Shown here: positions 1 to 64,000 of the stretch, in pieces
How positions within the stretch are numbered: position 1 is the first letter of the stretch
Layout: each line of letters begins with the position of its first letter
Virus record (IMG/VR): IMGVR_UViG_3300017722_002988
Span: 67,760 to 131,759 of that record
Direction: 5' to 3' (one strand)
DNA: 64,000 nt
Source: a virus
Taxonomy: Duplodnaviria > Heunggongvirae > Uroviricota > Caudoviricetes
Program-made: the position numbers and the translations under genes
Notes under the pieces: model-generated
Told to the model about the DNA's origin: nothing
The model's database searches: none
The model's input: the letters and a program-made list of their open reading frames with translations, nothing else

Positions 1-3
1 ACG

Positions 4-234
4 TTGGATGAAGAATACAATATGCCAAATGACTTTGTGGCGTACATGGCCCATTACAGCACGAAGTGGTTTGATGGGCAAATCGCCCCATACAATCTTG
101 AAACTGTGGTCCGCTTTAACGAAGCCATGGTGAAGACTGCTGCCATTGCAGTTGCCGCCGCCGAACTATCGGAAAAGATCATCAACGGCGAAATCGACCG
201 GCCCGACATTCTACAAGCTGCAACGGAAGCGTAA
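4..234 (+). CDS. C-terminal fragment of an unidentified protein (the ORF runs in from upstream of the window)
   Basis: Open frame to the window edge; ends 1 nt before the dCMP deaminase start; no recognisable motif. Confidence 0.35.
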   Translation: MDEEYNMPNDFVAYMAHYSTKWFDGQIAPYNLETVVRFNEAMVKTAAIAVAAAELSEKIINGEIDRPDILQAATEA

Positions 235-725
235 TGAAAAACTCTTGGAAGACCAAGTATCTCGATCTTGCTCAACACTTCTCTACGTGGTCCAAGGATC
301 CGAGTTCTAAAATCGGCGCCGTCACGGTTGCCGATGACGGCCGAGTTCTGACCCAGGGGTACAATGGTTTTCCAAGAGGCATTGCTGACACGCCTGAGCG
401 TCTGAACGATAGGCCTACCAAATATGGTCTAGTGGTTCATGCTGAAATGAACTGCATTTACAACGCGGCTGACATGGGCATTAGTCTGAGAGATTCGTCT
501 CTATTCGTGTATGGGCTTCCTGTATGCGATCATTGCTCGTTGGGCATCATTCAGGCCGGCATCAAGAAGGTCTACATGAGACCTAACTATGAAAAACTCA
601 CGCCTACGTGGTTGGCTTCCTTCCATAACACAGCCAATAACTTTGCAGAGGCTGGGGTTCATTGGGAAATCGAAGTCCCTCGCCTTGAGGGTGTTGAGTA
701 CCTGGAGCTTCATAGGTTCACATGA
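234..725 (+). CDS. cd: dCMP deaminase (zinc-dependent cytidine/deoxycytidylate deaminase)
   Basis: HAEMNC...PCDHC zinc-binding deaminase motif; 163 aa is typical of T4 Cd. Confidence 0.85.
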   Translation: MKNSWKTKYLDLAQHFSTWSKDPSSKIGAVTVADDGRVLTQGYNGFPRGIADTPERLNDRPTKYGLVVHAEMNCIYNAADMGISLRDSSLFVYGLPVCDHCSLGIIQAGIKKVYMRPNYEKLTPTWLASFHNTANNFAEAGVHWEIEVPRLEGVEYLELHRFT

Positions 726-1915
726 CAATCACACTGACTCCGTATTACGATGAGTTTCTCCGTTACCACGAACTGGCAAAGAAACAGCAGGATCTCTGCA
801 ATCTAGGATCTGAGTCGTATCTTGGCTCTGTAGGCGATCCGCTCATGGAGCACGTTGAGTTGTATGATGTGGTCGAACGGAAGTATGCCGGCTTTAGCCA
901 GATCGTTCATGATGTTTGGTACGGTTGGCGAAAAGATCACCCATACTGGGACAAGATGGCAGTCGGCAATGTTTCGCGGCAACGGGAGATGATTGCCAAG
1001 GACTGGACCGGGAAGCACATCGGTCTACCTGAGTTTCTTTATATGCTGATCCTTCACCGGGTCACGGGTTCTGGCATTAATTACGCCGCCAAACCATCTG
1101 GTTACCATAACTCGATTTTGATGCATCTTCATCAATGCCATAACGGTGATAATGTAATCACTATGAATAAGATGGTTGATTTCATCAAGCATTACCCATC
1201 CACGTTCATGACATCAGTCGGGTATCAGTTTCCTAAATTCCCTAAGAGCCCAAGTTCTGAATACCGTATTGGCGGAATTTATTATCTCTGTGAATTTGCA
1301 CCAAAGCTCGCTAGAGACCTGGCCACGATGCTTCAGGACATCCAAACTCCAGGGCTTGGAATCACTAAATTGACATTTAGACAGCTCGGTGAATGGATGC
1401 TCAACTGGAATCTAGAGCATGGCCTCGGGCGATATATATTCCAGTACGCGGCCGTGATCGCAGACATTGCTGATTGGCTACCGCAGTACGTAGACCATTC
1501 GAGCATGTTCTACTATGGGACTAATGCGGTTAACTGCATGGGTTTCATGGGAACGTCCACCAAACTCAAAGGCCAAGATCTCCTTGATGCAATCATGGAG
1601 CAGGCAGTTAAAGACACAGGCGGGCACCCGTATAATCTGGAAGACGTCATGTGTGACACGATCCGGTACGTAGAGAATTACTGTCGGCCCGGAGACGCTT
1701 ACGGGCACCTGGATCTTGATAAGGTCTGGAACACGTCCAAGATCATCCATCCTTACGGACGCCAAAAGGCTATGTTGGATCTAGGTCTGGTCAAGACGTT
1801 CAATGACATCAAACATCACCCCACCGGCGACTCTGTTATCGCAGCCGCCGGCATGAAACCACATGAATATATTGAGAAAGTGAAAGACCTGCATGGCACT
1901 ACGCAGTCACTCTGA
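722..1915 (+). CDS. hypothetical protein (397 aa), translationally coupled to cd
   Basis: Long ORF overlapping the cd stop by 4 nt; no motif recognised; sits in the nucleotide-metabolism cluster. Confidence 0.6.
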   Translation: MTITLTPYYDEFLRYHELAKKQQDLCNLGSESYLGSVGDPLMEHVELYDVVERKYAGFSQIVHDVWYGWRKDHPYWDKMAVGNVSRQREMIAKDWTGKHIGLPEFLYMLILHRVTGSGINYAAKPSGYHNSILMHLHQCHNGDNVITMNKMVDFIKHYPSTFMTSVGYQFPKFPKSPSSEYRIGGIYYLCEFAPKLARDLATMLQDIQTPGLGITKLTFRQLGEWMLNWNLEHGLGRYIFQYAAVIADIADWLPQYVDHSSMFYYGTNAVNCMGFMGTSTKLKGQDLLDAIMEQAVKDTGGHPYNLEDVMCDTIRYVENYCRPGDAYGHLDLDKVWNTSKIIHPYGRQKAMLDLGLVKTFNDIKHHPTGDSVIAAAGMKPHEYIEKVKDLHGTTQSL

Positions 1916-2786
1916 ACACGTCCTAGATGGGCTCAACCGAGATGTTGGTGTCATCGGTTGGGAAGCAGCCAAGGAATATTATCTGGGCCTAGCTGAAGGT
2001 TGGAAACCTTACAACCCAGATCCCATCACAAAAATCCACGAAGGTATTACTGTAGTTCGCGATGATCTCGTAGCCGGTACAAAAACTCGCGCCGCAGACC
2101 TTCTTCTGAGTAGGACACAAGCCGATCGCTTTGTATACGTTCAGCCCCGTACTGGACTTGCTGGGGTATCGCTGCTTCACGCTGCCAAGGTTCACAACCG
2201 CGACGTTACTCTCTTCATGCCATCCTCCAAGAGGATCAGTCTTCACCAGGCCTGCTGCATCGAACAGGGAGCGACTCCTATATTCGAGCGAATTGCGGCT
2301 ATGCCAAATCTCAACAAAATTGCAAAGGAATGGTCAGATGACAACAAAGCCTTCTTCATACCCCTCGGGCTTCGTCACGAACTCGCAACTGCGGCCATCG
2401 TCGCCGCCGCCTCCAGTATTCCTGAACCCGACGAAGTCTACGTTGCAATCTCAACTGGGGTTCTTACCAGATCTCTCCAAATCGCATGGCCCAATGCCAA
2501 GTTCACCGCGGTGGCGGTCGCTAGGAACCTGAAGGCTGGTGAGGCCGGTCCTTCAAAGATCATCTCAGAACCCCTCGAGTTTCAAACTAAGGAGAAGGAA
2601 GAAAACCTCCCTCCGTTCCCATGTGTAGAAACCTACGACGGGAAAGTCTGGAAATATATTCCGAAGAACACGGGCCGCAACATCTTGTTCTGGAACGTCG
2701 GGCAGAACCCAGTTCTGAAGGATGAAACCATATATGATCGTGTTAACTCGGTAAGAGAGTGGAAGAAGAAATGTCCGGTAGATTAA
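1893..2786 (+). CDS. putative PLP-dependent enzyme (fold-type II, Trp-synthase-beta / ACC-deaminase-like)
   Basis: GTKTRAADLLL resembles the PLP-lysine motif GxNKxRKLE of fold-type II enzymes; the assignment is tentative. Confidence 0.45.
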   Translation: MALRSHSEHVLDGLNRDVGVIGWEAAKEYYLGLAEGWKPYNPDPITKIHEGITVVRDDLVAGTKTRAADLLLSRTQADRFVYVQPRTGLAGVSLLHAAKVHNRDVTLFMPSSKRISLHQACCIEQGATPIFERIAAMPNLNKIAKEWSDDNKAFFIPLGLRHELATAAIVAAASSIPEPDEVYVAISTGVLTRSLQIAWPNAKFTAVAVARNLKAGEAGPSKIISEPLEFQTKEKEENLPPFPCVETYDGKVWKYIPKNTGRNILFWNVGQNPVLKDETIYDRVNSVREWKKKCPVD

Positions 2787-3331
2787 CAGTAACCTGCGGC
2801 CCGATGTTTGCCGGCAAATCTACGGCCCTCCAGAGTGACATCGAGCTGTTTGCTAGCCCATATCGGGTTTTCAAACCTGAGCTTGATACTAGAAGCCCAG
2901 GCCGAATCGTCTTGCATAACGGTAGCTATATTGACGCCATAGAGATAGATGCAACAGACGGGTCGCTGTGCGCACATCTAGATGAAGGTGTTAGAACCAT
3001 CTTTATTGACGAGATCCAGTTCTTCGGGCCCTGGATTACTCGTGAGATCATTTATTTGATCTTGGAGCAAAATATTGATGTACATGTTTATGGACTTGAT
3101 TTAGATTATAAAGGTGGGGCCTGGCCACGCATGTCGGAACTACTGCCGTTGGCAGATGAGGTCCACAAGCTGAAGGCTGTGTGTCAGATGTGTGGGAAGT
3201 TCGCTTCCAAGACTGTTCGCATCTCCCACGAAGAATACCAAAACCAGGTTATGGTCGGCGCAGCTGACCTGTATGAACCTAGGTGCAACCTCCACTTTGC
3301 AGAGCATTTTCATGAAGATATTGCTGACTAG
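2759..3331 (+). CDS. tk: thymidine kinase
   Basis: N-terminal P-loop CGPMFAGKST; C-terminal CxxC zinc ribbon; about 190 aa. Confidence 0.9.
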   Translation: MEEEMSGRLTVTCGPMFAGKSTALQSDIELFASPYRVFKPELDTRSPGRIVLHNGSYIDAIEIDATDGSLCAHLDEGVRTIFIDEIQFFGPWITREIIYLILEQNIDVHVYGLDLDYKGGAWPRMSELLPLADEVHKLKAVCQMCGKFASKTVRISHEEYQNQVMVGAADLYEPRCNLHFAEHFHEDIAD

Positions 3332-4388
3332 TCCGGTAACGCCTATCTCGGAATCCGAGTACTCGCACCGGTCTGCTCAAGCTGAGATTTATGCTCAGAT
3401 GATCTATGATACCTTCGACTGCCCTATCGGCAATTTAGAAGTGGTCATTAACTATCGGAACAAGATCAAGGACTATTCAGATTTTGATCTCGTCTACGTC
3501 TATCACGGCAATGACTGGGGTGGAGCGCTGAACCTATTCGGAGGTATCAGCGGTTTGTCAGATCCAGAGGGTTTGGTCGCTTTGCATAAACTCGACACCA
3601 AGAATGTGGTGTCTATTGCAATCCCAATGCCTGATTATGCTGGCCTTCTGAGAAAGAGGCTGAAGCCTGGTGAGAAGTTCGACTCTATTTTGGACGAACT
3701 CCCAGAGAATACCCCGATGACCTATGCGGTCACCCCAGTATCGTTCGAGGGAACGTCCAATCTGGTCATCGGGGACTCACACGCTATTTGCATGTACCGC
3801 CCTGGTTGGGAAGTTCTGTCGATTCCATTCAAAACTCTTCACGGTGCTATGACTGGTCCTGGTAGCATCCGTCAGTTGGTGGCAGATAAGTTTGCACACT
3901 CCGGCCATTTCGAAAACCTTGAATTCTATTTTGGCAACATCGACATTCGTCATCACTTGATGCGGCAGACGTCGCCGGAGGCTGCCACTATTCTTTTGGC
4001 CAAGCGCTACTTTGAAGAGGTTGAAGGCCGCTTCCCTAATGCACTGTCCAAAGCCATCTACGAACCGCTTCCGATTGAAGACGAATCTCGGAAGCTCCCC
4101 AAAACTGGCTATTACAAGGGTCTTCCTTTTTACGGAACGTGGGAAGAGCGCAACAATATACGAGAACTGTTCGCTGCCACCCTAGAGAAACTATGTGTGG
4201 GCAGCTCGGTCAAGTTCATTCGATGGACCGACTATCTCAAAAATGCGCAAGGCCAACTTGATTTCAAACACATGGAGAAACCTAGGTCTGTCCATTTGGC
4301 TCGTGCTTCGTATCCGCATTGGCAAGGCATGAACAAAATTCCTGAAGCCGTAACTCCAACCTCATCGCTCGAAGGCTTTTTCACTTGA
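3312..4388 (+). CDS. hypothetical protein with a GDS(H) hydrolase-like motif
   Basis: First internal ATG (MKILLTSP) after the tk overlap; VIGDSHAICMY resembles a GDSL/SGNH motif, but its position in the protein is atypical. Confidence 0.5.
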   Translation: MKILLTSPVTPISESEYSHRSAQAEIYAQMIYDTFDCPIGNLEVVINYRNKIKDYSDFDLVYVYHGNDWGGALNLFGGISGLSDPEGLVALHKLDTKNVVSIAIPMPDYAGLLRKRLKPGEKFDSILDELPENTPMTYAVTPVSFEGTSNLVIGDSHAICMYRPGWEVLSIPFKTLHGAMTGPGSIRQLVADKFAHSGHFENLEFYFGNIDIRHHLMRQTSPEAATILLAKRYFEEVEGRFPNALSKAIYEPLPIEDESRKLPKTGYYKGLPFYGTWEERNNIRELFAATLEKLCVGSSVKFIRWTDYLKNAQGQLDFKHMEKPRSVHLARASYPHWQGMNKIPEAVTPTSSLEGFFT

Positions 4389-4918
4389 TTGACTTTCTCA
4401 CCCAAATCAAACAAGACCTGCATCTCTCTGGTCAAATCGACGCACTAGTCGCTGAGCCAGAAAGCTCATGGGTCTGGCAGGTTCCTGCAGGCGGACTTGT
4501 TATGGGAGCTAAGGCTTTTGAGGTGACTATGGAAGTCAGAGACGGCGTCAATTCCGACGGTACCATTCATACCGCAGACGGCCTCACATTTCAAATCTAC
4601 AAACAACCCCGATCAAAGGAACCATCAATGACAGATACCCCATCAAAAGTCGAATATCGTTTTGATGAAGACAAACTTCTGGCTGAGATCGGGGAATATA
4701 TCGCTGGCACATACTCGAAACATTACGCAACCAACGGCGGCATTCAGGCAATGGATGCCATTACAGCTACGGGTGCAGGTGTAGGATTCTGCGTTGGCAA
4801 TATTCTGAAGTACGCTTGGCGGCTCGGTAAGAAAGACGGATTTAACAAACTTGACATCATGAAGGTGATTCACTATTCGATCATCCTGATGTTCATTATG
4901 AAGAAGGAAACCAAATAA
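4385..4918 (+). CDS. hypothetical protein
   Basis: ORF coupled to its upstream and downstream neighbours. Confidence 0.5.
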   Translation: MIDFLTQIKQDLHLSGQIDALVAEPESSWVWQVPAGGLVMGAKAFEVTMEVRDGVNSDGTIHTADGLTFQIYKQPRSKEPSMTDTPSKVEYRFDEDKLLAEIGEYIAGTYSKHYATNGGIQAMDAITATGAGVGFCVGNILKYAWRLGKKDGFNKLDIMKVIHYSIILMFIMKKETK

Positions 4919-5520
4919 TGAGAGCATATATACTATTAGACCGTTCGGGCAGCATGGCTGGACTCTGGAATGAAGCCATCGGCTCCATCAACGCTTACGT
5001 CAAGGGCCTTCCGGCGAAGGCCAAGGTTACAGCTGACCTGTTTGATACTGGCACGTACGGTCAATCAGATACATATGTCCGCGTCCGCGACACCACGGTC
5101 AACAACTGGCAGGACATCAGCACTACCGAATATTCGCCCCGCGGTGGCACTCCGCTGAATGACGCTGCTGGCCGTCTTCTGACCGAGGTTCTGGCAGCCA
5201 AGGACAAGAAGGCCGTCGTGATCATCATGACTGATGGCTACGAGAACGCCTCCAAGGAATTCACTCTGGCCCAGGTCAAGGAACTCATCAAGAAAGTCGA
5301 AGCCCGTGGTTTCGAGGTCATCTTCCTGGGTGCCAACTTCGATAACGCAGAACAACAAGCTGTCGGCTATGGCGTCGCTATGGACAAGACCATGAACATC
5401 TCCAAGGGCAATCTCGAGAGCACCATGCGTAGCATGTCTCAGATGACGATGGCCTATATGTCGGGATCCTCCGCTTCAATCACACTGGACGCTGGCACCA
5501 AAGCCGCAGCCGTTAAATAA
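4918..5520 (+). CDS. von Willebrand factor A (vWA) domain protein
   Basis: MIDAS motif DRSGSM near the N-terminus and a conserved VVIIMTDG segment. Confidence 0.7.
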   Translation: MRAYILLDRSGSMAGLWNEAIGSINAYVKGLPAKAKVTADLFDTGTYGQSDTYVRVRDTTVNNWQDISTTEYSPRGGTPLNDAAGRLLTEVLAAKDKKAVVIIMTDGYENASKEFTLAQVKELIKKVEARGFEVIFLGANFDNAEQQAVGYGVAMDKTMNISKGNLESTMRSMSQMTMAYMSGSSASITLDAGTKAAAVK

Positions 5521-5528
5521 GGAATAAC

Positions 5529-6392
5529 ATGTCATTTGAACTAACCGTCCAACGCGAAGACCTGAAGAAGCAAAAACTCTTCATCGCCACTCCAATGTAT
5601 GGTGGCATGTGTGCCGGCATGTATTGCAGATCCATCGCCGACCTGAGCGCCCTCTGCACTGCGTACGGCATTTCCCTCCAGATCTACTACCTCTTCAATG
5701 AGAGCCTGATCACCAGGGGCCGGAACTACTGCGTCGATGAATTCCTACGTTCTGGCGCCGACCATTTGATGTTCATTGACGCTGACATCGGCTTCGATCC
5801 GAAAGACGTCATCGCCCTCATGGCCATGCAGATGTCTGATCCTGCGAAGTACAACATTGTCTGCGGTCCTTATCCTAAGAAGTCCATCTCTTGGGAGAAG
5901 ATCAAGCTGGCCGTGGATAAGGGCTTTGCCGATGAAAACCCTAACGACCTCGACAAGTTCGTTGGTGATTACGTCTTCAACCCAAAGGGCGGAACGCAGT
6001 CTATCTCCCTTGGCGAACCAGCTGAAGTTATGGAAGCCGGCACCGGCTTCATGATGATTCACAAGGACGTGTTCCCTAAATATCGGGAAGCATATCCTGA
6101 GCTGAGCTACAAGCCGGACCACGTTCGCTCTGAGCATTTCGACGGCACCAGAGAAATCCACGCCTACTTCGACTGCATCATCGATCCTGATACCAGACGG
6201 TACCTCTCTGAGGACTACATGTTCTGCTATAACGTCAACAAGATGGGTGGTCACATCTGGCTCTGCCCATGGATGAGACTGCAACATGTCGGGACCATGA
6301 TCTTCGGCGGCTCTCTTGCTGATCTTGCGTCAATCGGTGCATCCGCCACAGCGGATCCGAAGGCGATCACGAAAAACAAGAGAAATCAATAA
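5529..6392 (+). CDS. putative glycosyltransferase (GT-A fold, DxD)
   Basis: IATPMYGG...NESLITRGRN...HLMFIDADIGF resembles a GT2-like DxD region; the assignment is tentative. Confidence 0.4.
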   Translation: MSFELTVQREDLKKQKLFIATPMYGGMCAGMYCRSIADLSALCTAYGISLQIYYLFNESLITRGRNYCVDEFLRSGADHLMFIDADIGFDPKDVIALMAMQMSDPAKYNIVCGPYPKKSISWEKIKLAVDKGFADENPNDLDKFVGDYVFNPKGGTQSISLGEPAEVMEAGTGFMMIHKDVFPKYREAYPELSYKPDHVRSEHFDGTREIHAYFDCIIDPDTRRYLSEDYMFCYNVNKMGGHIWLCPWMRLQHVGTMIFGGSLADLASIGASATADPKAITKNKRNQ

Positions 6393-6462
6393 GCTGTGTA
6401 CTTAAATGGGCTCAAGTGCTAAAATGGCACTTGAGCCCCGACCATTTGGAGAATATTTCGTA

Positions 6463-7122
6463 ATGAATCTAGACCCCCGCACGCTGCAGATCCTTAAGTC
6501 GTTCTCAGCCATCAACCCATCCATCCATTTCAATGACGGGAAGACTCTAAAGACCATCTCGCCTACGAAGACCGTGATGGCAAAGGCTACTCTTGATGAC
6601 GGGTTCGACCGGCCATTTGCCATCTACGACCTGTCCAGGTTCCTCGGCGTTCTCAGTCTGTTCGATAACCCCGAACTGACCATCACAGACACCGCCGTTG
6701 AGATCCGCGGCCGCAATGGCGACAGCATCAACTACGTCGTTGCCGACCCTTCAAACATCGTGACTCCTCCTGAGAAGGAAATCAAACTCCCTTCAGTTGA
6801 TGCTACCTTCTCGCTGAAGCAAGATGACTTCAACCGCGTGATCAAGGCGCTTTCTGTCCTCGGTCTCCCTGAGATTGCAGTGGTCGGCGACGGTGAAAAA
6901 GTCTTCCTGCAAGCTGCTGACTCCAAGAACCCGACCGGTGACGTATATAAGACTCCAGTCGGTGAAACTGACAAGACTTTTCGAGCCATCTTCAAGTCTG
7001 AGAACCTGAAGATCTTGTCGGGTGACTATGAGGTCTCCATCAGCAAAGCCGGCCTGAGCCACTTTGCTGGAGCTGGCATCGAATATTGGATCGCCATGGA
7101 AGGCACGTCCAAGTTCAACTAA
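6463..7122 (+). CDS. 45: DNA polymerase sliding clamp gp45
   Basis: Recalled similarity to T4 gp45 (LKSFSAINPSI, AIYDLSRFLGVLSL); start chosen at MNLDPRTLQIL with an upstream GGAG. Confidence 0.85.
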   Translation: MNLDPRTLQILKSFSAINPSIHFNDGKTLKTISPTKTVMAKATLDDGFDRPFAIYDLSRFLGVLSLFDNPELTITDTAVEIRGRNGDSINYVVADPSNIVTPPEKEIKLPSVDATFSLKQDDFNRVIKALSVLGLPEIAVVGDGEKVFLQAADSKNPTGDVYKTPVGETDKTFRAIFKSENLKILSGDYEVSISKAGLSHFAGAGIEYWIAMEGTSKFN

Positions 7123-7152
7123 GACTACCTTTTATCATGGAGCTATTTCATA

Positions 7153-8094
7153 ATGCGTGAGCAATTCCTCTACGTGGAAAAATACCGCCCTCACACGGTG
7201 GCGGATACCATTCTTCCAGAGAGTCTCAAAGCGACCTTCCAGTCCTACGTCGACAAGGGCAACATTCCAAACATGACCCTGGTCGGTGGACCAGGCATTG
7301 GTAAAACCACCATTGCCAAGGCAATGTGCGACGAGTTGGGTATCGACTATATCGTCATCAACGGTTCGCTCGATCTGAACAAAGATGCTCTGCGAAACGA
7401 GGTGCAGCAGTTCGCATCTTCAGTCTCCTTCACGGGCGGCCGCAAGATGGTCATCGTCGACGAAGCCGATGGTTTGCGCGGCGACGTTCAGGGAGCACTT
7501 CGTGCTTTCACTGAAGAGTTCTCGGCCAACTGCGGTTTCATCCTGACTGCCAACTTCGGCAATAAGATCATGGAAGCTCTCCGCAGCCGCTGTCCTCCGG
7601 TGAACCTGACTATCCGCAAGGATGACAAGCCACAGATGGCCATGCAGTTCATGAAGCGTTGCCTGTCCATCCTTGACAAAGAGGGTGTCACCTATTCCAA
7701 AGAGGCGCTCGCTGCTATCATCCAGAAATACTTCCCCGATTTCCGTCGGACTCTGGGAGTTCTGCAGGAATACGCTTCGGCCACTGGCACTATTGATTCT
7801 GGTGCCCTCGTCGATTTGGCAGATGAATCCATCGATGCTATCAAGAAGCTGATCAAGGAGAAGAACTTCTCTGGCATGCGGAAGTGGGTCGGCGAACATT
7901 CGGACATGGACACAACTGTCTTCTTCCGGGCCCTCTATGACAAGATCACTCCAGATCTAGAACCCAACTCGGCTCCACAACTGGTCTTGATCTTGGCTGA
8001 CTATCAGTATAAGGCGGCCTTCGTCGCCGACCAGGAGATCAACACGGCCGCGGCTCTGACTGAGATCATGGCCTCCGTCATCTTCAAGGGGTAA
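7153..8094 (+). CDS. 44: clamp loader large subunit gp44 (AAA+)
   Basis: Walker A LVGGPGIGKTT, Walker B VIVDEAD, SRC motif; 313 aa. Confidence 0.9.
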   Translation: MREQFLYVEKYRPHTVADTILPESLKATFQSYVDKGNIPNMTLVGGPGIGKTTIAKAMCDELGIDYIVINGSLDLNKDALRNEVQQFASSVSFTGGRKMVIVDEADGLRGDVQGALRAFTEEFSANCGFILTANFGNKIMEALRSRCPPVNLTIRKDDKPQMAMQFMKRCLSILDKEGVTYSKEALAAIIQKYFPDFRRTLGVLQEYASATGTIDSGALVDLADESIDAIKKLIKEKNFSGMRKWVGEHSDMDTTVFFRALYDKITPDLEPNSAPQLVLILADYQYKAAFVADQEINTAAALTEIMASVIFKG

Positions 8095-8096
8095 AT

Positions 8097-8492
8097 ATGG
8101 CCGGCAACCCCTTCGAATACATTAACAACCTCACGTCCGGCCGGCAGAACATGATTCGCGAGAGCGATGATCCGTTTGTCGCCGAAAAGGAATACCCAGC
8201 GTTCATGGCGAACCGGGGCCTCTCCTACTTCATCGACACGATCATGTATGCTAATGACATGAACAGGCACGCTTCGCTTGATAACATCATGCAGTACGAA
8301 TACCTCTACTATTCTGTTCCTAAGAAGAAGAGGTTTACAAAATGGTCCAAGCCTGACAAGTCTGAAGAGGTCGCATTGGTCTCGGAATACTATGGCTATT
8401 CAAAGAAGCGAGCAGAAGAAGCTCTGCGGCTGTTGACTCCAGATCAACTTGCCACTATCAGAAAGGTCTTGGACAAGGGCGGAAAGTCTTAA
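8097..8492 (+). CDS. 62: clamp loader small subunit gp62 (assigned by position)
   Basis: Immediately follows gene 44 with a 2-nt gap, as in T4; 131 aa. Confidence 0.55.
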   Translation: MAGNPFEYINNLTSGRQNMIRESDDPFVAEKEYPAFMANRGLSYFIDTIMYANDMNRHASLDNIMQYEYLYYSVPKKKRFTKWSKPDKSEEVALVSEYYGYSKKRAEEALRLLTPDQLATIRKVLDKGGKS

Positions 8493-8538
8493 TGCATAAA
8501 TATCAACAACGTCATGGAGTAATGATGAGTTAGGAAGT

Positions 8539-8955
8539 GTGCAAACCATGGTTGATCAAGATATATTCCGCGGTCTAGGTGTTGAAATCCAGATTGCCAA
8601 GGAAGATGACTTCCTTAAAATCAAAGAGACTTTGACTCGTATAGGCATCGCCTCTAAAAAAGACCAAAAACTGTTTCAGTCATGCCATATTCTCCACAAG
8701 CGTGGACGGTATGCCATCATGCATTTTAAGGAACTCTTCATCTTAGATGCAAAGAAGACTGATTTCACCGATGACGACCTTGGTCGTAGAAATACCATCG
8801 CTAGCCTGCTTGAGGAATGGGGCCTCATCAAGATAGCCAATCCTAAAATGTGTGAATCTCCCCGTGCCGACCTTCGTAACATTAAAATCCTCCCATTTTC
8901 TCAGAAGCGAGATTGGGAGTTGTGCTCTAAATATACCATAGGAAACAAGCAATGA
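8539..8955 (+). CDS. regA: translational repressor RegA
   Basis: Recalled T4 RegA similarity: FLKIKETLTRIGIA, QSCHILHKRG, C-terminal KYTIGN. Confidence 0.85.
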   Translation: MQTMVDQDIFRGLGVEIQIAKEDDFLKIKETLTRIGIASKKDQKLFQSCHILHKRGRYAIMHFKELFILDAKKTDFTDDDLGRRNTIASLLEEWGLIKIANPKMCESPRADLRNIKILPFSQKRDWELCSKYTIGNKQ

Positions 8956-9152
8956 TTAAACTAGAAATGACCACCATTCAGGCATCCGCATTCCTGCAGA
9001 TTCTTGATAGCGCTGTTCGTGCCAACGGCCTGAACGCTGCTGAGACTCTTGTCATCGTCCAGCCGGTTCTGGCTCAGCTGATCAACGATTACCGTCTTGC
9101 AGTAGAGACGGAACAGCTGGCCGCTCAAGCCCCGGCCGCTCCGGCTAAGTAA
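8952..9152 (+). CDS. hypothetical small protein (66 aa)
   Basis: ORF coupled to regA. Confidence 0.4.
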   Translation: MIKLEMTTIQASAFLQILDSAVRANGLNAAETLVIVQPVLAQLINDYRLAVETEQLAAQAPAAPAK

Positions 9153-9176
9153 GGCCTACCGCACTTTTTAGTGTAC

Positions 9177-9231
9177 AAAATATCCTAAGTGGTTTATGGT
9201 GGTTTATACCCGTCTAACACTTAGGATATTT
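9177..9231. repeat. perfect 15-nt inverted repeat (AAAATATCCTAAGTG / CACTTAGGATATTTT) flanking a GGTTTAT direct repeat
   Basis: Read directly in the intergenic region between the regA cluster and the 370-aa ORF, just after a GTGTACA box. Confidence 0.8.
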
Positions 9232-9235
9232 TCGT

Positions 9236-10348
9236 ATGAGCAAAGCTAGCCTTGACGGTCTGAACCTTACCGTTTTCGATGAGATTTACGTTCAGACTAA
9301 GGATCGAGTGCCTTTCAACACCAAGGCTCCGCCTTTGGCATTCGCGACTCAGACTGGTGTTGGTTTCGACAAGCGTAAGGAAACCGTTGACACTTGGTCC
9401 GGTCCGACGTACCGCTATGTCGATAAGCTAGACGAAAATGGTAAGCGCGTGATGCGCAAGGATTATCCGAGCGTCGCCGAACAAGTCCGCGTCGATGCCC
9501 CGATGACGCCCGGGATCTATCTGAAAAACCTGCCACAATCTGGCTTCACCTTCGAGAAGTCAGTCAGCCGTTGGTCAACCTCCAATAAGTGGTTCACCAT
9601 CAACGATCCACGTGGATTCCAGCTACAAATCGCAGCTGATAACCTCGGCGACATCCTTATCAATGCCGGCGTGCTTAATGGCGATCTTCAGGGAGAATAT
9701 GTCTGGGCTCGAAATAAGGCCAGCATCTTTTTGTGCCGCACGAGCCACCCGGCATACAGAGATTTTGTCTCACCTAAAATCACTCGGACCAACTTGATCC
9801 CTGGTGACGTCATCCTGATGGGTCAGGAGACAACCGAGTATGAATTTCTCGGGACTTATTACACGACCCGGCTCGGTACCGAATACCGCTATGTGCATAA
9901 TCAAACAGGGCAAATTATGCCAGACAACTGGCGCAACCCTTCTCATTGGAACTATAGAGCCACATCTGTTCATACGCAGCAGGGAGTCACTTTCAGCACC
10001 CAAGATTCCAAGCTGGTTTTCGTCTTCAAGGGTGAAGGCGGCCAACTGAAGGTCATGCGACAGAAGCCAACCAAGGTCAAAATGGTTCGTGAAGGTAATC
10101 CATCGGTTCTGCTGAAAACTGGGCAACCATACACTATTTGGTCGAATCTGCCAGCCTCAAGTGTCGCCCTGTTCTGGGATTCTGTGGAAGACATGGAGGA
10201 GCATGGTCCTGCGTTTATCGAGTCACACGTAGATACTATGAGTGCTGCCGAGAAATTCGGTGGGTATTCCTATAACAGGGAATCACGGATCTTTGGAGGT
10301 GATTATGCCTACGACAAGGCAAATAACAAGGTAGTCGATGCTCGTTAA
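9236..10348 (+). CDS. hypothetical protein (370 aa)
   Basis: Long ORF immediately downstream of the palindrome. Confidence 0.6.
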   Translation: MSKASLDGLNLTVFDEIYVQTKDRVPFNTKAPPLAFATQTGVGFDKRKETVDTWSGPTYRYVDKLDENGKRVMRKDYPSVAEQVRVDAPMTPGIYLKNLPQSGFTFEKSVSRWSTSNKWFTINDPRGFQLQIAADNLGDILINAGVLNGDLQGEYVWARNKASIFLCRTSHPAYRDFVSPKITRTNLIPGDVILMGQETTEYEFLGTYYTTRLGTEYRYVHNQTGQIMPDNWRNPSHWNYRATSVHTQQGVTFSTQDSKLVFVFKGEGGQLKVMRQKPTKVKMVREGNPSVLLKTGQPYTIWSNLPASSVALFWDSVEDMEEHGPAFIESHVDTMSAAEKFGGYSYNRESRIFGGDYAYDKANNKVVDAR

Positions 10349-10514
10349 TGATTCTGCACTTCCCGGCAACGTAAAGAGGGCCCTGATCGATGATCATGGG
10401 CCCTCGAGTACGATTGAAGAGATTGTGGCGAAGCCTGATGCTGAGCTTGTCAGGTCGGCTAATGTAGGCCGTAAAACGATTCGTCTGCTGCGGGAATACG
10501 CTGCGACTATTTGA
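10338..10514 (+). CDS. small helix-hairpin-helix protein (RNAP alpha-CTD-like), not listed in the ORF track
   Basis: 58-codon ORF overlapping the upstream stop; ELVRSANVGRKTIRLLREYA resembles an alpha-CTD HhH. Confidence 0.35.
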   Translation: MLVNDSALPGNVKRALIDDHGPSSTIEEIVAKPDAELVRSANVGRKTIRLLREYAATI

Positions 10515-11097
10515 TGGGGTTTCCCGCCTTACCTAGCATCACTTTCGTGTGCCAGTGGTCGCCAATTTTACGCTGATAGAAGTGATTCTTAAACTCAGGG
10601 TGCCTGGTAACTTCAGGATCATCATCTGGAGCGTGTCGGATCGGATCCTCATCGCCAAGGTGTTTCTTGACTTCGTCATGATCCATAGCGTGATGGTGAA
10701 GATCAGGTGTATGACGTTTCATGAAACTCAAGGACGGCCCAGATACTTCCTTGTAAGAAGTCCCATGTTCAATCTCTGATTTCATGATATGCTTCAGGCC
10801 ATGCTTGCCTTCATCGGAACCATCGGTCCCTACAGCAACGCTCTTACGACCGCCTTTGTCTTTATACATGACTGCCGCATGGACTTTGCCATCCTTTTTG
10901 TGGAGCTTCCACATAGGAATGTTCTTGACCATGTCGTCTGCGTCTTTGAATCCAGACCCGTGGATTCCGCCTATTTTTTCATAGGATTTTTGCATGAGGC
11001 CAAAGACCTCGTGTTTGTGGGCTTCTTTTTCAGCCTCGTGGTGTGGCAAGAGGTTAACGAAACGCTCTGCTAAGACAAATTCACCGAACGTTTTCAT
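10507..11097 (-). CDS. His-rich protein with an N-terminal capsid-targeting-like sequence (MKTFGEFVLAE)
   Basis: N-terminus matches the MKTFxxF(I/V)xE paralog family; shares an HKKDGKVH motif with the 61841 paralog. Confidence 0.6.
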   Translation of the reverse strand: MKTFGEFVLAERFVNLLPHHEAEKEAHKHEVFGLMQKSYEKIGGIHGSGFKDADDMVKNIPMWKLHKKDGKVHAAVMYKDKGGRKSVAVGTDGSDEGKHGLKHIMKSEIEHGTSYKEVSGPSLSFMKRHTPDLHHHAMDHDEVKKHLGDEDPIRHAPDDDPEVTRHPEFKNHFYQRKIGDHWHTKVMLGKAGNPIK

Positions 11098-11105
11098 GTA
11101 GTCCC

Positions 11106-11642
11106 CTAGTGCATCAAGTGCTTCTTCATGATATTTATCACAGGACCCATGTTAACAATCCGGTGGCCTTCACCTTTTAGCCACGTGACGTTTTTGAACT
11201 TCTTAGCAGCATAGTCAGGCTTGACAACGTCATCCTGGTCGCTCAGAAACACGTGGTGGTTCTTCGAAGGTTCGCCCTTGGCAAGATTAAACTCTGCGTA
11301 ATCTTGCAGGACTTTGGCCTCGAGGCCGAACTTGGTGAGGTTCTTAACCGGCTCAAGCGACGGGTTCAGAAGAACCATCCGCGAGCCTTGTTGCTTGGCA
11401 AAGTGATATGCCCACAAGCCGCCGGCGCTGTTGCCGACCAGGATCACGTCTTCAGGGTGATACGTATCGAAGATGGTGTTGATGGCTTTTTCAAGCTTGG
11501 CAGCGATCTTCGTCGGGCCTTCTTGGTGAACGATCGGATACGATAGCACTAGGTGTTCAGGGAAGGCTTGTTGGATGGCGACCTTGCTGTCTGCCTCCGG
11601 GCTCCCGTTAAATCCATGAAAGTATACGATACACTTAGACAC
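11106..11642 (-). CDS. alpha/beta hydrolase, YqiA-type esterase
   Basis: YFHGFNGSP and a GNSAGG nucleophile elbow; a minus-strand short-form promoter lies upstream. Confidence 0.7.
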   Translation of the reverse strand: MSKCIVYFHGFNGSPEADSKVAIQQAFPEHLVLSYPIVHQEGPTKIAAKLEKAINTIFDTYHPEDVILVGNSAGGLWAYHFAKQQGSRMVLLNPSLEPVKNLTKFGLEAKVLQDYAEFNLAKGEPSKNHHVFLSDQDDVVKPDYAAKKFKNVTWLKGEGHRIVNMGPVINIMKKHLMH

Positions 11643-11750
11643 GCTTAGCTCCTCTTACATTATCAATGTACACTTATAGGAAATGAAGTACACTGCCTTC
11701 TTAGCAATATTTATGTGTACATCATTTTCCTCGTGTCGTACATTGATAAA

Positions 11751-12395
11751 ATGAATCAGGACCGTTACAAGTACCCGAGCACGCCACACCTACCGTTGTC
11801 CAAAGGACGACAGTGGGATGACACCGCTCTTGACGGCTACGCAAACTTCATCGGCCACGAGGTCGTGATCACGGAGAAAATGGACGGTGAGAATGCTTCC
11901 CTTTACCATGACTACTATCACGCCAGATCCCTTGATTCTCGCCACCATCCTTCTCGTGATTGGATTAAGTCTTTTTGGGGTCGCGTTCGGTTTGACATTC
12001 CCGCCGGCTGGCGGTTCTGCGGTGAAAACCTCTACGCTGCTCACAGTGTCAAGTATGATTCTCTGCCTAGCTACTTTATGCTATTTAGCGTTTGGGGTCA
12101 TAACAATTATTCTCTGAGCTGGGATGAAGTCGAGTTCTGGGCAGATCTTCTGGGCATAGATACTGTGCCTGTCCTTTATCGTGGTCAATTTGACAAGACC
12201 ATCGTCGAGAAGATTGCTCGAGAACAGGATCCTGAGAAATCTGAGGGCTTCGTGATCCGGAATGCAGAGTCATTCCATTTTGATGACTTTGCCAAAAACA
12301 TGGGTAAGTACGTTCGAGTCAATCACGTACAAACCGACCAACATTGGATGTTCGCTGAGATCGTCCCAAACCAACTGAGAGACAGCAATGAGTGA
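11751..12395 (+). CDS. KxDG nucleotidyltransferase-superfamily ligase-like protein (putative RNA ligase)
   Basis: ITEKMDGENASL is a KxDG motif-I; start chosen at MNQDRYKY after the promoter box. Confidence 0.5.
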   Translation: MNQDRYKYPSTPHLPLSKGRQWDDTALDGYANFIGHEVVITEKMDGENASLYHDYYHARSLDSRHHPSRDWIKSFWGRVRFDIPAGWRFCGENLYAAHSVKYDSLPSYFMLFSVWGHNNYSLSWDEVEFWADLLGIDTVPVLYRGQFDKTIVEKIAREQDPEKSEGFVIRNAESFHFDDFAKNMGKYVRVNHVQTDQHWMFAEIVPNQLRDSNE

Positions 12396-12993
12396 GATCT
12401 TTTACACCTCTGACCTTCATTGGGGTCATGAGGCAACCTGCACCAAGTTTACCAGAAACGATGGGACTCCTCTTCGTCCATTCTCCTGTGCGCAAGAGAT
12501 GGACGAAGAGATGATCCGCCGTTGGAACGCAACTGTATCACCGAACGACAAAGTGTACGTGTTGGGCGATGTGGCTATGAGGAGCCAGCACCTGAAGACT
12601 ATGGGCCGGGTCAACGGCAAGAAGACTCTCATCCGGGGAAACCATGACATCTTCGACATCAGGGATTACCTGAAATACTTTTCCGAGGTCCATGCTATTC
12701 GGTATCCGGAAACCCGTGAGTTCGTCATGACGCATATTCCTCTGCACCCAGATTCGGTTCGTGAGAGGTATAAGTACAATATCCACGGGCATCTGCACGC
12801 CAACCGGGTGACTATCGAAGCCGAACGCACTATCAGAAAATATGCCGACGGATCCTTTGACAGTGAGATTGTTAGGGTCACTGACCCGATGTATTTGAAC
12901 GTGTGTGTTGAACACACCGACTACACTCCAATCTCACATGACGAGGTCCTCCGCCGGATTCGCCAACAGCAAGAGGATTTTAACAATGCCTGA
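12388..12993 (+). CDS. calcineurin-like metallophosphoesterase
   Basis: DLHWGH, GDV and GNHD motifs; coupled to the ligase-like gene. Confidence 0.8.
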   Translation: MSEIFYTSDLHWGHEATCTKFTRNDGTPLRPFSCAQEMDEEMIRRWNATVSPNDKVYVLGDVAMRSQHLKTMGRVNGKKTLIRGNHDIFDIRDYLKYFSEVHAIRYPETREFVMTHIPLHPDSVRERYKYNIHGHLHANRVTIEAERTIRKYADGSFDSEIVRVTDPMYLNVCVEHTDYTPISHDEVLRRIRQQQEDFNNA

Positions 12994-13297
12994 ACCAACC
13001 GTTATGATCATAGTGGCAAGTCTTGTTGTATTGGCCTGCTTGACGTTTCTGACATGGGTCCTGCTTATCAGGCCGGGTCATCTCACAAAGCTTCATGACC
13101 AAGTAGTCGATGAAACTACTTCGGCCGTGCTTGAAGCGTGTCTGTCTTATGGACAGAGCCAACTCTCGTCTAGCGAGTATGAGAGATTCAAGACCCTGCT
13201 GACTGCCGAAATCAGTGAAGGCGCAGGCGGCATTAGCCTGGCGGTTCTCGTTGAACGCTGCATTGCAGAAGCTAGAGAGGAATCCAATGAAGCGTGA
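12987..13297 (+). CDS. small membrane protein
   Basis: Hydrophobic N-terminal helix VMIIVASLVVLACLTFLTWVLLI. Confidence 0.45.
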
Positions 13298-13484
13298 ATG
13301 GACTCCCATCACTGAAGATCAAAAAGATGGACGCATCTATCTCTTAGGAATCCCAGATAAGAAGATCGGCCCTTGGATGGGTTATTTCTGGAAGAACGGC
13401 AACTGCTGGCTCCAATGCGATCTTCCAGCCCACGGCAAGATGCCCACCCATTACTATGACTTGACGGGATTGCTTTTCGAATGA
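13287..13484 (+). CDS. hypothetical small protein
   Basis: Start at the internal ATG (MKREWTPITEDQ) preceded by GAGG. Confidence 0.4.
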   Translation: MKREWTPITEDQKDGRIYLLGIPDKKIGPWMGYFWKNGNCWLQCDLPAHGKMPTHYYDLTGLLFE

Positions 13485-13729
13485 ACGCTCTTGAGTTTGA
13501 CCGCGACGTTTTCATGGAACAGGGGTTCCAGTTCACTAAAAGCGGTAACAGCTGGATGGTCTCTGTTTTAGAGTCGTGGACCTCTGAAGGGGAAACGTGG
13601 CGCTTCATCGGCCACACCATGGGCCGAGAGGATCGTTGGGCCTCAATCAATTTCCGTAGAACGACGATCGGGCACAAGAGCCGCCTTGAGGCTGCTCAGC
13701 AACTCGAGAGATTATTTTACGGTAAGTGA
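13481..13729 (+). CDS. hypothetical protein
   Basis: ORF coupled to its upstream neighbour. Confidence 0.45.
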   Translation: MNALEFDRDVFMEQGFQFTKSGNSWMVSVLESWTSEGETWRFIGHTMGREDRWASINFRRTTIGHKSRLEAAQQLERLFYGK

Positions 13730-13734
13730 ATTTA

Positions 13735-13777
13735 GTTGTGTACCTATTTTCCAGTTATCGTATTATGAGAATGTAAC
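13735..13777 (+). promoter_or_regulatory. phage promoter motif (TTGTGTAC, N17, TATTATGAGAATGTAA)
   Basis: Matches the recurrent consensus; lies upstream of ORF 13790. Confidence 0.6.
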
Positions 13778-13789
13778 TTGGAGCTACCT

Positions 13790-14059
13790 ATGATGATCAA
13801 CGTTCTGGATGGCCGGGACATTCGTTCGGTTTCTCGTGTGGAACTGCAGCGGATTTCTGAGCAGCTGATGAAGATCACGCGGACGCTGAACCAGGAAATC
13901 GGAATGCGCAACGCCTCGGACAGCTTCGTCTACGGCTGGAGAAACACGGACGGTAGCGGAACGTACACGACGTTCGATACGTTCCTGGAAGCTTGGGCCG
14001 AAGCTGAAAAGCAGCTTGGTTCGGGCGGAGGTTATCGAGTGCAGAACGTGCATCTGTAA
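13790..14059 (+). CDS. hypothetical protein
   Basis: ATG downstream of the promoter with a GGAG RBS. Confidence 0.5.
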   Translation: MMINVLDGRDIRSVSRVELQRISEQLMKITRTLNQEIGMRNASDSFVYGWRNTDGSGTYTTFDTFLEAWAEAEKQLGSGGGYRVQNVHL

Positions 14060-14064
14060 GAGAT

Positions 14065-14335
14065 TCAACCGGCGAGGCCGGGGTCATTGCAAAGGACCGG
14101 GTGCGAATCCCGGGGGCAATGGGTGCAACTCCCTAAGCCCGCACGTTAGCCGGTAGTGATTGGATAATGTCTGGACCCGAGGTTGCAGCCTTGGCCCTCC
14201 ACACATGCGAAAAGAGTAGTGAGACTAGCTTAAGCTGGATAGAGCGGGGACCCTGCGGTCCTAGGTACACGGGTTCGAGTCCCGATTCACTTTCGTCCCC
14301 CGAGGCACTGCAATGACTTGCGGGGCCTCTTTTCG
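14065..14335 (+). ncRNA. candidate structured non-coding RNA with two T-arm-like hairpins (CCGGGTGCGAATCCCGG; CGGGTTCGAGTCCCG)
   Basis: About 270 nt with no ORF, lying between a CDS and the next promoter; tRNA-like T-arm motifs; ends at a GC stem plus CTCTTTT. Confidence 0.35.
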
Positions 14336-14351
14336 TATGCGCCACTTTTTA

Positions 14352-14389
14352 TTGTACATATTTGTCAGACGGTGTAGGATAAGAATATG
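14352..14389 (+). promoter_or_regulatory. phage promoter motif (variant with TAGGATAAGAATATGAG -10)
   Basis: TTGTACA box plus the variant extended -10 shared with the 27725 copy. Confidence 0.5.
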
Positions 14390-14620
14390 AGAAATGTTGA
14401 CACACAAATTCACGCCGTCTTTGAGTCCGCTCTGGATGATATGTACGTCTTCCCTGACAACTCGACCCTGCGTCGCGAGTCTGGCAAGACTCCAAATGGC
14501 AATGACATGGATGGCCAATGGGTCTACCGTGACGCTAATGGGAATTTCCTTGACTACGGCTCGTACCGCCACGACCTGGCGGATCGCTTTAATCTCGTCC
14601 TCTATCCCAGAATCGTCTGA
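14387..14620 (+). CDS. hypothetical protein
   Basis: ORF downstream of the promoter. Confidence 0.5.
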   Translation: MRNVDTQIHAVFESALDDMYVFPDNSTLRRESGKTPNGNDMDGQWVYRDANGNFLDYGSYRHDLADRFNLVLYPRIV

Positions 14621-14725
14621 CATGAGAGTCATTAAAACCAAAATCGACCTGAGCATTCCGCTTGGGATCTTCTTCCGCTTTCCAGAGACCGGCTTCGTTC
14701 TCTGGACTCTGCTGGGGCGCGTGCT

Positions 14726-15850
14726 GTGAAATACCAATTTCCTGTCATCAACACGATCAATGACGTCCTTCCGCACCTCGATGGTCGGAAGGAGTTTGTC
14801 GTTGCCAACCGTGGTGACCACATCATCATCAACTACGCCGTGGCCTTCGCCGACACCTTCTGTCCGGTGACAACTCTCGGCGACGCGATCCGTCGTGAAT
14901 GCCGTGGCTTGATCTTTGATGCCAAGACCGGCAAGATCATCCGCCGTCCGTACCACAAGTTCTTCAATGTGGGCGAAAAGGAAGAGACCGACCCCAAGAT
15001 CATCGATGAACTGATCGACGCCATCTCGCTCGAGAAGCTCGATGGTTCGATGATCGCTCCTTATCCGGCCGCCGACGGTACGCTCCGTTGGGGCACCAAG
15101 ATGGGTGACACCGACGTGGCCAAGATGGTTCTTCCGTTCCTAACCGCGAACTCGAACTATGTTCAGTTCGCTCAGGTCGCTGTAGAATGTGGCCTTACTC
15201 CGATCTTCGAATTTTGCTCGCGTCAGCAGCGGATCGTCGTGGATTATGAGACCGAGCGCCTCGTTCTGACTGCGGTCCGCCATATGGAATCAGGTGCTTA
15301 TGTTGGCTATGACGGCCTGTGCGCTCTGGCCGATTCGTGGAGCATCGATGTCGTTGGGACCCTGGAGTTCGACAAAAACGCTGTCGGCGTCGAGGGTGTG
15401 GTCATCCGCCTGTCGGACGGCCACATGGCTAAGATGAAGGCCGAGTCATACATGCGTATCCACAAGGCCAAGGACAAGATCACGGTTGAGAAGAATGCCG
15501 TGGACGCCATCCTGAACAACGAGATCGATGACCTTCTGCCTGAACTTGGTCAGGAAGACCGTGACCGTGTTGTGGCTCTTGATGTTGCTCTTCATCGGTT
15601 TTTGGACAGCCGCTCGAAGATGTTGGCTTTAGAGGTGGCTGAAGACGTGGAGCTCTTCAAGGATAAGAAGACTTACGCTCTTGAGGCTCAACGCCCACAA
15701 TATATCAAGGCGGCTGTTTTCAAGATGTGGGATGAGCCGGAAGGTGCTTACGAGTACCTTATGGCCCAACTCACCAAGAGCCTGGGTAAGGAAGTCAACT
15801 ACGCTGACTTCAAGCGCATGTGGGGCTTCGACTATGACTATTCTCAGTAA
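14726..15850 (+). CDS. rnlA: RNA ligase 1 (T4 gp63 / Rnl1 family)
   Basis: 374 aa, matching T4 Rnl1 length; motif-I-like EKLDGSMIAPY, EGVVIR and the C-terminal HMAKMKAESYMRIHKAKD resemble Rnl1. Confidence 0.75.
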   Translation: MKYQFPVINTINDVLPHLDGRKEFVVANRGDHIIINYAVAFADTFCPVTTLGDAIRRECRGLIFDAKTGKIIRRPYHKFFNVGEKEETDPKIIDELIDAISLEKLDGSMIAPYPAADGTLRWGTKMGDTDVAKMVLPFLTANSNYVQFAQVAVECGLTPIFEFCSRQQRIVVDYETERLVLTAVRHMESGAYVGYDGLCALADSWSIDVVGTLEFDKNAVGVEGVVIRLSDGHMAKMKAESYMRIHKAKDKITVEKNAVDAILNNEIDDLLPELGQEDRDRVVALDVALHRFLDSRSKMLALEVAEDVELFKDKKTYALEAQRPQYIKAAVFKMWDEPEGAYEYLMAQLTKSLGKEVNYADFKRMWGFDYDYSQ

Positions 15851-16031
15851 GATCCTAGACCGGTTTCAAGGCCCGAAAATATACATGGTCGTGGATGATG
15901 AGGGTGACGCTATGGCCCTCCATCCCGGCCGTGTGTTGAAAACCGACACTGTTATCTCTGGACCATTTCGTTATGCAAAGGCTCGGAAAATAGCCAGAGC
16001 CATCAACAAGGAAAACACCAATGCAGATTGA
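15834..16031 (+). CDS. hypothetical small protein
   Basis: Internal ATG (MTILSKILD) overlapping the rnlA stop. Confidence 0.4.
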   Translation: MTILSKILDRFQGPKIYMVVDDEGDAMALHPGRVLKTDTVISGPFRYAKARKIARAINKENTNAD

Positions 16032-16530
16032 ATCTCAGTTTCTGGCCGCCGGAATGATGTCGGCCTTCTTTGATTCTGGTGTTTATGAAAACGCACCAGC
16101 ACCTGTCAAAGCGAACATGCGGACCCTGGTTATGAAGGGATACGAGATCGCCTGCTCTATGCAGACAGCCGCTGATGTTGAACAAGAGCGCGAAAGGGAG
16201 CTGGCCGCGATTGAGAAGGAAGTGGAGTTCATCCTGAGCATTTGTGATCAGCTCAAGCGTAACCCCATTAACTCTGATTCGATCAACCTTCTTATCGCCA
16301 GCTTGCCCTGCGAGTGCGACCATCGCGATCTGATGCTGAACTACACTGGTGATTCTGCAGCTGTCACTGATTTTCTGCTGCGCCTCTTAGGGCGCCAATA
16401 TCAGGGTCACGTTTATGACACCTTCCGCTCACTGCGGGCTAACCCTTGCATTAGCGGACCAGACTCCGTACTGCTTCTTCTGGTCGGCTTATCGCAGCAC
16501 GGCTTCAATCTGAAACAGCAGTTTACGTAA
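16021..16530 (+). CDS. hypothetical protein
   Basis: Coupled ORF. Confidence 0.5.
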   Translation: MQIESQFLAAGMMSAFFDSGVYENAPAPVKANMRTLVMKGYEIACSMQTAADVEQERERELAAIEKEVEFILSICDQLKRNPINSDSINLLIASLPCECDHRDLMLNYTGDSAAVTDFLLRLLGRQYQGHVYDTFRSLRANPCISGPDSVLLLLVGLSQHGFNLKQQFT

Positions 16531-16574
16531 ACGCAGTCGAACTCATAAATATCCCTATAACAGGGGCACTAGCT

Positions 16575-16961
16575 ATGGGTACTACAGTACGAACTAAATG
16601 TAAGCATCGCACTTTGAAGCTATTGGCGAAAATGGCTGTAGGTACCGCATGGTTGTTAAGTCCCAGCGCAATCATGTTTGCTGTTGGGATTCTAGTGGGT
16701 CCATATATGCACTGGACCACGGATATGATTTATCTAGCTGCCACGAATGCGTTCATACTATGGGCTTCTATACTAATAACGTTTCTGGGCTGCATGCGTC
16801 ACATGCGCCACGAAATTAGATCTGATATCGAAGACTATCACGATCAGTTTGTGGCACTGCGCTATTGGACTGCGGAACCTGGCTCTCCAAAAACGGATTT
16901 GGATACACTGAAATCTCTTAAACAAAAACTACTAGCAAGCGCAAGCAATGCAAGCTCCTAG
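16575..16961 (+). CDS. integral membrane protein
   Basis: Several hydrophobic segments. Confidence 0.5.
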   Translation: MGTTVRTKCKHRTLKLLAKMAVGTAWLLSPSAIMFAVGILVGPYMHWTTDMIYLAATNAFILWASILITFLGCMRHMRHEIRSDIEDYHDQFVALRYWTAEPGSPKTDLDTLKSLKQKLLASASNASS

Positions 16962-17397
16962 ACTTGACGGGTTTGTCCCTATTTTCATCGCAGGAACTAT
17001 AGTCCTTGGCGCCGCTTGGTTTTTAGCACCTGCTGCCATTGTGTTCGCTGCCTGCTTTATTGTTTTGGGATTGTCTATGTCTCTCTCAAAACTGTTAGCC
17101 ATATGGGCTTGCGGCGTTTGGATTCTAGGCCATGGTATATTCTGGCTCTATATCAGGTTCCATGATTGGGTCGTTCTAAAAATCTATGAACGCAAGCATG
17201 AAGATTTCATGCGCATCAGGGATATATTTTACTATCCCACCGCGTGTTGCGCGGAATCTTATGAAGCTCTAAAAGAGCGTGAAAGGAATTGGCAAGATGG
17301 CAAAGGGCCGGGTTGTAACGTGCCGTACTCCGCACTGCGGTGCGAAAGTGAACTACGAGACGAGGTGGGTTCGTGGCTGGAGTTCGCCGGGGACTAG
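16948..17397 (+). CDS. integral membrane protein
   Basis: Several hydrophobic segments. Confidence 0.5.
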   Translation: MQAPRLDGFVPIFIAGTIVLGAAWFLAPAAIVFAACFIVLGLSMSLSKLLAIWACGVWILGHGIFWLYIRFHDWVVLKIYERKHEDFMRIRDIFYYPTACCAESYEALKERERNWQDGKGPGCNVPYSALRCESELRDEVGSWLEFAGD

Positions 17398-17521
17398 TGG
17401 CGAGTTCAACGTAACGAGTAACGTAAAAGAGCATCATTGCCCAATATGCAACAAGCCGCTCTTAACGCCTGAAGAAGATGCCGCAACTCCGATCAGACAG
17501 TACTATTCTAGTACCATGTGA
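17279..17521 (+). CDS. small zinc-ribbon protein
   Basis: CRTPHC...HHCPIC cysteine/histidine pairs; the start may instead be the internal MAKGRVV. Confidence 0.45.
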   Translation: MKGIGKMAKGRVVTCRTPHCGAKVNYETRWVRGWSSPGTSGEFNVTSNVKEHHCPICNKPLLTPEEDAATPIRQYYSSTM

Positions 17522-17547
17522 AAAGGGACCCCGTAGGGTCCCTTTCT
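17522..17547. terminator. bidirectional rho-independent terminator (AAAAGGGACCC-CGTA-GGGTCCCTTT)
   Basis: Perfect GC stem flanked by A/T runs, between convergent genes. Confidence 0.8.
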
Positions 17548-17553
17548 TCGTTC

Positions 17554-18063
17554 TTAGGCTTCGTTGGTCGAGACCTTGCCGGCGGCCGACCTTCTGATCA
17601 CCTTTGCAGGTGGTAGAGGCGCTTCTAGCGGCCAGCGCATGCCGCCCTCAGTCAGGCGACTCTTAGCAATCATAGTCTCGGAAACCGAGTTACCCTGATT
17701 GCCGCCTAGTACCCAATAATGGGTCGCCGTCTCGCCGGCATAAAAGCCAACATGTCCACCACCATCGCGAGTAAAGACCAGAACCGCACCAGCACGTGGC
17801 TCAGTTAGCTGCCGACCCCAGGTCGCCCATGCCTTAGCACGGACAGCGATAGGAGCAGTCTTAAGACCGGCAGTATCGATACAGTGGGCTACGAACGTGC
17901 CACACCAAGGAGTCTCGTCATCCTTGACAGCAATACCGAGCTTGTTGCCGAGGCGCTTTGCCCAAGCCATAATTGTAGGGTTATGCTTCGAGCCTGGGTA
18001 TTCCTTCAGGCCAATCCACTTACGGGCTTCGGTGTACCAAGCCGGATCAATAGTCTTTGTCAT
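17554..18063 (-). CDS. cell-wall hydrolase, CHAP / NlpC-P60-like (TIGR02594-like)
   Basis: Candidate catalytic Cys (WCGTFVAHC) and His (GGHVGFY); GGAG RBS on the minus strand. Confidence 0.6.
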   Translation of the reverse strand: MTKTIDPAWYTEARKWIGLKEYPGSKHNPTIMAWAKRLGNKLGIAVKDDETPWCGTFVAHCIDTAGLKTAPIAVRAKAWATWGRQLTEPRAGAVLVFTRDGGGHVGFYAGETATHYWVLGGNQGNSVSETMIAKSRLTEGGMRWPLEAPLPPAKVIRRSAAGKVSTNEA

Positions 18064-18101
18064 TATGTTTCTCCATTTTATATGACGTCCGAAGTTATTT
18101 A

Positions 18102-18143
18102 TGTGTACGTATTTTCTAGTTATCGTATTATGAATGAATGAGA
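18102..18143 (+). promoter_or_regulatory. phage promoter motif
   Basis: TGTGTAC box, then TATTATGAATGAATGAG. Confidence 0.5.
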
Positions 18144-18383
18144 GGCAGGAAGTTTGCCTCGTTTTGGAATGAAGCCATGTTTAAGATGAAACCGAAGCGT
18201 TGGCACCTGACGCTCATGCTGAAATACGGTCATGTGATCGAGGCCACCGTGGATACTTTTGAGTTTATCCGGGCTCCTGAAGGCCACATCACTAAGTGGT
18301 CGGTTACCGGAGTCAAAACCGGGTCTTTCGGCGTCAACCCTATGGACATCGTCGGTTATGAGGCCCGGCCTATCTACTTTTAA
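18138..18383 (+). CDS. hypothetical protein
   Basis: ORF after the promoter. Confidence 0.4.
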   Translation: MRGRKFASFWNEAMFKMKPKRWHLTLMLKYGHVIEATVDTFEFIRAPEGHITKWSVTGVKTGSFGVNPMDIVGYEARPIYF

Positions 18384-18391
18384 GGAGCGCT

Positions 18392-18661
18392 ATGCGATAC
18401 GCAGCTATTGAGACCACCACGACCCAGACTTGGGTTCCTGGTGATGAACGGAGCCGTACTAACCCAGGGCATGGTTACCCTGAGGGGTATGAAACGCACA
18501 CCACGATCACCATGCACGAGTTCGACACGATCGAACAGCTGACCGCATGGCTGACCCGTCAACAGCAGAGCACGTACAGCCGAGACCGCAAGTATCGGCT
18601 CATTCAGTTCGATGAGCTGCAGGCTCAAACGACCATCTCGGTTGCTGTGGTGCCGGCGTGA
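18392..18661 (+). CDS. hypothetical protein
   Basis: ORF. Confidence 0.45.
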   Translation: MRYAAIETTTTQTWVPGDERSRTNPGHGYPEGYETHTTITMHEFDTIEQLTAWLTRQQQSTYSRDRKYRLIQFDELQAQTTISVAVVPA

Positions 18662-18927
18662 CTCGGCTTCAGCCCGGTGATCGTCATTACGCCGTTCACA
18701 TGAACCATTGTAATGAGGGTGAGTGTTTCCGAATCTGTAAATACGGAGAATCGGACATTTGCCCGGCTTTGGAAGGAATCCTGCCGGACCCGGACCCAGA
18801 ATATGTGGTCAAGACTCTGACCCATATGGCTGAGCAGATGGAACGGCAGAACCCAGAATACATCAACAACATCTATCGTCAGGCAATCATCCTGATCGAT
18901 TATCATGGACACTATCATGAGTATTGA
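18658..18927 (+). CDS. hypothetical Cys/His-rich small protein
   Basis: ORF containing HCNEGEC...HGHYHEY. Confidence 0.45.
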   Translation: MTRLQPGDRHYAVHMNHCNEGECFRICKYGESDICPALEGILPDPDPEYVVKTLTHMAEQMERQNPEYINNIYRQAIILIDYHGHYHEY

Positions 18928-19080
18928 ACTTGAAGACCTCATTTCCGCTTTAGAACAAGGCGGCAAATCCGACGGTCGAGGCATCCGCCTCACGTCGTAT
19001 GACTCTCGCTTCACCGCTAAGGAAGCCAGACTTGAAATCATTGAACATTTGGCCCGTCTGAAAGATCTTCTCGATTAAGG

Positions 19081-19120
19081 GTGTACATAATATTCTAGTA
19101 TCGTATTATGTAATTGTAAG
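19081..19120 (+). promoter_or_regulatory. phage promoter motif
   Basis: GTGTACATAA, then TATTATGTAATTGTAAG. Confidence 0.55.
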
Positions 19121-19132
19121 GAGAGACTCTGA

Positions 19133-19585
19133 ATGACCCGCGGTGAGATGCTTGGAAAGATGCTGGTTCTGGCCACGACTGGTCACGCTGGCCAGTTCGA
19201 CAAGGGCGGCAAGCCCTACATCCTCCACCCTCTGGCGGTCATGAACATCCTCAACACGGATGACGAAGAGCTCCAGTGCATCGCCCTCGGCCACGACCTG
19301 ATCGAGGACACGGCTGCCACCTACCAAGATCTCCGCGATGCCGGAATGACCGAACGGGTCATCGACGGAATCCGCAGAATGACCAAGCAGCCCGGTCAAA
19401 CGCTGGACGAATACAAGGCGGTCATCTTCGAAAGCACTGACGCCATGCTGGTCAAGCAGGCCGACCTGACCCACAACTCGGACATTCGCCGACTGAAGGG
19501 GGTCTCCGAGAAGGACATTCAGCGGATGGCAAAGTACCACCGCTTCTACCTGGAAATCAGACAGAGACTGGAAGAGAAGAAGTGA
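19133..19585 (+). CDS. HD-domain phosphohydrolase, small alarmone (ppGpp) hydrolase-like
   Basis: HPLAVMNIL...ALGHDLIEDT matches the SpoT/Mesh1 HD motif. Confidence 0.7.
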   Translation: MTRGEMLGKMLVLATTGHAGQFDKGGKPYILHPLAVMNILNTDDEELQCIALGHDLIEDTAATYQDLRDAGMTERVIDGIRRMTKQPGQTLDEYKAVIFESTDAMLVKQADLTHNSDIRRLKGVSEKDIQRMAKYHRFYLEIRQRLEEKK

Positions 19586-19908
19586 AACCGTATAGCCTCG
19601 AATCTAAGGTTCAACATCAGACCAATGTCTTCGTCAGCGACCTGCTTGGCGGCGCCTATTCTGTGTCGAGCGGCATCACCAATCTGGTGATTGAAGGCCT
19701 CTCATTCGGCTATTACAATCCGGACGGCGCCACCAACCACATCCTCGGTGTAACTTTCCAAAGCCAAGAGGAAATTGAAGAGTATGCCCGTGAGCGTTTC
19801 TTCGAGGTCCTGACTGGTAAGATGGCGATCGGCAAGTTTTGTGAAGAGATTTTCACTTGCGCTGCAGTGTTCCGCCGTGAGACTCGTAAGAAGGAAGACG
19901 CTAAGTGA
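19582..19908 (+). CDS. hypothetical protein
   Basis: Coupled ORF. Confidence 0.45.
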   Translation: MKPYSLESKVQHQTNVFVSDLLGGAYSVSSGITNLVIEGLSFGYYNPDGATNHILGVTFQSQEEIEEYARERFFEVLTGKMAIGKFCEEIFTCAAVFRRETRKKEDAK

Positions 19909-20159
19909 GACCCTATTTCTTCAATCGCCGCATCCTAGTTCCGTTCTATCGGCTGCGCTATAGGCTGTTTGGCCCCAGGCCGCAGAAAGCGTACATGTGC
20001 CAAGTGGACTACGACCATCACCTTGATGGTGACAGCTATGGTTGCAAGGTTTTTGGCGATATCGAAGACCTTCGGAAGCATAAGCCATGTGTGTCCGCCT
20101 GCGGAATCGTCGAGGTCAAAATTGTTCGGACTAAGATCGTCCAGCCATCAAAGCACTGA
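19905..20159 (+). CDS. hypothetical protein
   Basis: Coupled ORF. Confidence 0.4.
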   Translation: MRPYFFNRRILVPFYRLRYRLFGPRPQKAYMCQVDYDHHLDGDSYGCKVFGDIEDLRKHKPCVSACGIVEVKIVRTKIVQPSKH

Positions 20160-20217
20160 TATATAAACATGTGCATCGGGATAGACCCACGCACCTCATA
20201 GCCCTAAGGAGTTTAGG

Positions 20218-21237
20218 ATGAAAGAATATAAGACTGCGGTCGTGATCATGCGAGCACAACCGCCACACATCGCCCACGTTGAGCTAATCCGTGAGGCATA
20301 TGACATCGCCGATCACGTCATTTTGATTTTTGGCAGTTCGTATCTCCCCCGATCCTACAAGAACCCATTTACTTTCGATGAGCGTAAGAGCATGATGCTC
20401 GACGCCCTCTATGATGCTGGTATGCCAGCCTTTAGCGGTTTCGAGTATCACGGTTCGCCGGACTTCAATGACAACAACGCTTGGGCAGCCAACATTCAAG
20501 AGTTGGTCGGCGACAGCGGCAAGACGGTTCTCGTCGGACACATGAAGGACAACTCGAGCTTCTATCTCGACATGTTCCCCCAATGGGATCGCTTTGACCC
20601 CGGCCTGGTTCATCCCCTGAATGCGACGGACGTGCGAGATCTCTATTTCCGCAAGGACTGCAATCTCCGTTATTTCTCAGACGTTCTGCCAACCTCTGTC
20701 ATTTCGTTCCTGCGTGCTTTCAAAGCAACCGAGGAATATCAGCAGGTCATCCGCGAGCGCGAACATATCGAAATGTATCGTCGCCAGTATGAACATCTCC
20801 CATACGCTCCAGTCTTCGTGACGGTTGACAACGTCATTTTCCAATGCGGTCACATCCTGATGGTCAAGCGTCGCTCGGAACCGGGCAAAGGGCTCTGGGC
20901 TCTACCCGGTGGATTCCTGAACGCGGCGACCGATCATTCTCTTGAGGATGCTGCCATCCGAGAACTGAAGGAAGAGACCAAGATCAAGATCCCTGTTCCT
21001 GTTCTCAAGGGTTCCATCAAGGGCAGCAAAGTCTTTGATGCGATCAACCGCTCGGCACGTGGACGGACCATCACTCACGCCTTCCACTACGTTCTTCCTG
21101 ACGGCGAACTGCCTAAGGTTCGTGGTGCTGACGACGCTGAGAAGGCCGTGTGGATTCCGATCTCGCAAGTCAATCGTGAAGAGTGCTTTGAAGACCACTA
21201 CCTCATCATCCAACACTTCGTGGGAGCCACAAAATGA
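20218..21237 (+). CDS. natV: bifunctional NMN adenylyltransferase / Nudix hydrolase (NadM/NatV-like)
   Basis: N-terminal nucleotidyltransferase PPHIAH; C-terminal Nudix box GGFLNAATDHSLEDAAIRELKEETKI. Confidence 0.8.
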   Translation: MKEYKTAVVIMRAQPPHIAHVELIREAYDIADHVILIFGSSYLPRSYKNPFTFDERKSMMLDALYDAGMPAFSGFEYHGSPDFNDNNAWAANIQELVGDSGKTVLVGHMKDNSSFYLDMFPQWDRFDPGLVHPLNATDVRDLYFRKDCNLRYFSDVLPTSVISFLRAFKATEEYQQVIREREHIEMYRRQYEHLPYAPVFVTVDNVIFQCGHILMVKRRSEPGKGLWALPGGFLNAATDHSLEDAAIRELKEETKIKIPVPVLKGSIKGSKVFDAINRSARGRTITHAFHYVLPDGELPKVRGADDAEKAVWIPISQVNREECFEDHYLIIQHFVGATK

Positions 21238-21506
21238 GAGTCTTTGTCTGGGTAGGCTATGGTAACAGTAGCGTCTATTACGCTGAGACACAAGAAGATC
21301 TTCGCAAGATCTACAACGAGGTTCGTAACGCTCTTCGGGACTTTTATACTCCTGAAGAATTCATCGAGACCTTTGGTCCTGAGCCTGATCTTCTCAGCCA
21401 CATTCGTGAGAGAGACGTTTGCGACATGATCGAACGCTTCGGCGGCTTCGGTCAGCACGACTCATTCGAATGGGGTACCGAATTCACCAAACTGCTGGGT
21501 CGATAG
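21234..21506 (+). CDS. hypothetical protein
   Basis: Coupled ORF. Confidence 0.45.
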   Translation: MRVFVWVGYGNSSVYYAETQEDLRKIYNEVRNALRDFYTPEEFIETFGPEPDLLSHIRERDVCDMIERFGGFGQHDSFEWGTEFTKLLGR

Positions 21507-21539
21507 ACGACCTCGCTTAAACCGCAAAGGAGCTTTGCA

Positions 21540-22907
21540 ATGCTAAACGAAAACAACATCATCTTCAACTCGGATTCCTACAAGTACAGTATGTACCTCC
21601 AGTATCCGCCAGAAACGAAAACCGTCTATTCTTACATCGAGAGCCGCGGAGGCAAGTGGGATTCGACTGTTTACTTCGGCCTCCAGGCTTTCATCAAGAA
21701 GTATCTGTTGACTCCGGTCACTATGGAAGACATTGATGAAGCCGAAGCAGTTATTCTGGCACACGGTGAACCATTCAATCGTGCCGGCTGGGAATACATT
21801 GTCAACGCTCACGGAGGCCGCTTGCCGATCGTGATCCGTTCGGCTCCTGAGGGTTCTATCATCCCCGGCAAGAACGTCCTGCTGGTTATCGAGAACACCG
21901 ACCCGGAATGCTTCTGGCTGACGACCTTCCTCGAGACGGCTCTGCTTCGTGCCATTTGGTATCCGACTACGGTCGCTACAAACTCTTATGAGTCCAAGAA
22001 GGAGATCTTGTCCTACCTCGAGAAGACCGGTGATCCTGAATCGATCGGCTTCAAGCTGCACGACTTTGGTGCACGTGGTGTGTCTTCCAAGGAATCTGCC
22101 GGCCTCGGCGGCATGGCTCACCTTGTGAACTTCAACGGCACCGACACTGTGATGGGTCTTGTCTACGCTCGCAACTTCTACGGTGCCGATATGGCCGGCT
22201 TCTCCATCCCTGCTGCCGAGCACAGCACCGTCACGTCGTGGGGCAAGGAGAACGAAGTTCTGCCTTATCGGAACATGCTGAAGCAGTTTGCTCGTGAGGG
22301 AACGGTTGTGGCGGTTGTTTCGGACAGCTATGACATCTTCAATGCTTGCGAGCTTTGGGGAACCGAACTGAAGCAAGAGGTGATTGACTCGGGTGCAACT
22401 GTCGTCATCCGTCCGGACTCCGGCAATCCTCCTGAGGTTGTTCTGTCGTGCGTTCAGATCTTGGACAAGAACTTTGGACACACGCTCAACGCGAAGGGCT
22501 ACAAAGTCCTGAACAACGTGCGTGTCATCCAGGGTGACGGCATCGACAAGCAGATGATCCGTGCCATCCTCTACACTCTGACTCTGGCCGGCTACTCGGC
22601 TGATAACGTTGCCTTCGGTCAAGGTGGAGCCCTCTTGCAGATGGTCAACCGTGACGACCTGGCTTTCGCCATGAAGTGCTCGGCCATTCAAATCGGTGAC
22701 CGTTGGGTTGAGGTTTTCAAAGACCCGATCACTGACCAGGGTAAGAAATCTAAGAGAGGTCGTGTTACCCTCTATCAAGAGAAGGATGGGACCTTCCACT
22801 CCGGCGTCGAGGATTGGCAAACGCCGGCCCTTGATGAGGTCTACCGAGACGGGGTTCTCGTCAAGGAAACCACCTGGGATGAGGTCACTGCTCGGGCAAG
22901 AAAATAA
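21540..22907 (+). CDS. nadV: nicotinamide phosphoribosyltransferase (NAMPT/NadV)
   Basis: 455 aa; NAMPT-family similarity (YSIPAAEHST, GDGID); paired with natV as in KVP40-type phages. Confidence 0.85.
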   Translation: MLNENNIIFNSDSYKYSMYLQYPPETKTVYSYIESRGGKWDSTVYFGLQAFIKKYLLTPVTMEDIDEAEAVILAHGEPFNRAGWEYIVNAHGGRLPIVIRSAPEGSIIPGKNVLLVIENTDPECFWLTTFLETALLRAIWYPTTVATNSYESKKEILSYLEKTGDPESIGFKLHDFGARGVSSKESAGLGGMAHLVNFNGTDTVMGLVYARNFYGADMAGFSIPAAEHSTVTSWGKENEVLPYRNMLKQFAREGTVVAVVSDSYDIFNACELWGTELKQEVIDSGATVVIRPDSGNPPEVVLSCVQILDKNFGHTLNAKGYKVLNNVRVIQGDGIDKQMIRAILYTLTLAGYSADNVAFGQGGALLQMVNRDDLAFAMKCSAIQIGDRWVEVFKDPITDQGKKSKRGRVTLYQEKDGTFHSGVEDWQTPALDEVYRDGVLVKETTWDEVTARARK

Positions 22908-22915
22908 GACGGAAA

Positions 22916-22936
22916 GGAGCCTTCGGGCTCCTTTTT
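22916..22936 (+). terminator. rho-independent terminator (GGAGCC-TTCG-GGCTCC-TTTTT)
   Basis: Perfect stem, a TTCG tetraloop and a T-run after nadV. Confidence 0.8.
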
Positions 22937-22937
22937 C

Positions 22938-22979
22938 GTTGTACACAATTAGCAGACTGCTTATTATAGGAATGTAAGC
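22938..22979 (+). promoter_or_regulatory. phage promoter motif (TTGTACA, then CTGCTTATTATAGGAATGTAAG)
   Basis: Consensus match. Confidence 0.6.
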
Positions 22980-22991
22980 AAGGAAACGAAC

Positions 22992-23279
22992 ATGCTCCCC
23001 ATTTCAGATGAAGCTCGTGCGGTCGCTGCCACTGGCGGTTATAGCGAAGATCGCTATCGCAGCTGGCCTGCTGTCGCGCAAGCCCTCCTCGACCGCGGTT
23101 ATACCGCACAGGAAGCCGAAGCCATCATGCGGTCTAAGTGGACTCGCTGGGCTGCTGACGTGTCTGATGCTCCGTACGGCCAAGCGACGGCCGACATGCT
23201 GATCCGGTTCATTGAGAGCTCGCCGCGTCATTACGGCCCGGGTGCTGTCGCTGCGCTGGTTCAGGAAACCTTCGGATGA
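22992..23279 (+). CDS. hypothetical protein
   Basis: ORF after the promoter. Confidence 0.5.
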   Translation: MLPISDEARAVAATGGYSEDRYRSWPAVAQALLDRGYTAQEAEAIMRSKWTRWAADVSDAPYGQATADMLIRFIESSPRHYGPGAVAALVQETFG

Positions 23280-23524
23280 TCCAGATTCGTTCGAGCCAGT
23301 TCGACTCGTTTGTCGATGATGGCGTGAAGGTTCTGACTGCTGAGATCTCCGAGCTTGAGCTTGCGGGATTCCCGGCCCAGTTCCAACTCATCACTTCGGC
23401 TGGTCTGAAAGTGATGTTCGAAATTGTCGACACCACTCGGAATGAAGGTGACATTGTTATGGTCACCTATAAGCCGATGAGCCCTGCGTTCGGCTCCGCT
23501 CAGGTGGTCATTTTCAATGATTGA
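23276..23524 (+). CDS. hypothetical protein
   Basis: Coupled ORF. Confidence 0.45.
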   Translation: MIQIRSSQFDSFVDDGVKVLTAEISELELAGFPAQFQLITSAGLKVMFEIVDTTRNEGDIVMVTYKPMSPAFGSAQVVIFND

Positions 23525-23578
23525 AAAATAAAGGTGTACAAATAAGTCGAATCAAGTTAGAATGGCATAATCGACCTG

Positions 23579-23586
23579 TATAAATA
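23579..23586 (+). promoter_or_regulatory. T4-type late promoter -10 box (TATAAATA)
   Basis: Exact TATAAATA about 25 nt upstream of a small ORF ATG. Confidence 0.4.
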
Positions 23587-23610
23587 AGATACCTGAGAGT
23601 GAGGCGTACG

Positions 23611-23769
23611 ATGGAAGACTTTGACATCATTAAGCAACTGGACGCCAATCTCAAGAAGTTTGTTGGTGATACCAACGTGGATGCAGTTTTTGCTGACCCG
23701 AAGCGATACCGTCGCCTCGCGGATCAGTTCTGGAATACCAAAGTGGTCAAGCCGTCTAAGGCTGCCTGA
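23611..23769 (+). CDS. hypothetical small protein (52 aa, not listed in the ORF track)
   Basis: ATG with a GAGG RBS downstream of the TATAAATA box. Confidence 0.3.
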   Translation: MEDFDIIKQLDANLKKFVGDTNVDAVFADPKRYRRLADQFWNTKVVKPSKAA

Positions 23770-23776
23770 CCCTTTT

Positions 23777-23847
23777 AGGGGTGTGTTGTACGGGAGCATG
23801 CGGGCCTCCAAAACCTTGCGGCGGGGGTTCGAATCCCTCCACCCCTG
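23777..23847 (+). tRNA. tRNA-Trp(CCA)-like with a degenerate anticodon stem
   Basis: Acceptor AGGGGTG/CACCCCT; CTCCAAA loop; GGGGGTTCGAATCCCTC T-arm; encoded CCA; resembles E. coli tRNA-Trp. Confidence 0.5.
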
Positions 23848-23909
23848 CCATTGTGTAGCCACCTTCGGGTGATAAAAGAAATGGGCGTGCTACCGTCCTA
23901 TTTTATTTT

Positions 23910-23981
23910 GGGCCTATAGTGATAACGGTAGCACTGTAGCTTTGCAAGCTTCAAGTCGGGGTTCGATTCCCCGTGGGTCCA
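23910..23981 (+). tRNA. tRNA-Ala(TGC)
   Basis: G3:U70 pair, TTTGCAA anticodon loop, canonical T-arm, CCA. Confidence 0.7.
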
Positions 23982-23992
23982 CCAAACACACC

Positions 23993-24065
23993 GCTCCTAT
24001 GGTGATACTGATGTGCATGAGCCCTTGGTACGGGTTAGGTAGAGGTTTGACTCCTCTTGGGAGCA
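23993..24065 (+). tRNA. tRNA-Thr(GGT)
   Basis: Acceptor GCTCCTA/TGGGAGC; anticodon stem AGCCC/GGGTT; TTGGTAC loop. Confidence 0.65.
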
Positions 24066-24075
24066 CCATTTTTGT

Positions 24076-24143
24076 GCCGAGGTGAACAGGGTTCACGCTG
24101 GGTTGTGTCCCCGGCGGGCACGGTTCGATACCGTGTCTCGGTT
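24076..24143 (+). tRNA. tRNA-like, anticodon GTG?, atypical D-arm
   Basis: Acceptor with G:U pairs; CTGGG-TTGTGTC-CCCGG arm; CACGGTTCGATACCGTG T-arm. Confidence 0.4.
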
Positions 24144-24152
24144 CCATTTCTT

Positions 24153-24226
24153 CCCGCCTTAGTGATAGCTGGTTAGCACGCTGGATTGTGGATCCGGTAG
24201 GCTGGGTTCGAATCCCAGGGGTGGGA
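24153..24226 (+). tRNA. tRNA-His(GTG)
   Basis: Anticodon arm CTGGA-TTGTGGA-TCCGG; T-arm CTGGGTTCGAATCCCAG. Confidence 0.55.
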
Positions 24227-24259
24227 CCATCTCATATATACTATGTAACATCAAATAAT

Positions 24260-24333
24260 CCGAGTGTAGGCCAGCCTGGTAGGTCGCTCCGTTTGGGTCG
24301 GAGAAGTCGTGAGTTCGAATCCCACCTCTCGGA
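24260..24333 (+). tRNA. tRNA-Pro(TGG)
   Basis: C1:G72 pair; arm CTCCG-TTTGGGT-CGGAG; D-arm GGCCAGCCTGGTAGGTC. Confidence 0.65.
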
Positions 24334-24379
24334 CCATTTTTAGTGTGTAGTGCTTGAAGTTTGAAGCATAAATATCTGC

Positions 24380-24838
24380 ATGACTATAGCAGATATGATC
24401 ACGAAGAAGCCTTGTATGTATTGCTCCAGAGAAATATCTTTGGGTAACATAGCAAAACATGAAAGGTCTTGTATAAAAAATCCTGGCAATGCCAAGATCT
24501 GTCCTTCGTGCTCTAAGCCATTCTTCTCTTCAGGCACTACATGCTCTTATGCCTGTTCAAATAAACATTTCCGGTCTGGATCGAATCATCCTAACTGGAA
24601 GCCAGATGGTTATAAGAACATGTGCTGGGAACATCATGGCAAGAAGTGTCTTGTTTGTGGTGAAGAAAAGATTGTTACGGTCCATCATGTAAATGAGGAT
24701 CACGATGATAATAGGCCTGAGAATGTAGTTCCGCTTTGTCCGACGCACCATCACTATGTGCACAGCCGATACAAGAACGAAGTTCAACCTATTATCGAAG
24801 AATATTTACATACGTTTCAACTGAGTCGACGAGGCTAG
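24380..24838 (+). CDS. HNH homing endonuclease
   Basis: N-terminal CxxC...H...C zinc finger; HHVNEDHDDNRPENVVPLCPTHHHYVH HNH motif. Confidence 0.7.
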   Translation: MTIADMITKKPCMYCSREISLGNIAKHERSCIKNPGNAKICPSCSKPFFSSGTTCSYACSNKHFRSGSNHPNWKPDGYKNMCWEHHGKKCLVCGEEKIVTVHHVNEDHDDNRPENVVPLCPTHHHYVHSRYKNEVQPIIEEYLHTFQLSRRG

Positions 24839-24892
24839 GACATCTCTCACGTTTGGAGCGTGGGAAGCCGGGTGCGATCCCCGGGACTCAGA
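24821..24892 (+). tRNA. tRNA (anticodon TGG?), overlapping the 3' end of the HNH ORF
   Basis: Acceptor CTGAGTC/GACTCAG; arm TCACG-TTTGGAG-CGTGG; T-arm CCGGG-TGCGATC-CCCGG (non-canonical loop); CCA. Confidence 0.5.
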
Positions 24893-24916
24893 CCATTTTC
24901 ATCTTAGGAGACACAT

Positions 24917-25171
24917 ATGCCTGAAGCAAATAAAGTAGTAGCCGCCACCGTCACAAAAGCAATCGAATCTGTCAAGCCAGCTGCAACTCCAGCCACTAAG
25001 ACGGTAAAGGTCGCCGACATTGTTGGCCCTATGGATGACGCAGAAGTGGTTGATGGTATCAACGCCCTTCTAGCTGAGTGGTCCGAGCAGAATCAGGGAG
25101 TTGCCAAGGTTGATCTTCAACTTGGAGCCTTCCGTACGATTCTGCAGACAGCACGAATCCCGGCCGAGTAA
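24917..25171 (+). CDS. hypothetical protein
   Basis: Strong RBS TAGGAGACACAT ahead of the ATG. Confidence 0.55.
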   Translation: MPEANKVVAATVTKAIESVKPAATPATKTVKVADIVGPMDDAEVVDGINALLAEWSEQNQGVAKVDLQLGAFRTILQTARIPAE

Positions 25172-25319
25172 GACAGAGAAAACCCAAGCGTCTGGAGCCA
25201 TGGGCGAGGCCAGTAAATAGCCTGTGTGTATCTCAAAGGGGCAGCTTCGTGGTCTCGAGCTGTTGTGGAGGTTCGCTCTCCGTATTTTATAAATACAGGA
25301 TAACACTAGAGGATCCTGC

Positions 25320-25700
25320 ATGAAAACGTTCAGACAACACATCGTAGAAGCCGTCGTTACCAGAAGTCTTCATGACATTTTGACTAAGGATCACGGATTC
25401 AAGCACGAAGAAGTTCACGGCGAAGGGTGGAGAAGCCCTCACTCTAGAGGTGTTGATCAATATCATACCTCAGAAATGCTTGAACCTGAGGATACACATA
25501 AGATTCTCACTAAAGCTGGTTACACGCATCTAACAAGATCCAAGGCCGATTCTAGAGTTTCTCTCGACAAGCATGTTCATTACGAAAAAGAACAGCTAGG
25601 TAGCAGACATTCTGTAACTGTGCATCATGAAACTGGGTTTGGCGATGCTCCTAAAGAAGTTAGCCACATTACGGCCCAGTGGCATACCACAAGAGATTAA
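25320..25700 (+). CDS. His-rich protein with a capsid-targeting-like N-terminus (MKTFRQHIVEA)
   Basis: Member of the MKTFxQ(H/F)(I/V)xE paralog family. Confidence 0.6.
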   Translation: MKTFRQHIVEAVVTRSLHDILTKDHGFKHEEVHGEGWRSPHSRGVDQYHTSEMLEPEDTHKILTKAGYTHLTRSKADSRVSLDKHVHYEKEQLGSRHSVTVHHETGFGDAPKEVSHITAQWHTTRD

Positions 25701-25707
25701 GAACAAC

Positions 25708-25779
25708 GCCTCCGTAGTGATAATGGTAGCACGGGTGTTTCGTAATCATCCAGTCGGGGTTCGATCCCTCGCGGGGGCA
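25708..25779 (+). tRNA. tRNA-Thr(CGT)
   Basis: Acceptor GCCTCCG/CGGGGGC; arm GGTGT-TTCGTAA-TCATC (T:T closing pair); canonical T-arm. Confidence 0.55.
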
Positions 25780-25796
25780 CCAACCAGGAATACCGA

Positions 25797-26459
25797 ATGA
25801 AGTCTTTTAGAGAACACATCGTCGAAGCCAAGGGCGTCACTCACTCAGCCCTCAGCAAACAGGTTGAGAAGCTATACGACGCCCATAAGGCTGGCAGTAA
25901 TGACCATGAAGTTGTTCATGTGAAGAAGAATGCCCACACGGGAGCATCTAGTTATAGCAGTGGTTCTGTCAAAGCCAATACACTAGCTTACCGACATAGA
26001 GCTGGTGTGAAGTACGTCGGTCACCCGATGAAGGACGATGTCCAGAAGCTGATTAAGAAGCACGGCGGGACCTCTACAGGATCTTCGGCTAACGGCAACG
26101 AGGGTGGCTATATTGACACCTCGGACGGCTATCGCCACCATTTCACTCGTCAGCTTGGGTCGAACTACAATACGTTCGACCATGAGGTTCACAAGAAGCA
26201 AATCTCTGAAGAGATGACTGACGACGAGATCGATGCGCATAACGATAGCTTCAATGAGAAGGTTGCTTCTGCTCACGATAAGTACATCACCAAGCATTTT
26301 GGTAAAAATGCCGATGTGAACTGGGGTTCAGGTCATGATGAAGACGGTGAACACGGAATGTTTACCTCTAAAGTCTTCCATCCAGATCATGGCCGAGTTT
26401 ATGTAACGACACATTATAACACCAAGACGCACAAAGTGCTCAAGCACGAAGAAGAATAA
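25797..26459 (+). CDS. His-rich protein with a capsid-targeting-like N-terminus (MKSFREHIVEA)
   Basis: Paralog of 25320, 60831 and 61841. Confidence 0.6.
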   Translation: MKSFREHIVEAKGVTHSALSKQVEKLYDAHKAGSNDHEVVHVKKNAHTGASSYSSGSVKANTLAYRHRAGVKYVGHPMKDDVQKLIKKHGGTSTGSSANGNEGGYIDTSDGYRHHFTRQLGSNYNTFDHEVHKKQISEEMTDDEIDAHNDSFNEKVASAHDKYITKHFGKNADVNWGSGHDEDGEHGMFTSKVFHPDHGRVYVTTHYNTKTHKVLKHEEE

Positions 26460-26466
26460 GATTTAA

Positions 26467-26538
26467 GCCTCTGTAGTGGTAATGGTAGCACGGGTGTTTT
26501 GTACTCACCCAGTCGGGGTTCGATTCCTCGGGGAGGCA
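26467..26538 (+). tRNA. tRNA-Thr(TGT)
   Basis: Near-duplicate of the Thr(CGT) gene; arm GGTGT-TTTGTAC-TCACC. Confidence 0.6.
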
Positions 26539-26667
26539 CCATACGGCTTCGGCCGCTCGGTTCTTCGGAACCACACCCTTAGCAGGACTTAAGAAACCGC
26601 TAAGGGTCAATATTTGGAACCGTGGCAGAGTGGACTATCGCACTGTCTTGATTTGCATAAATAACTA

Positions 26668-27297
26668 ATGCAAACACTCTGTCAATTCTGCGATAAAAGC
26701 TCTAGTAACCCTGGGGCATTAGCAAAACATCAAAAACACTGTAAAAACAATCCCGGCTACGTTAAGGCTTTTAGGAGTCCTAGAGCTGGGGCAAAAAAGG
26801 GTAGTACTCCTTGGAATAAAGGGAAATCTGGAGTTTACTCTTCTACAACCCTTGACAAAATGCGATCTTCTGGAGGACACCTTCATACCGAAGAGACCAA
26901 AAACAAGTTAAGTGTCATCGCTAAAAATAGCGGCCTCGGCGGATATACAAAAAATGGAGGTCGAGGCAAAAAAGGATATTTCAAAGGTATATGGTGTGAT
27001 AGCTCGTGGGAACTGGCCTATGTCATTTTCAATCTTGATCATGGGCATAAGATAGAGAAAAACTCTAAAGGCTTTCCTTACGAGCATGAAGGAAAAACAA
27101 AGAATTATATACCGGATTTTGTTTTAGAAGATGGCACATACGTAGAAATCAAAGGTTATTCTACTGAACAATGGCTACACAAGCAACACCACTTCAGTTA
27201 TCCATTGGTTACGCTATATAAAAGCGATATGAATACATACCTTTCTTATGTTATCGAAAAATACGGAAAGAATTTCATAGATCTTTACGAGAAATAA
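26668..27297 (+). CDS. putative homing endonuclease (Zn finger, NUMOD3-like, PD-(D/E)xK-like)
   Basis: CQFCDK...HQKHC finger shared with the HNH ORF; HTEETKNKLS NUMOD3-like repeat; IPDFVLEDGTYVEIKG. Confidence 0.5.
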   Translation: MQTLCQFCDKSSSNPGALAKHQKHCKNNPGYVKAFRSPRAGAKKGSTPWNKGKSGVYSSTTLDKMRSSGGHLHTEETKNKLSVIAKNSGLGGYTKNGGRGKKGYFKGIWCDSSWELAYVIFNLDHGHKIEKNSKGFPYEHEGKTKNYIPDFVLEDGTYVEIKGYSTEQWLHKQHHFSYPLVTLYKSDMNTYLSYVIEKYGKNFIDLYEK

Positions 27298-27298
27298 T

Positions 27299-27386
27299 GG
27301 ATGCGGTTCCCTGATGGTGAGGGGCGTCGCCTGGAAAGCGCACGGTAGGCAGCAATGTCTACGGAGTTCGATTCTTCTCGCATCCG
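27299..27386 (+). tRNA. tRNA-Ser(GGA), type II
   Basis: 88 nt; CTGGAAA anticodon loop; long variable arm; acceptor GGATGCG/CGCATCC. Confidence 0.55.
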
Positions 27387-27414
27387 CCATTATTTAATGT
27401 GCATCGAATAATAG

Positions 27415-27455
27415 TTGTGTACTTAATATCCCAGCCGATTAGAATGGGAAGATAA
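27415..27455 (+). promoter_or_regulatory. phage promoter motif upstream of the tRNA block
   Basis: TTGTGTAC, then TTAGAATGGGAAGATAAATA. Confidence 0.4.
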
Positions 27456-27468
27456 ATACAGACTTAAT

Positions 27469-27545
27469 GCTCGCGTATCTCCTCTGGCTACGAACCAGTT
27501 GAAAGAGTAACTGGATACATGGAGGTTCGACTCCTCTCGTGAGCG
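27469..27545 (+). tRNA. tRNA-like with an atypical 8-10-nt anticodon loop
   Basis: Perfect acceptor GCTCGCG/CGTGAGC; T-arm GGAGGTTCGACTCCTCT; CCAGTT-GAAAGAGT-AACTGG arm. Confidence 0.4.
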
Positions 27546-27559
27546 CCAATTCAAACAAT

Positions 27560-27631
27560 ACCAGTGAGTCCGAAAAGTGAGGGCCAGAGCTGATAACTCT
27601 GTGGTAGGTGGAGCGTTACCACCCGCTGGTA
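27560..27631 (+). tRNA. tRNA-like (anticodon GAT) with the non-canonical T-loop AGCGTTA
   Basis: Arm CAGAG-CTGATAA-CTCTG; T-arm GGTGG-AGCGTTA-CCACC; CCA. Confidence 0.4.
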
Positions 27632-27642
27632 CCAAATTCTGA

Positions 27643-27714
27643 CGGCCTGTCTTCCAATGGTCAGGAAACCCGGCCGATAACCGGGCAATGGTGGTTCAAG
27701 TCCACTCAGGCCTA
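27643..27714 (+). tRNA. tRNA-Ile(GAT)
   Basis: D-arm TTCC/GGAA; arm CCCGG-CCGATAA-CCGGG; T-arm GGTGGTTCAAGTCCACT. Confidence 0.6.
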
Positions 27715-27724
27715 CCAACTTTCT

Positions 27725-27765
27725 TGTGTACATATTATTCCTACGGTGTAGGATGAGAATATGAG
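27725..27765 (+). promoter_or_regulatory. phage promoter motif (variant)
   Basis: TTGTGTACA, then GGTGTAGGATGAGAATATGAG. Confidence 0.5.
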
Positions 27766-27912
27766 TAATGAAGATTATCTTGATGGTTACGATGCTGGCT
27801 GGGAGTTCCATATGGGATCCGGCCAGAGGGAAGAGCCTTCGGACGCCGTATGGCGGGATGATCAACGCCTTGCCAACTGGCAGCGCGGCTTCAATGACGC
27901 AGGAGACGACTC

Positions 27913-28125
27913 GTGATTATCACTCGCACTTCCATGATTAGTGGTAAGACCCACTCTCTGGACCTCGATGTGTCTGAAGCCCAACTGAACCGGTATCACT
28001 CCGGCTCTGGTTACCTTCAGGACATCTTCTCGAACCTGTCGGCAGATGAACGGGAGTTCATCAAGACGGGCATCACGGCTGCTGAATGGAACGATGTGTT
28101 CAACCGCGCCGAAGAAGATGCATAA
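27913..28125 (+). CDS. hypothetical protein
   Basis: ORF. Confidence 0.45.
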   Translation: MIITRTSMISGKTHSLDLDVSEAQLNRYHSGSGYLQDIFSNLSADEREFIKTGITAAEWNDVFNRAEEDA

Positions 28126-28141
28126 ATAAAAAAACCTAATG

Positions 28142-28213
28142 CCTAGGTAGCTCAGGGGTAGAGCAAGGGACTGAAAATCCCTGTGTCGGTGGTTCGAGAC
28201 CGCCTCTAGGCGC
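28142..28213 (+). tRNA. tRNA-Phe(GAA)
   Basis: GCCTAGG/TCTAGGC acceptor; AGGGA-CTGAAAA-TCCCT arm; canonical D- and T-arms. Confidence 0.8.
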
Positions 28214-28224
28214 CATACATTATG

Positions 28225-28297
28225 CCGCTCTGGTGAAGCTGGGGCTCACATCGGCTTGAAACCCCGAAGATAGAGGTTCGATCCCTCTGGGCGGCAC
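28225..28297 (+). tRNA. tRNA (anticodon uncertain, loop TTGAAAC)
   Basis: Acceptor GCCGCTC/GGGCGGC; T-arm AGAGGTTCGATCCCTCT; CCA. Confidence 0.5.
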
Positions 28298-28313
28298 CAT
28301 AACATTTACTGCT

Positions 28314-28386
28314 GGGGAGTAGGGCAACGGTAGTTCGGTCTGATTCTGAGTCAGAAAGGTGTGGGTTCGAATCCTACCTCCCCATC
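28314..28386 (+). tRNA. tRNA-Gln(CTG)
   Basis: U1:A72 pair; arm TCTGA-TTCTGAG-TCAGA. Confidence 0.7.
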
Positions 28387-28405
28387 CAACATTAAAGGCT
28401 ATATC

Positions 28406-28660
28406 ATGGACGAACCTGAAGTCTTCGAAATTACTGACGAACAGATTGAGCAGATTGATCTTTATCAAATGCTCCAGTTTCATCAGACTGGAGAAGGTGT
28501 TCAGATCTCTGTCGTTCAAGTCCCGGTGCCACGGGTTCTCATTGAGAACTTCCAGAAGCAGTTCGGGGAAGAGATGGCTAAAGTCAATTTGAAGCTGGTC
28601 ACCTATAAGGGGCAGGTCTTCTTAGCTCCGGTTAAGACGACCTCTCTGATCGGCATCTAA
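28406..28660 (+). CDS. hypothetical acidic protein
   Basis: ATG (MDEPEVFEIT) just past the tRNA. Confidence 0.45.
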   Translation: MDEPEVFEITDEQIEQIDLYQMLQFHQTGEGVQISVVQVPVPRVLIENFQKQFGEEMAKVNLKLVTYKGQVFLAPVKTTSLIGI

Positions 28661-28669
28661 CCATATTAC

Positions 28670-28742
28670 CCCGGCGGACCCAGCTGGTGACGGGAGCCGC
28701 TTGTCAGGCGGATGCAGGGGAGTTCGATCCTCCTCGTCGGGG
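28670..28742 (+). tRNA. tRNA-Asp(GTC)
   Basis: TTGTCAG anticodon loop; T-arm GGGAGTTCGATCCTCCT; CCA. Confidence 0.6.
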
Positions 28743-28936
28743 CCATAAGTTTGGAGTTACTCAGGAAGGGTGTCGCGACCTCTGAGAATAGTCTTAGACA
28801 ATGTTGGGTGCAACACCAACCTCCGAAGCCAATCATAGAGCTGCACCATGGTGGTGGCTAGCGTCTCATAAGCGCTAAGGTCGGGATCGTTACCCGATGG
28901 CTCTTCTCTAAAAAGTTCTGAGAAAATGCATTTTAG

Positions 28937-28976
28937 CTGTGTACATAATAACCAGCCAGTGTATATTGGGAGAATG
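28937..28976 (+). promoter_or_regulatory. phage promoter motif
   Basis: GTGTACATAATAA, then TATATTGGGAGAATGAG. Confidence 0.5.
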
Positions 28977-29047
28977 AGTTGAGCATCTAATGTTCCTCCT
29001 CTTCCACGGCAGCCCATCGGGTTGACGGCTTAGGATGAGACTGCCCT

Positions 29048-29077
29048 GGCAGACGGCTTGATAATAGTCTGCCACCA
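29048..29077 (+). ncRNA. acceptor-like mini-helix with encoded ACCA (GGCAGAC, 12-nt loop, GTCTGCC-ACCA)
   Basis: Perfect 7-bp stem followed by ACCA, then the AAGTTTAC spacer. Confidence 0.4.
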
Positions 29078-29085
29078 AAGTTTAC

Positions 29086-29160
29086 GGAGATGTCGTCTAA
29101 GACCGAGGACACCAGCGTAGAGCTGGAAATGGGGGTATCGAAATCCACCCTTCTCCACCA
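29086..29160 (+). ncRNA. degenerate tRNA-Glu-like unit with encoded CCA
   Basis: Acceptor GGAGATG/CTTCTCC; Glu-type D-arm TCGTCTAAGACCGAGGACACC; 5-nt-loop hairpin in place of the anticodon arm; GGTATCGAAATCC in place of the T-arm. Confidence 0.45.
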
Positions 29161-29168
29161 AAGTTTAC

Positions 29169-29242
29169 GGGCGGGTCGTCTAACATTTAGGACACCGGCA
29201 TTTGAGCCGGCAATGGTAGTGAAAATCTGCCCCCGCCCACCA
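29169..29242 (+). ncRNA. degenerate tRNA-Glu-like unit with encoded CCA
   Basis: Perfect acceptor GGGCGGG/CCCGCCC; D-arm TCGTCTAACATTTAGGACACC; preceded by the same AAGTTTAC spacer. Confidence 0.45.
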
Positions 29243-29450
29243 AATCAGCGATAGAGCCGGTTCGAGTCCGGCCCTGGGGTCAGCCCCGGGACTCTACTGG
29301 AGAGATGTGGCTGCTAGGAGCTAACCTAGAGGGAGTAACTGAGACAACCCTCGAACTGTTGGACTGCTGGAAAATCCGATAACCGCCTTCTCAGGCTGTG
29401 CAGGACCAGAGAGTTAGCTTCGAAACTATTTGTTAGTTCTGATAAAATAG

Positions 29451-29490
29451 TTGTGTACATTAAATCAGAACTGCTTAGAATGAGAATATA
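29451..29490 (+). promoter_or_regulatory. phage promoter motif driving a non-coding region
   Basis: TTGTGTACAT, then CTGCTTAGAATGAGAATATAAG; no ORF follows. Confidence 0.5.
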
Positions 29491-30190
29491 AGATTGAGGC
29501 AGGGTGATGAACCCGTTAAGTCCTCCCAAGTTCGTGCTGCCGGGTTCGAAACCGCCAGTAAGAAGAAAGCGTCCTCCTGTAGGAACCCTCGAGGGAGATC
29601 GGGGTTGCGACTGTCGCAGGGAGGATGGGGTAAAAGTCCTCACGAGATCCCACCATTTCGCTCGAATGAGCAAACAAGATTGAATGAACGTGTGTGCGCA
29701 ACGGGCCACATGTAACCCTCGGTTGGGGTTCATTCATAAGATTGCCGTGTGCGGCAAAAGTCTGGGTAACCAGATGACAGGGAACGCCTCCCATAGGCCT
29801 CCCGACCTCTCCGGAGGGTAAAGCACACCGAACGGGCTACGAGAGGAGACTCTCGGCTTCATGTACCAATCATGGAGATACGTCCTAAGGATGGGAACTG
29901 AAAAGCCGGCCCCTAGCCGATGGTGGGGGGTTCTAACGGCAGGTCCGCAAGACCTAGGTTCACGCAAACCATTCTAAGACCGATGGCAAACGTTCAGAGG
30001 GTACCGCAAGTCCGAGGCCGCAACCAAGGGCAGGTATCATATCGATAGGAGACGGGCATACGGGCCGAAGGGTTCTGAGGAGACGTCATCTAGAAGATTT
30101 TTCGAGTAACTCGCAAGGTGAAAGGAATGAGTCGTGTTGCATTCTGTAGGGTAAAAGCCTTATGGAACAACTGGTCAAGCACGACTTGGT
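29491..30190 (+). ncRNA. large structured non-coding RNA candidate (about 700 nt) rich in C-GCAA-G hairpins
   Basis: No + strand ORF; recurrent CGCAAG GNRA-type hairpins (AGGTCCGCAAGACCT, CTCGCAAGGTG and others); promoter upstream. Confidence 0.4.
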
Positions 30191-30195
30191 GGGTT

Positions 30196-30267
30196 CCAAA
30201 CATAGCTCATTGGTAGAGCAATCGCATTGAACGCGATAGGCTGTGGGTTCGATCCCCACTGTTTATT
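30196..30267 (+). tRNA. tRNA with anticodon TGA (type I body); acceptor pairs only partially
   Basis: Canonical D-arm AGCTCATTGGTAGAGCA, arm ATCGC-ATTGAAC-GCGAT and T-arm GTGGGTTCGATCCCCAC. Confidence 0.5.
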
Positions 30268-30609
30268 TAAAAAAGCAAAGACTTGACCGAGAGTAAGTGT
30301 AAGAAGCCAAATGCCACAGCCGTAAGGTAATGTGGTCACTTGAAGCTCGCAAGGCGGACGGTGTTGATGTACGGAAGTTCGTAAGGGGTTAGCGCCCTTG
30401 AGTGGCTCGCAAGGTCAGCGGATGGAAAGATGTCGAGTAGCTTGCTCTGCATGTTGGATGGTCACCAACTCAAAAACGACTGGCTTTGATCGGATACCCT
30501 ATCATGTATATAGGTGTGGAGATCTAGGGAATATGCCGGGTCGCACTGGCAGAATAATCCTAGGAGACTGATCATTTAAGCGAGTAACTCTCATCGCTTT
30601 ACAAACGAT

Positions 30610-31167
30610 TTAGGCACCCTCGGGTGTCTTTTTTCGTATTTGGGGGCTAATTCCTCTAAGCTTCATAGTAGCTGAAATTTTAGCTTTACGTTCTTCAGAA
30701 AATGGTTTGCCAATCATCAGTTTTCTTGCTGCTGAGATCTTAGCCTTTGCCTCTTCACTCATTGGTTTGGTGTTGCGGCGTGGTTTGCCAGTTTTAGATT
30801 TAGAAATCTTGGCCTTTGTTTCTTCAGAATGTCTATACACTTTGAGTTGCTCCACAACATTTTGTTTCACCGATTCATAAAATTTGGAACCACGCAGAGT
30901 CATCATTTTGATTGCCCTAGTTTGGCTACCTCCATATGTTTTCCATAACAAAAGATGTGCCACATAGTGTTCGCGTGGTGTTAGATCAATTCGATTCCAT
31001 GGATGGTCATAAAAACTTCCGTATTCTGGAAAGAGATCCTTTGCTCTTGGGCAAATATGGTGCTTTTCAATTGGACCGCTCTTAGGGGTTCTTGTTTCTA
31101 TGAATTTCACATAGCGGGCGAGTTGTCGCCCGTCGTGTGGTTTAGTTCTAAGAATTTCAGCTATCAT
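30610..31167 (-). CDS. HNH-type homing endonuclease with NUMOD3 repeats
   Basis: HHICPRAKD...N...H core; triple SEE(T/A)KAKIS NUMOD3-like repeats. Confidence 0.6.
   Translation of the reverse strand: MIAEILRTKPHDGRQLARYVKFIETRTPKSGPIEKHHICPRAKDLFPEYGSFYDHPWNRIDLTPREHYVAHLLLWKTYGGSQTRAIKMMTLRGSKFYESVKQNVVEQLKVYRHSEETKAKISKSKTGKPRRNTKPMSEEAKAKISAARKLMIGKPFSEERKAKISATMKLRGISPQIRKKTPEGA
30613..30636. terminator. rho-independent terminator (GGCACCC-TCG-GGTGTC-TTTTTT)
   Basis: GC stem plus T-run at the end of the non-coding transcript, abutting the 3' end of the minus-strand endonuclease gene. Confidence 0.65.
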
Positions 31168-31303
31168 GGGAATCTCCTGAGATATTTATGTTCTTCTCAT
31201 CCCTAGGCGCCTTTTTTGTATGTACCTATTTAATGCTATGGCTTAAAGTGAGCCTACGGACGATCATGTCCGAATCACCAACTTCATTATGAGGATCCAT
31301 TTA

Positions 31304-32758
31304 ATGGACATTGCAACCATTCTCTTGCTCGCCGGTATCGCCCTTGGCGTTTTCGTCGCGCTTTGCCTGACGGTGTGGGTTATCACCAAACGACGGGTCG
31401 TTCCGACCAATATGACGCACATCGTGCAGCGAAAGAAGACCACCACTCTCTACGGACAAGGTCAAGTCGCCGGCAACGTTTACTACCACTGGCCAAAATG
31501 GATGCCGATCATCGGTATCGACGTTTCTGTCTTCCAAGGCTCAATCTTCGACGTGACGCTGAAAGACTATGAGGCATATGACGCAGGTCGACTGCCTTTC
31601 GTGGTTGACGTAAAGGCCTTCTTCCGAGTCGACGATGCTGATGTCGCTGCTAAGCGAGTCTCGACCTTCGAGGAGCTGAAAACCCAGCTGACCGCCGTCC
31701 TGCAAGGTTCGGTTCGTCGCATTCTGGCCACTAACGACCTCGAGACCATCATGCAAGACCGTTCCAAGCTGGGCGGCGAGTTCACTACCGAAGTGGATGA
31801 GCAGCTCAAGGAGTGGGGCGTGAAAACCGTCAAGTCTATCGAGTTCATGGATATCCGTGACTCCGGAGGCTCGAACGTCATCGACAACATCATGGCTAAA
31901 GAGAAGTCGCGTATCGACCGTGAATCTCGTGTGGCAGTTGCCGAGAACAACCGTGCTGCTGAGGAAAAGGAAATCGAGGCACGCCGTCAAGTCGAGCTTC
32001 AACGCCAAGACGCCGAACAACAAGTCGGCATTCGTACGGCTATGAAGGAACAAGTCGTGGGTCAAGCCGAGGAGCAATCCAAGCAAGAGATCTTGCTGCA
32101 GGCCAAGGTCACGACCGAACGCGACATGGACGTTAAGAAGGTGCAAGAGGTCCGTGCGGCCGACATCGCCAAGGACGTCGCCGTGGTTCGAGCCAATCAG
32201 GAAAAAGAGGTCCAGATCGTGGCCGCTAACGCTGCCAAGGAGCAGACCATCATCTCGGCTAACGCCACGAAGACGGAAACTGAGACCGTGGCTGCGGGTA
32301 ACCTGACGGCTGCCAAACTGTCCGCCGAAGGCACTCTCGCCACCGGTACGGCCGAAGCTGAGTCGCGCAAGCTGATGGAACTGGCACCCGTCCAAGCTCA
32401 GATCACGCTGGCTCAGGAGATCGGTGACAACGAAGGTTATCAGACCTACCTGCAAACCATCCGCCAGATCGAGGCCTCTCAGGCTGTCGGTATCGAACTG
32501 GCCGGCGCGATGGCCAAGGCCGACCTGAAGGTCATCGCCAACGCTGGAGACCCCCAATCGGGAGTCGCCAAGCTTGGTGACCTGTTCACCACGAGCGGAG
32601 GCACCGGGTTGACCGGAATGTTGACCGCTTTGTCTCAGACTCCTGAAGGCGCCGCTCTTGTGGAACGCGTTACCGGCAAGAAGGGCCCGACCCTGAATGC
32701 TGATGACATTGCTGAGGCAGTCATCGAAAAGGCAAGCGCCAAACGTCCTACCAAATAG
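31304..32758 (+). CDS. SPFH/band-7 (flotillin-like) membrane protein
   Basis: N-terminal transmembrane helix; SPFH core (VDVKAFFRV...LETIMQDR); long Ala/Glu/Gln-rich coiled coil; start chosen at the second ATG, which has an AGGA RBS. Confidence 0.7.
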   Translation: MDIATILLLAGIALGVFVALCLTVWVITKRRVVPTNMTHIVQRKKTTTLYGQGQVAGNVYYHWPKWMPIIGIDVSVFQGSIFDVTLKDYEAYDAGRLPFVVDVKAFFRVDDADVAAKRVSTFEELKTQLTAVLQGSVRRILATNDLETIMQDRSKLGGEFTTEVDEQLKEWGVKTVKSIEFMDIRDSGGSNVIDNIMAKEKSRIDRESRVAVAENNRAAEEKEIEARRQVELQRQDAEQQVGIRTAMKEQVVGQAEEQSKQEILLQAKVTTERDMDVKKVQEVRAADIAKDVAVVRANQEKEVQIVAANAAKEQTIISANATKTETETVAAGNLTAAKLSAEGTLATGTAEAESRKLMELAPVQAQITLAQEIGDNEGYQTYLQTIRQIEASQAVGIELAGAMAKADLKVIANAGDPQSGVAKLGDLFTTSGGTGLTGMLTALSQTPEGAALVERVTGKKGPTLNADDIAEAVIEKASAKRPTK

Positions 32759-32780
32759 GTAACGGACATCTCGACGAAAA

Positions 32781-32803
32781 AGGGCCCTTCGGGGCCCTTT
32801 TTC
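32781..32803 (+). terminator. rho-independent terminator (GGGCCC-TTCG-GGGCCC-TTTTT)
   Basis: Perfect stem plus T-run. Confidence 0.8.
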
Positions 32804-32804
32804 A

Positions 32805-32845
32805 ATTGTACTTAATATCAGGACTTTGTATTATGAGAATGTAAG
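32805..32845 (+). promoter_or_regulatory. phage promoter motif
   Basis: TTGTACTTAAT, then TGTATTATGAGAATGTAAG. Confidence 0.6.
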
Positions 32846-32858
32846 AAGGAACACCGCT

Positions 32859-33038
32859 ATGACCTCGATTGAAGCTGCTACTGATCTGCGGGCCATCCTT
32901 GATGTCTTGACAGCCCATCTTTTGACAAGCCCAGAGATTGGCCCTGGCGAGATGGTCATCATGTCCGTCACCGAGGAACTGGAGGAGATCATGCTTGGTC
33001 TTCTGCCTACTCAAGAAGAGTCATACGATGAAACATAA
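32859..33038 (+). CDS. hypothetical small protein
   Basis: ATG after the promoter (MTSIEAATDL). Confidence 0.4.
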   Translation: MTSIEAATDLRAILDVLTAHLLTSPEIGPGEMVIMSVTEELEEIMLGLLPTQEESYDET

Positions 33039-33133
33039 CGTCGCCGCTAAGGCGCTGGCTTCACCCCAGTTCCGCCAGCAAATCGTCAAGCCTAAGAAGG
33101 GCAAGGGTTCTTTCAAACGGACCCGCACTTTTT

Positions 33134-33175
33134 AGTGTACATAAATGCCCAATGGCTTACTATGAGATAGTAAGC
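33134..33175 (+). promoter_or_regulatory. phage promoter motif
   Basis: TAGTGTACATAAAT, then TACTATGAGATAGTAAG. Confidence 0.5.
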
Positions 33176-33188
33176 TGAGGACGAGACT

Positions 33189-33419
33189 ATGTGGATCAAG
33201 ACCGTTAACAAAGCGATCGCCGCCGAGGGTATCAACCTCGAGCTGGTTGCCGGTGACGGCTATTTCTACTTCGTCGGTCCTGGGTCTGAGAACCTGAGCA
33301 CTGCTTCGGTTATGGTCTATCGGCTGAACGAGCTTAGCCTTGATCAATGGATGACCGAAGCCCGCGAAGTGGCTCGGCTGATTACCAACTATGAGGATGA
33401 ACGTGATGGAAAATATTGA
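33189..33419 (+). CDS. hypothetical protein
   Basis: ORF after the promoter. Confidence 0.45.
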   Translation: MWIKTVNKAIAAEGINLELVAGDGYFYFVGPGSENLSTASVMVYRLNELSLDQWMTEAREVARLITNYEDERDGKY

Positions 33420-33672
33420 AGAAACCTACGACTTCGTTCGCGTTCGCGTTCGCGAGCCGTTTCAGATCACCGCCTACAAAGCGCTGGCCGGCGAAGGTCA
33501 AGCCCTCAAGGAGGCCCTGACCGCAGCTCTCTCGCTCTCCGATGGAGAGTACGAGATCGAGCTGTTTAACAGCGCCGAGGTCGATGATGTCATCACGGCT
33601 TCCAATGATCTTCACAAGCGCCTGAAGGCAGAAACTGCCAACGGCGACGACATTCCGCCCATCGTGGCTTAA
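33406..33672 (+). CDS. hypothetical protein
   Basis: Coupled ORF starting at MENIEE. Confidence 0.4.
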   Translation: MENIEETYDFVRVRVREPFQITAYKALAGEGQALKEALTAALSLSDGEYEIELFNSAEVDDVITASNDLHKRLKAETANGDDIPPIVA

Positions 33673-33682
33673 GGAAACACTA

Positions 33683-33919
33683 ATGCACCTCTATGAATGC
33701 AAGATTGGAACTCTGGTAACTCAAAAAGAGTATCCAAAGTTTGTCGGCTATATTTCTGGCATGGAATGGAATGGTTTGGAAACCATTCCAGTGGTCACTT
33801 GGCCTATTCCTGAGCCGCACCGAATGGTTGATCTTAAATCTAAATATATGTGCGTGCCGTGGATTCAGCTCGATTTGCGAACTCAGGCAATTCACCAAGA
33901 TAATCTGGAACCCTACTAA
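33683..33919 (+). CDS. hypothetical protein
   Basis: ORF. Confidence 0.45.
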   Translation: MHLYECKIGTLVTQKEYPKFVGYISGMEWNGLETIPVVTWPIPEPHRMVDLKSKYMCVPWIQLDLRTQAIHQDNLEPY

Positions 33920-34801
33920 ATGCTACTCCACACTCTAGAAAAGGACAAGTTGATCTCGCCGCCTCGTTGGCTGCCAGACAACACCGCCTATCTGACCGCC
34001 ATGGGCTCTGTTGCTTATGGCGTCAGCGGCGACATGTCCGACGTGGACATCTACGGATTCGCTATGCCTCCTAAGGATATGGTGTTCCCACATCTGGCCG
34101 GCCATATCCCTGGTTTCGGTCCTGCACCTCCGAAGTTCGAGTGCTGGGAGCAACACCACGTTCAGGATAAGAGCGGTAAGAAGGAATACGATTTCCAAGT
34201 CTTCTCCATAGTTCGGTTCTTCCACCTTCTGGTCGAGAACAACCCGAACATGACTGACTCGCTCTTCACTCCGGATCGTTGCGTTCTGCATCAGACTCGA
34301 GTGGCTCAGCTGGTCCGTGAGAACCGGAAGCTGTTCCTGCATAAGGGTGCCTACCACAAGTTCCGTGGGTACGCCTATCAGCAACTCAAGAAGGTTCAGG
34401 CAAAGACGCCTTCCAATCCGAAGCGTCAAGCTCTGGTCGATGCCTATGGCTACGACACCAAGTTCGCCTACCACATCGTTCGCCTAGCGCTCGAGTGCGA
34501 GGAGATCTTGACTCAGGGTAATCTGACTCTGGACGCGAACGTGGCGGTTCTGAAGGCTGTCCGTGAAGGACAGTGGACTTTGGAGCGGCTTGAGCAGTGG
34601 TTCGAAGGTAAGGAACTGCAACTCGAGCAGGCCAAGATGGACTCTAAGCTTCCAGAAGGTCCGAACTATGACGTGATCAAAGTGCTGCTCTTGCAGTGCC
34701 TGGAACAACACTACGGCGATCTGTCCAAGGCCGTTGCCAAGGATAACGGTGGCCAAAATGTCATCAACGAGGTCCAGGCTGTTCTGGATAGATATAGGTA
34801 G
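33920..34801 (+). CDS. Pol-beta-superfamily nucleotidyltransferase
   Basis: GSVAYGVSGDMSDVDIYG is a GS...D(x)D nucleotidyltransferase motif. Confidence 0.6.
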   Translation: MLLHTLEKDKLISPPRWLPDNTAYLTAMGSVAYGVSGDMSDVDIYGFAMPPKDMVFPHLAGHIPGFGPAPPKFECWEQHHVQDKSGKKEYDFQVFSIVRFFHLLVENNPNMTDSLFTPDRCVLHQTRVAQLVRENRKLFLHKGAYHKFRGYAYQQLKKVQAKTPSNPKRQALVDAYGYDTKFAYHIVRLALECEEILTQGNLTLDANVAVLKAVREGQWTLERLEQWFEGKELQLEQAKMDSKLPEGPNYDVIKVLLLQCLEQHYGDLSKAVAKDNGGQNVINEVQAVLDRYR

Positions 34802-34806
34802 GGGCA

Positions 34807-34992
34807 ATGTTTACTGCAATCGTTTGGACTGTTCTGGGCATCTGCGGAGCCCTTGTTCTCTTCGGCCTCATATTCCCGTTTGTGCTCGTCAATCGGTGCG
34901 ATCACATCTGGGAAGTGATTTCTAGCGACGACCGCTCGTTCACCAAAGAGTGCCGTCGTTGCCACAAAACCAAAATGGAGAAACGCGCTTGA
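34807..34992 (+). CDS. small membrane protein with a C-terminal Cys/His cluster
   Basis: TM helix plus CDH...CRRCH. Confidence 0.4.
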   Translation: MFTAIVWTVLGICGALVLFGLIFPFVLVNRCDHIWEVISSDDRSFTKECRRCHKTKMEKRA

Positions 34993-35288
34993 GTATCAAT
35001 ATTGACCTGCTGCTGCGGGAAACCGTCAGCCCGATCCACTCAGATGTGTATAGTATGCAGGTGAAGCTCAATGAGAGTTTCGCCGCCGACTATCATATCG
35101 CCTACGCCTATGGCAATGAGAACTCGCCTGAAGAGGTTCACAAGAAGGTGGCTGCCGTCGGCGCCGAACAATTGGATATGCCGGTGGAAGATTACCTCCG
35201 GCTGTGGACCGAGGCTGTAGAGTGCATCCTTCAATTCCATGAAGTGCCTGCACAGTTTCAGGACGAACGGTATCTGATCAATGACTGA
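34950..35288 (+). CDS. hypothetical protein
   Basis: ORF. Confidence 0.45.
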   Translation: MPSLPQNQNGETRLSINIDLLLRETVSPIHSDVYSMQVKLNESFAADYHIAYAYGNENSPEEVHKKVAAVGAEQLDMPVEDYLRLWTEAVECILQFHEVPAQFQDERYLIND

Positions 35289-35453
35289 ACGTGAGATGTT
35301 CGAACGGTCATTCCAACGGCCCTGCAACTTTATGGATCTAGGTCCATCGGAGCAGTGGGAGATCGATAAGAGTCTCGGCATTCTCGATTGGGAAGGAACG
35401 GGTCTTAACGAAGAGGACCTTAAGAGGTTCAACGCTCACTACCGCAAATAAGC

Positions 35454-35492
35454 TGTGTACATAATATCCCGGTGCTGTATATTGGGATTATG
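35454..35492 (+). promoter_or_regulatory. phage promoter motif
   Basis: GTGTACATAATA, then TGTATATTGGGATTATGAG. Confidence 0.5.
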
Positions 35493-35702
35493 AGCAATCA
35501 ATCCTGCACCCACTTCGTCGGCTTCAAAGGCGAAGAGTTTCATCGGGCGATCGCCGTGTTCGGCAAGCCTGATTTCATCCATCGTCAGAATGACGGCCGT
35601 TGCCGTTCGATGATCATGGATGAGGACGTGGCTGTTTATGCAAACGGGGCCGAAGTGCCCCACTCGAGCGTTTTTTCGTTCGATGATAGCTCTGTGATGT
35701 AA
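35490..35702 (+). CDS. hypothetical protein
   Basis: ATG within the extended -10 region (MSNQSCTHF). Confidence 0.4.
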   Translation: MSNQSCTHFVGFKGEEFHRAIAVFGKPDFIHRQNDGRCRSMIMDEDVAVYANGAEVPHSSVFSFDDSSVM

Positions 35703-35729
35703 TTAATCTCGGAGCCTAGTCGCGCCGAG

Positions 35730-35737
35730 TATAAATA
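35730..35737 (+). promoter_or_regulatory. T4-type late promoter box (TATAAATA) 14 nt upstream of a tRNA cluster
   Basis: Exact TATAAATA immediately 5' of tRNA-Asn. Confidence 0.4.
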
Positions 35738-35751
35738 AACCACAAGTTCAT

Positions 35752-35825
35752 TCCTAACGGTCCCTCTCGGTGAGGGAACGACACTGTTAATGTCGACGCG
35801 TCAGGTTCGATCCCTGAGTTAGGAG
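35752..35825 (+). tRNA. tRNA-Asn(GTT)
   Basis: Perfect acceptor TCCTAAC/GTTAGGA; arm CGACA-CTGTTAA-TGTCG; T-arm TCAGGTTCGATCCCTGA. Confidence 0.7.
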
Positions 35826-35834
35826 CCAATTCAT

Positions 35835-35906
35835 TCTTCAGTAGCTCAATGGTAGAGCTTCCGATTGTTAATCGGACGGTTGTTGGTTCGAGTCCAGCCT
35901 GGAGAG
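35835..35906 (+). tRNA. tRNA-Asn(GTT), second copy
   Basis: D-arm GCTCAATGGTAGAGC; arm TCCGA-TTGTTAA-TCGGA. Confidence 0.65.
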
Positions 35907-35910
35907 CCAC

Positions 35911-35981
35911 GCGGGTATGATGTAGTGGTAGCCTGTGACCTTGCCAAGGTCAACGTCCGGATTCGATTTCCGGTACCCGCT
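35911..35981 (+). tRNA. tRNA-Gly(GCC)
   Basis: Perfect acceptor GCGGGTA/TACCCGC; arm TGACC-TTGCCAA-GGTCA; T-arm CCGGATTCGATTTCCGG. Confidence 0.7.
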
Positions 35982-35990
35982 CCAATAGAC

Positions 35991-36057
35991 TAACCTCGTC
36001 TTTACAGGGGTCGTAGACGTCAGCGTTAGGCGTGACCGGGGGAGAGTCTCCACCAAA
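35991..36057 (+). ncRNA. degenerate tRNA-like unit ending in CCACCA, followed by an AAATTTC spacer
   Basis: GTCGTAGACGTCAGCG... GGAGAGTCTCC-ACCA; same architecture as the 29086-29242 units. Confidence 0.35.
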
Positions 36058-36062
36058 TTTCT

Positions 36063-36135
36063 GCGGGTATGGTGTTTAACGGTAGCACAGCAGCCTTCCA
36101 AGCTAAAAGTCCCGATTCGAATTCGGGTATCCGCT
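36063..36135 (+). tRNA. tRNA-Gly(TCC)
   Basis: Same acceptor as the Gly(GCC) gene; CTTCCAA loop; T-arm CCCGATTCGAATTCGGG. Confidence 0.6.
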
Positions 36136-36154
36136 CCAAAAATCTAAGAATCCT

Positions 36155-36240
36155 GGGTGGGTTCAATAAGGCTCGGAAGTCCGGGCAACCGGCTGTAAAC
36201 CGGTTCCGTAAGGCATGGGGAGCGTTACCTCACCCACCTA
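36155..36240 (+). tRNA. tRNA-Tyr(GTA)-like, type II, with the AGCGTTA T-loop and a 6-bp D-stem
   Basis: Acceptor GGGTGGG/CCCACCT; arm ACCGG-CTGTAAA-CCGGT; T-arm TGGGG-AGCGTTA-CCTCA; CCA. Confidence 0.45.
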
Positions 36241-36248
36241 CCATTTAT

Positions 36249-36337
36249 GCGGCTGTCGTCTAAGACAGGACACCCTGATGAACCTCCCCGAGGTCATTCC
36301 GGCGCGGGGAGATCAGGTATCAAATCCTGCGGCTGCA
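36249..36337 (+). ncRNA. degenerate tRNA-Glu-like unit with encoded CCA
   Basis: Acceptor GCGGCTG/CGGCTGC with G:U pairs; Glu-type D-arm TCGTCTAAGACAGGACACC; hairpins in place of the anticodon arm; T-arm-like CAGGTATCAAATCCTG. Confidence 0.4.
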
Positions 36338-36352
36338 CCATTTTGAGATGAT

Positions 36353-36527
36353 CATGTCTGATAAGAAGATTGAAAAGAAGCGTCGTAAACTGCAAGAGCA
36401 GATCGATCTACTTGAAAATCAAGTTCGCAGTTCCCTCGGTAAGAAGGACAGCAGAACTGATGAGATCAATGTTCCAGATCTGATGAGAAAAATTGCGGAT
36501 TATCGAGCACAGATAACCCGTCTATAA
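36353..36527 (+). CDS. small coiled-coil protein (58 aa, not listed in the ORF track)
   Basis: ATG-initiated ORF between tRNA-like units (MSDKKIEKKRRKLQEQIDLLENQ...). Confidence 0.3.
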
Positions 36528-36532
36528 GTTAC

Positions 36533-36606
36533 GCCTCTGTACTCCAACTGGCAGAGAGAGCAGGTCGAGAGCCTGTCCAGTGTCGGTTCGAATCCGACTA
36601 GGGGCA
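36533..36606 (+). tRNA. type-I tRNA with Leu anticodon GAG (A73)
   Basis: Acceptor GCCTCTG/TAGGGGC; arm GCAGG-TCGAGAG-CCTGT; T-arm GTCGGTTCGAATCCGAC; short variable loop. Confidence 0.5.
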
Positions 36607-36616
36607 CCAAAGTTTG

Positions 36617-36687
36617 TGCAGGTAGGATGCGGTATCCCACTCGGGCTCATAACCCTTGCTACGTCGGTTCGACTCCGACACCTGCTT
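36617..36687 (+). tRNA. initiator-like tRNA-fMet(CAT)
   Basis: Unpaired 1:72; three G:C pairs closing the anticodon stem (GGG/CCC); CTCATAA loop. Confidence 0.5.
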
Positions 36688-36695
36688 CATATAAT

Positions 36696-36769
36696 GCCTT
36701 TGTACCCCAACTGGTAGAGGGAGCGGTCTTAGAAACCGTACAGTGTCAGTTCGAATCTGACCAGAGGCA
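36696..36769 (+). tRNA. type-I tRNA with Leu anticodon TAG (A73)
   Basis: Paralog of 36533; arm GCGGT-CTTAGAA-ACCGT. Confidence 0.5.
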
Positions 36770-36787
36770 CCAATCAAGGAGACCAGC

Positions 36788-36937
36788 TTGAACCATAAGC
36801 GTGGAAAGCCTAAGAACGCCAGGAGCGGTTGCCTGATGTGCAAACCCTGGAAAGTCAATGGCTGCTGCATGGATAAGCACTCCGATGCTATAAGGAAAGA
36901 GTCTGCTAAGGATCAGATTCGTTTCATCTGCGAATAA
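36788..36937 (+). CDS. Cys-rich small protein (TTG start, 49 aa, not listed in the ORF track)
   Basis: AAGGAG sits 7 nt upstream of the TTG; CLMC...GCC...FIC. Confidence 0.25.
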   Translation: MNHKRGKPKNARSGCLMCKPWKVNGCCMDKHSDAIRKESAKDQIRFICE

Positions 36938-36938
36938 C

Positions 36939-37013
36939 GCCCCTGTAGTCCAACTGGCAGGAGACAGCGGTTTCAAAAGCCGCACAGTGTCGGTTCGAAT
37001 CCGACTGGGGGCA
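36939..37013 (+). tRNA. type-I tRNA with Leu anticodon CAA (A73)
   Basis: Cleanest member of the family: GCGGT-TTCAAAA-GCCGC arm, 5-nt variable loop, canonical T-arm. Confidence 0.55.
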
Positions 37014-37021
37014 CCAATAAC

Positions 37022-37096
37022 GCCTGAGTACTCCAACGGAAGAGAGCCCGGTCTTAAAAACCGTGGAACGTGTGGGTTCGAATCTCACCTTAGGCA
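37022..37096 (+). tRNA. type-I tRNA with Leu anticodon TAA (A73)
   Basis: Paralog; CTTAAAA loop. Confidence 0.5.
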
Positions 37097-37106
37097 CCAT
37101 TCTACA

Positions 37107-37185
37107 GCCCGCCTCCATGGGCAAATTGGCAAAGTCGCTGTGTTCAGATCGCAGAGTTTTCCCGGTTCGACTCCGGGTGGGGGCA
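37107..37185 (+). tRNA. tRNA-like with Leu anticodon CAG (A73) and an extended D-region
   Basis: Arm CTGTG-TTCAGAT-CGCAG; T-arm CCCGGTTCGACTCCGGG. Confidence 0.4.
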
Positions 37186-37240
37186 CATCGGCGTCAAATG
37201 CATAAATAGAGTAGAATCTATTTGCACGCGAGGCCCGCTA

Positions 37241-37864
37241 ATGTTGTACACCATCTATCGCGTGACTCATCTAGAATCCGGGAAGTGCTACATTGGAAAA
37301 CATCAGACTAGGGACCCTAATGATGGATACATGGGTTCCGGTCAACTTATAAGACGTGCCGTCAAGAAGCATGGATTGAGCGCCTTCAAGAAAGAGGTTC
37401 TTCATGTCTTCGAAACGGAGTCCGAGATGAACGCTAAGGAGGCCGAAATGGTCACCGAGGAGTTTTGTGCTAGAGACGACACGTATAACGTGTGCCCAGG
37501 AGGGCAAGGTGGTTGGGGCTATGTGAATCGTACAATTTTAAGTCCAGCTGAGAGATATAAGAGAAGCTCAAAAGGCGGTAAAGCTGCTTTTGAAAAGTTT
37601 CCTGATTCTTTCAAGAAAGCGTGTATCGCCGGCGGAAAGTCCACCGGAGCTAAGAACGGAAGCAAAAATCAAGCATCAACACTTACTGAATCTGCGAGAC
37701 TAAAGCGAAAAGCGACCATGAAAGCCAATAGGCATATGTGTGGAGCTAAGAATAGTCAGTTTGGAACTTGCTGGATTACAGACGGGGTCTCTTCTAAAAA
37801 GATCCAAAAATCAGAAATTGAAAACCATCCTGGCTGGGAAAGAGGCCGGGTTATTAGAGGATGA
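37241..37864 (+). CDS. GIY-YIG homing endonuclease (Seg-like)
   Basis: IYRVTHLESGKCYIGKH...YMGSG GIY-YIG motif. Confidence 0.8.
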   Translation: MLYTIYRVTHLESGKCYIGKHQTRDPNDGYMGSGQLIRRAVKKHGLSAFKKEVLHVFETESEMNAKEAEMVTEEFCARDDTYNVCPGGQGGWGYVNRTILSPAERYKRSSKGGKAAFEKFPDSFKKACIAGGKSTGAKNGSKNQASTLTESARLKRKATMKANRHMCGAKNSQFGTCWITDGVSSKKIQKSEIENHPGWERGRVIRG

Positions 37865-38055
37865 ATAACATGAGCGATAAGAACACCTTCGTAGTTCGTT
37901 TTGAAGATATGCCAGAACGACAGATTGAAGCCGATGGCTTTCAAATCTATGACCGTGGAGATCTTGTGTTCTTCAATCAAGGTGAGAATCAATATGACCA
38001 AGACTGCTCGGCAGCTTTTGCCGGCGGCAAATGGATCTCAGTCAACAAGGTTTAA
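37861..38055 (+). CDS. hypothetical protein
   Basis: Coupled ORF. Confidence 0.45.
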   Translation: MNNMSDKNTFVVRFEDMPERQIEADGFQIYDRGDLVFFNQGENQYDQDCSAAFAGGKWISVNKV

Positions 38056-38060
38056 TAAAT

Positions 38061-38129
38061 ACCCTCGGTAGCGGATCTACCACCGGGCCTCCGAAGCTTG
38101 GATGGGTGGTTCGATTCCACTCGAGGGCG
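38061..38129 (+). tRNA. tRNA-Arg(CCG)
   Basis: Arm CGGGC-CTCCGAA-GCTTG; T-arm GGTGGTTCGATTCCACT; CCA. Confidence 0.5.
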
Positions 38130-38216
38130 CCAACTAATAAATAGGACTATGATGACTTTCAACCAACGACAGCAAAGCCAAAGTTAAGCCACTGGGACAC
38201 ACCTCCCAGTGAATGC

Positions 38217-38287
38217 TGGGGACTGGTGTAATGGTAGCATAACACGCTTTGAACGTGTTGGTTCAGGTTCGAGCCCTGGGTCCCCAT
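38217..38287 (+). tRNA. tRNA-Gln(TTG)
   Basis: U1:A72 pair; perfect acceptor TGGGGAC/GTCCCCA; arm ACACG-CTTTGAA-CGTGT. Confidence 0.75.
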
Positions 38288-38294
38288 CCAATTT

Positions 38295-38366
38295 GTCTTC
38301 GTAGTTTAACGGATAGAACGAGAGTTTCCTAAACTTTTGGCGGGGGTTCGATTCCCTCCGAAGACG
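38295..38366 (+). tRNA. tRNA-Arg(CCT)
   Basis: Perfect acceptor GTCTTCG/CGAAGAC; TTCCTAA loop; T-arm GGGGGTTCGATTCCCTC. Confidence 0.65.
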
Positions 38367-38387
38367 CCATAATGAGAAAAGTGATAC

Positions 38388-38996
38388 ATGCTTGAAACCA
38401 TTTGCGAAGTCCTCTCTGAGGCGTATAAGAGAAACTGGATCACGGCAAGAGACGGCAATGCCTCCTTGCGATTCGCAAATGACCACAAGATCTACGTAAC
38501 TCCATCTGCAGTCAGGAAGCAAACCATGCAGCCTGGTATGTTCAAGATCATTGACGCCAGGTCAGGTGCAGAGCTTGAAGGCTGTCCTATCCAAGTCGGC
38601 CTGCGTCCGACCGGAGAGCTACCTCTCCACTATGGCCTTCAGAAGGTCATCGACGAAGACGTTAGAGTCGTCCTCCATCTTCATCCCACTTACACAATCG
38701 CCGCCATGTTGGCTGGCATCGACCTGAGCAAGCTAGTGAATGAGTTCCCAGAGCTTGGTCGCTATACGTCCGTGGCACCTACGGTGCCTGACGTTCCTCC
38801 GATCAGCCAAGAGCTGGCCGATGCGTGTATGGAAAACCTTGTGCTCGATGGTAAAGGTTCCATCCGCTATAACATAGTTGGCATTGATCGGCATGGTGTT
38901 GTAGCCATTGCCAACACCCCGTGGAGAGCCATGGAACATATCGAACGTCTCGAACATATCTGCAAGATCGCTCTTGCATCTAGAACCACTTTTTAG
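38388..38996 (+). CDS. class II aldolase / adducin-family protein
   Basis: NW...GNASLR...YVTPSA and HLHP (zinc ligands), typical of the fuculose-phosphate aldolase family. Confidence 0.6.
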   Translation: MLETICEVLSEAYKRNWITARDGNASLRFANDHKIYVTPSAVRKQTMQPGMFKIIDARSGAELEGCPIQVGLRPTGELPLHYGLQKVIDEDVRVVLHLHPTYTIAAMLAGIDLSKLVNEFPELGRYTSVAPTVPDVPPISQELADACMENLVLDGKGSIRYNIVGIDRHGVVAIANTPWRAMEHIERLEHICKIALASRTTF

Positions 38997-39005
38997 GAGA
39001 TACCC

Positions 39006-39305
39006 ATGCAAGCAACCCTAGATCGCCTCATCGTTGAAAAGGAATCCAAGCCTGAGAAGATTGGTTCGATCATCTTGACCGACACTGCTCGTCAGCCGTT
39101 TGCCACTGGTGTGGTTTTCCGGGCTGGGCCTGGAACCCCGTCAGCCAATGGTGACACCATCTACAACAACATCGTAGAAGGTGATAGGATCTTGTTTGCT
39201 GCCAACGTCGGCACGGAGATCACCCTGAATGGCACCACCTATCTCTTGATGCGAGAGATCGACGTCATCGCTGTCCTCGAAAAGGATGACCGCATCGGCT
39301 CATAA
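39006..39305 (+). CDS. groES: co-chaperonin GroES homolog
   Basis: DRLIVEKES...IGSIILTDTA... aligns with the GroES mobile-loop region; 99 aa. Confidence 0.8.
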   Translation: MQATLDRLIVEKESKPEKIGSIILTDTARQPFATGVVFRAGPGTPSANGDTIYNNIVEGDRILFAANVGTEITLNGTTYLLMREIDVIAVLEKDDRIGS

Positions 39306-39306
39306 A

Positions 39307-39349
39307 GTTGTGTACTTACTTTCTTAACTGGTTATGATAAGAAAGTAAG
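39307..39349 (+). promoter_or_regulatory. phage promoter motif
   Basis: TTGTGTACTTAC, then TGGTTATGATAAGAAAGTAAG. Confidence 0.55.
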
Positions 39350-39359
39350 GAGACACACA

Positions 39360-39614
39360 ATGTCTGTTGATCTGACCAAAACCCCGACTGCTGAACTCAT
39401 TCTGGCCCGACTGCTGCTTGTTCCGTCGAACAAGTGCCTCATTCAGGATGACATGGAGAACGATCTTTCCCTCGGCGAGGACGAGATCATTCCGTTCATC
39501 ACTGATGTTTTCCAGGCTCTGTCTGAGGCCGACCTGATTGATCGTCAGGTTTATGATGGTGACCTGCGGGTCCGCGGTCAAGGCCCTGCCAAATACGGCC
39601 GCTACACGAGCTAA
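39360..39614 (+). CDS. hypothetical protein
   Basis: ORF after the promoter. Confidence 0.45.
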   Translation: MSVDLTKTPTAELILARLLLVPSNKCLIQDDMENDLSLGEDEIIPFITDVFQALSEADLIDRQVYDGDLRVRGQGPAKYGRYTS

Positions 39615-39621
39615 ACTTTTC

Positions 39622-39662
39622 GTTGTACATAAATCCACAACTGCTTATGATAAGAAAGTAAG
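39622..39662 (+). promoter_or_regulatory. phage promoter motif
   Basis: TTGTACATAAAT, then CTGCTTATGATAAGAAAGTAAG. Confidence 0.55.
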
Positions 39663-39676
39663 CTAGGAAAACGGAA

Positions 39677-40102
39677 ATGATTGACAAGAAGCAACTCTCG
39701 AAGATGATGCTGGAAATGGCTGCTGTCGGCGCCAAGTACGGCTACAAGGTCACCCCGAACGGCGGAAGCCTTGGAACCGGTCTGACCGACGCGAAGATCA
39801 AGTTCAATGTCCTGACCATGGTCACCTCGGGTGAAGGTAAAGCCGCTGTCGCTGTGAGCGGCCGGGCCACGCAAGAAGCCAAGTTCGCCGGCATCGACAT
39901 TACCAAGTCCTTCAAGGACAGCAAGGGTAAGACGCACCGCGTCATCGATTACCGCCCTCGGGCTTACAAGTCCCCTTGGGTGACTGAAGCTTCGGACGGC
40001 AAGACCTACATCTGGCCGACGACTGCGCTGAAGAGCGCTATGTCGCCTCTGATGGCGGCCGCCAAAACCAGTGGTGTGGACGGGCTGTCCCACCTCCTCT
40101 AG
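39677..40102 (+). CDS. hypothetical protein
   Basis: ORF after the promoter. Confidence 0.5.
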   Translation: MIDKKQLSKMMLEMAAVGAKYGYKVTPNGGSLGTGLTDAKIKFNVLTMVTSGEGKAAVAVSGRATQEAKFAGIDITKSFKDSKGKTHRVIDYRPRAYKSPWVTEASDGKTYIWPTTALKSAMSPLMAAAKTSGVDGLSHLL

Positions 40103-40115
40103 GAAGGGATAACCT

Positions 40116-40562
40116 ATGAACCTTACTTTCAACGAAGCACACACTTGCTCCGATTCGTACTCGAGCAATGAGCAGTACGGCGACTGGTGGGCTCACTACG
40201 ACTTCGCCGCTCCGAGCTATGCATGGTCTCTAAACGAGTCCAGCTACCGGTCGTATCCGTACGCCGGGCCTGACATCGAACCGGGAACTCCGCTCTTCGT
40301 TGTTTATGCTGTTTGGTCCTCAGGAGACAGCTTTGGTTCCGATACTCGGGGTAACTATGAGTTCATGTCTGTTACGACTGATATGAACCGTGCTTTGCGG
40401 AACATGGAGGCCCTTCGTAAGGAGGGTAAGGCTGTGCTCGAGAACGACAACGGAACCACCATGGAAATGGGTTGGAAGCCGTGGGCCGGTTATTTCGAAT
40501 CGCTCGATGAGCTGTCTATCGCCACTGTGATGTTCATGGGTCCGAAGTCGGCCTACGAATAG
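40116..40562 (+). CDS. hypothetical protein
   Basis: ORF with a GGAAGGG RBS. Confidence 0.5.
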   Translation: MNLTFNEAHTCSDSYSSNEQYGDWWAHYDFAAPSYAWSLNESSYRSYPYAGPDIEPGTPLFVVYAVWSSGDSFGSDTRGNYEFMSVTTDMNRALRNMEALRKEGKAVLENDNGTTMEMGWKPWAGYFESLDELSIATVMFMGPKSAYE

Positions 40563-40584
40563 GACTCATATATAATTCAGATAC

Positions 40585-40656
40585 GTTCCATTGGCAGAGT
40601 GGCTGATGCGGGGGCCTGCAAAGCCTCATACGGGGGTTCGATTCCCTCATGGAACT
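40585..40656 (+). tRNA. tRNA-Cys(GCA)
   Basis: Perfect acceptor GTTCCAT/ATGGAAC; CTGCAAA loop; T-arm GGGGGTTCGATTCCCTC. Confidence 0.7.
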
Positions 40657-40677
40657 CCATTATAAGAGAGAAGCACC

Positions 40678-40848
40678 ATGTCCTCATGCAGAATTAGAGA
40701 TATTCCCGAAGGCTGGGGTGGTAACGGCTGTTCTGAAGGATTCGGTGGCCTGCGCATCGGTGATGGCGGCTCAGAGTTCGTCGAAGGCGACAACGGCCTC
40801 GGCGGCATTGAAGGCTGGCCAGATCTCAGCGCTACAGAATCAATTTAA
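40678..40848 (+). CDS. Gly-rich small protein (56 aa, not listed in the ORF track)
   Basis: Its stop overlaps the next ATG (TAATG); preferred over the listed 40649 ORF, which starts inside the tRNA. Confidence 0.3.
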   Translation: MSSCRIRDIPEGWGGNGCSEGFGGLRIGDGGSEFVEGDNGLGGIEGWPDLSATESI

Positions 40849-41153
40849 TGAAACCCTTCAAAGACTTCATTACTGAATCTGCCGACATTCATAAAGCCGT
40901 CGGCGATAGAGACACCTATGATGTGACCCATGCGCCGGATTGTGATCGCAAGCACATCACTCTTGGCCATGGCCATGGCATTAAAGTTGTCGTCCATAGT
41001 GACGAGACCGATGATAAGACAGCCTCGGAACACCGTGAGATTGTCAAGAAGAACTTGGCAGCTGCAGGACATCGAGTAGCTCATGTCGGCATTTTGCATT
41101 CTTCCCCGGAAGAGAGATCTTTCCATCTTACCGTGTTCGGTAAGGACAAATAG
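40848..41153 (+). CDS. His-rich protein with a capsid-targeting-like N-terminus (MKPFKDFITES)
   Basis: CTS-like N-terminus; HGHGIKVVVH. Confidence 0.5.
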   Translation: MKPFKDFITESADIHKAVGDRDTYDVTHAPDCDRKHITLGHGHGIKVVVHSDETDDKTASEHREIVKKNLAAAGHRVAHVGILHSSPEERSFHLTVFGKDK

Positions 41154-41159
41154 GCTTAT

Positions 41160-41232
41160 GCCCCTCTAGCTCAAAAGTCAGAGCGCTGCATTGACATTGC
41201 AGAGGCACCCGGAGCGTTACCGGGGAGGGGCA
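41160..41232 (+). tRNA. tRNA-Val(GAC) with the non-canonical T-loop AGCGTTA
   Basis: Perfect acceptor GCCCCTC/GAGGGGC; arm CTGCA-TTGACAT-TGCAG; T-arm CCCGG-AGCGTTA-CCGGG. Confidence 0.6.
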
Positions 41233-41239
41233 CCATTTC

Positions 41240-41629
41240 ATGGAGTTTGTTATGACTACACCTCTAATCGCATCTAACATCGCTAGAATCTGTCATGAGG
41301 TCAACAAGGCCTTCTGTCATTCGATCGGCGATGACTCCCAGCCAAGTTGGGATGCCGCTCCTGAGTGGCAAAAAGAATCTGCAATCTCAGGTGTTCTCGG
41401 TATCATCTCAGGCGAGATTCAAACTCCTTCAGACTCCCACAAATCGTGGATGAAGCAGAAGGAAGCTGACGGTTGGATCTATGGAGATCTTAAGAATCCT
41501 GATGCCAAGCCACCTACCCATCCTTGCATGGTACCCTACGACAAGCTGCCCGTGACCCAGCAAACCAAGGACTATCTGTTCTTCGCCGTGGTCCGCAGCT
41601 ATTTGGACGGAGTTAATTCGGGAGAATAA
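41240..41629 (+). CDS. RyR-domain-like protein
   Basis: KSWMKQKEADGWIYGDLKNPDAKPPTHPCMVPYDKLP resembles the RyR (PF02026) signature. Confidence 0.5.
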   Translation: MEFVMTTPLIASNIARICHEVNKAFCHSIGDDSQPSWDAAPEWQKESAISGVLGIISGEIQTPSDSHKSWMKQKEADGWIYGDLKNPDAKPPTHPCMVPYDKLPVTQQTKDYLFFAVVRSYLDGVNSGE

Positions 41630-41810
41630 GCCGATGCAGTTTGAAGACAAGGTCATCAATGCTCTTAAAAGTCATATGACAACAGGGCTTTTTAGACGGT
41701 GTCTACAGGAGTATTTGTTCGCGACTGGTCATCTCGCCTTGGAGCCACGAACCGGCTTGCTTCTTTATCGTGGGCATGTTGCGTGGTGGTTCTAAAATCG
41801 CACAAAGTGA

Positions 41811-41850
41811 TGTACACATATTTCAGACAGTGTATATTGGTAATGAGAGT
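41811..41850 (+). promoter_or_regulatory. phage promoter motif driving a single tRNA
   Basis: TGTACACATATTT, then TGTATATTGGTAATGAGAG directly 5' of the tRNA. Confidence 0.5.
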
Positions 41851-41853
41851 TAC

Positions 41854-41925
41854 GCACCTATGGCCTAATGGTTAAGGCAGGGGTCTCTAAAACCTTGAAT
41901 CCGGGTTCGAGCCCCGGTAGGTGCA
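41854..41925 (+). tRNA. tRNA with anticodon CTA (amber-reading, suppressor-type)
   Basis: Perfect acceptor GCACCTA/TAGGTGC; D-arm GCCTAATGGTTAAGGC; arm GGGGT-CTCTAAA-ACCTT; T-arm CCGGGTTCGAGCCCCGG; CCA. Confidence 0.6.
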
Positions 41926-42181
41926 CCAAGTTTCAGTTTTCCCCTCAAGAGGGGAGATGGAGACCACAAAGGAGAGTGCTATCATGGACTAATCTGACTC
42001 TGTAGAGATAGAATGATTTTTGATAGATAAAGTTTAATTGGTAAGAACACCGTCCTCGAGACGAAAAGGAAAAAGATATGCATTCGTAGAATCGCTGTCA
42101 ACATGACCCTCCGTGATGTAAAGATCACATTACACTAAGACCACTTATGGTAACACCATCTTTACATTACGGAGACGTCAA

Positions 42182-42559
42182 ATGCAAAATCAAATCATCA
42201 CGACCTGGAAAGCCCTTGCTCGTGCTAAACAGGCCACCGCTGCGGATACGCTTAGCTATATCCTTATTCGAGCTGATGGCCCTACCGAGGCCCTGTACCA
42301 TATTCGTCGGGCCTTTTCTCCTGTCCGGAACAAGACTAAGTTGGCCAACGGCCGTTCTGCTTACGATTGCCTCTGGACGAACGAGAACTATCAACTTGGG
42401 TACTTGCTCAATCCGTTTATGATGAGCCCTCTTCGGAGGACCATGTTGACGAACCAAATCCGCTTGCGATTCCAAAAGTTTGGGATTGAACCCACCGAAG
42501 AACAGATTCAACAGTTCGAGGCCAACTACCTCTACTGCTGCAAAAGTCTGGGAGCTTGA
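42182..42559 (+). CDS. hypothetical protein
   Basis: ORF with a GGAG RBS after an AT-rich region. Confidence 0.5.
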   Translation: MQNQIITTWKALARAKQATAADTLSYILIRADGPTEALYHIRRAFSPVRNKTKLANGRSAYDCLWTNENYQLGYLLNPFMMSPLRRTMLTNQIRLRFQKFGIEPTEEQIQQFEANYLYCCKSLGA

Positions 42560-42945
42560 TTATGACAGACACCAAATACTACTACTGCTTCCTGCGGAAG
42601 GATCTGTATCCCTTCGGTCCGGAAAACCCGGCCTACCTGATCATCCAAGCGTCTCACGCTTGTTTCGAGATGGCGCGTCGACTGCCTGCTCCGGCTCCCG
42701 GTGAACAGCCCGCTTCGATGGTTCTGTTCGAGGTTGCCAATGAAGAGGAGCTGTTCCAGACGTACCGCTACCTGAAGTTCAACGGCCTGATTGAGAACGA
42801 GGACTTCCATGTCTTCTTCGAACCCGACCATGGCACTGGCTTTACCGCCATCTGCACTCGGCCCTTCGAAGGACGACAGAAGATGTTCAATGATTTTCAG
42901 CTGTTCGGCTCTCCGGAGTGCATTCAAGAAGATCTGCAAGGCTAA
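42556..42945 (+). CDS. hypothetical protein
   Basis: Coupled ORF. Confidence 0.5.
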   Translation: MIMTDTKYYYCFLRKDLYPFGPENPAYLIIQASHACFEMARRLPAPAPGEQPASMVLFEVANEEELFQTYRYLKFNGLIENEDFHVFFEPDHGTGFTAICTRPFEGRQKMFNDFQLFGSPECIQEDLQG

Positions 42946-43202
42946 TGAAGAAGCGTCAATACCAATCCCCCTTCGAGGTTGTGGTGCGGCGGCCAGGCAA
43001 CGATGACATCGCCCTGGCCGCCGCGTGGCGGTTCAACTCTGATGAAACCATCCGGCGTGAAATCGCCAAAGAGCTGGCGGACATTAGTCTTCTGCAGGAT
43101 TGGAGGCCTATCAACCACAATCTTCTAAACGCTAAGAAGGTTCGCGTCCATAAGATGCGGCGAGTGCAGGCCATCAGATCGGCCGAAATCATTTCAAAAT
43201 AG
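42918..43202 (+). CDS. hypothetical protein
   Basis: ORF. Confidence 0.4.
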   Translation: MHSRRSARLMKKRQYQSPFEVVVRRPGNDDIALAAAWRFNSDETIRREIAKELADISLLQDWRPINHNLLNAKKVRVHKMRRVQAIRSAEIISK

Positions 43203-43245
43203 TTGTGTACTTAAATCCCAGACTGCTTATGATGGGAAAGTAAGA
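43203..43245 (+). promoter_or_regulatory. phage promoter motif
   Basis: TTGTGTACTTAAAT, then CTGCTTATGATGGGAAAGTAAG. Confidence 0.55.
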
Positions 43246-43264
43246 GTTAAGGAGATATATAATC

Positions 43265-43396
43265 ATGTTCCTGCAGTTCACGCAAGACGGCCGTTGGTAC
43301 CTTCGCAATGAGGTTGGCCAGATTGTCTCGAAGCTGTTCCTCTGCTATGAGGATCTGATCGACCATCTGGAAGGTCGAGTTCTGCAAGAAGTGTAA
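43265..43396 (+). CDS. hypothetical small protein (43 aa, not listed in the ORF track)
   Basis: AAGGAG RBS followed by ATG after the promoter. Confidence 0.35.
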   Translation: MFLQFTQDGRWYLRNEVGQIVSKLFLCYEDLIDHLEGRVLQEV

Positions 43397-43399
43397 GTC

Positions 43400-44215
43400 T
43401 GCACTCTGTTCTGGAGTGTGCAACATAATAGCCGAGTGGCGAGGCACCCCGCAACGGGGACGTTGGTTCAGTTCAGGATCGCTACCTGACAGCAGAAGGG
43501 TCGCACCCAAACGCTGATGAATAGCTAGGTTCGAATCCTAGATCCAGAACTGAATGCAGATAGAGCCTCGGCTCTGGTAGGTGCAATGTTGATTGAACCG
43601 GTGCGCAAGCAGCGGCCCTAGACTGGGGAGTCTGGGAGGGTGTCCTCAAGCAGAGGGAGTGCCTGGTCAAATCCCCCTTTGCGCCTTCCTGAACCGAAGT
43701 ATCAGAATTGGTAAGAGTAGTGAGTAAGGCCGGATAAAGCCCGGTGAGGAACACCAGAAACCCATTAGGGAGACGGCCTCAAGCTCTTGCCAACTAAACA
43801 GGTGAAGTCGCGAGGGACGCGGGATCGGAATGCTAGCCGCCCGAGCTTCGAGGCTTCACCTACCTAACGTAGAGAGCAAGCAAAGCTGAAGGTCGGAGAA
43901 AGTCCGATGTGGAGAGTCCATCTCGACGGAGATGGCGGACACCACGAAGCTCTCTACCATTCTATGTGACTGAGACGAAGCTATTTCCCCCTGTGCTATA
44001 CGCCGGCAATGCGAATGGGGGCGGTTCGAAACCTTATCCGGCGTTGCTGTCCTCAGTCACTACATTTTTGGGCGCCTAGTGTGAACTGGCCTAACACGCC
44101 GATAGGATCGTGCCGATCGTAAGCGCTTACGATCCAAGCAAACGAGGACTGTACACCCTCGGCGATACCGTTGGAAATCCTGGTTCGATTCCGGGGGTGT
44201 CCACCATTTTTTTAT
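43400..44215 (+). ncRNA. structured non-coding region (about 800 nt) ending in a tRNA-like T-arm, acceptor and CCA plus a T-run
   Basis: No ORF; contains CTAGGTTCGAATCCTAG and CCTGGTTCGATTCCGGGGGTGTCCACCA followed by TTTTTTT; a type-II-like D-arm AGCCGAGTGGCGAGGCA; a CCCCGCAACGGGG hairpin. Confidence 0.35.
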
Positions 44216-44306
44216 ACCCCTCCCTATAGGCGGTCTGACTCGTACGGCGTTCCGGAAGACGTTGAGTCGGTGGCAGTGCAAGTCTGGCCAAGGGGTGTCA
44301 ATTTTA

Positions 44307-44347
44307 TTGTACATAATTGTGCAACTGCTTATTATGGGAATGTAAGA
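44307..44347 (+). promoter_or_regulatory. phage promoter motif
   Basis: TTGTACATAATTGTG, then CAACTGCTTATTATGGGAATGTAAG. Confidence 0.6.
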
Positions 44348-44358
44348 AGGAATTCGAC

Positions 44359-44634
44359 ATGACCCAATATGCAGCTCCTCATAGTGCTATGGAAGCTCGT
44401 TTCAACCAAGCTTCGCTTTTCGATGAGGTCGATGACTCGGTTGAACTGTACTTTAAGGGCAAGGAAGTTGCCCACGTTCAGATCATGCGCGGCGCCGATT
44501 ACGGCGGCCGGACGCAGTATGCCGCTAGCATCTGGCTGACTGAAACCACTATGTGGATGGGCGTTCATCGCCTGACCTATAAAGAAGCGGCGAGCGATGC
44601 ACTGATTAAGTTGATCGGTCTCGGTCGTTACTAA
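44359..44634 (+). CDS. hypothetical protein
   Basis: ATG after the promoter (MTQYAAPHS). Confidence 0.5.
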   Translation: MTQYAAPHSAMEARFNQASLFDEVDDSVELYFKGKEVAHVQIMRGADYGGRTQYAASIWLTETTMWMGVHRLTYKEAASDALIKLIGLGRY

Positions 44635-44650
44635 TAAATAACCTTATCAT

Positions 44651-44721
44651 GCCCCTGGCGATGGAGTCGCGCGGATCCTTTACACGGAACCGGTCATTCA
44701 GTTCAATCCTGAATAGGGGTA
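44651..44721 (+). tRNA. tRNA-Val(TAC)
   Basis: TTTACAC loop; T-arm TTCAGTTCAATCCTGAA; CCA. Confidence 0.55.
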
Positions 44722-44729
44722 CCAATCAT

Positions 44730-44813
44730 GGAAGGTACCGGCAAGGTGTCAAACTGGACTTGAAATCCAGGGGCACGTGATGAGCGTGCGGGTTTCGATT
44801 ACTCTACCTTCCT
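44730..44813 (+). tRNA. tRNA-Ser(TGA), type II
   Basis: Perfect acceptor GGAAGGT/ACCTTCC; arm CTGGA-CTTGAAA-TCCAG; variable-arm hairpin GCACG...CGTGC. Confidence 0.55.
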
Positions 44814-44822
44814 CCACATTTT

Positions 44823-44895
44823 GGACCCATCGTCTAACAGCCTAGGATGACTGCCCCTCAAGCAGTAGATGCCGGTGCGACTCCGGTTGGGTCTT
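44823..44895 (+). tRNA. tRNA-Glu(CTC)
   Basis: Glu-type D-arm GTCTAACAGCCTAGGATG; arm ACTGC-CCCTCAA-GCAGT; T-arm GCCGG-TGCGACT-CCGGT. Confidence 0.55.
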
Positions 44896-44904
44896 CCATA
44901 TTAT

Positions 44905-44977
44905 GCTCCCGTCGACTAGCGGTCTAGGTCGCCGCCCTTTCAAGGCGTAAACGCCGGTTCGAATCCGGTCGGGAGTA
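44905..44977 (+). tRNA. tRNA-Glu(TTC)
   Basis: Arm CCGCC-CTTTCAA-GGCGT as in E. coli tRNA-Glu; T-arm GCCGGTTCGAATCCGGT. Confidence 0.65.
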
Positions 44978-44993
44978 CCAATCAGGAGTGATT

Positions 44994-45263
44994 ATGAAGC
45001 GCCTAACTGCAGATGCGTATGCGGAGCTAATCCTCCGAGGGGATGATCTTAAGCTTTCCCAAGACACAATCAAGGAACTGAGGGCGTGCGATAAAGCCGA
45101 CCTTATTCGATACCATTCTTCCCTAGGAAGGGCGATTCGAAACTCTCTTGGCCTCTGGCAAATCCCCTGGAAGCCGAGAATTAAAGATGGGGTTGATGTT
45201 TCTAAGGACCATCCGGACGCATTGTCCATGGCAATCTTGGAGGCAATACACAAGAAGTTGTAG
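44994..45263 (+). CDS. hypothetical protein
   Basis: AGGAG RBS followed by ATG. Confidence 0.5.
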   Translation: MKRLTADAYAELILRGDDLKLSQDTIKELRACDKADLIRYHSSLGRAIRNSLGLWQIPWKPRIKDGVDVSKDHPDALSMAILEAIHKKL

Positions 45264-45269
45264 AAATAT

Positions 45270-45353
45270 GGAGGGACGGTGCGCTGGGCGCTAACGGGCT
45301 TGCTAAGCCTGCCCAAGGTGAAAGTCTTGAGGGTTCGATTCCCTGCCCCTCCT
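45270..45353 (+). tRNA. tRNA-Ser(GCT), type II
   Basis: 84 nt; arm CGGGC-TTGCTAA-GCCTG; long variable arm. Confidence 0.55.
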
Positions 45354-45379
45354 CCAAACAATATGAAGAGGAATTAATC

Positions 45380-45826
45380 ATGGCCGACACGATGGACAAA
45401 GCAAGAGACGCAATCGCTGCAAGCTCGCCACAATCCGCAGTCTACATCGGCTGTGACTCAATCCGTTTCAAGAAGGGTGGACGTTGGTTCGCCAAGTATT
45501 CGGTCGTTGTGATCCTGCACATGGATCAAAGACACGGCTGCAAGCTCTTCCATAGGACTGAGATCCAACCAGACTATGGCAACCTGAGAATGCGTCTGAT
45601 GACCGAAGTTGGGTACGCCGTTGAGACCGCTCTGGAACTGGTCGATGTGATCGGCGACAGGGTCTTCCAGGTTCACTTGGACATCAACCCCGATGAGAAG
45701 CACAAGTCCTACGTGGCTTTGAAAGAAGCCCAGGGCTATGTTCGTGGTGTGATGGGCTTCGATCCTCACGTGAAGCCTGACGGCTTCGCAGCAACTCACG
45801 CGGCCGACCATGTCGTTAGACATTAG
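45380..45826 (+). CDS. hypothetical protein
   Basis: ORF. Confidence 0.5.
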   Translation: MADTMDKARDAIAASSPQSAVYIGCDSIRFKKGGRWFAKYSVVVILHMDQRHGCKLFHRTEIQPDYGNLRMRLMTEVGYAVETALELVDVIGDRVFQVHLDINPDEKHKSYVALKEAQGYVRGVMGFDPHVKPDGFAATHAADHVVRH

Positions 45827-46052
45827 GCTGACTGACGAGGAAGAAAAGTTCCTCCATATCATGGCACGTAAGATCTACCCGACCGCTTGGGGTGCTGGTT
45901 CTTTTTATACAGAGAACCATCAAGCTACAGCGGTCGGGCATGTTCGTGCTGCTTTCTTGGATGCCTGCAAAGGATCCAATGTGAAAATCACTCGAAAGAG
46001 AAAGACTAAACCATGTCGCCCATCTACGAAACCATCAAAAGAGACAGCCTAA
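45810..46052 (+). CDS. hypothetical protein
   Basis: Coupled ORF. Confidence 0.4.
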   Translation: MSLDIRLTDEEEKFLHIMARKIYPTAWGAGSFYTENHQATAVGHVRAAFLDACKGSNVKITRKRKTKPCRPSTKPSKETA

Positions 46053-46453
46053 CCGCCCGCAAAGCCGGCGACAAGGCTACAGCATCCCTTCTTGTTACTC
46101 TAGCGTCTGAGATTCAGGCAGCAGGTAGATCTGTTGAAGAGCGTGAGAACCCGTCGAACGATGTGGCTATCGCTACGATTAAGAAGTTCATTAAGAACGC
46201 TTACATCACTGTGGAAGCTAATAAAAACAGCAGAGACAGGGAGACGGCTGCAATGCGAGAAGTTGAGATTTTGGAATCGTATCTGCCTAAGCAGCTAACC
46301 GAAACCGAAATCAAGGTGATCATCGCTGGGCTCAAGGCTAAGCCTGGCGAAGCCAACATCATGGAACCCACCATGGGTAACATTATGGGGTATTTCAAGA
46401 CGATGTATCCTGGGCGATACGACGGAGCTTTGGTAGCCAAGCACGCCAGATAA
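46013..46453 (+). CDS. GatB/YqeY-domain protein
   Basis: EILESYLPKQLTETE...MGNIMGYF...GRYDGALVAKHAR matches the YqeY pattern. Confidence 0.65.
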   Translation: MSPIYETIKRDSLTARKAGDKATASLLVTLASEIQAAGRSVEERENPSNDVAIATIKKFIKNAYITVEANKNSRDRETAAMREVEILESYLPKQLTETEIKVIIAGLKAKPGEANIMEPTMGNIMGYFKTMYPGRYDGALVAKHAR

Positions 46454-46493
46454 AGGTGTCATCATTTTCTAATCAGTGTACTATTTGATTATG

Positions 46494-46811
46494 AAACAGA
46501 TGTGGGAAATCCTGGTCCCTACCCAGCTTAACTGTGGGAAGCCGATCAGAACAAGACAGCACAGAGAATGGGACAGTCGGGTTCGTAAGATCACCGGCGG
46601 TCTTACTGTTCTGTCACCAGCTAAAGGCCAGTGGGTTGCGCCAGACGGGGTTCTCTTCACAGAGAGGATGATTCCTGTCCGGATTATCGCCACGAGGGAA
46701 GAGATCGATAAGATCATCGATATCACCATGGTCTTCTACGACCAGCTGGCCATTCTGTGTTATAAGGTGTCCGACGAGGTCATTTTGAAGCACAGGGTAA
46801 CGACTCTTTAA
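46494..46811 (+). CDS. hypothetical protein
   Basis: ATG after a short-form promoter box. Confidence 0.45.
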   Translation, partial: KQMWEILVPTQLNCGKPIRTRQHREWDSRVRKITGGLTVLSPAKGQWVAPDGVLFTERMIPVRIIATREEIDKIIDITMVFYDQLAILCYKVSDEVILKHRVTTL

Positions 46812-47094
46812 CCGCTTGTGGTGTACTATGGGATAGTAAGCCATGGAGACCATTATGTTCGACTTCCTCATCTGCCTTCCTATGATCTTCGTCGGTTTCG
46901 TCCTGCTGGGCGTGGCTGCTAAGATTTGGGGTCCTTATATTCTGGACAAGTTTGTATGAGCGAGGATTATCGTAGAGGGCAATGGGCCGCTCTAGATCGT
47001 GTCTTGCAGCTCCTTAACACTATCGAGGAGCGGCATATTGATCGCTCTAAATTGTATGCTATGATTCTTGATCTGCGGCCTCGTTGATCTTTCT

Positions 47095-47135
47095 AGTGTA
47101 CATTTAATTCAGACAGTGTACATTGGATAAATAAG
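47095..47135 (+). promoter_or_regulatory. phage promoter motif upstream of a tRNA block
   Basis: TAGTGTACATTTAAT, then AGTGTACATTGGATAAATAAG. Confidence 0.5.
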
Positions 47136-47142
47136 AGACTGA

Positions 47143-47216
47143 TCGCCCTTAGCTTAATTGGCCAGAGCCAGCTGCTCATAACAGCTCAGATGTCGGTTCG
47201 AGTCCGACAGGGCGTA
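47143..47216 (+). tRNA. tRNA-Met/Ile2(CAT), elongator type
   Basis: D-arm GCTTAATTGGCCAGAGC; arm AGCTG-CTCATAA-CAGCT; T-arm GTCGGTTCGAGTCCGAC. Confidence 0.65.
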
Positions 47217-47297
47217 CCATTTAAGAAGTGCAGGGTGATGATCCCATAAGTCATTTCGTGAGTCCTGGGCAAGGACGTTAAAAGGCCCAACAGATTT

Positions 47298-47373
47298 GCG
47301 TCCGTATCGGAACCGCCTTCTAAGCGGTAGTACCGTAAGTGGAACGATGGGGGTTCGAGTCCCTCCGGGCGCG
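47298..47373 (+). tRNA. tRNA-like (anticodon TCT) lacking a D-arm, with a long variable region
   Basis: Acceptor GCGTCCG/CGGGCGC; arm ACCGC-CTTCTAA-GCGGT; T-arm GGGGGTTCGAGTCCCTC; only about 5 nt between the acceptor and anticodon stems. Confidence 0.4.
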
Positions 47374-47383
47374 CCATATTTCT

Positions 47384-47468
47384 GGACGAGTTGGACAATT
47401 GGTTGGTCCGCGGGACTCTTAATCCCGTTCGCGAAAGCGGCTTGTGGGTTCGAACCCCACCTCGTTCA
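47384..47468 (+). tRNA. type-II-shaped tRNA with Lys anticodon CTT
   Basis: Acceptor GGACGAG/CTCGTTC; D-arm GGACAATTGGTTGGTCC; perfect arm CGGGA-CTCTTAA-TCCCG; 16-nt variable arm with a GAAA tetraloop. Confidence 0.5.
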
Positions 47469-47472
47469 CCAT

Positions 47473-47542
47473 CCAGCCGTAGTGTAGGTTTGCACGGCAC
47501 CCATTTGGGGGTGTTAGACTAGGTTCAACTCCTAGCGGCCGG
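47473..47542 (+). tRNA. tRNA-like with a 6-nt anticodon loop
   Basis: Acceptor CCAGCCG/CGGCCGG; CACCC-ATTTGG-GGGTG; T-arm CTAGGTTCAACTCCTAG; CCA. Confidence 0.35.
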
Positions 47543-47741
47543 ACCAAGACCCGTCCTAAGGATTCTGTGGGACGTTAAATCACTAGGAATCGGGCTTTCT
47601 CTCCTTTGCCTTAAGAAAGGAGACTGGAATCAGCCTAGAAGAGCTGGTCGAAGTCCCGTAATGTGGCACCGCCTCCGTCCGGGCGACCCTCGCAAAGGGT
47701 TAAGAGATCGGCATGGTAACCGAAATCAGGCTTCCAATTTA

Positions 47742-47825
47742 GGACGCGTCACCTCAGCAGCGAGAGGCCGGGCCTTTTAAGCCCACGGAGAAATCCCATC
47801 GGGGGTGCGAGTCCCTCCGCGTTCA
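47742..47825 (+). tRNA. type-II-shaped tRNA with Lys anticodon TTT
   Basis: Acceptor GGACGCG/CGCGTTC; CTTTTAA loop; variable arm GGAGAAATCC (GAAA tetraloop); T-arm GGGGG-TGCGAGT-CCCTC. Confidence 0.45.
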
Positions 47826-47969
47826 CCAAATTTGATGCGGACCACCTCGGACGTGGTTGCCAAGTCTGGCCAGACGGTAGAAGCCCTCGGCCGAGGGCGG
47901 ACACTTATAAAGTGATTTGGGTAGGTGGTTCGAATCCGCCCACTTTGATGGCAACGCATCAACTCATTC

Positions 47970-48042
47970 GGGTTCATAGCTCAATGGCGTAGAGCAGCGG
48001 GTTTTTACCCCGTAGATCTCGGTTCAAATCCGAGTGGACCCT
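47970..48042 (+). tRNA. tRNA-Lys(TTT), canonical type I
   Basis: Acceptor GGGTTCA/TGGACCC; D-arm GCTCAATGGCGTAGAGC; arm GCGGG-TTTTTAC-CCCGT. Confidence 0.75.
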
Positions 48043-48082
48043 CCAGATAAATAAGACAGAACCCTCAAAGCAGAGAAGCAAA

Positions 48083-48295
48083 ATGAAACTGAGAAACACC
48101 CTTATCGCAGTAGTCGCTGGTCTTGCGCTTGCTGCTGGCCATGCTTCCGCAGCAAGCACCGTAGTGATCGATCGCGTAGGTGTTACCGCAGAAGACTCAG
48201 GAATGTCCTCAGTGACGCTTGTGGGCCTCGCCGGTGGCATTCTTACCACCGTATTGGTCAACAGCTCTCGTGCTGACGAAGCGGAATCTGCATAA
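48083..48295 (+). CDS. small secreted protein (signal peptide)
   Basis: MKLRNTLIAVVAGLALAAGHASA followed by a mature Thr/Val/Ser-rich region. Confidence 0.5.
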   Translation: MKLRNTLIAVVAGLALAAGHASAASTVVIDRVGVTAEDSGMSSVTLVGLAGGILTTVLVNSSRADEAESA

Positions 48296-48419
48296 TCACG
48301 CTGCAACTAGTGTAATGGAAGCACACGTGCCTGAAGACTTGGCGGTTCAATCCCGTCTTAAATGGTGGTCCAGGTCGTACACGTAGAGCCGTTCGATCCG
48401 GCAGGCGGCACCAAATAAA

Positions 48420-48446
48420 GGCCCTAGGATTCCCTAGGGCCTTTTT
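48420..48446 (+). terminator. rho-independent terminator (AAAGGCCCTAGG-ATTC-CCTAGGGCCTTTTT)
   Basis: Perfect 10-bp stem plus T-run closing the tRNA region. Confidence 0.85.
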
Positions 48447-48458
48447 CGTGAGTAGAAT

Positions 48459-48740
48459 ATGAAACACGTCGGCCACTGTAAGAAGGAAGCCTATGACGTC
48501 TATATCGGCAGACCGTCGGTATGGGGCAACCCATTCGTGGTTGGAGTCGATGGTACGCGCTCTGAGGTGATTCGAAAGCATGCTGAGTGGATTGTCACCC
48601 AACCAGATCTCATGGCTCGCATCCATGAGCTAAGAGGTAAGAGGCTTGGGTGTTGGTGTTCTCCTAAAACGTGTCATGGTGACATTCTCGCAAAGCTGGC
48701 GAATGATTCCAGCCTGACCGCTTTTTTCGATGTACAATAA
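48459..48740 (+). CDS. DUF4326-like protein
   Basis: YDVYIGRPSVWGNPF...LRGKRLGCWCSPKTCHGD pattern. Confidence 0.5.
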   Translation: MKHVGHCKKEAYDVYIGRPSVWGNPFVVGVDGTRSEVIRKHAEWIVTQPDLMARIHELRGKRLGCWCSPKTCHGDILAKLANDSSLTAFFDVQ

Positions 48741-48770
48741 TAGCAGATAGCTTATTATAGGAATGTAAGT
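48730..48770 (+). promoter_or_regulatory. phage promoter motif
   Basis: TGTACAATAATAG, then CAGATAGCTTATTATAGGAATGTAAG. Confidence 0.55.
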
Positions 48771-48787
48771 CAGAACCCAAATAGGAT

Positions 48788-49015
48788 TTGAAAATGGCTA
48801 TTCGTCAAAAACAACCTCGCCAGGGCAAGATCGAGATCGACATCTCTGGTCCGGCTGGCAACGCCTTCGCCCTCATGGGCTATGCTCGCCAGTACGCCAA
48901 GCAACTCAGCATGGATCCGAAGCCGATCATCGAAGAGATGATGTCTGGTGACTACGAGAACCTGCTGGAGGTCTTCGACAAGAACTTCGGCGACTACATC
49001 GATCTTGTGCGCTGA
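48788..49015 (+). CDS. hypothetical protein
   Basis: ORF after the promoter. Confidence 0.45.
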   Translation: MKMAIRQKQPRQGKIEIDISGPAGNAFALMGYARQYAKQLSMDPKPIIEEMMSGDYENLLEVFDKNFGDYIDLVR

Positions 49016-49380
49016 TGGGAGTCGACACGCGCCCTTGGATGGGCCTCGGCTATATGCTCCGTAAGGAAACCGCCGAAGATTTCAAGATCATGGACTACGA
49101 AAAGATCTATGATGAACTGATGGATCGTCAGCACGAAATCGAGGAAGAAACCAGTATTGCCTGGATTTCTTCAGATTGTTATTGCGGGGACTGGGTCTTC
49201 TTTGGCGTATCTCGATACGGCTCAGAAGACACTATAGAACAGATTCCTTACGGCGAGCGAGGGTATCTGTTCTCAAACGGTGACGATATCGACATCGATA
49301 TCAAGCAAGTTCTGGGAGCCGATCACCCCTTCCTCAAACACGCCACATTCGGTTTCTATTTCGGAACAGATTACACATGA
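49015..49380 (+). CDS. hypothetical protein
   Basis: Coupled ORF. Confidence 0.5.
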   Translation: MGVDTRPWMGLGYMLRKETAEDFKIMDYEKIYDELMDRQHEIEEETSIAWISSDCYCGDWVFFGVSRYGSEDTIEQIPYGERGYLFSNGDDIDIDIKQVLGADHPFLKHATFGFYFGTDYT

Positions 49381-49673
49381 GCTATATGAAGCCCGACGGC
49401 GATGGCCGTCAATATATCTACATGGACACCAGCGGCAAGGTCATTCAAAGCCTGCCGAATGAGCCAGGTTACCCGAAAGTAATCTATGGTCAGAATCCGC
49501 AGAGTATCAATGAGGCAATGGCCCTGATGTCTGCGATGAGAGACTTTCTGGAGTCCAATGGTGTCAAGGTGACTCTTGGCCGTAACTGGAAATTTAAGAA
49601 GGATCTCCGGTTCAACGGCCGCACGTGGTTCGACATCAACAATTTGCTACACACCCTCAGATACGGAAAGTAG
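49377..49673 (+). CDS. hypothetical protein
   Basis: Coupled ORF. Confidence 0.5.
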   Translation: MSYMKPDGDGRQYIYMDTSGKVIQSLPNEPGYPKVIYGQNPQSINEAMALMSAMRDFLESNGVKVTLGRNWKFKKDLRFNGRTWFDINNLLHTLRYGK

Positions 49674-49679
49674 AATCAC

Positions 49680-50003
49680 ATGCGTGAAGTCACATATCAA
49701 CTGAGCTGCCCTGAATACCCAGGGCTCGCTAAGGTAATCGAAGAGAGTGGTGAAATCGGACAGGTCTTTGGAAAGATCATGTCGAACGGTGGGCATCGTT
49801 TCGACCCTTGGGTTGGCAATGACCTTGGCGCCAAGCTAGACGAGGAAGCCGCCGACCTGTTGGCTGCTCTTTCGTTTATGGTCACATACTGCCCGCATAT
49901 TGATGAAAACATTGTGGGCGACAGGGTGGCCCGAAAATTCAAGTTGTTCGAAGAATGGGCAGCTGGACGAACTGATACCCGATACGATGATATTGTGCTA
50001 TAG
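49680..50003 (+). CDS. MazG-like nucleotide pyrophosphohydrolase
   Basis: EESGEIGQVFGKI...EEAADLLAAL resembles the MazG EExxE and metal-binding helices. Confidence 0.6.
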   Translation: MREVTYQLSCPEYPGLAKVIEESGEIGQVFGKIMSNGGHRFDPWVGNDLGAKLDEEAADLLAALSFMVTYCPHIDENIVGDRVARKFKLFEEWAAGRTDTRYDDIVL

Positions 50004-50188
50004 TGCTTGCTAGACTCTACGACATAACTACTTGGAAAGAAGGTGTTGAACACGGCATCTTCTGCGATCCTGACGGTTATGGCGAGGGTCTAGACGCGCT
50101 TTTTAACAAGATTGATCCCTACGTTAAACCATCAGACATTGATGTCTTGAGCAAAAACATTCGCCACATTCGGTGGTATGGAGAATAA
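50003..50188 (+). CDS. hypothetical protein
   Basis: Coupled ORF. Confidence 0.4.
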   Translation: MLARLYDITTWKEGVEHGIFCDPDGYGEGLDALFNKIDPYVKPSDIDVLSKNIRHIRWYGE

Positions 50189-50379
50189 ACATGTCAGACC
50201 AAGTTTTTGTCATCCTGCGGGTTGACTACAGTCCTTCGGCAAAGCAAGAAATTGCCGTTGGGTATGTTCATTACGAGTTCGATGCCAAGAGGGTTATCGA
50301 TAAGCTCAAAATTGAAAATGGCGCTGAATATACCTTCCGTCCCATTCCGTGTTTGACGACTATTCCTGGGCACTGCTGA
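50173..50379 (+). CDS. hypothetical protein
   Basis: ORF. Confidence 0.4.
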   Translation: MVWRINMSDQVFVILRVDYSPSAKQEIAVGYVHYEFDAKRVIDKLKIENGAEYTFRPIPCLTTIPGHC

Positions 50380-50384
50380 TTGGC

Positions 50385-50422
50385 GGTGTACTTAATTACC
50401 AATCGTTATAGTATGAGAATAT
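50385..50422 (+). promoter_or_regulatory. phage promoter motif
   Basis: GTGTACTTAATTACC, then TATAGTATGAGAATATGAC. Confidence 0.5.
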
Positions 50423-51479
50423 GACAATGATCAAATTTCCTTCCATCGAGCAGCTGCGGACGGTCGTAAAGAACGTCCAGCACCAGTCTCGATTTGCCGG
50501 TGTCGATGACACCGGGGAGCCCATCTTTGACAGCACTCGGCCCATCCCGACCCTTCGGTTTGTTGGCACGGTGAAGCTACATGGCACAAACGCCGGTATC
50601 GTTCTGGATCGTACCGGAACTGACTTCATCTACCAGTCCCGTGAGCGTGTTCTGACTCTTGAAGCTGACAACGCTGGTTTCATGGCCCATATGCAGGCTA
50701 ATCAGGACAGCGTCGATACGCTGTTCGCAACTGTCATGCTGCAGATTGAAGATCTCGACTCAGTCAAGTTCATCTGCATCTACGGCGAATGGTGTGGCGG
50801 AAACATTCAAAAAGGGGTCGGCATCTCCGGTCTTCCCAAGATGTTTGTGGTGTTCGGTATCAAGGTCATCTACGAGACTGACGATGACGGCTCCGAAGGT
50901 GTGTGGATTCCGGTTCAAAACATCCAATACGAAGACAAGGATGCTGGCATCTACAATGTCCATCAGTTCGGTTCTTGGACGATCGACATCGACTTCAACC
51001 ATCCCCAACTGTCTCAGCCCAAGCTCATCGAGCTGACCGAGATGGTTGAGGCTGAGTGCCCTGCCGGCAAGTTCTTCGGAAACACTGGTATCGGCGAGGG
51101 CATCGTCTGGCACTGTGAAGAGCCTGGCTTTACCTCTAGCCGCCTGTGGTTCAAGGTGAAGGGCGAGAAGCACTCTGTCTCCAAGGTCAAGACGCTGGCT
51201 CCGGTCGATGTTGAGGCCTACAAGAAGCAGCAGGACTTCATCGACTCTGTCGTGACCGAAGCTCGGCTGGAACAAGGCATTCAGAATCTCATCAACGAAC
51301 AGCAGAAGCCGTTCGAGATGGCGTCCATGGGTGACTTCATTCGTTGGGTCTTCAATGACATCGTCAAGGAAGAGACTGACACAATCGAGGCCAACGGCTT
51401 TGACTCTAAGAAGCTCGGTGGTCCTATTGCCAATAAGGCACGGCCCTGGTTCATTCAGCGGCTGAACAGCGAAGGTTAA
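50421..51479 (+). CDS. rnlB: RNA ligase 2 (T4 Rnl2 family)
   Basis: Motif I KLHGTN (T4 Rnl2 has KIHGTN); IYGEWCGGNIQKGVGI resembles VFGEFAGPGIQKNVDY; FVVFGI resembles FYVFDI; 352 aa. Confidence 0.75.
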   Translation: MTMIKFPSIEQLRTVVKNVQHQSRFAGVDDTGEPIFDSTRPIPTLRFVGTVKLHGTNAGIVLDRTGTDFIYQSRERVLTLEADNAGFMAHMQANQDSVDTLFATVMLQIEDLDSVKFICIYGEWCGGNIQKGVGISGLPKMFVVFGIKVIYETDDDGSEGVWIPVQNIQYEDKDAGIYNVHQFGSWTIDIDFNHPQLSQPKLIELTEMVEAECPAGKFFGNTGIGEGIVWHCEEPGFTSSRLWFKVKGEKHSVSKVKTLAPVDVEAYKKQQDFIDSVVTEARLEQGIQNLINEQQKPFEMASMGDFIRWVFNDIVKEETDTIEANGFDSKKLGGPIANKARPWFIQRLNSEG

Positions 51480-51482
51480 GCT

Positions 51483-51950
51483 ATGAAAATCGACTTGTTT
51501 TCTCTAATAGTGCCCACCATTGCAATTGTGGCAGTGGGCACTTCTACGATTATGACGCATAAGGATCGTTATCCCGATCCAGTCGGCGCTGTGGCAGTTG
51601 AACAGTATCCTGGGTCGACCATCGACTATTCGCCGGACCGTGAGCACGGCGCTTCTGGGCCCGACGACTACAGTCTGATGTGGTCGTGCAGCCGTACCAA
51701 TTCCAACGGCTCAGGGACTGTTCCTTGCATTATCGTCCGCGAGGTGAATAACATTGTCTTCAACTTTACGGATGATGCTGACATCACCTTCTGGCACGGT
51801 CCAGTGGAAGGCAACTCCGCGGAAGTTTCCGGAGTTCAAGCCGAGGGTTCTTACAGAGAGCAGGCCTTTGGGTTCTGCGAGTTCATTGGTGACGGCGCCC
51901 GCTGCCGCGCATCCAACGGCCCCGAGATGGTTGAGTACGAAGCCCAATGA
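51483..51950 (+). CDS. membrane-anchored hypothetical protein
   Basis: N-terminal TM helix LFSLIVPTIAIVAVG. Confidence 0.5.
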   Translation: MKIDLFSLIVPTIAIVAVGTSTIMTHKDRYPDPVGAVAVEQYPGSTIDYSPDREHGASGPDDYSLMWSCSRTNSNGSGTVPCIIVREVNNIVFNFTDDADITFWHGPVEGNSAEVSGVQAEGSYREQAFGFCEFIGDGARCRASNGPEMVEYEAQ

Positions 51951-52156
51951 TGGTTGATAAGAACGGCCGGTGGGTTATCAACGGCCGTGGTAGGTGTGTT
52001 GGGTTTCAAAGTCACATACCCAAGGACCTGGGAGGGTTCATCAACTATTACATCTTCAATCTAAAATATAAGACCATCTGGGAACGAGGTGGGGAACGAA
52101 CCACTCGCCTCGCCACCCGTGATGACATTATTAGAGACGTTCACGAGTACCCATGA
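51947..52156 (+). CDS. hypothetical protein
   Basis: Coupled ORF. Confidence 0.4.
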   Translation: MMVDKNGRWVINGRGRCVGFQSHIPKDLGGFINYYIFNLKYKTIWERGGERTTRLATRDDIIRDVHEYP

Positions 52157-52623
52157 AAACCATCGAATGCACTTATAGATCTGACGCTTCCGGCAGGAAG
52201 CTGTCGAACCTGTATCCATATCAATTCGATCTGGACGGGTTTCGTTGTGCCTCAATGGAGGGATTTCTGCAGTCTCTTAAATGCAACACTGTCGAAGGAT
52301 CTGCTTCGCTTAGAGCCATGTCTGGTGTTGAGGCTTGGAAAGAAGGTCAGGCGTTTACTCGCAAGTGGCAAGAGTCGCAGACGCTTTATTGGCAGGGCAA
52401 GCCGTACAACCGCCAATCAGCTGGTTACTTCAATCTAATCAAGAGAGCCTACGATGCGCTGGCTTGGAATCAACAGTTCGCCAACGCTCTGATGCTTACA
52501 ACTGATAACGAGCTTGCGCATTCTATTGGAAACAACGACAGTACTTTGACTGTACTAACACAAGCTGAGTTTCTCTTTAATCTTTACAGGATCCGGTCGA
52601 TCCTGCTCAGTATCAACGCCTAA
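52153..52623 (+). CDS. NADAR (YbiA-like) domain protein
   Basis: LSNLYPYQFDLDGFRCASMEGFLQSLKC resembles the NADAR signature (SNFYP...F...DG...S.EH..QA.KF). Confidence 0.5.
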   Translation: MKTIECTYRSDASGRKLSNLYPYQFDLDGFRCASMEGFLQSLKCNTVEGSASLRAMSGVEAWKEGQAFTRKWQESQTLYWQGKPYNRQSAGYFNLIKRAYDALAWNQQFANALMLTTDNELAHSIGNNDSTLTVLTQAEFLFNLYRIRSILLSINA

Positions 52624-52646
52624 TCATTACGAATCGCTAAAGGTTT

Positions 52647-52669
52647 AGGGCCATAACTGGGCCCTTTTC
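52647..52669 (+). terminator. rho-independent terminator (GGGCC-ATAACT-GGGCCC-TTTT)
   Basis: GC stem plus T-run after the NADAR gene. Confidence 0.7.
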
Positions 52670-52671
52670 CT

Positions 52672-52712
52672 ATGTACACTATTGATTCGCCAGTGTAATA
52701 TGGGAGAATAGG
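52672..52712 (+). promoter_or_regulatory. phage promoter motif upstream of the DNA polymerase gene
   Basis: TATGTACACTATTG, then GTGTAATATGGGAGAATAGGAATG. Confidence 0.5.
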
Positions 52713-52724
52713 AATGGAGACCTA

Positions 52725-55280
52725 ATGACAGAACCCTATTTTTACACAGCAGTAGATCAGGCCAAGAATGGTGACCTTCTCGTTAGAGGTTATCAGAATG
52801 GCAAGCGCTTCATGCGCAAAGTTCAATACCGGCCACATCTCTTCGTTCCCACCAAAGGCGAGTCTAAGTACCGCACTCTTGATGGGAAGCCAGTCAAGCG
52901 GATGGACTTTGAGTCCATCAAGGAAGCCAAGACTTTCATCTATGACTATAAGGAAGTTCAGAACTTCGAGATATTCGGCCAAGACAAGTTTGCCTACTCG
53001 TACATCAATGATGAGTTTTACGGCGAGATCAACTTTGACCCTCAGCTAATCTCCGTGGTCGGTCTCGACATTGAGACCAAGACCGTGTCCGATGATGGCA
53101 AGAAGGGTTTCCCAGACATCGCCAAGGCTTCTCACCCGATCACGGCTATCACCATGAAGAAGTTCGGTGGCCCGACCTATATGTTCGGTCTGAAGGATTA
53201 TCGGCCGAAGGATAAGACTGTCACGTATTTCAAATGTGTGGACGAAGCATCCCTGCTGGCTGCCTTCATTGAACTGTGGGATGGTGAGGAGATGACTCCT
53301 GACATTCTCACCGGCTGGAACATCGAGTTCTTCGACATTCCCTATCTGGTCAACCGGATCACTAAGATCTTGGGTCCGACCATGGCCAAAATGCTGAGCC
53401 CGTGGCGTATCCTTGAAGAATATGAGGTTCTGGCTCGTGGCCGTACGCAAATGGCATTCCGCCCTGTCGGTGTGTCTTGTATGGACTACCTTCCCCTCTA
53501 CAAGAAGTTCAGCTTTAAGAACCAGGAGTCCTTTACCCTCGAGTACATCTCACAGGTGGAACTCAAGGAAGGCAAGACTGATACGTCAAACTATAAAGGT
53601 CTGGATGACCTGTACGAAAGAAACCCGACTCTCTACTATGACTACAACCTTCGAGATGTCCTTCTCATCGAACGACTGGAAGCCAAGCTCGGATTCATTG
53701 CGATGGTCGAGGCCTTCGCCTATGATGCCAAGGTGAACTACAACGACACTTTGGCAACCGTGAAGCCGTGGGACGTCATCATCTCGAACTTCCTTCTCGG
53801 CCGTAACATCGTGGTCCCGCAGTTCCGTCCGAAGCACCAAGAGAAGACGATCGTCGGCGGCTATGTCAAAGAACCCGTGCTTGGTATGTCCAAATGGGTC
53901 GTGTCTTTCGACTTGAATTCCCTGTATCCGTCTCTCATCATGGCTTACAACATCGGCCCTGACACCTTCATCGAGCAACTCGAAGAGGAAGATGATCTAG
54001 AGATGACCAATGCTAAGGTCGTCGAGATCATGAACGGTAAGCTGAACCAAAAGTATCAAGACGCACTTAGAGAAGACAACGTCTGCATCACAGCCAACAT
54101 GGCTCTGTATTCCAAGAAGAAGATCGGCTTTATGGCCGAACTCATGCAGCAGAAGTACGATCAGCGTAAGATCTATCAGGCTAAGCTCAAGGAAGCCAAG
54201 AAGGAATATGCCAAGACGAAGGATCCGGCTCAGGCTATTCTCATCAGTCGGTATCATGCGCTTCAGTTGTCCAAGAAGATCCAGATCAACGCCTTCTATG
54301 GTTCGATCGCCAACAAATATTGCCGTTGGTTCTCCCTGATCAACGCTGAGGCCATTACCACGACCGGCCAGCTGACCATCCAGTGGGTTCAGAAGGACAT
54401 CAACAAGTACCTGAACAAGGTGCTCGAGACTGAGGGTCTCGACTTCGTCATTGCTTCTGATACTGACTCCGCTTACATCACACTTGACAAGTTCGTTGAG
54501 AAGTTCTGTCAGAGTATGGATGACGGAGCTATCACTGACATGTTGGATAAGGTCTGCAAGACCAAGCTCCAAGACGTGATCAACAAGTCGTTCGAGCAAC
54601 AAGGCATCTATACTAACGCCTTTGACGCCACCAAGCTAGTCATGAAGCGTGAGTCCATTGCCTCCAAAGGTATCTGGGTTGCCAAGAAGCGCTACATCCT
54701 TTACGTCTGGGATAATGAGGGCATCCGTTATGAAGAGCCTGAGATCAAGATCACTGGTCTCGAGGTTGTGAAGTCCTCAACCCCGGGCGTATGCAAGAAG
54801 GCTATGAAGGAATGCTTTAAGCTGATCTTGACCAGGCCAGAGGATGAGCTCCACAGTTACATCGATGACTTCTATTCTCGGTTCATGGAACTACCATTCG
54901 AAGAAGTTGCTTCGCCACGTGGTATCTCTGACATGGACAAGTGGGTAGATCCTGCCACTATCTTCAAGAGTGGAACGCCGATGCATGTGAAGGGTGCCAT
55001 CATGTGGAACCATGCAATCTCTAAGAAAGGTCTTGATGATCGGCTGCCGACTCTTTATAACGGCGACAAGATCAAATATTCCTATCTGAAGAAACCCAAT
55101 CCCCTTAACGTAAACGTAATTTCTACCCCTGGTAATCTGCCATCAGAGCTGGGTCTGGACTCATACATAGATCGGGATATACAATTCCAAAAGACATTCA
55201 TCGATCCAATGAAATTGGTCACAGATGTCATCGGATGGACGCCCCAAAAAACGTATACACTCGATTCATTTTTTAGCTAG
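52725..55280 (+). CDS. 43: DNA polymerase gp43 (family B)
   Basis: Exonuclease motif DIETK; SLYPSLI; motif B KIQINAFYGS; motif C IASDTDSAYI; 851 aa. Confidence 0.95.
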   Translation: MTEPYFYTAVDQAKNGDLLVRGYQNGKRFMRKVQYRPHLFVPTKGESKYRTLDGKPVKRMDFESIKEAKTFIYDYKEVQNFEIFGQDKFAYSYINDEFYGEINFDPQLISVVGLDIETKTVSDDGKKGFPDIAKASHPITAITMKKFGGPTYMFGLKDYRPKDKTVTYFKCVDEASLLAAFIELWDGEEMTPDILTGWNIEFFDIPYLVNRITKILGPTMAKMLSPWRILEEYEVLARGRTQMAFRPVGVSCMDYLPLYKKFSFKNQESFTLEYISQVELKEGKTDTSNYKGLDDLYERNPTLYYDYNLRDVLLIERLEAKLGFIAMVEAFAYDAKVNYNDTLATVKPWDVIISNFLLGRNIVVPQFRPKHQEKTIVGGYVKEPVLGMSKWVVSFDLNSLYPSLIMAYNIGPDTFIEQLEEEDDLEMTNAKVVEIMNGKLNQKYQDALREDNVCITANMALYSKKKIGFMAELMQQKYDQRKIYQAKLKEAKKEYAKTKDPAQAILISRYHALQLSKKIQINAFYGSIANKYCRWFSLINAEAITTTGQLTIQWVQKDINKYLNKVLETEGLDFVIASDTDSAYITLDKFVEKFCQSMDDGAITDMLDKVCKTKLQDVINKSFEQQGIYTNAFDATKLVMKRESIASKGIWVAKKRYILYVWDNEGIRYEEPEIKITGLEVVKSSTPGVCKKAMKECFKLILTRPEDELHSYIDDFYSRFMELPFEEVASPRGISDMDKWVDPATIFKSGTPMHVKGAIMWNHAISKKGLDDRLPTLYNGDKIKYSYLKKPNPLNVNVISTPGNLPSELGLDSYIDRDIQFQKTFIDPMKLVTDVIGWTPQKTYTLDSFFS

Positions 55281-55292
55281 GAACATACAATC

Positions 55293-56399
55293 ATGACTGA
55301 CTTCTTCCGTGGACTCGCTGAGTCCGTGAAGGACGCCGACACGTCCATCGTTGCCGACGGCCTTGGTGCCGCTGAGTTTGAGGGCTATGTCGACACCGGC
55401 TGCTACATGCTCAACGCAGTCCTTTCAGGCTCACTTTATGGTGGTCTGGCCTCCAACAAAATCACAGGACTTGCCGGTGAAAACTCCACCGGCAAAACGT
55501 TCATCGCCCTCGGTATGGTGAAGAACTTCCTCGAAGCCGATCCCCAAGCCGGGGTCATCTACTACGATACCGAAGCCGCTATCACTCGCGAGATGATGGA
55601 AGAGCGTGGCATCGATACTCGCCGGGTCATCCTGGCTGAACCTGATACAGTTCAAAAGTTCCGTCACCACGCAATCAAGCTGGTTGACAAGTATATTGAA
55701 ACCCCGAAAGCCAAGCGTCCTAAGATGCTGATGGTCCTTGACTCTCTCGGCATGCTCTCTACGACTAAGGAAGTTGAGGACTCCGCCGAGGGCAAAGAGA
55801 CCAAAGACATGACGCGGCCTGCCATCATCAAGGCTGCTTTCCGTATTCTCACCCTCAAACTAGCCCGTGCTGGCATCCCAATGGTTGTAACGAACCACGT
55901 GTATGCGGCAATGGGTTCCATGTATCCCACCAATGAAGTTGCCGGTGGTTCCGGTCTGAAATACTCGGCATCCTCTATCGCAGTTCTTGGCAAGGCCAAA
56001 GACAAAGACGGTACTGAGGTTGTCGGTAACTTCATCAGGGTCAAGATGCTGAAGAGCCGTCTCTCGAAGGAAAACTCCGAGGTTCGTCTGCGTCTCAGCT
56101 ACAAGACCGGTCTCGACCGTTTCTATGGTCTGCTGGACTTGGCAGAAGAGTTCAAGATCTTCAAGAAGGTTTCAACCCGCTTTGAACTGCCGGATGGCCG
56201 CAAGGTATTTGGCAAGGAGATCAACGACAACCCTGAAAAGTACTACACCCCAGAGATCATGGCGAGGCTGGAAGAAGCAGCACGTCGCAAGTTCTCGTAC
56301 GGCGATACTGACGATGGTGAGGCGGATCCTCACTTTAACCTTGATGATGGAGATGATGATGTTCGAGACGTTCAACCGGACGGAGGAGTCGTGGGGTAA
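55293..56399 (+). CDS. uvsX: UvsX recombinase (RecA-like)
   Basis: Walker A GLAGENSTGKTF; RecA fold; acidic C-terminal tail. Confidence 0.9.
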   Translation: MTDFFRGLAESVKDADTSIVADGLGAAEFEGYVDTGCYMLNAVLSGSLYGGLASNKITGLAGENSTGKTFIALGMVKNFLEADPQAGVIYYDTEAAITREMMEERGIDTRRVILAEPDTVQKFRHHAIKLVDKYIETPKAKRPKMLMVLDSLGMLSTTKEVEDSAEGKETKDMTRPAIIKAAFRILTLKLARAGIPMVVTNHVYAAMGSMYPTNEVAGGSGLKYSASSIAVLGKAKDKDGTEVVGNFIRVKMLKSRLSKENSEVRLRLSYKTGLDRFYGLLDLAEEFKIFKKVSTRFELPDGRKVFGKEINDNPEKYYTPEIMARLEEAARRKFSYGDTDDGEADPHFNLDDGDDDVRDVQPDGGVVG

Positions 56400-56706
56400 G
56401 GTTGCCCATGTTAAGCCCGAGGATCTAGGTCGTATCCTAGCCTCGGGCGACAGCCTGAAGAAACTAGCAATCGGGAAAGGTCACAAACCTTTCAAAGTCA
56501 CGCTGACCGAGACTCTTGAGATTAAAAGAAAGAGTGAACCAGCAATTGTCTACGCTACATCACAGGACAGAGTGACTGCTGCTGCACAGGACGTCACTTT
56601 CGACATGATTCCAAGCCAAGTGTATGAGGATGTTCAGGCGCTCCTTAAGCAATACGGTTTGGAAGTTCGTCCTAGGACTGTCTATTCCATTCAAAGGACC
56701 ACATGA
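56353..56706 (+). CDS. hypothetical protein at the position of T4 gene 40
   Basis: ORF overlapping the uvsX stop; its real start lies among the clustered ATGs after GGAG and is uncertain. Confidence 0.4.
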   Translation: MMMFETFNRTEESWGKVAHVKPEDLGRILASGDSLKKLAIGKGHKPFKVTLTETLEIKRKSEPAIVYATSQDRVTAAAQDVTFDMIPSQVYEDVQALLKQYGLEVRPRTVYSIQRTT

Positions 56707-58100
56707 AACTAGAACACGTCATATTCAGCAACCTGGTTTCAAACGAGGATTACCTGCGTAAGGTGTTTCCGTTCATCCAGAGGGATTACTTTTCAGACAC
56801 ATCTGACAAAGTAATCTTCGAGCTGATCCACGATTACATTACAAAATACAATAGGGCTCCGTCAAAGGAAGCTCTTAAAGTCGACCTGCAACTCAAAGAC
56901 AGCATCTCAGGAGATGTTTACTCGAACGTTGAAAAGACGATCGATGAACTGGCTCCTGATGCTATGACTAACATGAACTGGTTGGTGGATAACACCGAGA
57001 AGTTCTGTCAAGACAAGGCACTCTACAATGCTGTCCTAGAGTCTATCAAGATCATGGATGACAATCAGACACAGATTCCTAGGTCTGCTATTCCTAAGAT
57101 CCTGCAAGACGCACTGGGTATTTCGTTCGACTCTCAGATCGGCCACGACTTCATTGAGGATGCCGACGAACGCTTCGAGTTCTATCATCGTCATGACTCT
57201 AGATTGCCGTTCGACATTGAACTGCTGAACAAGATCACAGGCGGTGGTCTGCCTCCGAAGTCTCTGTCAGTCCTTCTGGCCGGCACGGGAGTCGGTAAGT
57301 CTCTAGCCATGTGTCATATGGCCTCTGCCAACCTGATGCTCGGCAAAAACGTCCTCTACATCACGATGGAGATGTCTGAGGAGAAGATTGCCGAACGTAT
57401 CGATGCCAACCTGATGAACACTCCTATTCAGGAGATGCTCCTCATGGACAAAGAGACGTTCGACCGTAAGATCGCACGCATCAAGTCCAAAACCGTCGGC
57501 AAGCTTGTTGTCAAGGAGTATCCTACGGCTTCGGCAGGGTCTGCAAACTTCAGACACCTGCTGAATGAACTGAAGATGAAGCGGAACTTTGTTCCTGACG
57601 TCATCTACATCGACTACCTGAACATCTGCACCAGCTCGCGTATTAAAGCCGGTGCCAATGTCAACTCCTACACGATGATCAAGGCGATCGCTGAAGAGCT
57701 TCGTGGTTTGGCTGTTGAGTTCAACGTTCCGATCATCACTGCCACCCAGATCAATCGTACTGGCTTTGCCAGTTCAGATCCTGAACTGACCGATACCTCT
57801 GAGTCATTTGGTCTGCCGGCCACGGCCGACTTCATGATTGCTATGTCTCAATCCGAGCAACTCGCTGAACTTGGTCAGATCATGTTCAAGCAGCTGAAGA
57901 ACCGCTACAACGACATCAACTATTATAAGAGGTTCGTGGTTGGTGTTGACAAATCTAAGATGAGACTGTTTGATATTGACCAAGATGAAGCCAACACGGA
58001 AGATAAACCGCTGATGGATAAGACTGAGTTCGGTCAACAAGACTTTGATCGGAAGAAACCTAAGAGTAAGTTCGCTAACAAGTTTGGAGATTTCAAATAA
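56703..58100 (+). CDS. 41: replicative DNA helicase gp41 (DnaB-like)
   Basis: Walker A AGTGVGKS; DnaB-family RecA-like core; 465 aa. Confidence 0.9.
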   Translation: MKLEHVIFSNLVSNEDYLRKVFPFIQRDYFSDTSDKVIFELIHDYITKYNRAPSKEALKVDLQLKDSISGDVYSNVEKTIDELAPDAMTNMNWLVDNTEKFCQDKALYNAVLESIKIMDDNQTQIPRSAIPKILQDALGISFDSQIGHDFIEDADERFEFYHRHDSRLPFDIELLNKITGGGLPPKSLSVLLAGTGVGKSLAMCHMASANLMLGKNVLYITMEMSEEKIAERIDANLMNTPIQEMLLMDKETFDRKIARIKSKTVGKLVVKEYPTASAGSANFRHLLNELKMKRNFVPDVIYIDYLNICTSSRIKAGANVNSYTMIKAIAEELRGLAVEFNVPIITATQINRTGFASSDPELTDTSESFGLPATADFMIAMSQSEQLAELGQIMFKQLKNRYNDINYYKRFVVGVDKSKMRLFDIDQDEANTEDKPLMDKTEFGQQDFDRKKPKSKFANKFGDFK

Positions 58101-58306
58101 TGGCTCGTAACCCTATCAACTATTCTGTGACTCATGAGAATGATGGAGTCTTTGATGTCTTCGAGAACAACACCAAGCAAGTCATCAGTTCACATAACCA
58201 TCATGATACAGCGCATGCGATGAAAAAGTTCCTTAATCTCGGAGGCGCTTTTGATGGAAACACCCCTGAGTTCTTCTTGCATACTGGCCCAGTGTTGGTT
58301 AAATAA
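58100..58306 (+). CDS. hypothetical protein
   Basis: Coupled ORF. Confidence 0.45.
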   Translation: MARNPINYSVTHENDGVFDVFENNTKQVISSHNHHDTAHAMKKFLNLGGAFDGNTPEFFLHTGPVLVK

Positions 58307-58455
58307 CGAAACTTTAATCTGAAAAATCCGTGCTCCAATGCATAAATAAGTGCACACATGATACGTGTCCAGCCTTCGGGCTAGAGGCAAGAGTTTTGAA
58401 CTAAGGAAGTGGCGAGACAAATGGTGGAGGTTCCACTCGCTCACGTATCGAGAAA

Positions 58456-58480
58456 ATAGCGGCTTCGGCCGCTATTTTCG
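58456..58480 (+). terminator. rho-independent terminator (ATAGCGGC-TTCG-GCCGCTAT-TTTCG)
   Basis: Perfect stem with a TTCG loop and a T-run. Confidence 0.8.
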
Positions 58481-58481
58481 T

Positions 58482-58520
58482 ATGTACTTAATATCGTGGT
58501 ATCGTATTATAGGAATATAA
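58482..58520 (+). promoter_or_regulatory. phage promoter motif
   Basis: TATGTACTTAATATCG, then TATCGTATTATAGGAATATAAC. Confidence 0.55.
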
Positions 58521-58534
58521 CCTGGAGAGAGATT

Positions 58535-58732
58535 ATGTTCCTCGAAATTGGTCGGACCACGCATCTGGTTCACACTGTGAAAGAAGCTGTCGAAATCTTC
58601 GAAGCTGAACGTGACGCCTCTTACGAAGGCGCTTCGACTTGGCCTGATGGCATTCTTTGCCAAGGCAAGACGCCTTTCGCCCGCATCAGCTACAACGGCC
58701 GGGTTTGGAATCTGGATGGGAGCGAATTTTGA
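58535..58732 (+). CDS. hypothetical protein
   Basis: ATG after the promoter with a GGAGAGAG RBS (MFLEIGRTTH). Confidence 0.45.
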   Translation: MFLEIGRTTHLVHTVKEAVEIFEAERDASYEGASTWPDGILCQGKTPFARISYNGRVWNLDGSEF

Positions 58733-58947
58733 ATGAATTAACCTTTCTACTTTCAGTGTATGGCGCGGTGATTTACGCCTTAGTCGGATTGGGAACGTTC
58801 GCCAGTGTGACATCAAGCTGGACGAACCCGTGGCCTGGCGATAAAGCTTTTGCACTCGCTGCTCTTTGGCCAGTATGGTTAGTTCTCTTCCTCAGTAAGA
58901 GTCTGATCATGGGAACTAAAAAGCTGGCTAAGGAGCTTGTCAGTTGA
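58657..58947 (+). CDS. small two-TM membrane protein (start uncertain; probably an internal TTG near 58723)
   Basis: Hydrophobic LTFLLSVYGAVIYALVGLGTFA and ALAALWPVWLVLFL. Confidence 0.35.
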   Translation: MPRQDAFRPHQLQRPGLESGWERILNELTFLLSVYGAVIYALVGLGTFASVTSSWTNPWPGDKAFALAALWPVWLVLFLSKSLIMGTKKLAKELVS

Positions 58948-59198
58948 TCTACGCTCCATTTGTATTTCTCGGCATTCTGTGTTATGTCGTTGTGGCTGGG
59001 TTCGTTTGGACTGTAGAGCGGGATTCTGCATACAGCCCGGACCTTGCTGAACGTCAGGCCATATTGGGTAGAGCCATTTGGTGGCTCCCCTGCCTGATCT
59101 ATTGGGGGGTCACGAGCATTTTCAAACTCGTGATCTTTGTGATTCGTAGCTTCTACAATGCTACGTATCAGATGCTTCTCTCGGAGTTCGGAAAATGA
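58944..59198 (+). CDS. small membrane protein
   Basis: Two hydrophobic helices. Confidence 0.45.
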   Translation: MIYAPFVFLGILCYVVVAGFVWTVERDSAYSPDLAERQAILGRAIWWLPCLIYWGVTSIFKLVIFVIRSFYNATYQMLLSEFGK

Positions 59199-59452
59199 AA
59201 TGGACTCCAATCGAGACGCCGCTTGAAGACGGCCGAGACCCAAAAAACGCCGGGGTCCTTCTCCTGAGGGGGACCCTCGATCATTCTACCCTTACCGGGC
59301 CGGGGGAAGAAATGTTCCCTCGCCAAACTGTCAGAACCGTAGGATACTGGGATTCTCTAGATGAGGCCTGGGCCCTGACTACCACTCCGTGGTACGGACC
59401 TTTCTTTAACCCAACCCACTATGCTGTCTTTCCAGATAGCCTTGATTTGTAG
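59195..59452 (+). CDS. hypothetical protein
   Basis: Coupled ORF. Confidence 0.45.
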   Translation: MKWTPIETPLEDGRDPKNAGVLLLRGTLDHSTLTGPGEEMFPRQTVRTVGYWDSLDEAWALTTTPWYGPFFNPTHYAVFPDSLDL

Positions 59453-59460
59453 GAGCACAC

Positions 59461-59670
59461 ATGAGCCAACTCATTCTTAACGACGGCCAGAACACCCAAG
59501 TCGTCACCACTGACCTGTTTCTGGACGCTTTCCGCCAGGCAAACATGTCTGACCCGTCCGGCATTGCCGAGACTCTGGTCAACATCTTCCGTAAGCACGC
59601 TAGCCCTGAAGAGGTCCAGCAACTGGAAGAGATTGCTGCCCAGTCCACTGCGCAATATCTCGAAGGCTAA
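59461..59670 (+). CDS. hypothetical protein
   Basis: ORF. Confidence 0.45.
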   Translation: MSQLILNDGQNTQVVTTDLFLDAFRQANMSDPSGIAETLVNIFRKHASPEEVQQLEEIAAQSTAQYLEG

Positions 59671-59694
59671 TAGACCTTCCAAAACACACTCGTG

Positions 59695-59730
59695 AAGCCC
59701 GCTGGATCGTTCTGGCGGGCTTTGCTTTTT
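59695..59730 (+). terminator. rho-independent terminator (AAGCCCGC, loop, GCGGGCTT-TGCTTTTT)
   Basis: 8-bp stem plus T-run. Confidence 0.75.
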
Positions 59731-59769
59731 ATGGACGATAAATACCACATGAACTGAGGCAAGGAATCT

Positions 59770-60834
59770 ATGGACTACAAAGTTGTAGGCGCAGCATTGA
59801 CAGAAGCAGTTAAGGCCTACAACTTTCAAGTGGGCCCGAAAGCGATTGGCGGTAAGCCTGGCAAGAACATTAAAAACATGAGGGAGTACCGTCTCCAGCT
59901 CATTAACAAACATGACGACACCTCAGACAAACTGAAGGCGGACCTCAAGGGTATTCTGGAGAAGACATTTGGCGGGGCCATCAGTCACCTCAAATTCAAC
60001 CCGGTGTCTCCTAACAGCTCCAAATACTCTAGCTATTCGTTTGAGCTAACTAACCAAATGTATGATGTGGTTATTGCACGGGGAGCCAACAAAGGTGAAA
60101 ACTTTGAAGTTGTTACTACCAATAACCTAGCCGCTGCATTTCATACAAGGGGTGGAACAACGGAGTTCCACAAATTGATTGAGCAACTCAATAATGCTCA
60201 CGATGGATTCGAGCAGGTAGAGATCTCTAAGGTTGAACAGCGCAAGGGAAGCACCCGCAAAACTGGGGTCCCTCTAGAGCGCCTAGGTGAAGTCATCGGC
60301 GATATTATTCTCACTGATGAGAATAACCACAAGTGGTTCGTTAGCCTGAAAGACGTCAACGGTATTACCTTCTCCGCTTTCCCCGGCGGCGGCACTCTAT
60401 TTGATAAGCAGGGCAATCTTCAGCCTAGATCAGACGGCGCCAAGTTTCTACAGGCCTTCGGCGTAGATCTGGCCAAGGTCCAAGATGGATTTGACGAACG
60501 CCGTGGTAGCATCGAGAATGCTAATAACCGTGAAAACATTCCTACAGGTGGAAGGCCTGATCTAGCCAAGATCAAAGCCCTCTTTGAACAGGCCTGGGGC
60601 ATGAACTATTTCTACGTACGAAAGAAGTCATTTGGATGGGAAGTGTTTTGGCTAGATAGGGCGATGCTCACAAAGCTTGCATCGAATATCAGGATCGAAG
60701 AGATCCGGTACCCTAGCAAAAAGTCAAAATCGATAATGATTCTGTGTACAAACCAATACAAGAAGTATAAGGTGGAAATGCGAAACTCTGCGGGTAGGGA
60801 ATACCCGAACGATATTAAGTTTAGTGTCCGATGA
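59770..60834 (+). CDS. hypothetical protein (354 aa)
   Basis: Long ORF with an AGGAATC RBS; no recognised motif. Confidence 0.55.
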   Translation: MDYKVVGAALTEAVKAYNFQVGPKAIGGKPGKNIKNMREYRLQLINKHDDTSDKLKADLKGILEKTFGGAISHLKFNPVSPNSSKYSSYSFELTNQMYDVVIARGANKGENFEVVTTNNLAAAFHTRGGTTEFHKLIEQLNNAHDGFEQVEISKVEQRKGSTRKTGVPLERLGEVIGDIILTDENNHKWFVSLKDVNGITFSAFPGGGTLFDKQGNLQPRSDGAKFLQAFGVDLAKVQDGFDERRGSIENANNRENIPTGGRPDLAKIKALFEQAWGMNYFYVRKKSFGWEVFWLDRAMLTKLASNIRIEEIRYPSKKSKSIMILCTNQYKKYKVEMRNSAGREYPNDIKFSVR

Positions 60835-61841
60835 AAACATTTGCCCAATTTGTAACCGAGAGCCTGGGTCGCATGACGACCTATGACGAAATTGTGCACG
60901 CCATTGCTGCCTATAAGAAAGCCGGAGAGATTCCGAATCCTGTATATCAGGATCTCGGCAGCCAAGCTCGCCGTGTTTTTGGAAAAGAAGCAGGAGCCGG
61001 ACGGGACTTGATCCTTAAAGTCATGCATGCTGGTGACGGTGCACAAAACCGAGATGATGACATCTCTGACTTGTATTATGCATGGCCGAGCGATTCATTC
61101 CAAGGCCTTATCAAGTTCGAGAAGATTCTCCTCAAAGTCGAGAAGATGAACAAGCCGAATATGGCCCCTGTCATTAAAGCCGGCAAGGACGTTCTAGCTA
61201 ACTGGAAACCAGTAGCAGATGACCTGAAAGTCTTGAAGGACAAGATCGTCAAGATGACCACCAAGCGTGCTGAAGCCAAAGAGGTCGCAGCCAAAGAGAT
61301 GGGTGCAAAGTTTGCTGATTCATCCTCGTTGATCAAGGTTCTTGAGAGCCATCTCGGCGAATACAAAGCTGCTGCTCATCAGCGGGCAGTTGAGTTCATC
61401 AAGTCCAAGCTTGACTTCCTCATGAAGCATGATTGGGATCTCAATAAAGCTGTGCCTCGCCACACGGGTCATTACGGAACTGCTTACAAGATGACCGAAA
61501 GCCAGCGGTCTCTTTATCGGTCTATTACGAGGAGCAAGTCGGCCAGCCTCCGTGTTGGAGAGCCTGATATTCGTGAGCCGGACCAACACCTAATCGACCG
61601 CTATGTTCTAGCCAGTGTCGCAGGTGCTGAAGCTAGTTATCGTGAATTCATGCACAAGATGATTACGAAGATCGGTAAGCCGGTTGTTAACGCCAAAATG
61701 ATTGGCAACATCTGGACTAATGCTATCCTGACAGTTACGACCAATGACGGTGAAGAGCAAGTCTGGAACACGAAGATGATCCTGAACTTCTCGAAATATC
61801 AAACCATGTTCAACCAGTTCCCATCCCGCAGGAAGAAATAA
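60831..61841 (+). CDS. protein with a capsid-targeting-like N-terminus (MKTFAQFVTES)
   Basis: Paralog family; start overlaps the upstream stop (ATGA). Confidence 0.6.
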   Translation: MKTFAQFVTESLGRMTTYDEIVHAIAAYKKAGEIPNPVYQDLGSQARRVFGKEAGAGRDLILKVMHAGDGAQNRDDDISDLYYAWPSDSFQGLIKFEKILLKVEKMNKPNMAPVIKAGKDVLANWKPVADDLKVLKDKIVKMTTKRAEAKEVAAKEMGAKFADSSSLIKVLESHLGEYKAAAHQRAVEFIKSKLDFLMKHDWDLNKAVPRHTGHYGTAYKMTESQRSLYRSITRSKSASLRVGEPDIREPDQHLIDRYVLASVAGAEASYREFMHKMITKIGKPVVNAKMIGNIWTNAILTVTTNDGEEQVWNTKMILNFSKYQTMFNQFPSRRKK

Positions 61842-62776
61842 TGAAGACGTTCGCACAGTTTGTAGCCGAGGCGTCCATTCGTCAAGGTCTGCCCCACATC
61901 ACGACCATGAACCATGAGCAGTTCAAAAACCTTCTCCATAAAGACGGCAAGGTTCACATTCACGATGTGACTGAAAAGACCGATGGTATGACCCACGTGA
62001 TGGGCCACGACGAACATGGGTTCTACACTCAATCGTCTGGATCAGGCAACGAGAAAATGCGTAGCCCTGAGGATTTCCACACGCGCGCCAAGCGCCGTGC
62101 TGAGGAAACTGGGAAGCCTTACAACCCTACTGCTGCCAACGCCTTTGGCCACGTCCACAAGATGATGCAGTCTAACAAGGCCGTAACCGATCACCTGGCA
62201 GCCGCGCATGCTAAGCACGGTGAGACCAGGATCCGCGGTGAGGTTTTCTACAAGCCGCTAGGCACTCCATCTGAGACCCACAAGCACGAGATCAAGTTCG
62301 TAGGAACCTCGTACGATCCGTCCCACATGGCTGAGCATGGCAAGTACGTCATTCACACAAAGCTGCCTGACAACCACCACGTGGACGCTGAGGCATTCAA
62401 GAGGCACTCTACGGCTCACATCAACTTCGATGATGACAAGACTCACATCACGACCGGACACGTCGACGCCTCGGATGAACACAAAGAGTTCCACAAACTC
62501 GATCATGACTTGATCAACTCGCGGACTGTTCCGAAGAACAAGGAAGCCAAGATGGCTGAGCTGGCCAAGATGGCTCACATCCAGAAGCGGGTTGCTGATA
62601 AGGTTGATGATCACGTCAAAAAGTTAGGTGTTACGCCTAAATGGGGTTCTGGCAGTGAAGGACTTGTGATACATCCATCTAAGCATAACCCAAATGCTCC
62701 GAGGTTCAAGGTAACCTCTGACGCATTCCGGGCCTATCGGGCCGACCCTAAGACTAAGGACAAGTGGAAGAAATGA
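61841..62776 (+). CDS. His-rich protein with a capsid-targeting-like N-terminus (MKTFAQFVAEA)
   Basis: Paralog family; shares HKDGKVH with the 10507 protein. Confidence 0.6.
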   Translation: MKTFAQFVAEASIRQGLPHITTMNHEQFKNLLHKDGKVHIHDVTEKTDGMTHVMGHDEHGFYTQSSGSGNEKMRSPEDFHTRAKRRAEETGKPYNPTAANAFGHVHKMMQSNKAVTDHLAAAHAKHGETRIRGEVFYKPLGTPSETHKHEIKFVGTSYDPSHMAEHGKYVIHTKLPDNHHVDAEAFKRHSTAHINFDDDKTHITTGHVDASDEHKEFHKLDHDLINSRTVPKNKEAKMAELAKMAHIQKRVADKVDDHVKKLGVTPKWGSGSEGLVIHPSKHNPNAPRFKVTSDAFRAYRADPKTKDKWKK

Positions 62777-64000
62777 AAACCTTTATCTCCTACATCGCTG
62801 AAGGCGGTAACATCAAAGTAGGTGAGCACGAAGCTGCTCCCTTCACAATGACCGCTCAGAACCGCGACTCACGGGTCAAAGACATCCACGACTCTATGCA
62901 TGAGCTAAACAAGTCGTTCCACGCTGAGCATGGTCATGACCTGTTCCATGGCGGCAAAGCCCACTATGGTGGTTCCTCCATGCAGCTGATGGACAAGAAC
63001 ATTCCAGCGGCTGAGTTCGCAAAGCACAAGCCACAGGTTGGTGATGTTGACGTTCATGTTCCTCATGAGCACGGGGACAAGCTACATGCCCATCTGAAAA
63101 CTGGAGCACGCTTCGGCAAGTACACCGTTGCAGGAACCAAGAAACACGGCATCGACGTTTCGGCTGTGATGCAGCATGACAATGGCGAACTGCATCAAAT
63201 CGACTTCATCAAAGGCAAGCACGGGCGTGCTGAGCAATCCTTCTTGCATTCGTCTCACTGGGACGACGTCAAGCGTGGTGTGAAGGGTTCTCACCACAAG
63301 CTGCTCCTTAACGTGGCAGCAGGCGACACGCACAAGTTCTCCATCTCCGGCGGACTGAAGTCCAGAACCGATGAAGACGACAAGGGGCACCAACACCCTG
63401 AGAAGATCTCTAAAGCCCTGTTTGGTAAGGATGCTGACCACTCGAAGATCCATTCGTTCCATGGGTTGGCTGAGCTGGTTCGTGATCACATTCCTGCATC
63501 TAAGCATCAGGACATCTACAACCGGTTCAAGTCGTCCACCGATCGTGCTGGCCGTGATACCGATCACACCAAGGCAATCGCCCATCTGAAGAAGACTCTG
63601 AATGCCAAGGATGAAGTGAAAGAATCTCTCGATGAAGAAAAGATCCGCTGCGAATCCTGCAAAGGCCGTGGAATGAGAATCAAGTTCACGAAGTCAGGGC
63701 CTCTAAAGGTTCCTTGCGGTATCTGTCTATCTACTGGGAGTCTTGAACATAGGACCAAGGCACTAGCTGAAGAAACTGAGCACCACGCTTCAGTCATTCC
63801 TTTGGTTGGTTTCTCCCCCATCTCCCATATGGGTCACGCCCATGATCTCGGTGGAGCCATGAAGAAACTACCTGGCAAAAAGCACATCGGTATCTCTCAG
63901 AAGGACGACGTGTTTTCGCCTGAGGAACGCTCCCACATCATGAAGAAACAGTGGGCCCAAGAAGGCGTCAATCACCACTTCACGAAGTCCGGTGGTGACA
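62773..64000 (+). CDS. His-rich protein with a capsid-targeting-like N-terminus (MKTFISYIAEG), 3'-truncated by the window edge
   Basis: 409 codons read by hand with no stop; C-terminal CxxC...CGIC; absent from the ORF track because there is no in-window stop. Confidence 0.55.
   Translation, partial: MKTFISYIAEGGNIKVGEHEAAPFTMTAQNRDSRVKDIHDSMHELNKSFHAEHGHDLFHGGKAHYGGSSMQLMDKNIPAAEFAKHKPQVGDVDVHVPHEHGDKLHAHLKTGARFGKYTVAGTKKHGIDVSAVMQHDNGELHQIDFIKGKHGRAEQSFLHSSHWDDVKRGVKGSHHKLLLNVAAGDTHKFSISGGLKSRTDEDDKGHQHPEKISKALFGKDADHSKIHSFHGLAELVRDHIPASKHQDIYNRFKSSTDRAGRDTDHTKAIAHLKKTLNAKDEVKESLDEEKIRCESCKGRGMRIKFTKSGPLKVPCGICLSTGSLEHRTKALAEETEHHASVIPLVGFSPISHMGHAHDLGGAMKKLPGKKHIGISQKDDVFSPEERSHIMKKQWAQEGVNHHFTKSGGD

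Follow-up and report, generated by a model that had tools for sequence, protein, structure and literature searches.

The tRNA fold is among the most conserved folds in biology, and the identity set of bacterial tRNA-Tyr, as known from E. coli, comprises a GUA anticodon, A73, a G1-C72 pair and a long variable arm. Class II tRNA-Tyr(GUA) is also encoded by phages, including T5 and T6, and phage tRNA-Tyr genes are found in tRNA islands beside genes for Seg-type endonucleases. The variable arm of tRNA-Tyr is cut by Septu and retron-Eco7, and phage tRNA-Tyr counteracts both (PMC13096335). For the endonuclease SegB, the cleavage site in tRNA genes is RAWTSGAAC, which is complementary to GTTCSAWTY, a motif that codes for the T loop (PMC13096335). 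In addition, the large RNAs GOLLD and ROOL usually lie near phage tRNA islands (PMC12286853). In phage T4, two structured RNAs to which no function has been assigned, rnaC (species 1, 139 nt) and rnaD (species 2, 119 nt), are encoded where the tRNA cluster ends, next to segB, which specifies a GIY-YIG homing endonuclease; rnaC has a perfect T arm and an acceptor-like strand at its end, and ARAGORN with introns allowed classes it as tRNA-like.

Here, we describe an RNA locus in a 64,000-nt stretch of DNA from a freshwater, T4-like caudoviricete phage (the window). Positions 43398-44296 are eight separately folding, stem-closed domains in tandem, in the order M1, M2, M3, M4, B1, H, B2 and D3, all of them on the + strand, as are the promoter-like motif, the small ORF and the U-rich tracts described with them below. 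Our best joint reading, to which we give a probability of about 0.65, is that this array is one transcription unit in a tRNA island, that B2 is a self-contained RNA of the tRNA-Tyr(GUA) type, and that most of the domains are exchangeable cassettes. T4 rnaC and rnaD are the closest described analogues: like B2, they are structured RNAs of 120-140 nt without assigned function, and the array likewise lies at a tRNA cluster of a phage with Seg-type genes (SegE-like genes are present at 37241-37864 of the window and in the related loci L004-L006 and L008). The likeness is one of kind and context; homology between B2 and rnaC or rnaD is absent, the B2 model matching only the T arm of rnaC (11.8 bits). 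The array has eight domains against two in T4, and B2 differs from both T4 RNAs in having a full cloverleaf, a Tyr anticodon loop and CCA. With class II tRNA-Tyr(GUA), B2 shares a 7-bp acceptor stem with G1-C72, A73, CCA, a D loop with GG, an anticodon loop of the form C/U-U-G-U-A, a long variable arm, a canonical T arm and loop, and a place in a tRNA island beside Seg-type endonuclease genes, whereas it departs from this class in an extra stem-loop of 43-45 nt, in C37, in an A·C apposition at 31-39, and in being invisible to standard finders and to RF00005.

Domain Structure of the Array

The original prediction described the region as ORF-less and structured, and both descriptions were borne out. 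In comparisons with relatives, substitutions across M1 and M2-M4 show no codon periodicity, the mechanical ORFs of the array have gained stops, are frameshifted or are missing, and a 91-aa ORF has no relatives among the viral contigs searched. The array region has an MFE z-score of -4.3 on the + strand, and compensatory changes were found in six of the eight domains (B2, M1, M2, H, D3 and M4, the last with one pair in a hand-inspected alignment), the two others being B1 and M3. Rfam searches over 43150-44400, at gathering thresholds and at E ≤ 10, returned no family and only three chance-level matches, and no module has a paralog elsewhere within the 64-kb window.

Upstream of the array, a promoter-like motif, ACTGCTTATGATGGGAAAGTAAGA (43222-43245), consists of a TGCTTA MotA-box-like element, 11 nt and then TAAGA, and resembles a T4 middle promoter. 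The window holds five copies of it on the + strand against 0.00 expected; the next such motif lies only past D3, where an exact second copy (44324-44347) heads the following unit. From this resemblance, the motif at 43222-43245 is probably the start of the array transcription unit. A 43-codon ORF (43265-43396) stands immediately 5' of the array and shows a third-position substitution bias (4/4 substitutions against L002, 6/9 against L058 and 18/29 against L096). Its homologs, with 83-95% identity, invariably adjoin the array, and it matches no Pfam or PHROG family. It is a real ORF and is probably co-transcribed with the array.

M1 (43398-43560) is a 160-nt four-way junction of tRNA-like parts and has no CCA. 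Within a closing helix of 16-17 bp (43398-43415 with 43543-43560) it comprises a D-arm-like hairpin (43431-43445, in AGCCGAGTGGCGAGGCA at 43430-43446), a GCAA hairpin, CCCCGCAACGGGG (43447-43459), a 5-bp hairpin with a 7-nt loop A/U-U-CGC-U-A/U, a branched variable-like arm, and a T-arm-like hairpin, CTAGGTTCGAATCCTAG (43525-43541). The D-arm-like, hairpin and T-arm pieces that had been noticed upstream of the tRNA-like 3' end are therefore all present, as parts of M1. RNAalifold on eight sequences (a five-sequence run was also made) gave 51 pairs, and compensatory double changes affect 10 of these. In the window the T loop is TTCGAAT, where other alleles have TGCAAAT, and the tRNA-like parts, when stitched together into an artificial construct, obtain an ARAGORN tRNA call. 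The bacterial Y RNA YrlA, like M1, joins D-arm-like and T-arm-like hairpins to a long closing helix; YrlA carries these elements in permuted order, whereas M1 keeps the normal tRNA order, D then T. Rfam gave no YrlA match, and no Ro/TROVE gene occurs among the proteins scanned.

M2 (43565-43700) is a branched domain closed by GCCUCGG/CCGAGGU, with 47 predicted pairs, four of them compensatory; of all modules it has changed least across the deepest split, with 88% identity in L096 as compared with 75% for the neighbouring coding gene. M3 (43706-43795), closed by AAUUGGUAAG/CUUGCCAACU, is a dispensable cassette that has been lost as a whole unit in L007, L101, L105 and L106, while in L096, as read by hand, the 5' strand of M3 serves to close a chimera that has the interior of M4 (GGUAAGAG/CUCUUACC). 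M4 (43800-43861) forms a long, irregular hairpin whose apex, CGGGAUCGG-AAUGCUAG-CCGCCCG, is conserved; in the hand-read alignment, CGGG/CCCG of the apex is replaced by CAGG/CCUG in L096 and L098, a compensatory change, and the basal helix has a lineage-specific sequence with the pairing kept. B1 (43869-43957), a cassette closed by GUAGAGAGC/GCUCUCUAC, is invariant in sequence, so that its fold is an MFE prediction only. H (43966-44060), closed by GUGACUGAG/CUCAGUCAC and followed by ACAUUUUU, has 28 predicted pairs, four of them compensatory.

D3 (44216-44296) occurs as two alleles about 25% apart, between which the closing helix changes from ACCCC/GGGGU to GCCAC/GUGGC with two compensatory pairs; these are 2 of the 22 in D3, and in the inner helix G·U is replaced by A-U at several positions. 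It is followed by a U-rich tract (44301-44308), and its appearance suggests a possible terminator of the array unit. H and B2 are each followed by a T-run of their own, and GTTCSAWTY occurs in three domains, M1, H and B2. For the promoter, the terminator and the homing endonucleases, the roles considered here are suggested by motif resemblance.

We found no supported helix linking the domains at long range. A pairing of the 3' end with 43434-43450 in the MFE structure was rejected because it conflicts with the covariation-backed M1 helix and with the presence and absence of B2 among relatives. By analogy with T4 rnaC and rnaD, the domains other than B2 are probably stable tRNA-derived or otherwise structured RNAs. 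The same tRNA island contains a bona fide GOLLD (30129-30597; 173.5 bits with Rfam) with an embedded tRNA, and two degenerate tRNA-like genes lie near the array at 44651-44724 and 44730-44816.

The tRNA-Like Unit B2

B2 (44070-44206) is 137 nt long and has six helices. The tRNA-like terminus described in the original prediction is present in full: the T arm CCTGG-TTCGATT-CCGGG (44179-44195) is followed straight away by the 3' acceptor strand GGTGTCC (44196-44202), A73 (44203), an encoded CCA (44204-44206) and, directly 3' of it, a U7 tract (44207-44213). A T-run follows B2 in every allele and may have a role in termination or 3' processing. The acceptor stem is completed by GGGCGCC (44070-44076), with 7/7 positions paired, two as G·U. 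The D stem (44079-44082 with 44094-44097) carries GG in its loop and is separated from the anticodon stem (44143-44147 with 44157-44161) by an insertion of 43-45 nt, which contains the extra stem-loop (44115-44134) with its GCGC loop. The anticodon loop CU-GUA-CA (44149-44155) has GUA at 44151-44153 and C at position 37, a long variable arm occupies 44163-44173, and the T loops of the alleles are of the consensus type (TTCGATT, TTCGAGT, TTCGAAT and TTCAAAT). This tRNA-shaped fold is isoenergetic with the MFE structure (-48.9 vs -49.3 kcal/mol), and the centre of B2 can pair in other ways (GCCGA with UCGGC; the 3' strand of the variable arm with CCGAU).

Comparison of the alleles supports the six-helix fold. 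Of its cells, 96.8% pair, and 9/32 pairs have changed on both sides, a level reached by 0/500 shuffles, while slid-register controls gave 0-1 covarying pairs; the figures come from three independent alleles and one shortened copy, counted on an alignment fitted to the model. In L096, both strands of the local acceptor stem have changed together, to GGGGCCC/GGGCCCC. The D stem changes from GUGU/ACAC to GUAG/CUAC, with three of four pairs doubly changed, the T stem from CCUGG/CCGGG to CCAGG/CCUGG with 100% pairing over the alleles, and the anticodon stem from A-U to G-C in L098, and the extra arm has two double changes. The variable arm changes fast between alleles. The anticodon loop CU-GUA-CA is invariant; the anticodon-like loops do not vary across alleles. 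The 3' end in L096 is ACUA rather than ACCA, the L105 copy is clearly shortened, and no insert-free allele is among those found.

The local acceptor stem bears on the proposal that the 5' partner of the terminus lies about 250 nt upstream, in a GGACACC at about 43947. This GGACACC is in fact located at 43937-43943, within B1. It is indeed the sole perfect Watson-Crick complement of GGTGTCC, but GGGCGCC pairs equally with all seven positions when G·U is allowed; B1 is missing in most B2 carriers, and the covariation check on the acceptor, which had been put forward for the long-range pairing, backs the local 5' strand instead.

B2 does not conform to the four-arm cloverleaf of about 73-93 nt that standard models detect: RF00005 does not match it even at E ≤ 10, and ARAGORN calls nothing there unless introns are allowed. 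Standard finders miss it because the tRNA-like gene is interrupted or expanded. To this extent the earlier idea of an interrupted tRNA-like gene stands, with an insertion of 43-45 nt in place of one of about 250 nt. Intron-tolerant ARAGORN at its default threshold makes a single call in the region, 44070-44206, and deletion of the extra arm in silico yields ARAGORN tRNA-Tyr(GUA) in the three diverged alleles of the window, L096 and L098. Self-matches aside, the B2 model finds class II tRNA-Leu and tRNA-Tyr as its best matches. When the insertion is instead treated as an anticodon-loop intron, ARAGORN is discordant between alleles, giving Val in the window, Cys in L096 and Leu in L098; the tRNA-Val(GAC) with a 49-nt intron was rejected, as its loop UAGACCC is without U33 and its stem GCCGA/UCGGC breaks in L096 and L105. 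The anticodon arm of the preferred fold has U33 and GUA, but position 37 is not a purine, positions 31 and 39 are mismatched as A·C, and the stem has an extra C-G layer beneath it. To our knowledge, an extra arm at tRNA position 25/26 is without precedent, and it might be incompatible with the ribosome.

The window encodes about 41 tRNAs, for 19 amino acids and a CUA suppressor, and Tyr is the sole amino acid without a canonical tRNA. All four tRNA-Tyr identity features are found in B2 of the window, L096 and L098. Judged by sequence, B2 is most likely of the bacterial class II tRNA-Tyr(GUA) type, its charging and decoding being predicted only. Ala identity, or tmRNA-like charging via G3·U70, was dropped because L096 has G3-C70. 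Among the tRNAs of the window, the phage tRNA-Ala shows the greatest similarity.

Distribution of the Modules

Most array domains are gained or lost as whole cassettes from one related phage to another, and the distribution of modules is a mosaic. M1, M2 and M4 occur together in nearly all relatives. B1 was observed in no locus other than the window, L004-L007, L009 and L010; it is missing in the B2-bearing L008, L058, L096, L098 and L102-L108, and present in L004-L007, which have no B2. B2 itself is missing in many close relatives (L002, L004-L007 and L101) and is therefore dispensable. H is missing in L004-L007, L098, L101 and L105, and an unrelated cassette takes its place in L106. The most reduced loci, L098 and L100, carry B2 with a partial M4 only, so that M4 is the sole other module found in this minimal lineage; H, B1, M1-M3 and D3 are all missing in L098.

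Outside this phage lineage, none of our searches found homologs. blastn against GenBank phages gave none, and six DNA patterns run on viral contigs gave none either, the seven matches of one pattern being a coding gene on the opposite strand. A genome collection returned 36 chance matches to a GC-rich 19-mer and no homolog. The RNaseH-like gene served as the anchor for 45 distant phage loci, in which searches with nhmmer and with two covariance models were negative, and the M2 covariance model found nothing outside the lineage. L059, the only distant protein match from a metagenome scan, proved unrelated.

Competing Interpretations

The terminus was originally suggested to be a tmRNA-like tRNA domain of a larger RNA, or a tRNA interrupted by an intron of some 250 nt, with GGACACC (43937-43943) as the 5' strand. 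Its status as the only perfect Watson-Crick complement in the region speaks for this, as does a tmRNA call (43937-44206; tag AGNANGGGSKPYPALLSSVTTFLGA, then a stop) that ARAGORN makes at 80% of its default threshold and that needs both B1 and H. B2 also resembles tmRNA (SsrA) in its T arm, acceptor, A73 and CCA and in an enlarged body replacing the normal anticodon arm; it differs from tmRNA in a real D stem and anticodon hairpin, in lacking a conserved tag ORF, and in a G3·U70 that is not conserved. tmRNAs require G3·U70 in the acceptor stem for AlaRS identity, whereas pairing with GGACACC gives A3-U70, and the local pairing gives G3·U70 in the window and G3-C70 in L096. The absence of a tag noted at the outset agrees with our analysis, since the sub-threshold frame, which lies in H, is frameshifted in L096 and has lost its stop in L058. 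There is no default ARAGORN tmRNA call and no Rfam tmRNA match at E ≤ 10, the distributions of B1 and B2 are uncoupled, and L098 has B2 without H or B1. A group I intron in a tRNA gene is at least about 150 nt long, lies in the anticodon loop and has a P1-P9 core; the B2 insertion is only 43-45 nt in length and is located 5' of the anticodon stem, and RF00028 has no match at E ≤ 10. We consider the tmRNA and split-tRNA readings, which the comparative data contradict, extremely improbable. A shorter intron is a different proposal, in which the 43-45-nt insertion would be excised and the halves rejoined, perhaps by RNA ligases of the phage, yielding a canonical 92-nt class II tRNA-Tyr. The phage does encode Rnl1-like and Rnl2-like ligases and an RlaP nucleotidyltransferase, removal in silico restores Tyr(GUA) in all three alleles, and the conserved structure of the insertion is what a processing signal would show. 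However, the insertion is far below group I size and matches no Rfam intron, it sits at 25/26 and not at the canonical 37/38, no bulge-helix-bulge-like pairing of its flanks was seen on inspection, all alleles found carry it, and C37 and A31·C39 would still be non-canonical after splicing. We know of no protein-spliced tRNA intron in bacteria or their phages, and we regard excision as improbable.

The interpretation of the array as a series of self-contained units has to be weighed against that of one large, "ornate" RNA of the GOLLD or ROOL kind spanning 43398-44296, with a variable periphery and with B2 attached near its 3' end like the tRNA in the GOLLD linker. GOLLD and ROOL are likewise large, ORF-free structured loci in phage tRNA islands, with variable domains and an embedded or attached tRNA, and both are typically close to such islands (PMC12286853). 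That the island already holds a GOLLD of this design, that one promoter-like motif precedes the array and the next follows only past D3, that M1, M2 and M4 co-occur in nearly all relatives, that M2-M4 are conserved above the flanking coding DNA, and that indels take out whole stem-closed domains, like peripheral elements of large RNAs, all favour a single molecule. Against it, no inter-domain helix or long-range architecture is evident, the MFE long-range pairing being at odds with the M1 helix and with relatives that have no B2; the L098 lineage retains only a partial M4 and B2, separate T-runs follow H and B2, RF02032 and RF03087 have no match at E ≤ 10, nor does any other Rfam family, and homologs are confined to one phage lineage. 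A single large RNA thus seems to us unlikely. Decay is a far less probable explanation still: the array would be a functionless graveyard of tRNA pseudogenes and recombination scars, a description that fits the degenerate tRNA-like genes nearby, the shortened B2 of L105 and modules that are dispensable in single strains, but sits poorly with helices maintained by compensatory substitutions in 6/8 domains, with conservation of M2, M4, H and B2 above adjacent coding genes, and with anticodon-like loops that are invariant across alleles.

Possible Role and Mobility

If the array of self-contained domains is read as one transcription unit, it would be transcribed as one precursor. As with the neighbouring tRNAs, B2 may be freed from it through RNase P cleavage at G44070 and 3' trimming to the encoded CCA. 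B2 would then be recognised by the host TyrRS and could serve as a phage tRNA-Tyr supply or as a decoy. Its extra arm and fast-changing variable arm might make it a poor substrate for host nucleases that target tRNA-Tyr (for example Septu or the PtuAB of retron-Eco7). These functions of B2, and those of the remaining domains, are predicted from sequence. A bolder reading, which we hold to be less likely than not, is that of an undescribed family of hyper-expanded, six-helix tRNA-derived RNAs. B2 would be a functional tRNA-Tyr whose mature form keeps the extra arm, as a shield against host nucleases aimed at tRNA-Tyr or as a decoy for them; M1, in which the elements come in the same order, would be a relative that does not act as an acceptor; and mobile RNA cassettes would be shuffled by homing endonucleases that cut T-loop-coding DNA. 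In addition or instead, M1-M4 would be a new class of large phage RNA beside GOLLD in this tRNA island.

A covariation-supported sixth helix in what is apparently the sole tRNA-Tyr would represent a new tRNA architecture, a new tRNA intron of a bacterial virus, or a tRNA mimic. It also offers a link to defence, since tRNA-Tyr is the target of Septu and retron-Eco7 and phage tRNA-Tyr is a means of counter-defence (PMC13096335). Moreover, standard annotation misses genes such as B2, and phage tRNA repertoires may therefore be under-counted.

More generally, tRNA islands may swap structured RNA domains as cassettes, which would extend the old, unexplained case of T4 rnaC and rnaD. Cutting of T-loop-coding DNA by GIY-YIG homing endonucleases of the Seg type may drive the gain and loss of cassettes and the spread of identical B2 copies. 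As an alternative to lateral transfer, the high identity of M2-M4, H and B2, which are conserved above the adjacent coding genes, could reflect strong selection on one large RNA. B2 is 99.3-100% identical in five sampled backgrounds whose flanks have diverged by 12-27%; in L008, L058, L102 and L106 it is 100% identical, and in these loci identity is 87-97% for the 85-aa gene, 83-99% for M1 and 73-97% for D3.

Domain Structure of the Array

The ORF-free stretch at 43398-44296 consists of structured, partly tRNA-derived RNA domains in a shuffled arrangement, within which the 137-nt domain B2 is a six-helix Tyr-type tRNA cassette. This is of greater interest than a pseudo-tRNA would be, and less exotic than a tmRNA in a phage. 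Around 25 related contigs, all from metagenome assemblies and with nucleotide identities from 99% down to ~75%, were gathered by exact look-ups of neighbouring proteins, by homologs of a 43-aa ORF and by one metagenome scan; the JGI samples among them apparently represent communities of freshwater lakes. Alignment of these contigs resolved the region into a string of eight stem-closed domains, namely M1 (43398-43560), M2 (43565-43700), M3 (43706-43795), M4 (43800-43861), B1 (43869-43957), H (43966-44060), B2 (44070-44206) and D3 (44216-44296). The original prediction of a structured, non-coding region with a tRNA-like 3′ end was largely right as an observation and largely wrong as an interpretation. 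The plus strand folds better than shuffled sequences (z = -4.3) and than the minus strand (z = -2.4), substitutions in M1 and in M2-M4 show no codon periodicity, and mechanical ORFs are broken or missing in relatives; substitutions in the 43-codon ORF just upstream (43265-43396) are strongly biased to third positions. The 3′ elements are all present (T arm, 44179-44195; GGTGTCC, 44196-44202; A, 44203; CCA, 44204-44206; seven T residues, 44207-44213), as are the upstream D-arm-like element (43430-43446), GCAA hairpin (43447-43459) and second T-arm-like hairpin (43525-43541).

Differences between phages are mostly whole-domain insertions or deletions, and the domains assort independently. All eight occur in the window, B1 and B2 are missing from L002, H and B2 from L004-L006, and H, B2 and M3 from L007, while L008, L058 and L102-L108 carry H and B2 without B1. 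Only M1, M2, M4 and D3 are found in L101, and only a partial M4 and B2, between two flanking ORFs, in L098-L100. In L106 (806-973), an unrelated cassette of ~170 nt replaces H, and the pool of RNA cassettes is thus larger than the window shows. A deletion derivative, L105 (1240-1400), joins the first 9 nt of B1 (CGTAGAGAG), at a GAGAG microhomology, to the extra arm of a B2 of the L096 type; what remains is a 5′-truncated tRNA-like gene. L096 itself carries an M3/M4 chimera (3182-3290), in which the M4 interior is enclosed by the M3 5′ closing strand GGUAAGAG paired with an altered 3′ strand, CUCUUACC; the recombinant domain thereby stays stem-closed.

Fold and Identity of B2

No match to the region was obtained with Rfam, even at E<=10, with blastn against GenBank phages, or with ARAGORN at standard settings. 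With introns allowed at the default threshold, ARAGORN made exactly one call in the region, 44070-44206, built on the local acceptor strand together with the D arm (GUGU/ACAC) and the T arm, and the tRNA-shaped constrained fold of B2 is isoenergetic with the free MFE structure. Covariation was assessed on three diverged alleles (the window type, the L098 type and L096) and one truncated copy (L105); a covariance model built from easily aligned copies aligned L096 and L105 with scores of 90 and 61 bits, respectively. In the resulting alignment, which is fitted to the model, 96.8% of cells in the six-helix structure are paired and 9/32 pairs are changed on both sides, a result reached by 0/500 shuffles, with slid registers giving 0-1 both-side pairs. 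Compensatory changes affect the acceptor (GGGCGCC/GGTGTCC to GGGGCCC/GGGCCCC), the D stem (GUGU/ACAC to GUAG/CUAC), the T stem (CCUGG/CCGGG to CCAGG/CCUGG) and the anticodon stem (A-U to G-C). The sixth helix, an 8-bp hairpin with a GCGC loop (44115-44134), lies within 43-45 nt inserted between the D and anticodon stems; covariation is seen in this helix too, and it is therefore kept by selection rather than being junk. We are highly confident of the fold and autonomy of B2, and our confidence in any specific function is low. In the searchable literature, no description was found of a tRNA whose D and anticodon stems are separated by a conserved additional arm, which is absence of evidence only.

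A hairpin nearly invariant across B2 alleles, C-GAGGA-CUGUACA-CCCUC-G, presents a 7-nt loop (C/U32-U33-G-U-A-C37-A38) with the anticodon GUA, and when the insertion is deleted in silico, ARAGORN at default calls tRNA-Tyr(GUA) for 3/3 alleles. Bacterial TyrRS recognizes G1-C72, A73 and a long variable arm in addition to the anticodon, and B2 carries the first three of these elements as well. Next after the B2 copies themselves, the B2 model scores best on class II tRNAs from other phages, namely Leu(UAA) and Tyr(GUA). Among the tRNAs of the window, 19 amino acids and a CUA suppressor are represented, with Tyr the sole amino acid missing; an ARAGORN ‘Tyr(ata)’ at 47874-47947 has no CCA, a poor acceptor stem and no Rfam support. 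CCA is encoded in nearly all tRNA genes of this phage, B2 included. B2 departs from the canonical tRNA in its C37, in mismatched A31·C39, in one additional C-G layer below the anticodon stem and in the extra arm itself; we are moderately confident of its Tyr identity. Ala identity, suggested by the local G3·U70 and by similarity to phage tRNA-Ala, was rejected on the G3-C70 of L096, and the anticodon-loop-intron solutions offered by ARAGORN were mutually inconsistent (Val, Cys, Leu) and used a stem that breaks in L096.

The original prediction paired the 3′ terminus with a GGACACC about 250 nt upstream, as in a tmRNA or an intron-split tRNA. Perfect complementarity to the 3′ acceptor strand is indeed confined to GGACACC (43937-43943, in B1); once G·U is allowed, however, the local GGGCGCC (44070-44076) pairs with that strand at 7/7 positions, and the long-range pairing is excluded because B1 and B2 occur without each other in relatives. 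At 80% of its threshold, ARAGORN does report a tmRNA (43937-44206) that takes GGACACC for its 5′ strand and AGNANGGGSKPYPALLSSVTTFLGA* for its tag; this candidate fails every comparative test: it requires B1 and H, both missing from B2-bearing relatives, it has A3-U70 instead of G3·U70, its tag frame is frameshifted in L096 and has lost its stop in L058, and no Rfam tmRNA model matches at E<=10. A group I intron is ruled out by size and by Rfam. The insertion may instead be a protein-spliced intron at position 25/26, in keeping with the two RNA ligases and the RlaP nucleotidyltransferase of the phage, although inspection revealed no bulge-helix-bulge signature and no insert-free allele was found; we know of no precedent for such an intron at this position.

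Other Domains and Known Systems

M1 is a 160-nt four-way junction with a closing helix of 16-17 bp, and 10/51 of its predicted pairs show compensatory double changes. Its elements follow the order of those in B2: the closing helix, a D-arm-like hairpin with GG, an extra hairpin (GCAA), a 5-bp hairpin with a 7-nt loop N-U-CGC-U-N, a variable-like arm and a T-arm-like hairpin. M1 lacks CCA, and alleles other than that of the window have TGCAAAT as the T loop. When its parts were stitched together, ARAGORN called a tRNA; as the construct is artificial, this shows only that M1 consists of tRNA-like parts. Compensatory pairs were also found in M2 (4/47), H (4/28) and D3 (2/22). By hand-read alignment, M4 is a long hairpin with a conserved, covarying apex and a basal helix whose sequence varies from lineage to lineage while its pairing is kept. 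The predicted folds of B1 and M3 are based on MFE and on indels of whole domains. Across the deepest split, conservation is highest in M2 (88% identity vs 75% for the neighbouring gene), and neither M2 nor the other modules were found outside this phage lineage.

The closest described systems are class II tRNA-Tyr, of which B2 is an expanded variant that fails canonical-cloverleaf criteria, T4 rnaC/rnaD and GOLLD/ROOL. The rnaC and rnaD RNAs (139 and 119 nt) are stable RNAs without known function that adjoin segB at the end of the T4 tRNA cluster. In rnaC (species 1 RNA; NC_000866, here L109, 1909-2047, minus strand), a perfect T arm, CCGGG-UUCGAAU-CCCGG, and an acceptor-like strand lie at the end, and, when introns are permitted, ARAGORN reports a fold resembling tRNA-Leu(UAA) within it; there is no sequence homology to either RNA. 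GOLLD/ROOL share their context with the array (PMC12286853), and neither model matches it.

Spread, Endonucleases and Defence

The B2 sequence of the window recurs at 100% identity in L008, L058, L102 and L106 and at 99.3% in L107; in the more diverged of these backgrounds, the neighbouring 85-aa gene has ~87% identity, M1 83-87% and D3 73-80%. The pattern is consistent with a lateral spread of the cassette in recent times, although strong selection may also account for it. L004-L006 and L008 have genes for SegE-like GIY-YIG homing endonucleases ~1.2 kb downstream, and the window has one at 37241-37864. A 2026 study (PMC13096335) reports that the SegB of T-even phages cleaves within tRNA genes at RAWTSGAAC, the complement of the T-loop-coding GTTCSAWTY; M1, H and B2 contain sequences of the latter type, and M2 a weaker one. 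The Septu and retron-Eco7 PtuAB defences cleave the tRNA-Tyr variable arm and are counteracted by phage tRNA-Tyr, that of T5 resisting cleavage because of its distinctive variable loop (PMC13096335 and predecessor study). The variable arm of B2 differs in each allele. We infer from these parallels that homing endonucleases are a likely driver of cassette movement, and that tRNA-Tyr-directed defence may be linked to B2.

Transcription and the tRNA Island

The 24-nt motif ACTGCTTATNATGGGAANGTAAGA, which we take to resemble a T4 MotA-dependent middle promoter (MotA box), has five plus-strand copies (22956, 29470, 39640, 43222 and 44324) vs none expected. The copy at 43222 precedes the 43-aa ORF and the array, the next follows right after D3, and T-runs follow H, B2 and D3; judged from these promoter-like motifs and T-runs, co-transcription and processing of the array are plausible. 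The motif precedes the tRNA island, a GOLLD RNA and the array unit.

The source is a distant T4-like phage, whose gp43-type DNA polymerase (52725-55280) has ~44% identity to the counterparts of Sinorhizobium phage phiM12 and cyanomyophages. The array lies inside a very large tRNA island (~23.7-48 kb) with 38 tRNAs by ARAGORN and a few more by Rfam, all on the plus strand. In the same island, a bona fide GOLLD RNA (RF02032, 173.5 bits) occupies 30129-30597, with a tRNA-Ser(UGA) (30196-30267) embedded in its linker, the promoter-like motif at 29470 nearby and an SPFH/Band 7 protein gene just downstream (31289-32758). A tRNA with a CUA anticodon (41854-41928; amber suppressor, labelled ‘Pyl’ by ARAGORN) is kept in all relatives (L001, L004, L058, L096-L108), and the phage may possibly read TAG as sense.

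Two tRNAs with Lys anticodons, CUU and UUU, are unusually long (87-88 nt) with class II-like long variable arms (47384-47471 and 47742-47828), the latter detected only by Rfam or relaxed ARAGORN. ARAGORN assigns a 2-nt ‘anticodon’ (tt), reflecting an odd-sized anticodon loop, to genes at 47473-47546 and 29167-29245, both ending in CCA. Two further tRNA-like genes received no ARAGORN call in the window: 44651-44724, with an ACCA end and an L008 homolog called as tRNA-Val(UAC), and 44730-44816, a class II-like gene ending in UCCA, whose loop is CUUGAAA (UGA anticodon) and whose T arm is degenerate. A ‘tRNA-Ala(ggc)’ with a 113-nt intron (27338-27548; ARAGORN, introns allowed) overlaps tRNA-Ser(GGA) (27299-27389); it is either an artefact or possibly a further tRNA-like element of expanded size. 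Genes for RNA repair and handling lie in and around the island, encoding an Rnl1-like ligase (14726-15850), the RlaP nucleotidyltransferase (33920-34801), the SegE-like endonuclease (37241-37864) and an Rnl2-like ligase (50421-51479).

Follow-up and report, generated by a model that had tools for sequence, protein, structure and literature searches.

Long-arm lysine tRNAs of a T4-like phage belong to a recurrent phage tRNA design

Lysine tRNA genes in the window

The window, a 64,000-nucleotide stretch of DNA from a T4-like phage, encodes two tRNAs with lysine anticodons and an extra arm, here called W1 and W2, and a type-I tRNA-Lys. The features are as follows.

47384..47471, + strand: W1, a tRNA-Lys(CUU) with an extra arm, 88 nt long counting its encoded CCA; ARAGORN, Rfam and MFE fold
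47418..47420, + strand: W1 anticodon CTT, within the loop CTCTTAA (C32, U33, A37, A38)
47428..47443, + strand: W1 variable region TTCGCGAAAGCGGCTT, 16 nt, with 1 unpaired nt, then a 4-bp stem (TCGC/GCGG) capped by a GAAA tetraloop, and CTT as a 3-nt tail
47742..47828, + strand: tRNA-Lys(UUU) with an extra arm (W2), 87 nt including CCA; Rfam, own covariance model, homologues and MFE fold
47776..47778, + strand: W2 anticodon TTT, within the loop CTTTTAA
47786..47800, + strand: W2 variable region CGGAGAAATCCCATC, 15 nt, with 1 nt, then a 3-bp stem (GGA/TCC) capped by a GAAA tetraloop, and CATC as a 4-nt tail
47970..48045, + strand: type-I tRNA-Lys(UUU), 76 nt with CCA; ARAGORN, Rfam and fold

W1 and W2 are genuine class-II-shaped tRNAs with lysine anticodons. 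Against the Rfam tRNA model RF00005 (gathering score 29), W1 scores 50.9 bits (47384-47468) and W2 35.7 bits (47742-47825), so the covariance-model analysis that the initial annotation had proposed upholds the tRNA cloverleaf for both. W2 reaches 93.4 bits with its own covariance model. The MFE folds are five-arm cloverleaves with a hairpin in the variable region (UCGC-GAAA-GCGG in W1, GGA-GAAA-UCC in W2), with weak z-scores of -1.7 and -0.85, respectively. ARAGORN reports W1 as an 88-nt Lys(ctt), CCA included, and fails to call W2. The initial annotation had placed lysine anticodons on class-II-shaped tRNAs beside a type-I Lys(TTT) and had described 15- to 16-nt variable arms capped by GAAA tetraloops; both observations hold. 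Each variable region exceeds 10 nt and forms a stem-loop, as defines class II. In bacteria, a long variable arm is restricted to tRNA-Leu, -Ser, -Tyr and -Sec, and the anticodons CTT and TTT lie outside these isotypes.

W1 has the acceptor stem GGACGAG/CTCGTTC, the D arm GGAC-AATTGGTTG-GTCC, the anticodon arm CGGGA-CTCTTAA-TCCCG and the T arm GTGGG-TTCGAAC-CCCAC, followed by A73 and an encoded CCA. Its core contains A14, a possible A15:U48 pair and G18G19, with AAUUGG in the D loop. W2 has the acceptor stem GGACGCG/CGCGTTC, a 3-nt connector (TCA), the D arm CCTC-AGCAGCGA-GAGG, the anticodon arm CGGGC-CTTTTAA-GCCCA and the T arm GGGGG-TGCGAGT-CCCTC, again followed by A73 and CCA. Its core contains G15:C48 and the combination A18/G55; the D loop AGCAGCGA lacks GG, and the T loop TGCGAGT has G55 instead of U55. 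Both anticodon stems had been described as perfect, which is true of W1; in W2 a C27·A43 mismatch leaves 4 pairs. The two tRNAs have a common acceptor end, with G1-C72, G2·U71, A3-U70 and A73, on different bodies: that of W2 resembles bacterial tRNA-Tyr, and W1 has a D loop and an A15:U48 pair like those of tRNA-Leu.

The type-I tRNA-Lys(UUU) scores 68 bits with Rfam. Its description as normal applies to its shape; it has the loop TTTTTAC (U32, C38), a 4-nt variable loop, U73 and G2-C71. For all three genes the starts and bodies given earlier stand, and each gene ends 3 nt further downstream, with CCA encoded (47471, 47828 and 48045). The window also contains an RNA-repair context of three RNA ligases, RlaP and YqeY. 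The tRNA-His in the window has A73 and is without G-1, like the tRNA-His of Caulobacterales phages, which is a clue to the host.

With a Leu-type D loop, A15:U48 and A73 retained, the short tRNA-Leu genes are Leu bodies that lack the arm. Systematic swapping of anticodons and bodies between the Lys and Leu sets, which had been suggested earlier, was rejected: when the variable hairpin is removed, W1 and W2 are unlike any other tRNA in the window (best score about 20 of 73). Nor is there an association between long Lys and short Leu genes, as short Leu genes occur in 30 of 56 loci with a long Lys and in 3 of 7 loci without one.

Long-arm tRNA-Lys in other phages

Homologues of the W2 family occur in the cultured Caulobacter phages phiCbK, CcrRogue and CcrBL9, in Brevundimonas phages and in Ruegeria phage V10. 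The phiCbK genes gt008 and gt009 are 88 and 91 nt long, and the Ruegeria phage V10 copy is 88 nt. The Caulobacter-phage copies carry the plain annotation tRNA-Lys, and in phiCbK the two long genes are the only Lys genes among the 22 tRNA genes (of 26 annotated) in the block examined. In Caulobacterales phages, the long Lys genes lie directly upstream of Leu genes. The Brevundimonas copies are missed by ARAGORN and are unannotated in GenBank. Three long-arm Lys copies were found in a 642-kb uncultured huge phage, the predicted host of which is a member of the Bacteroidetes (PMC7162821).

A pattern scan of IMG/VR returned at least 119 loci, holding 118 tRNA-Lys of at least 81 nt; the pattern demands a long variable region, and the matches are thus a selected sample that gives no frequency. 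Relatives of W1 are present in IMG/VR (e.g., at loci L126, L147, L160 and L174). Scan matches and the other loci examined together include at least 117 distinct long-arm tRNA-Lys. Among the 117 listed, the variable region is most often 15 nt long, with stems of 3-5 bp (3-4 bp in 102), 70 distinct stem sequences and GNRA caps in 74, and 115 have the anticodon loop CTYTTAA. The 4-nt tail CATC, as in W2, is the commonest of the family. A stem of at least 3 bp is found in 112 of these variable regions, compared to a mean of 73 (maximum 83) after shuffling, and the 74 GNRA-capped stems compare to a mean of 0.7 (maximum 4). G2·U71 is present in 7 and U73 in 40 of the 116 listed members that were scored. 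Pairs of CTT and TTT genes are maintained across distant phages.

The hairpin and the cloverleaf are supported by covariation. An alignment of 16 W2-type members has 97.4% of its cells paired, with two-sided changes at 15 of the 23 pairs; none of 500 shuffles was as good, and slid controls were 37-50% paired. The acceptor and T helices are 7/5 in W1, W2 and all 16 aligned relatives. The A18/G55 combination of W2 recurs in other family members, always together, a pattern that suggests compensation within a tertiary pair and not decay. W1 and W2 are thus more than chance cloverleaves, as a covariation-supported family exists elsewhere, and the long-arm tRNA-Lys is a recurrent, selectively maintained phage design that is present in cultivable phages such as phiCbK.

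The extra arm was also found on other isotypes at the loci examined, including Asn, Thr and Ile. Long-arm tRNA-Lys genes are additionally present on contigs binned to Chthoniobacter, which are tRNA arrays; a Pfam search of two of these contigs found nothing diagnostic. In 80 loci around relatives of the PolB of the window phage, none of 8 Lys genes has the long arm (two near-identical contigs in this set end short of the tRNA region). Four IMG/VR loci that match the exact D-arm pattern with A18 were rejected as chance matches in non-tRNA sequence. The full acceptor, anticodon and acceptor pattern gave no matches in IMG/VR and is too specific. In the literature searched, which has subscription journals outside its coverage, we found no description of a long-arm phage tRNA-Lys.

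Probable lysine identity and predicted cognate synthetase

W1 and W2 most likely insert lysine, because catalytic lysines of the window phage are encoded by AAG and AAA. The codon for K104 in motif I of Rnl1 is AAG and that for K68 in the Walker A motif of RecA is AAA; lysine codons make up 7.7% of the 7450 codons sampled. U35 and U36 act as determinants for the two classes of LysRS (PMC9976931), and both are present in W1 and W2, as CTT and TTT in the loops CTCTTAA and CTTTTAA. At the acceptor end, both tRNAs have A73, an element for class-II LysRS, as well as G2·U71, an element for class-I LysRS. LysRS-1 requires a G2-U71 pair, and the same pair is an antideterminant for E. coli LysRS-2; the contribution of A73 to recognition by LysRS-1 is marginal (PMC9976931).

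We predict that host LysRS charges W1 and W2 via U35 and U36, as the established identity rules would have it, and that in the W1/W2 phage it may also read the common acceptor end. The same acceptor end on two different bodies suggests that both tRNAs are tailored to one synthetase. G2·U71/A3-U70/A73 is the signature of class-I LysRS, and the argument from it is local to the W1/W2 sub-family because G2·U71 occurs in so few of the listed members and the design is found in a phage with a predicted Bacteroidetes host. Caulobacter has a class-I LysRS only (PMC1475646). A broader proposal, in which the arm is tolerated only in hosts with class-I LysRS, fits the cultured hosts Caulobacter, Brevundimonas and Ruegeria and is weakened by the 642-kb phage, the Chthoniobacter-binned copies and the rarity of G2·U71.

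Instead of lysine, a class-II body could attract LeuRS, TyrRS or SerRS, so that lysine codons would partly be read as another amino acid. LeuRS and SerRS largely ignore the anticodon, and TyrRS tolerates anticodon changes. The nev-tRNAs include a Lys(CUU) species that is leucylated through A73 and the variable arm (PMC3333845). A73, A14, A15:U48 and G18G19 of W1 correspond to the identity set of E. coli LeuRS; A73, U35 and G1-C72 of W2 are the main TyrRS determinants (PMC9976931), on a Tyr-like body, so that a degree of mischarging may occur. BLAST of W1 returns mainly fragments of phage tRNA-Leu. We consider such mischarging improbable given the AAG and AAA codons of the Rnl1 and RecA catalytic lysines and the lysine codon content. 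Furthermore, U73 in 40 of the 116 members scored removes Leu and Tyr identity (PMC9976931), and the near-constant CTYTTAA loop and the maintained CTT/TTT pairs are as expected for true Lys decoding. The variable stems of bacterial tRNA-Ser are longer than the 3-4 bp seen here. Allo-tRNAs are described with acceptor/T helices of 8/4 or 9/3 (PMC5389517), compared to 7/5 in W1 and W2.

Proposed role of the extra arm and alternative explanations

We propose, with a probability of about 0.6, that W1 and W2 are working lysine tRNAs (CUU and UUU isoacceptors) of a widespread, phage-specific long-arm design that possibly spares them from tRNA-Lys nucleases. In this design, a short, stable hairpin of 3-5 bp, mostly with a GAAA or other GNRA cap and followed by a tail of 3-4 nt, is set into the variable region of a tRNA-Lys whose 7/5 cloverleaf and anticodon loop are otherwise normal. 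The arm may make the phage tRNA-Lys structurally unlike the type-I tRNA-Lys of the host. Long-arm tRNA-Lys could thus stay usable once nucleases or toxins specific for tRNA-Lys deplete the host pool, and may complement the RNA ligases of the phage as well as its third Lys gene, the type-I Lys(UUU) with an altered loop.

That defence nucleases favour tRNA-Lys, as the initial annotation assumed, is borne out for PrrC, which cleaves it (PMC11555353, PMC10264068), and a phage tRNA-Lys rescues infection from PrrC (PMC11555353). A bacterial Schlafen nuclease has tRNA-Lys as a substrate (PMC13056530), and tRNA-Lys is reported as a target of PARIS and RloC as well. A role of W1 and W2 as nuclease-insensitive substitutes is plausible because the phage also carries RNA-repair genes.

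PrrC is able to act on the anticodon stem-loop alone, so the extra arm need not protect. The anticodon loops of W1 and W2 are canonical (C32, A37, A38), whereas published evasion works via changes in the anticodon loop (PMC10264068).

The arm may have no defence role. Anticodon mutation could have recruited a tRNA-Tyr of a phage (for the W2 type) or a tRNA-Leu (for the W1 type) to lysine codons, a route eased by the A73 and U35 that Tyr and Lys identities already share, and the arm would persist solely because the class-II core has formed around it. At locus L100 there is a tRNA-Tyr(GTA) whose D arm, TCACCTCAGCGGCGAGAGG, is identical; its 15-nt variable region ends in CATC, and it has A73. Over 95% of its length, one IMG/VR long-arm Lys has 78% identity to a Bacillus-phage tRNA-Tyr with the variable arm CC-GAAA-GG. 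Of the 114 long Lys listed, 27 match Tyr best, though just 38 Tyr genes are in the comparison set, and the adjacency of long Lys and Leu genes in Caulobacterales phages fits as well. We nevertheless regard a neutral relic as unlikely. The hairpin is kept by compensatory change, with many stem sequences and strongly enriched GNRA caps. Two or more unrelated bodies (the W1 and W2 types) carry it, as do other isotypes. Loss of the arm from tRNA-Leu in the same arrays indicates that arms can be removed in evolution. The best-matching isotypes are mixed (Tyr 27, Ser 25 and short Lys 22 of the 114 listed), and descent of all long Lys from one tRNA-Tyr is therefore unsupported.

The initial annotation also raised the possibility of decoys, in which W1 and W2 would act outside translation and soak up a nuclease or toxin specific for tRNA-Lys. 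Their canonical anticodon loops are potentially cleavable, and neighbouring tRNA-like genes with aberrant loops (47473-47546 and 47298-47376) could fit such a role. For W1 and W2 themselves we find it highly improbable, as they retain what translation needs (7/5 helices, a 7-nt loop with U33 and A37, and an encoded CCA). The features for charging and ribosome use are all conserved, both isoacceptors are maintained, and in phiCbK the long genes are the sole Lys tRNAs of the block examined. Degenerate genes or chance cloverleaves could account for the failure of ARAGORN to call W2, for its anticodon-stem mismatch, missing G18G19 and G55 in place of U55, and for the weak z-scores; the chance of this is close to negligible, given Rfam scores that exceed gathering, strong family-wide covariation and the joint recurrence of A18/G55.

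Going beyond lysine tRNAs of a protective design, a more speculative extension, which we hold to be possible but doubtful, is that phages alter tRNA architecture systematically. They would add a GNRA-capped mini-arm to Lys, more rarely to isotypes such as Asn, Thr and Ile, and delete the arm from Leu, and so keep a supply for translation that is invisible to nucleases or toxins of the host that sense both the shape and the anticodon of a tRNA. If true, this would be tRNA immune evasion at the level of the body, distinct from anticodon-loop mutation and from repair by ligases. With its altered shape, the phage tRNA-Lys is a concrete candidate for a new principle of counter-defence. Further questions that it touches are how both LysRS classes tolerate an extra arm and how tRNA identity evolves by Tyr- or Leu-to-Lys recruitment. 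For annotation, W2 and the Brevundimonas copies are genes that ARAGORN misses. The long-arm scaffold might serve in orthogonal tRNA engineering.

Comparison with known systems

The closest relatives are the copies in phiCbK (gt008 and gt009), CcrRogue, CcrBL9, Brevundimonas phages and Ruegeria phage V10, which are like W2 in the D arm TC-ACCTC-AGYRGCGA-GAGG. The Caulobacter, Brevundimonas and Ruegeria copies also have the W2-like variable region (1 nt, 3-5 bp, a tetraloop and a CAYC tail), CTT/TTT pairing and an encoded CCA. Most of these cultured-phage copies have U73, G2-C71 and the canonical G18/U55, whereas W2 has A73, G2·U71 and A18/G55. They are found in jumbo siphophages, and W1 and W2 in a T4-like phage. 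The shape of the phiCbK tRNA-Lys goes unremarked in the genome paper (PMC3556154).

The nematode nev-tRNAs (Gly, Ile, Arg or Lys anticodons) are like W1 and W2 in that they have a long arm with the anticodon of a class-I isotype, including Lys(CUU) (PMC3333845). They cluster with tRNA-Leu, are leucylated, weakly expressed and eukaryotic (PMC3333845), whereas the evidence for W1 and W2 favours lysine identity. Compared to nev-tRNAs, the long-arm Lys have shorter arms and many members have U73, though W1 and W2 have A73. Allo-tRNAs (PMC5389517) also have a variable arm and an anticodon mismatched to the body type, and are bacterial or phage-associated. With 7/5 helices and variable stems of 3-4 bp, W1 and W2 fall outside the allo-tRNAs as delimited there by helix lengths. 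Allo-tRNAs are reported to bind SerRS through the variable arm (PMC7590224).

The T5-type phage tRNA-Lys that overcomes PrrC170 and PARIS and the phage tRNAs with mutated anticodon loops are, like W1 and W2, kept with RNA-repair enzymes under tRNA-targeting immunity (PMC11555353, PMC10264068). The evasion described there works by abundance or by changes in the anticodon stem-loop, whereas the loops of W1 and W2 are canonical and loop changes are found only in the type-I copy at 47970 (U32, C38). We found no mention in the literature searched of an added variable arm as an evasion device. Phage tRNA-Tyr and the W2 type have in common the D arm, a short variable stem with a tetraloop, G1-C72, A73 and U35. 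They differ in the anticodon (GUA in tRNA-Tyr, YUU in the long Lys) and in the U73 of most W2 relatives, and the W1 type is unlike tRNA-Tyr.

Anatomy of the Lys genes

The window encodes three tRNA-Lys genes, two of them with a hairpin in the variable (V) region (long-arm Lys):

47384-47471 (+), tRNA-Lys(CUU) with an extra arm, including CCA (W1)
47742-47828 (+), tRNA-Lys(UUU) with an extra arm, including CCA (W2)
47970-48045 (+), type-I tRNA-Lys(TTT)

The initial annotation described Lys anticodons on class-II-shaped tRNAs with GAAA-capped V arms, and sequence parsing and folding confirm a five-arm cloverleaf for both W1 and W2. The covariance-model check proposed there agrees: the Rfam tRNA model (gathering score 29) matches 47384-47468 with 50.9 bits and 47742-47825 with 35.7 bits. 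ARAGORN detects W1 only, not W2. The genes had been correctly located, with ends that omitted the CCA encoded in both. Perfect anticodon stems, claimed for the two genes, occur in W1 (CGGGA/TCCCG, loop CTCTTAA) and not in W2 (loop CTTTTAA), which has one C·A mismatch at 27:43. The V region of W1 is 16 nt and folds as UCGC-GAAA-GCGG; that of W2 is 15 nt and folds as GGA-GAAA-UCC, followed by the tail CATC. The acceptor ends are near-identical (GGACGAG/CTCGTTC in W1, GGACGCG/CGCGTTC in W2) and share G1-C72, G2·U71, A3-U70 and A73. The third gene scores 68 bits and has the type-I shape first described, with U73, G2-C71, the anticodon loop TTTTTAC and a variable loop of 4 nt. No close paralogue of W1 or W2 was found within the window.

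Other tRNA-like sequences neighbor these genes. One at 47298-47376 (Rfam 37.3 bits) has a perfect acceptor stem (GCGTCCG/CGGGCGC), an encoded CCA, the anticodon loop CTTCTAA (TCT, Arg AGA), a V region of ~17 nt and almost no D arm; its MFE fold is not a cloverleaf. Another at 47473-47546 (37.7 bits) begins 2 nt past the end of W1 and has A73, CCA and an abnormal anticodon loop of 6-8 nt that includes TTT (ARAGORN call tRNA-?(Lys|Gln)(tt)). A structured RNA of ~134 nt at 47829-47962 is closed by a long helix, TTGATGCG/CGCATCAA plus TTGCCA/TGGCAA, and holds a T-arm-like GGTGG-TTCGAAT-CCGCC. Part of it is called Tyr(ata) by ARAGORN, its MFE is -50.7 kcal/mol (z = -1.8), and it matched no Rfam family.

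Relatives in cultured phages and metagenomes

A BLAST search with the Lys region recovered W2-like sequences from five Brevundimonas jumbo phages, where they are unannotated, and from 25 more records, mostly phiCbK-like Caulobacter phages. Where long-arm Lys genes of cultured phages are annotated, it is only as tRNA-Lys. In phiCbK an 88-nt Lys(CTT) adjoins a 91-nt Lys(TTT), both directly upstream of Leu genes, and these are the sole Lys genes in the examined 22-gene tRNA block (26 tRNA genes are annotated). CcrRogue, Gurke, Kikimora and CcrBL9 are similar, and the 88-nt Lys(CTT) of Ruegeria phage V10 carries the V arm TGC-GAAA-GCA-CACC. The phiCbK genome paper lists the tRNAs and does not mention their shape (PMC3556154); we found no description of a long-arm phage tRNA-Lys in the open literature and preprints searched. 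The Brevundimonas phages (L001:3110-3193) also contain an unannotated Lys(TTT)-like gene, seen just after the long Lys(CTT) at loci L088 and L089 as well. It has G2·U71 and an acceptor stem GGACCAC/GTGGTTC or of GGGGACC type; the D-arm region, not the variable region, holds its additional hairpin (CCGG-GTGG-CCGG).

Searching metagenomes with a D-arm pattern added further members, every one within a tRNA array. Among them are CTT+TTT tandems carried by a 218-kb contig, and genes from two contigs that were assigned by binning to Chthoniobacter MAGs. Three long Lys genes lie in the record of a 642-kb uncultured phage; Bacteroidetes hosts are predicted for huge-phage genomes of that size (PMC7162821) and may apply to this record. 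In IMG/VR, CTCTTAA followed 21-31 nt later by GGTTCGARYCC, a spacing that demands a long V region, matched at least 119 loci, many on 100-476-kb contigs. Among the matched loci listed, ARAGORN called 118 tRNA-Lys of at least 81 nt, with long Lys(TTT) often adjoining Lys(CTT), and four loci (L126, L147, L160, L174) hold clear W1 relatives that share its D arm (TT-GNGC-AATTGGTTG-GCNC), T arm and CTT tail.

Pooling all loci gave at least 117 distinct long-arm Lys genes. The V-region length has a mode of 15 nt, stems are 3-4 bp in 102/117, a GNRA loop caps 74 (GAAA in 49), and the commonest V tails are CATC and CACC. The discriminator is A in 75 and U in 40. Stems of at least 3 bp occur in 112/117, compared with a mean of 73 and a maximum of 83 for shuffled V regions; for GNRA caps the shuffled mean is 0.7 and the maximum 4. 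The V stems comprise 70 different sequences. Long-arm tRNA-Lys are real, functional-looking and widespread in phages. The sample is biased by design toward long V regions, so no frequency is derivable from it; none of the 8 Lys genes in 80 loci picked only by related polymerase was long.

GNRA-capped V mini-hairpins were also seen on other class-I isotypes of phages with long-arm Lys (IMG/VR loci L113-L229): Asn 11/44, Thr 8/71, Ile 6/55, and a few each of Gln, His, Trp, Cys, Pro, Met and Arg. Examples are L210 Asn, L162 Ile(TAT), L223 Thr/Glu and L209 His/Trp. A 91-nt Ile(TAT) is at L104:5635-5725.

Covariation and origin of the bodies

We aligned 16 members that share the W2 body (W2-type) and counted cloverleaf base pairs. 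Standard pairs fill 97.4% of cells, with both sides changed in 15 of 23 pairs; 0/500 shuffles were as good, and slid controls paired 37-50% of cells. With a covariance model built on the aligned members, W2 scored 93.4 bits and W1 44.7 bits. Alignment columns 18 and 75 (window 47759 and 47807), the D-loop G18 position and T-loop position 55, co-vary: ten members have G with T, and six (W2, Kabachok, L091, L097, L104:4942, L106) have A with G, as do L104:4846 and L216 outside the alignment. No mixed state was seen among these 18 sequences. The co-change looks like a compensated tertiary pair.

By sequence, W2-type bodies resemble bacterial-type tRNA-Tyr. The tRNA-Tyr(GTA) at L100 has a D arm identical to W2-type, a 15-nt V region ending in CATC, and A73. 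One long Lys from IMG/VR shows, across 95% of its length, 78% identity to a Bacillus-phage tRNA-Tyr whose V arm is CC-GAAA-GG. Since A73 and U35 are common to Tyr and Lys identities, two anticodon changes could interconvert them. In W1 the D loop (AAUUGG) is Leu-like and A15:U48 is present; BLAST matches to W1 are mostly phage tRNA-Leu fragments. The best-matching isotypes of long Lys are mixed (Tyr 27, Ser 25, short Lys 22, Leu 13, Asn 13), so we do not claim a single origin.

Bacterial tRNA-Leu normally have a long arm. The window has five tRNA-Leu (GAG, TAG, CAA, TAA, CAG; 36533-37186) that are of type-I length, at 74-75 nt without CCA; many further phage arrays contain short Leu genes too. 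Anticodon/body swapping between Lys and Leu, the interpretation first attached to this set, was rejected. Their D loop (AACTGGCAGA) is of Leu type, and their variable region, 4-5 nt long, has T as its last base. The five genes retain A73, A14, A15:U48 and G18G19 and are Leu bodies that lack the arm rather than Lys bodies. E. coli LeuRS needs these elements and the arm is dispensable for it (PMC9976931). Long Lys and short Leu showed no association, occurring together in 30/56 loci vs short Leu in 3/7 loci without long Lys, a tiny control group.

Probable lysine identity and host

AAG and AAA, 7.7% of 7450 sampled codons, specify K104 of Rnl1 (the catalytic lysine of motif I) and K68 of the RecA-like protein (Walker A); a non-lysine tRNA reading these codons would be damaging. 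The anticodon loop is invariant (CTYTTAA in 115/117), with both isoacceptors kept across distant phages. W1 and W2 have different bodies and the same G2·U71/A3-U70/A73 end. This end is shared by a Brevundimonas-phage copy and by L197 and L216, which are pairs with the exact window acceptor signature, one being a TTT copy with the A18/G55 elbow of W2. This common end looks like tailoring to one synthetase. Together, codons, anticodon loop and acceptor end argue indirectly for lysine identity. LysRS of both classes use U35 and U36 as determinants. For class-I LysRS, A73 is marginal and G2-U71 essential; the latter acts as an antideterminant with the class-II LysRS of E. coli (PMC9976931). G2·U71 is rare across the wider family (7/116 long-arm Lys) and so does not account for the design in general.

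The only LysRS of Caulobacter is of class I (PMC1475646). The window tRNA-His (24153-24229) has C1-G72 and A73 without G-1 (no G-1:C73) and resembles that of Caulobacterales phages; the Chthoniobacter-binned arrays instead carry canonical G-1:C73 His genes. These hints are consistent with an alphaproteobacterial host with class-I LysRS.

RNA repair and a possible role of the extra arm

The window has a T4-like gene set: gp43-type family-B DNA polymerase (nearest cultured relative Sinorhizobium phage phiM12, 44.6% identity), gp45 clamp, gp44/62 clamp loader, RegA, UvsX/RecA-like, gp41/DnaB-like helicase, gp30.3, dCMP deaminase and thymidine kinase. The 38 tRNA genes that ARAGORN calls at ~23.7-48 kb all lie on the + strand. 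No aminoacyl-tRNA synthetase was seen among 50 window ORFs scanned. Genes of RNA-repair type are unusually many:

11715-12395, PF09414 RNA ligase, with an adjacent metallophosphatase
14726-15850, Rnl1-type ligase
33920-34801, RlaP nucleotidyltransferase, inside the tRNA array
46013-46453, YqeY-domain protein, just upstream of the Lys cluster
50421-51479, Rnl2-like ligase

The window also contains a GOLLD RNA (30129-30597; RF02032, 173.5 bits) with an embedded 72-nt tRNA-like element (30196-30267, ARAGORN Ser(tga)), and a well-formed tRNA with the amber-suppressor-type anticodon CTA (41854-41928, 65.4 bits), labeled Pyl by ARAGORN. Relatives of the phage (L048, L071, L060, L078) have tRNA-Ser with U73 in place of the usual G73, one with anticodon ACT.

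The extra arm may serve evasion of a host defense that targets tRNA-Lys. As initially pointed out, tRNA-Lys is an anticodon-nuclease target: PrrC cleaves it, and infection under PrrC is rescued by tRNA-Lys of phage origin (PMC11555353). A bacterial Schlafen also cleaves tRNA-Lys (PMC13056530). In favor of evasion, the phage devotes genes to RNA repair and has three Lys tRNAs that differ in structure, two of them altered in the body and one in the loop. Also in favor, selection maintains the arm on at least two bodies, though arms are clearly removable (tRNA-Leu without one is present in the same arrays). The main rival, that the arm is a neutral, entrenched relic of alloacceptor recruitment, we consider rather unlikely. 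Still less probable is mischarging of the kind known from nev-tRNAs, among which is a leucine-charged Lys(CUU) species (PMC3333845). The element set of E. coli LeuRS is present in W1, and the main determinants for TyrRS in W2; the cost at lysine codons weighs against this explanation.

Against evasion, the anticodon loops of W1 and W2 are canonical, published evasion works by loop changes or abundance (PMC10264068), and no nuclease is known to be stopped by a V arm. The idea lends itself to direct tests in phiCbK and Caulobacter. New here is a phage tRNA-Lys with class-II architecture.
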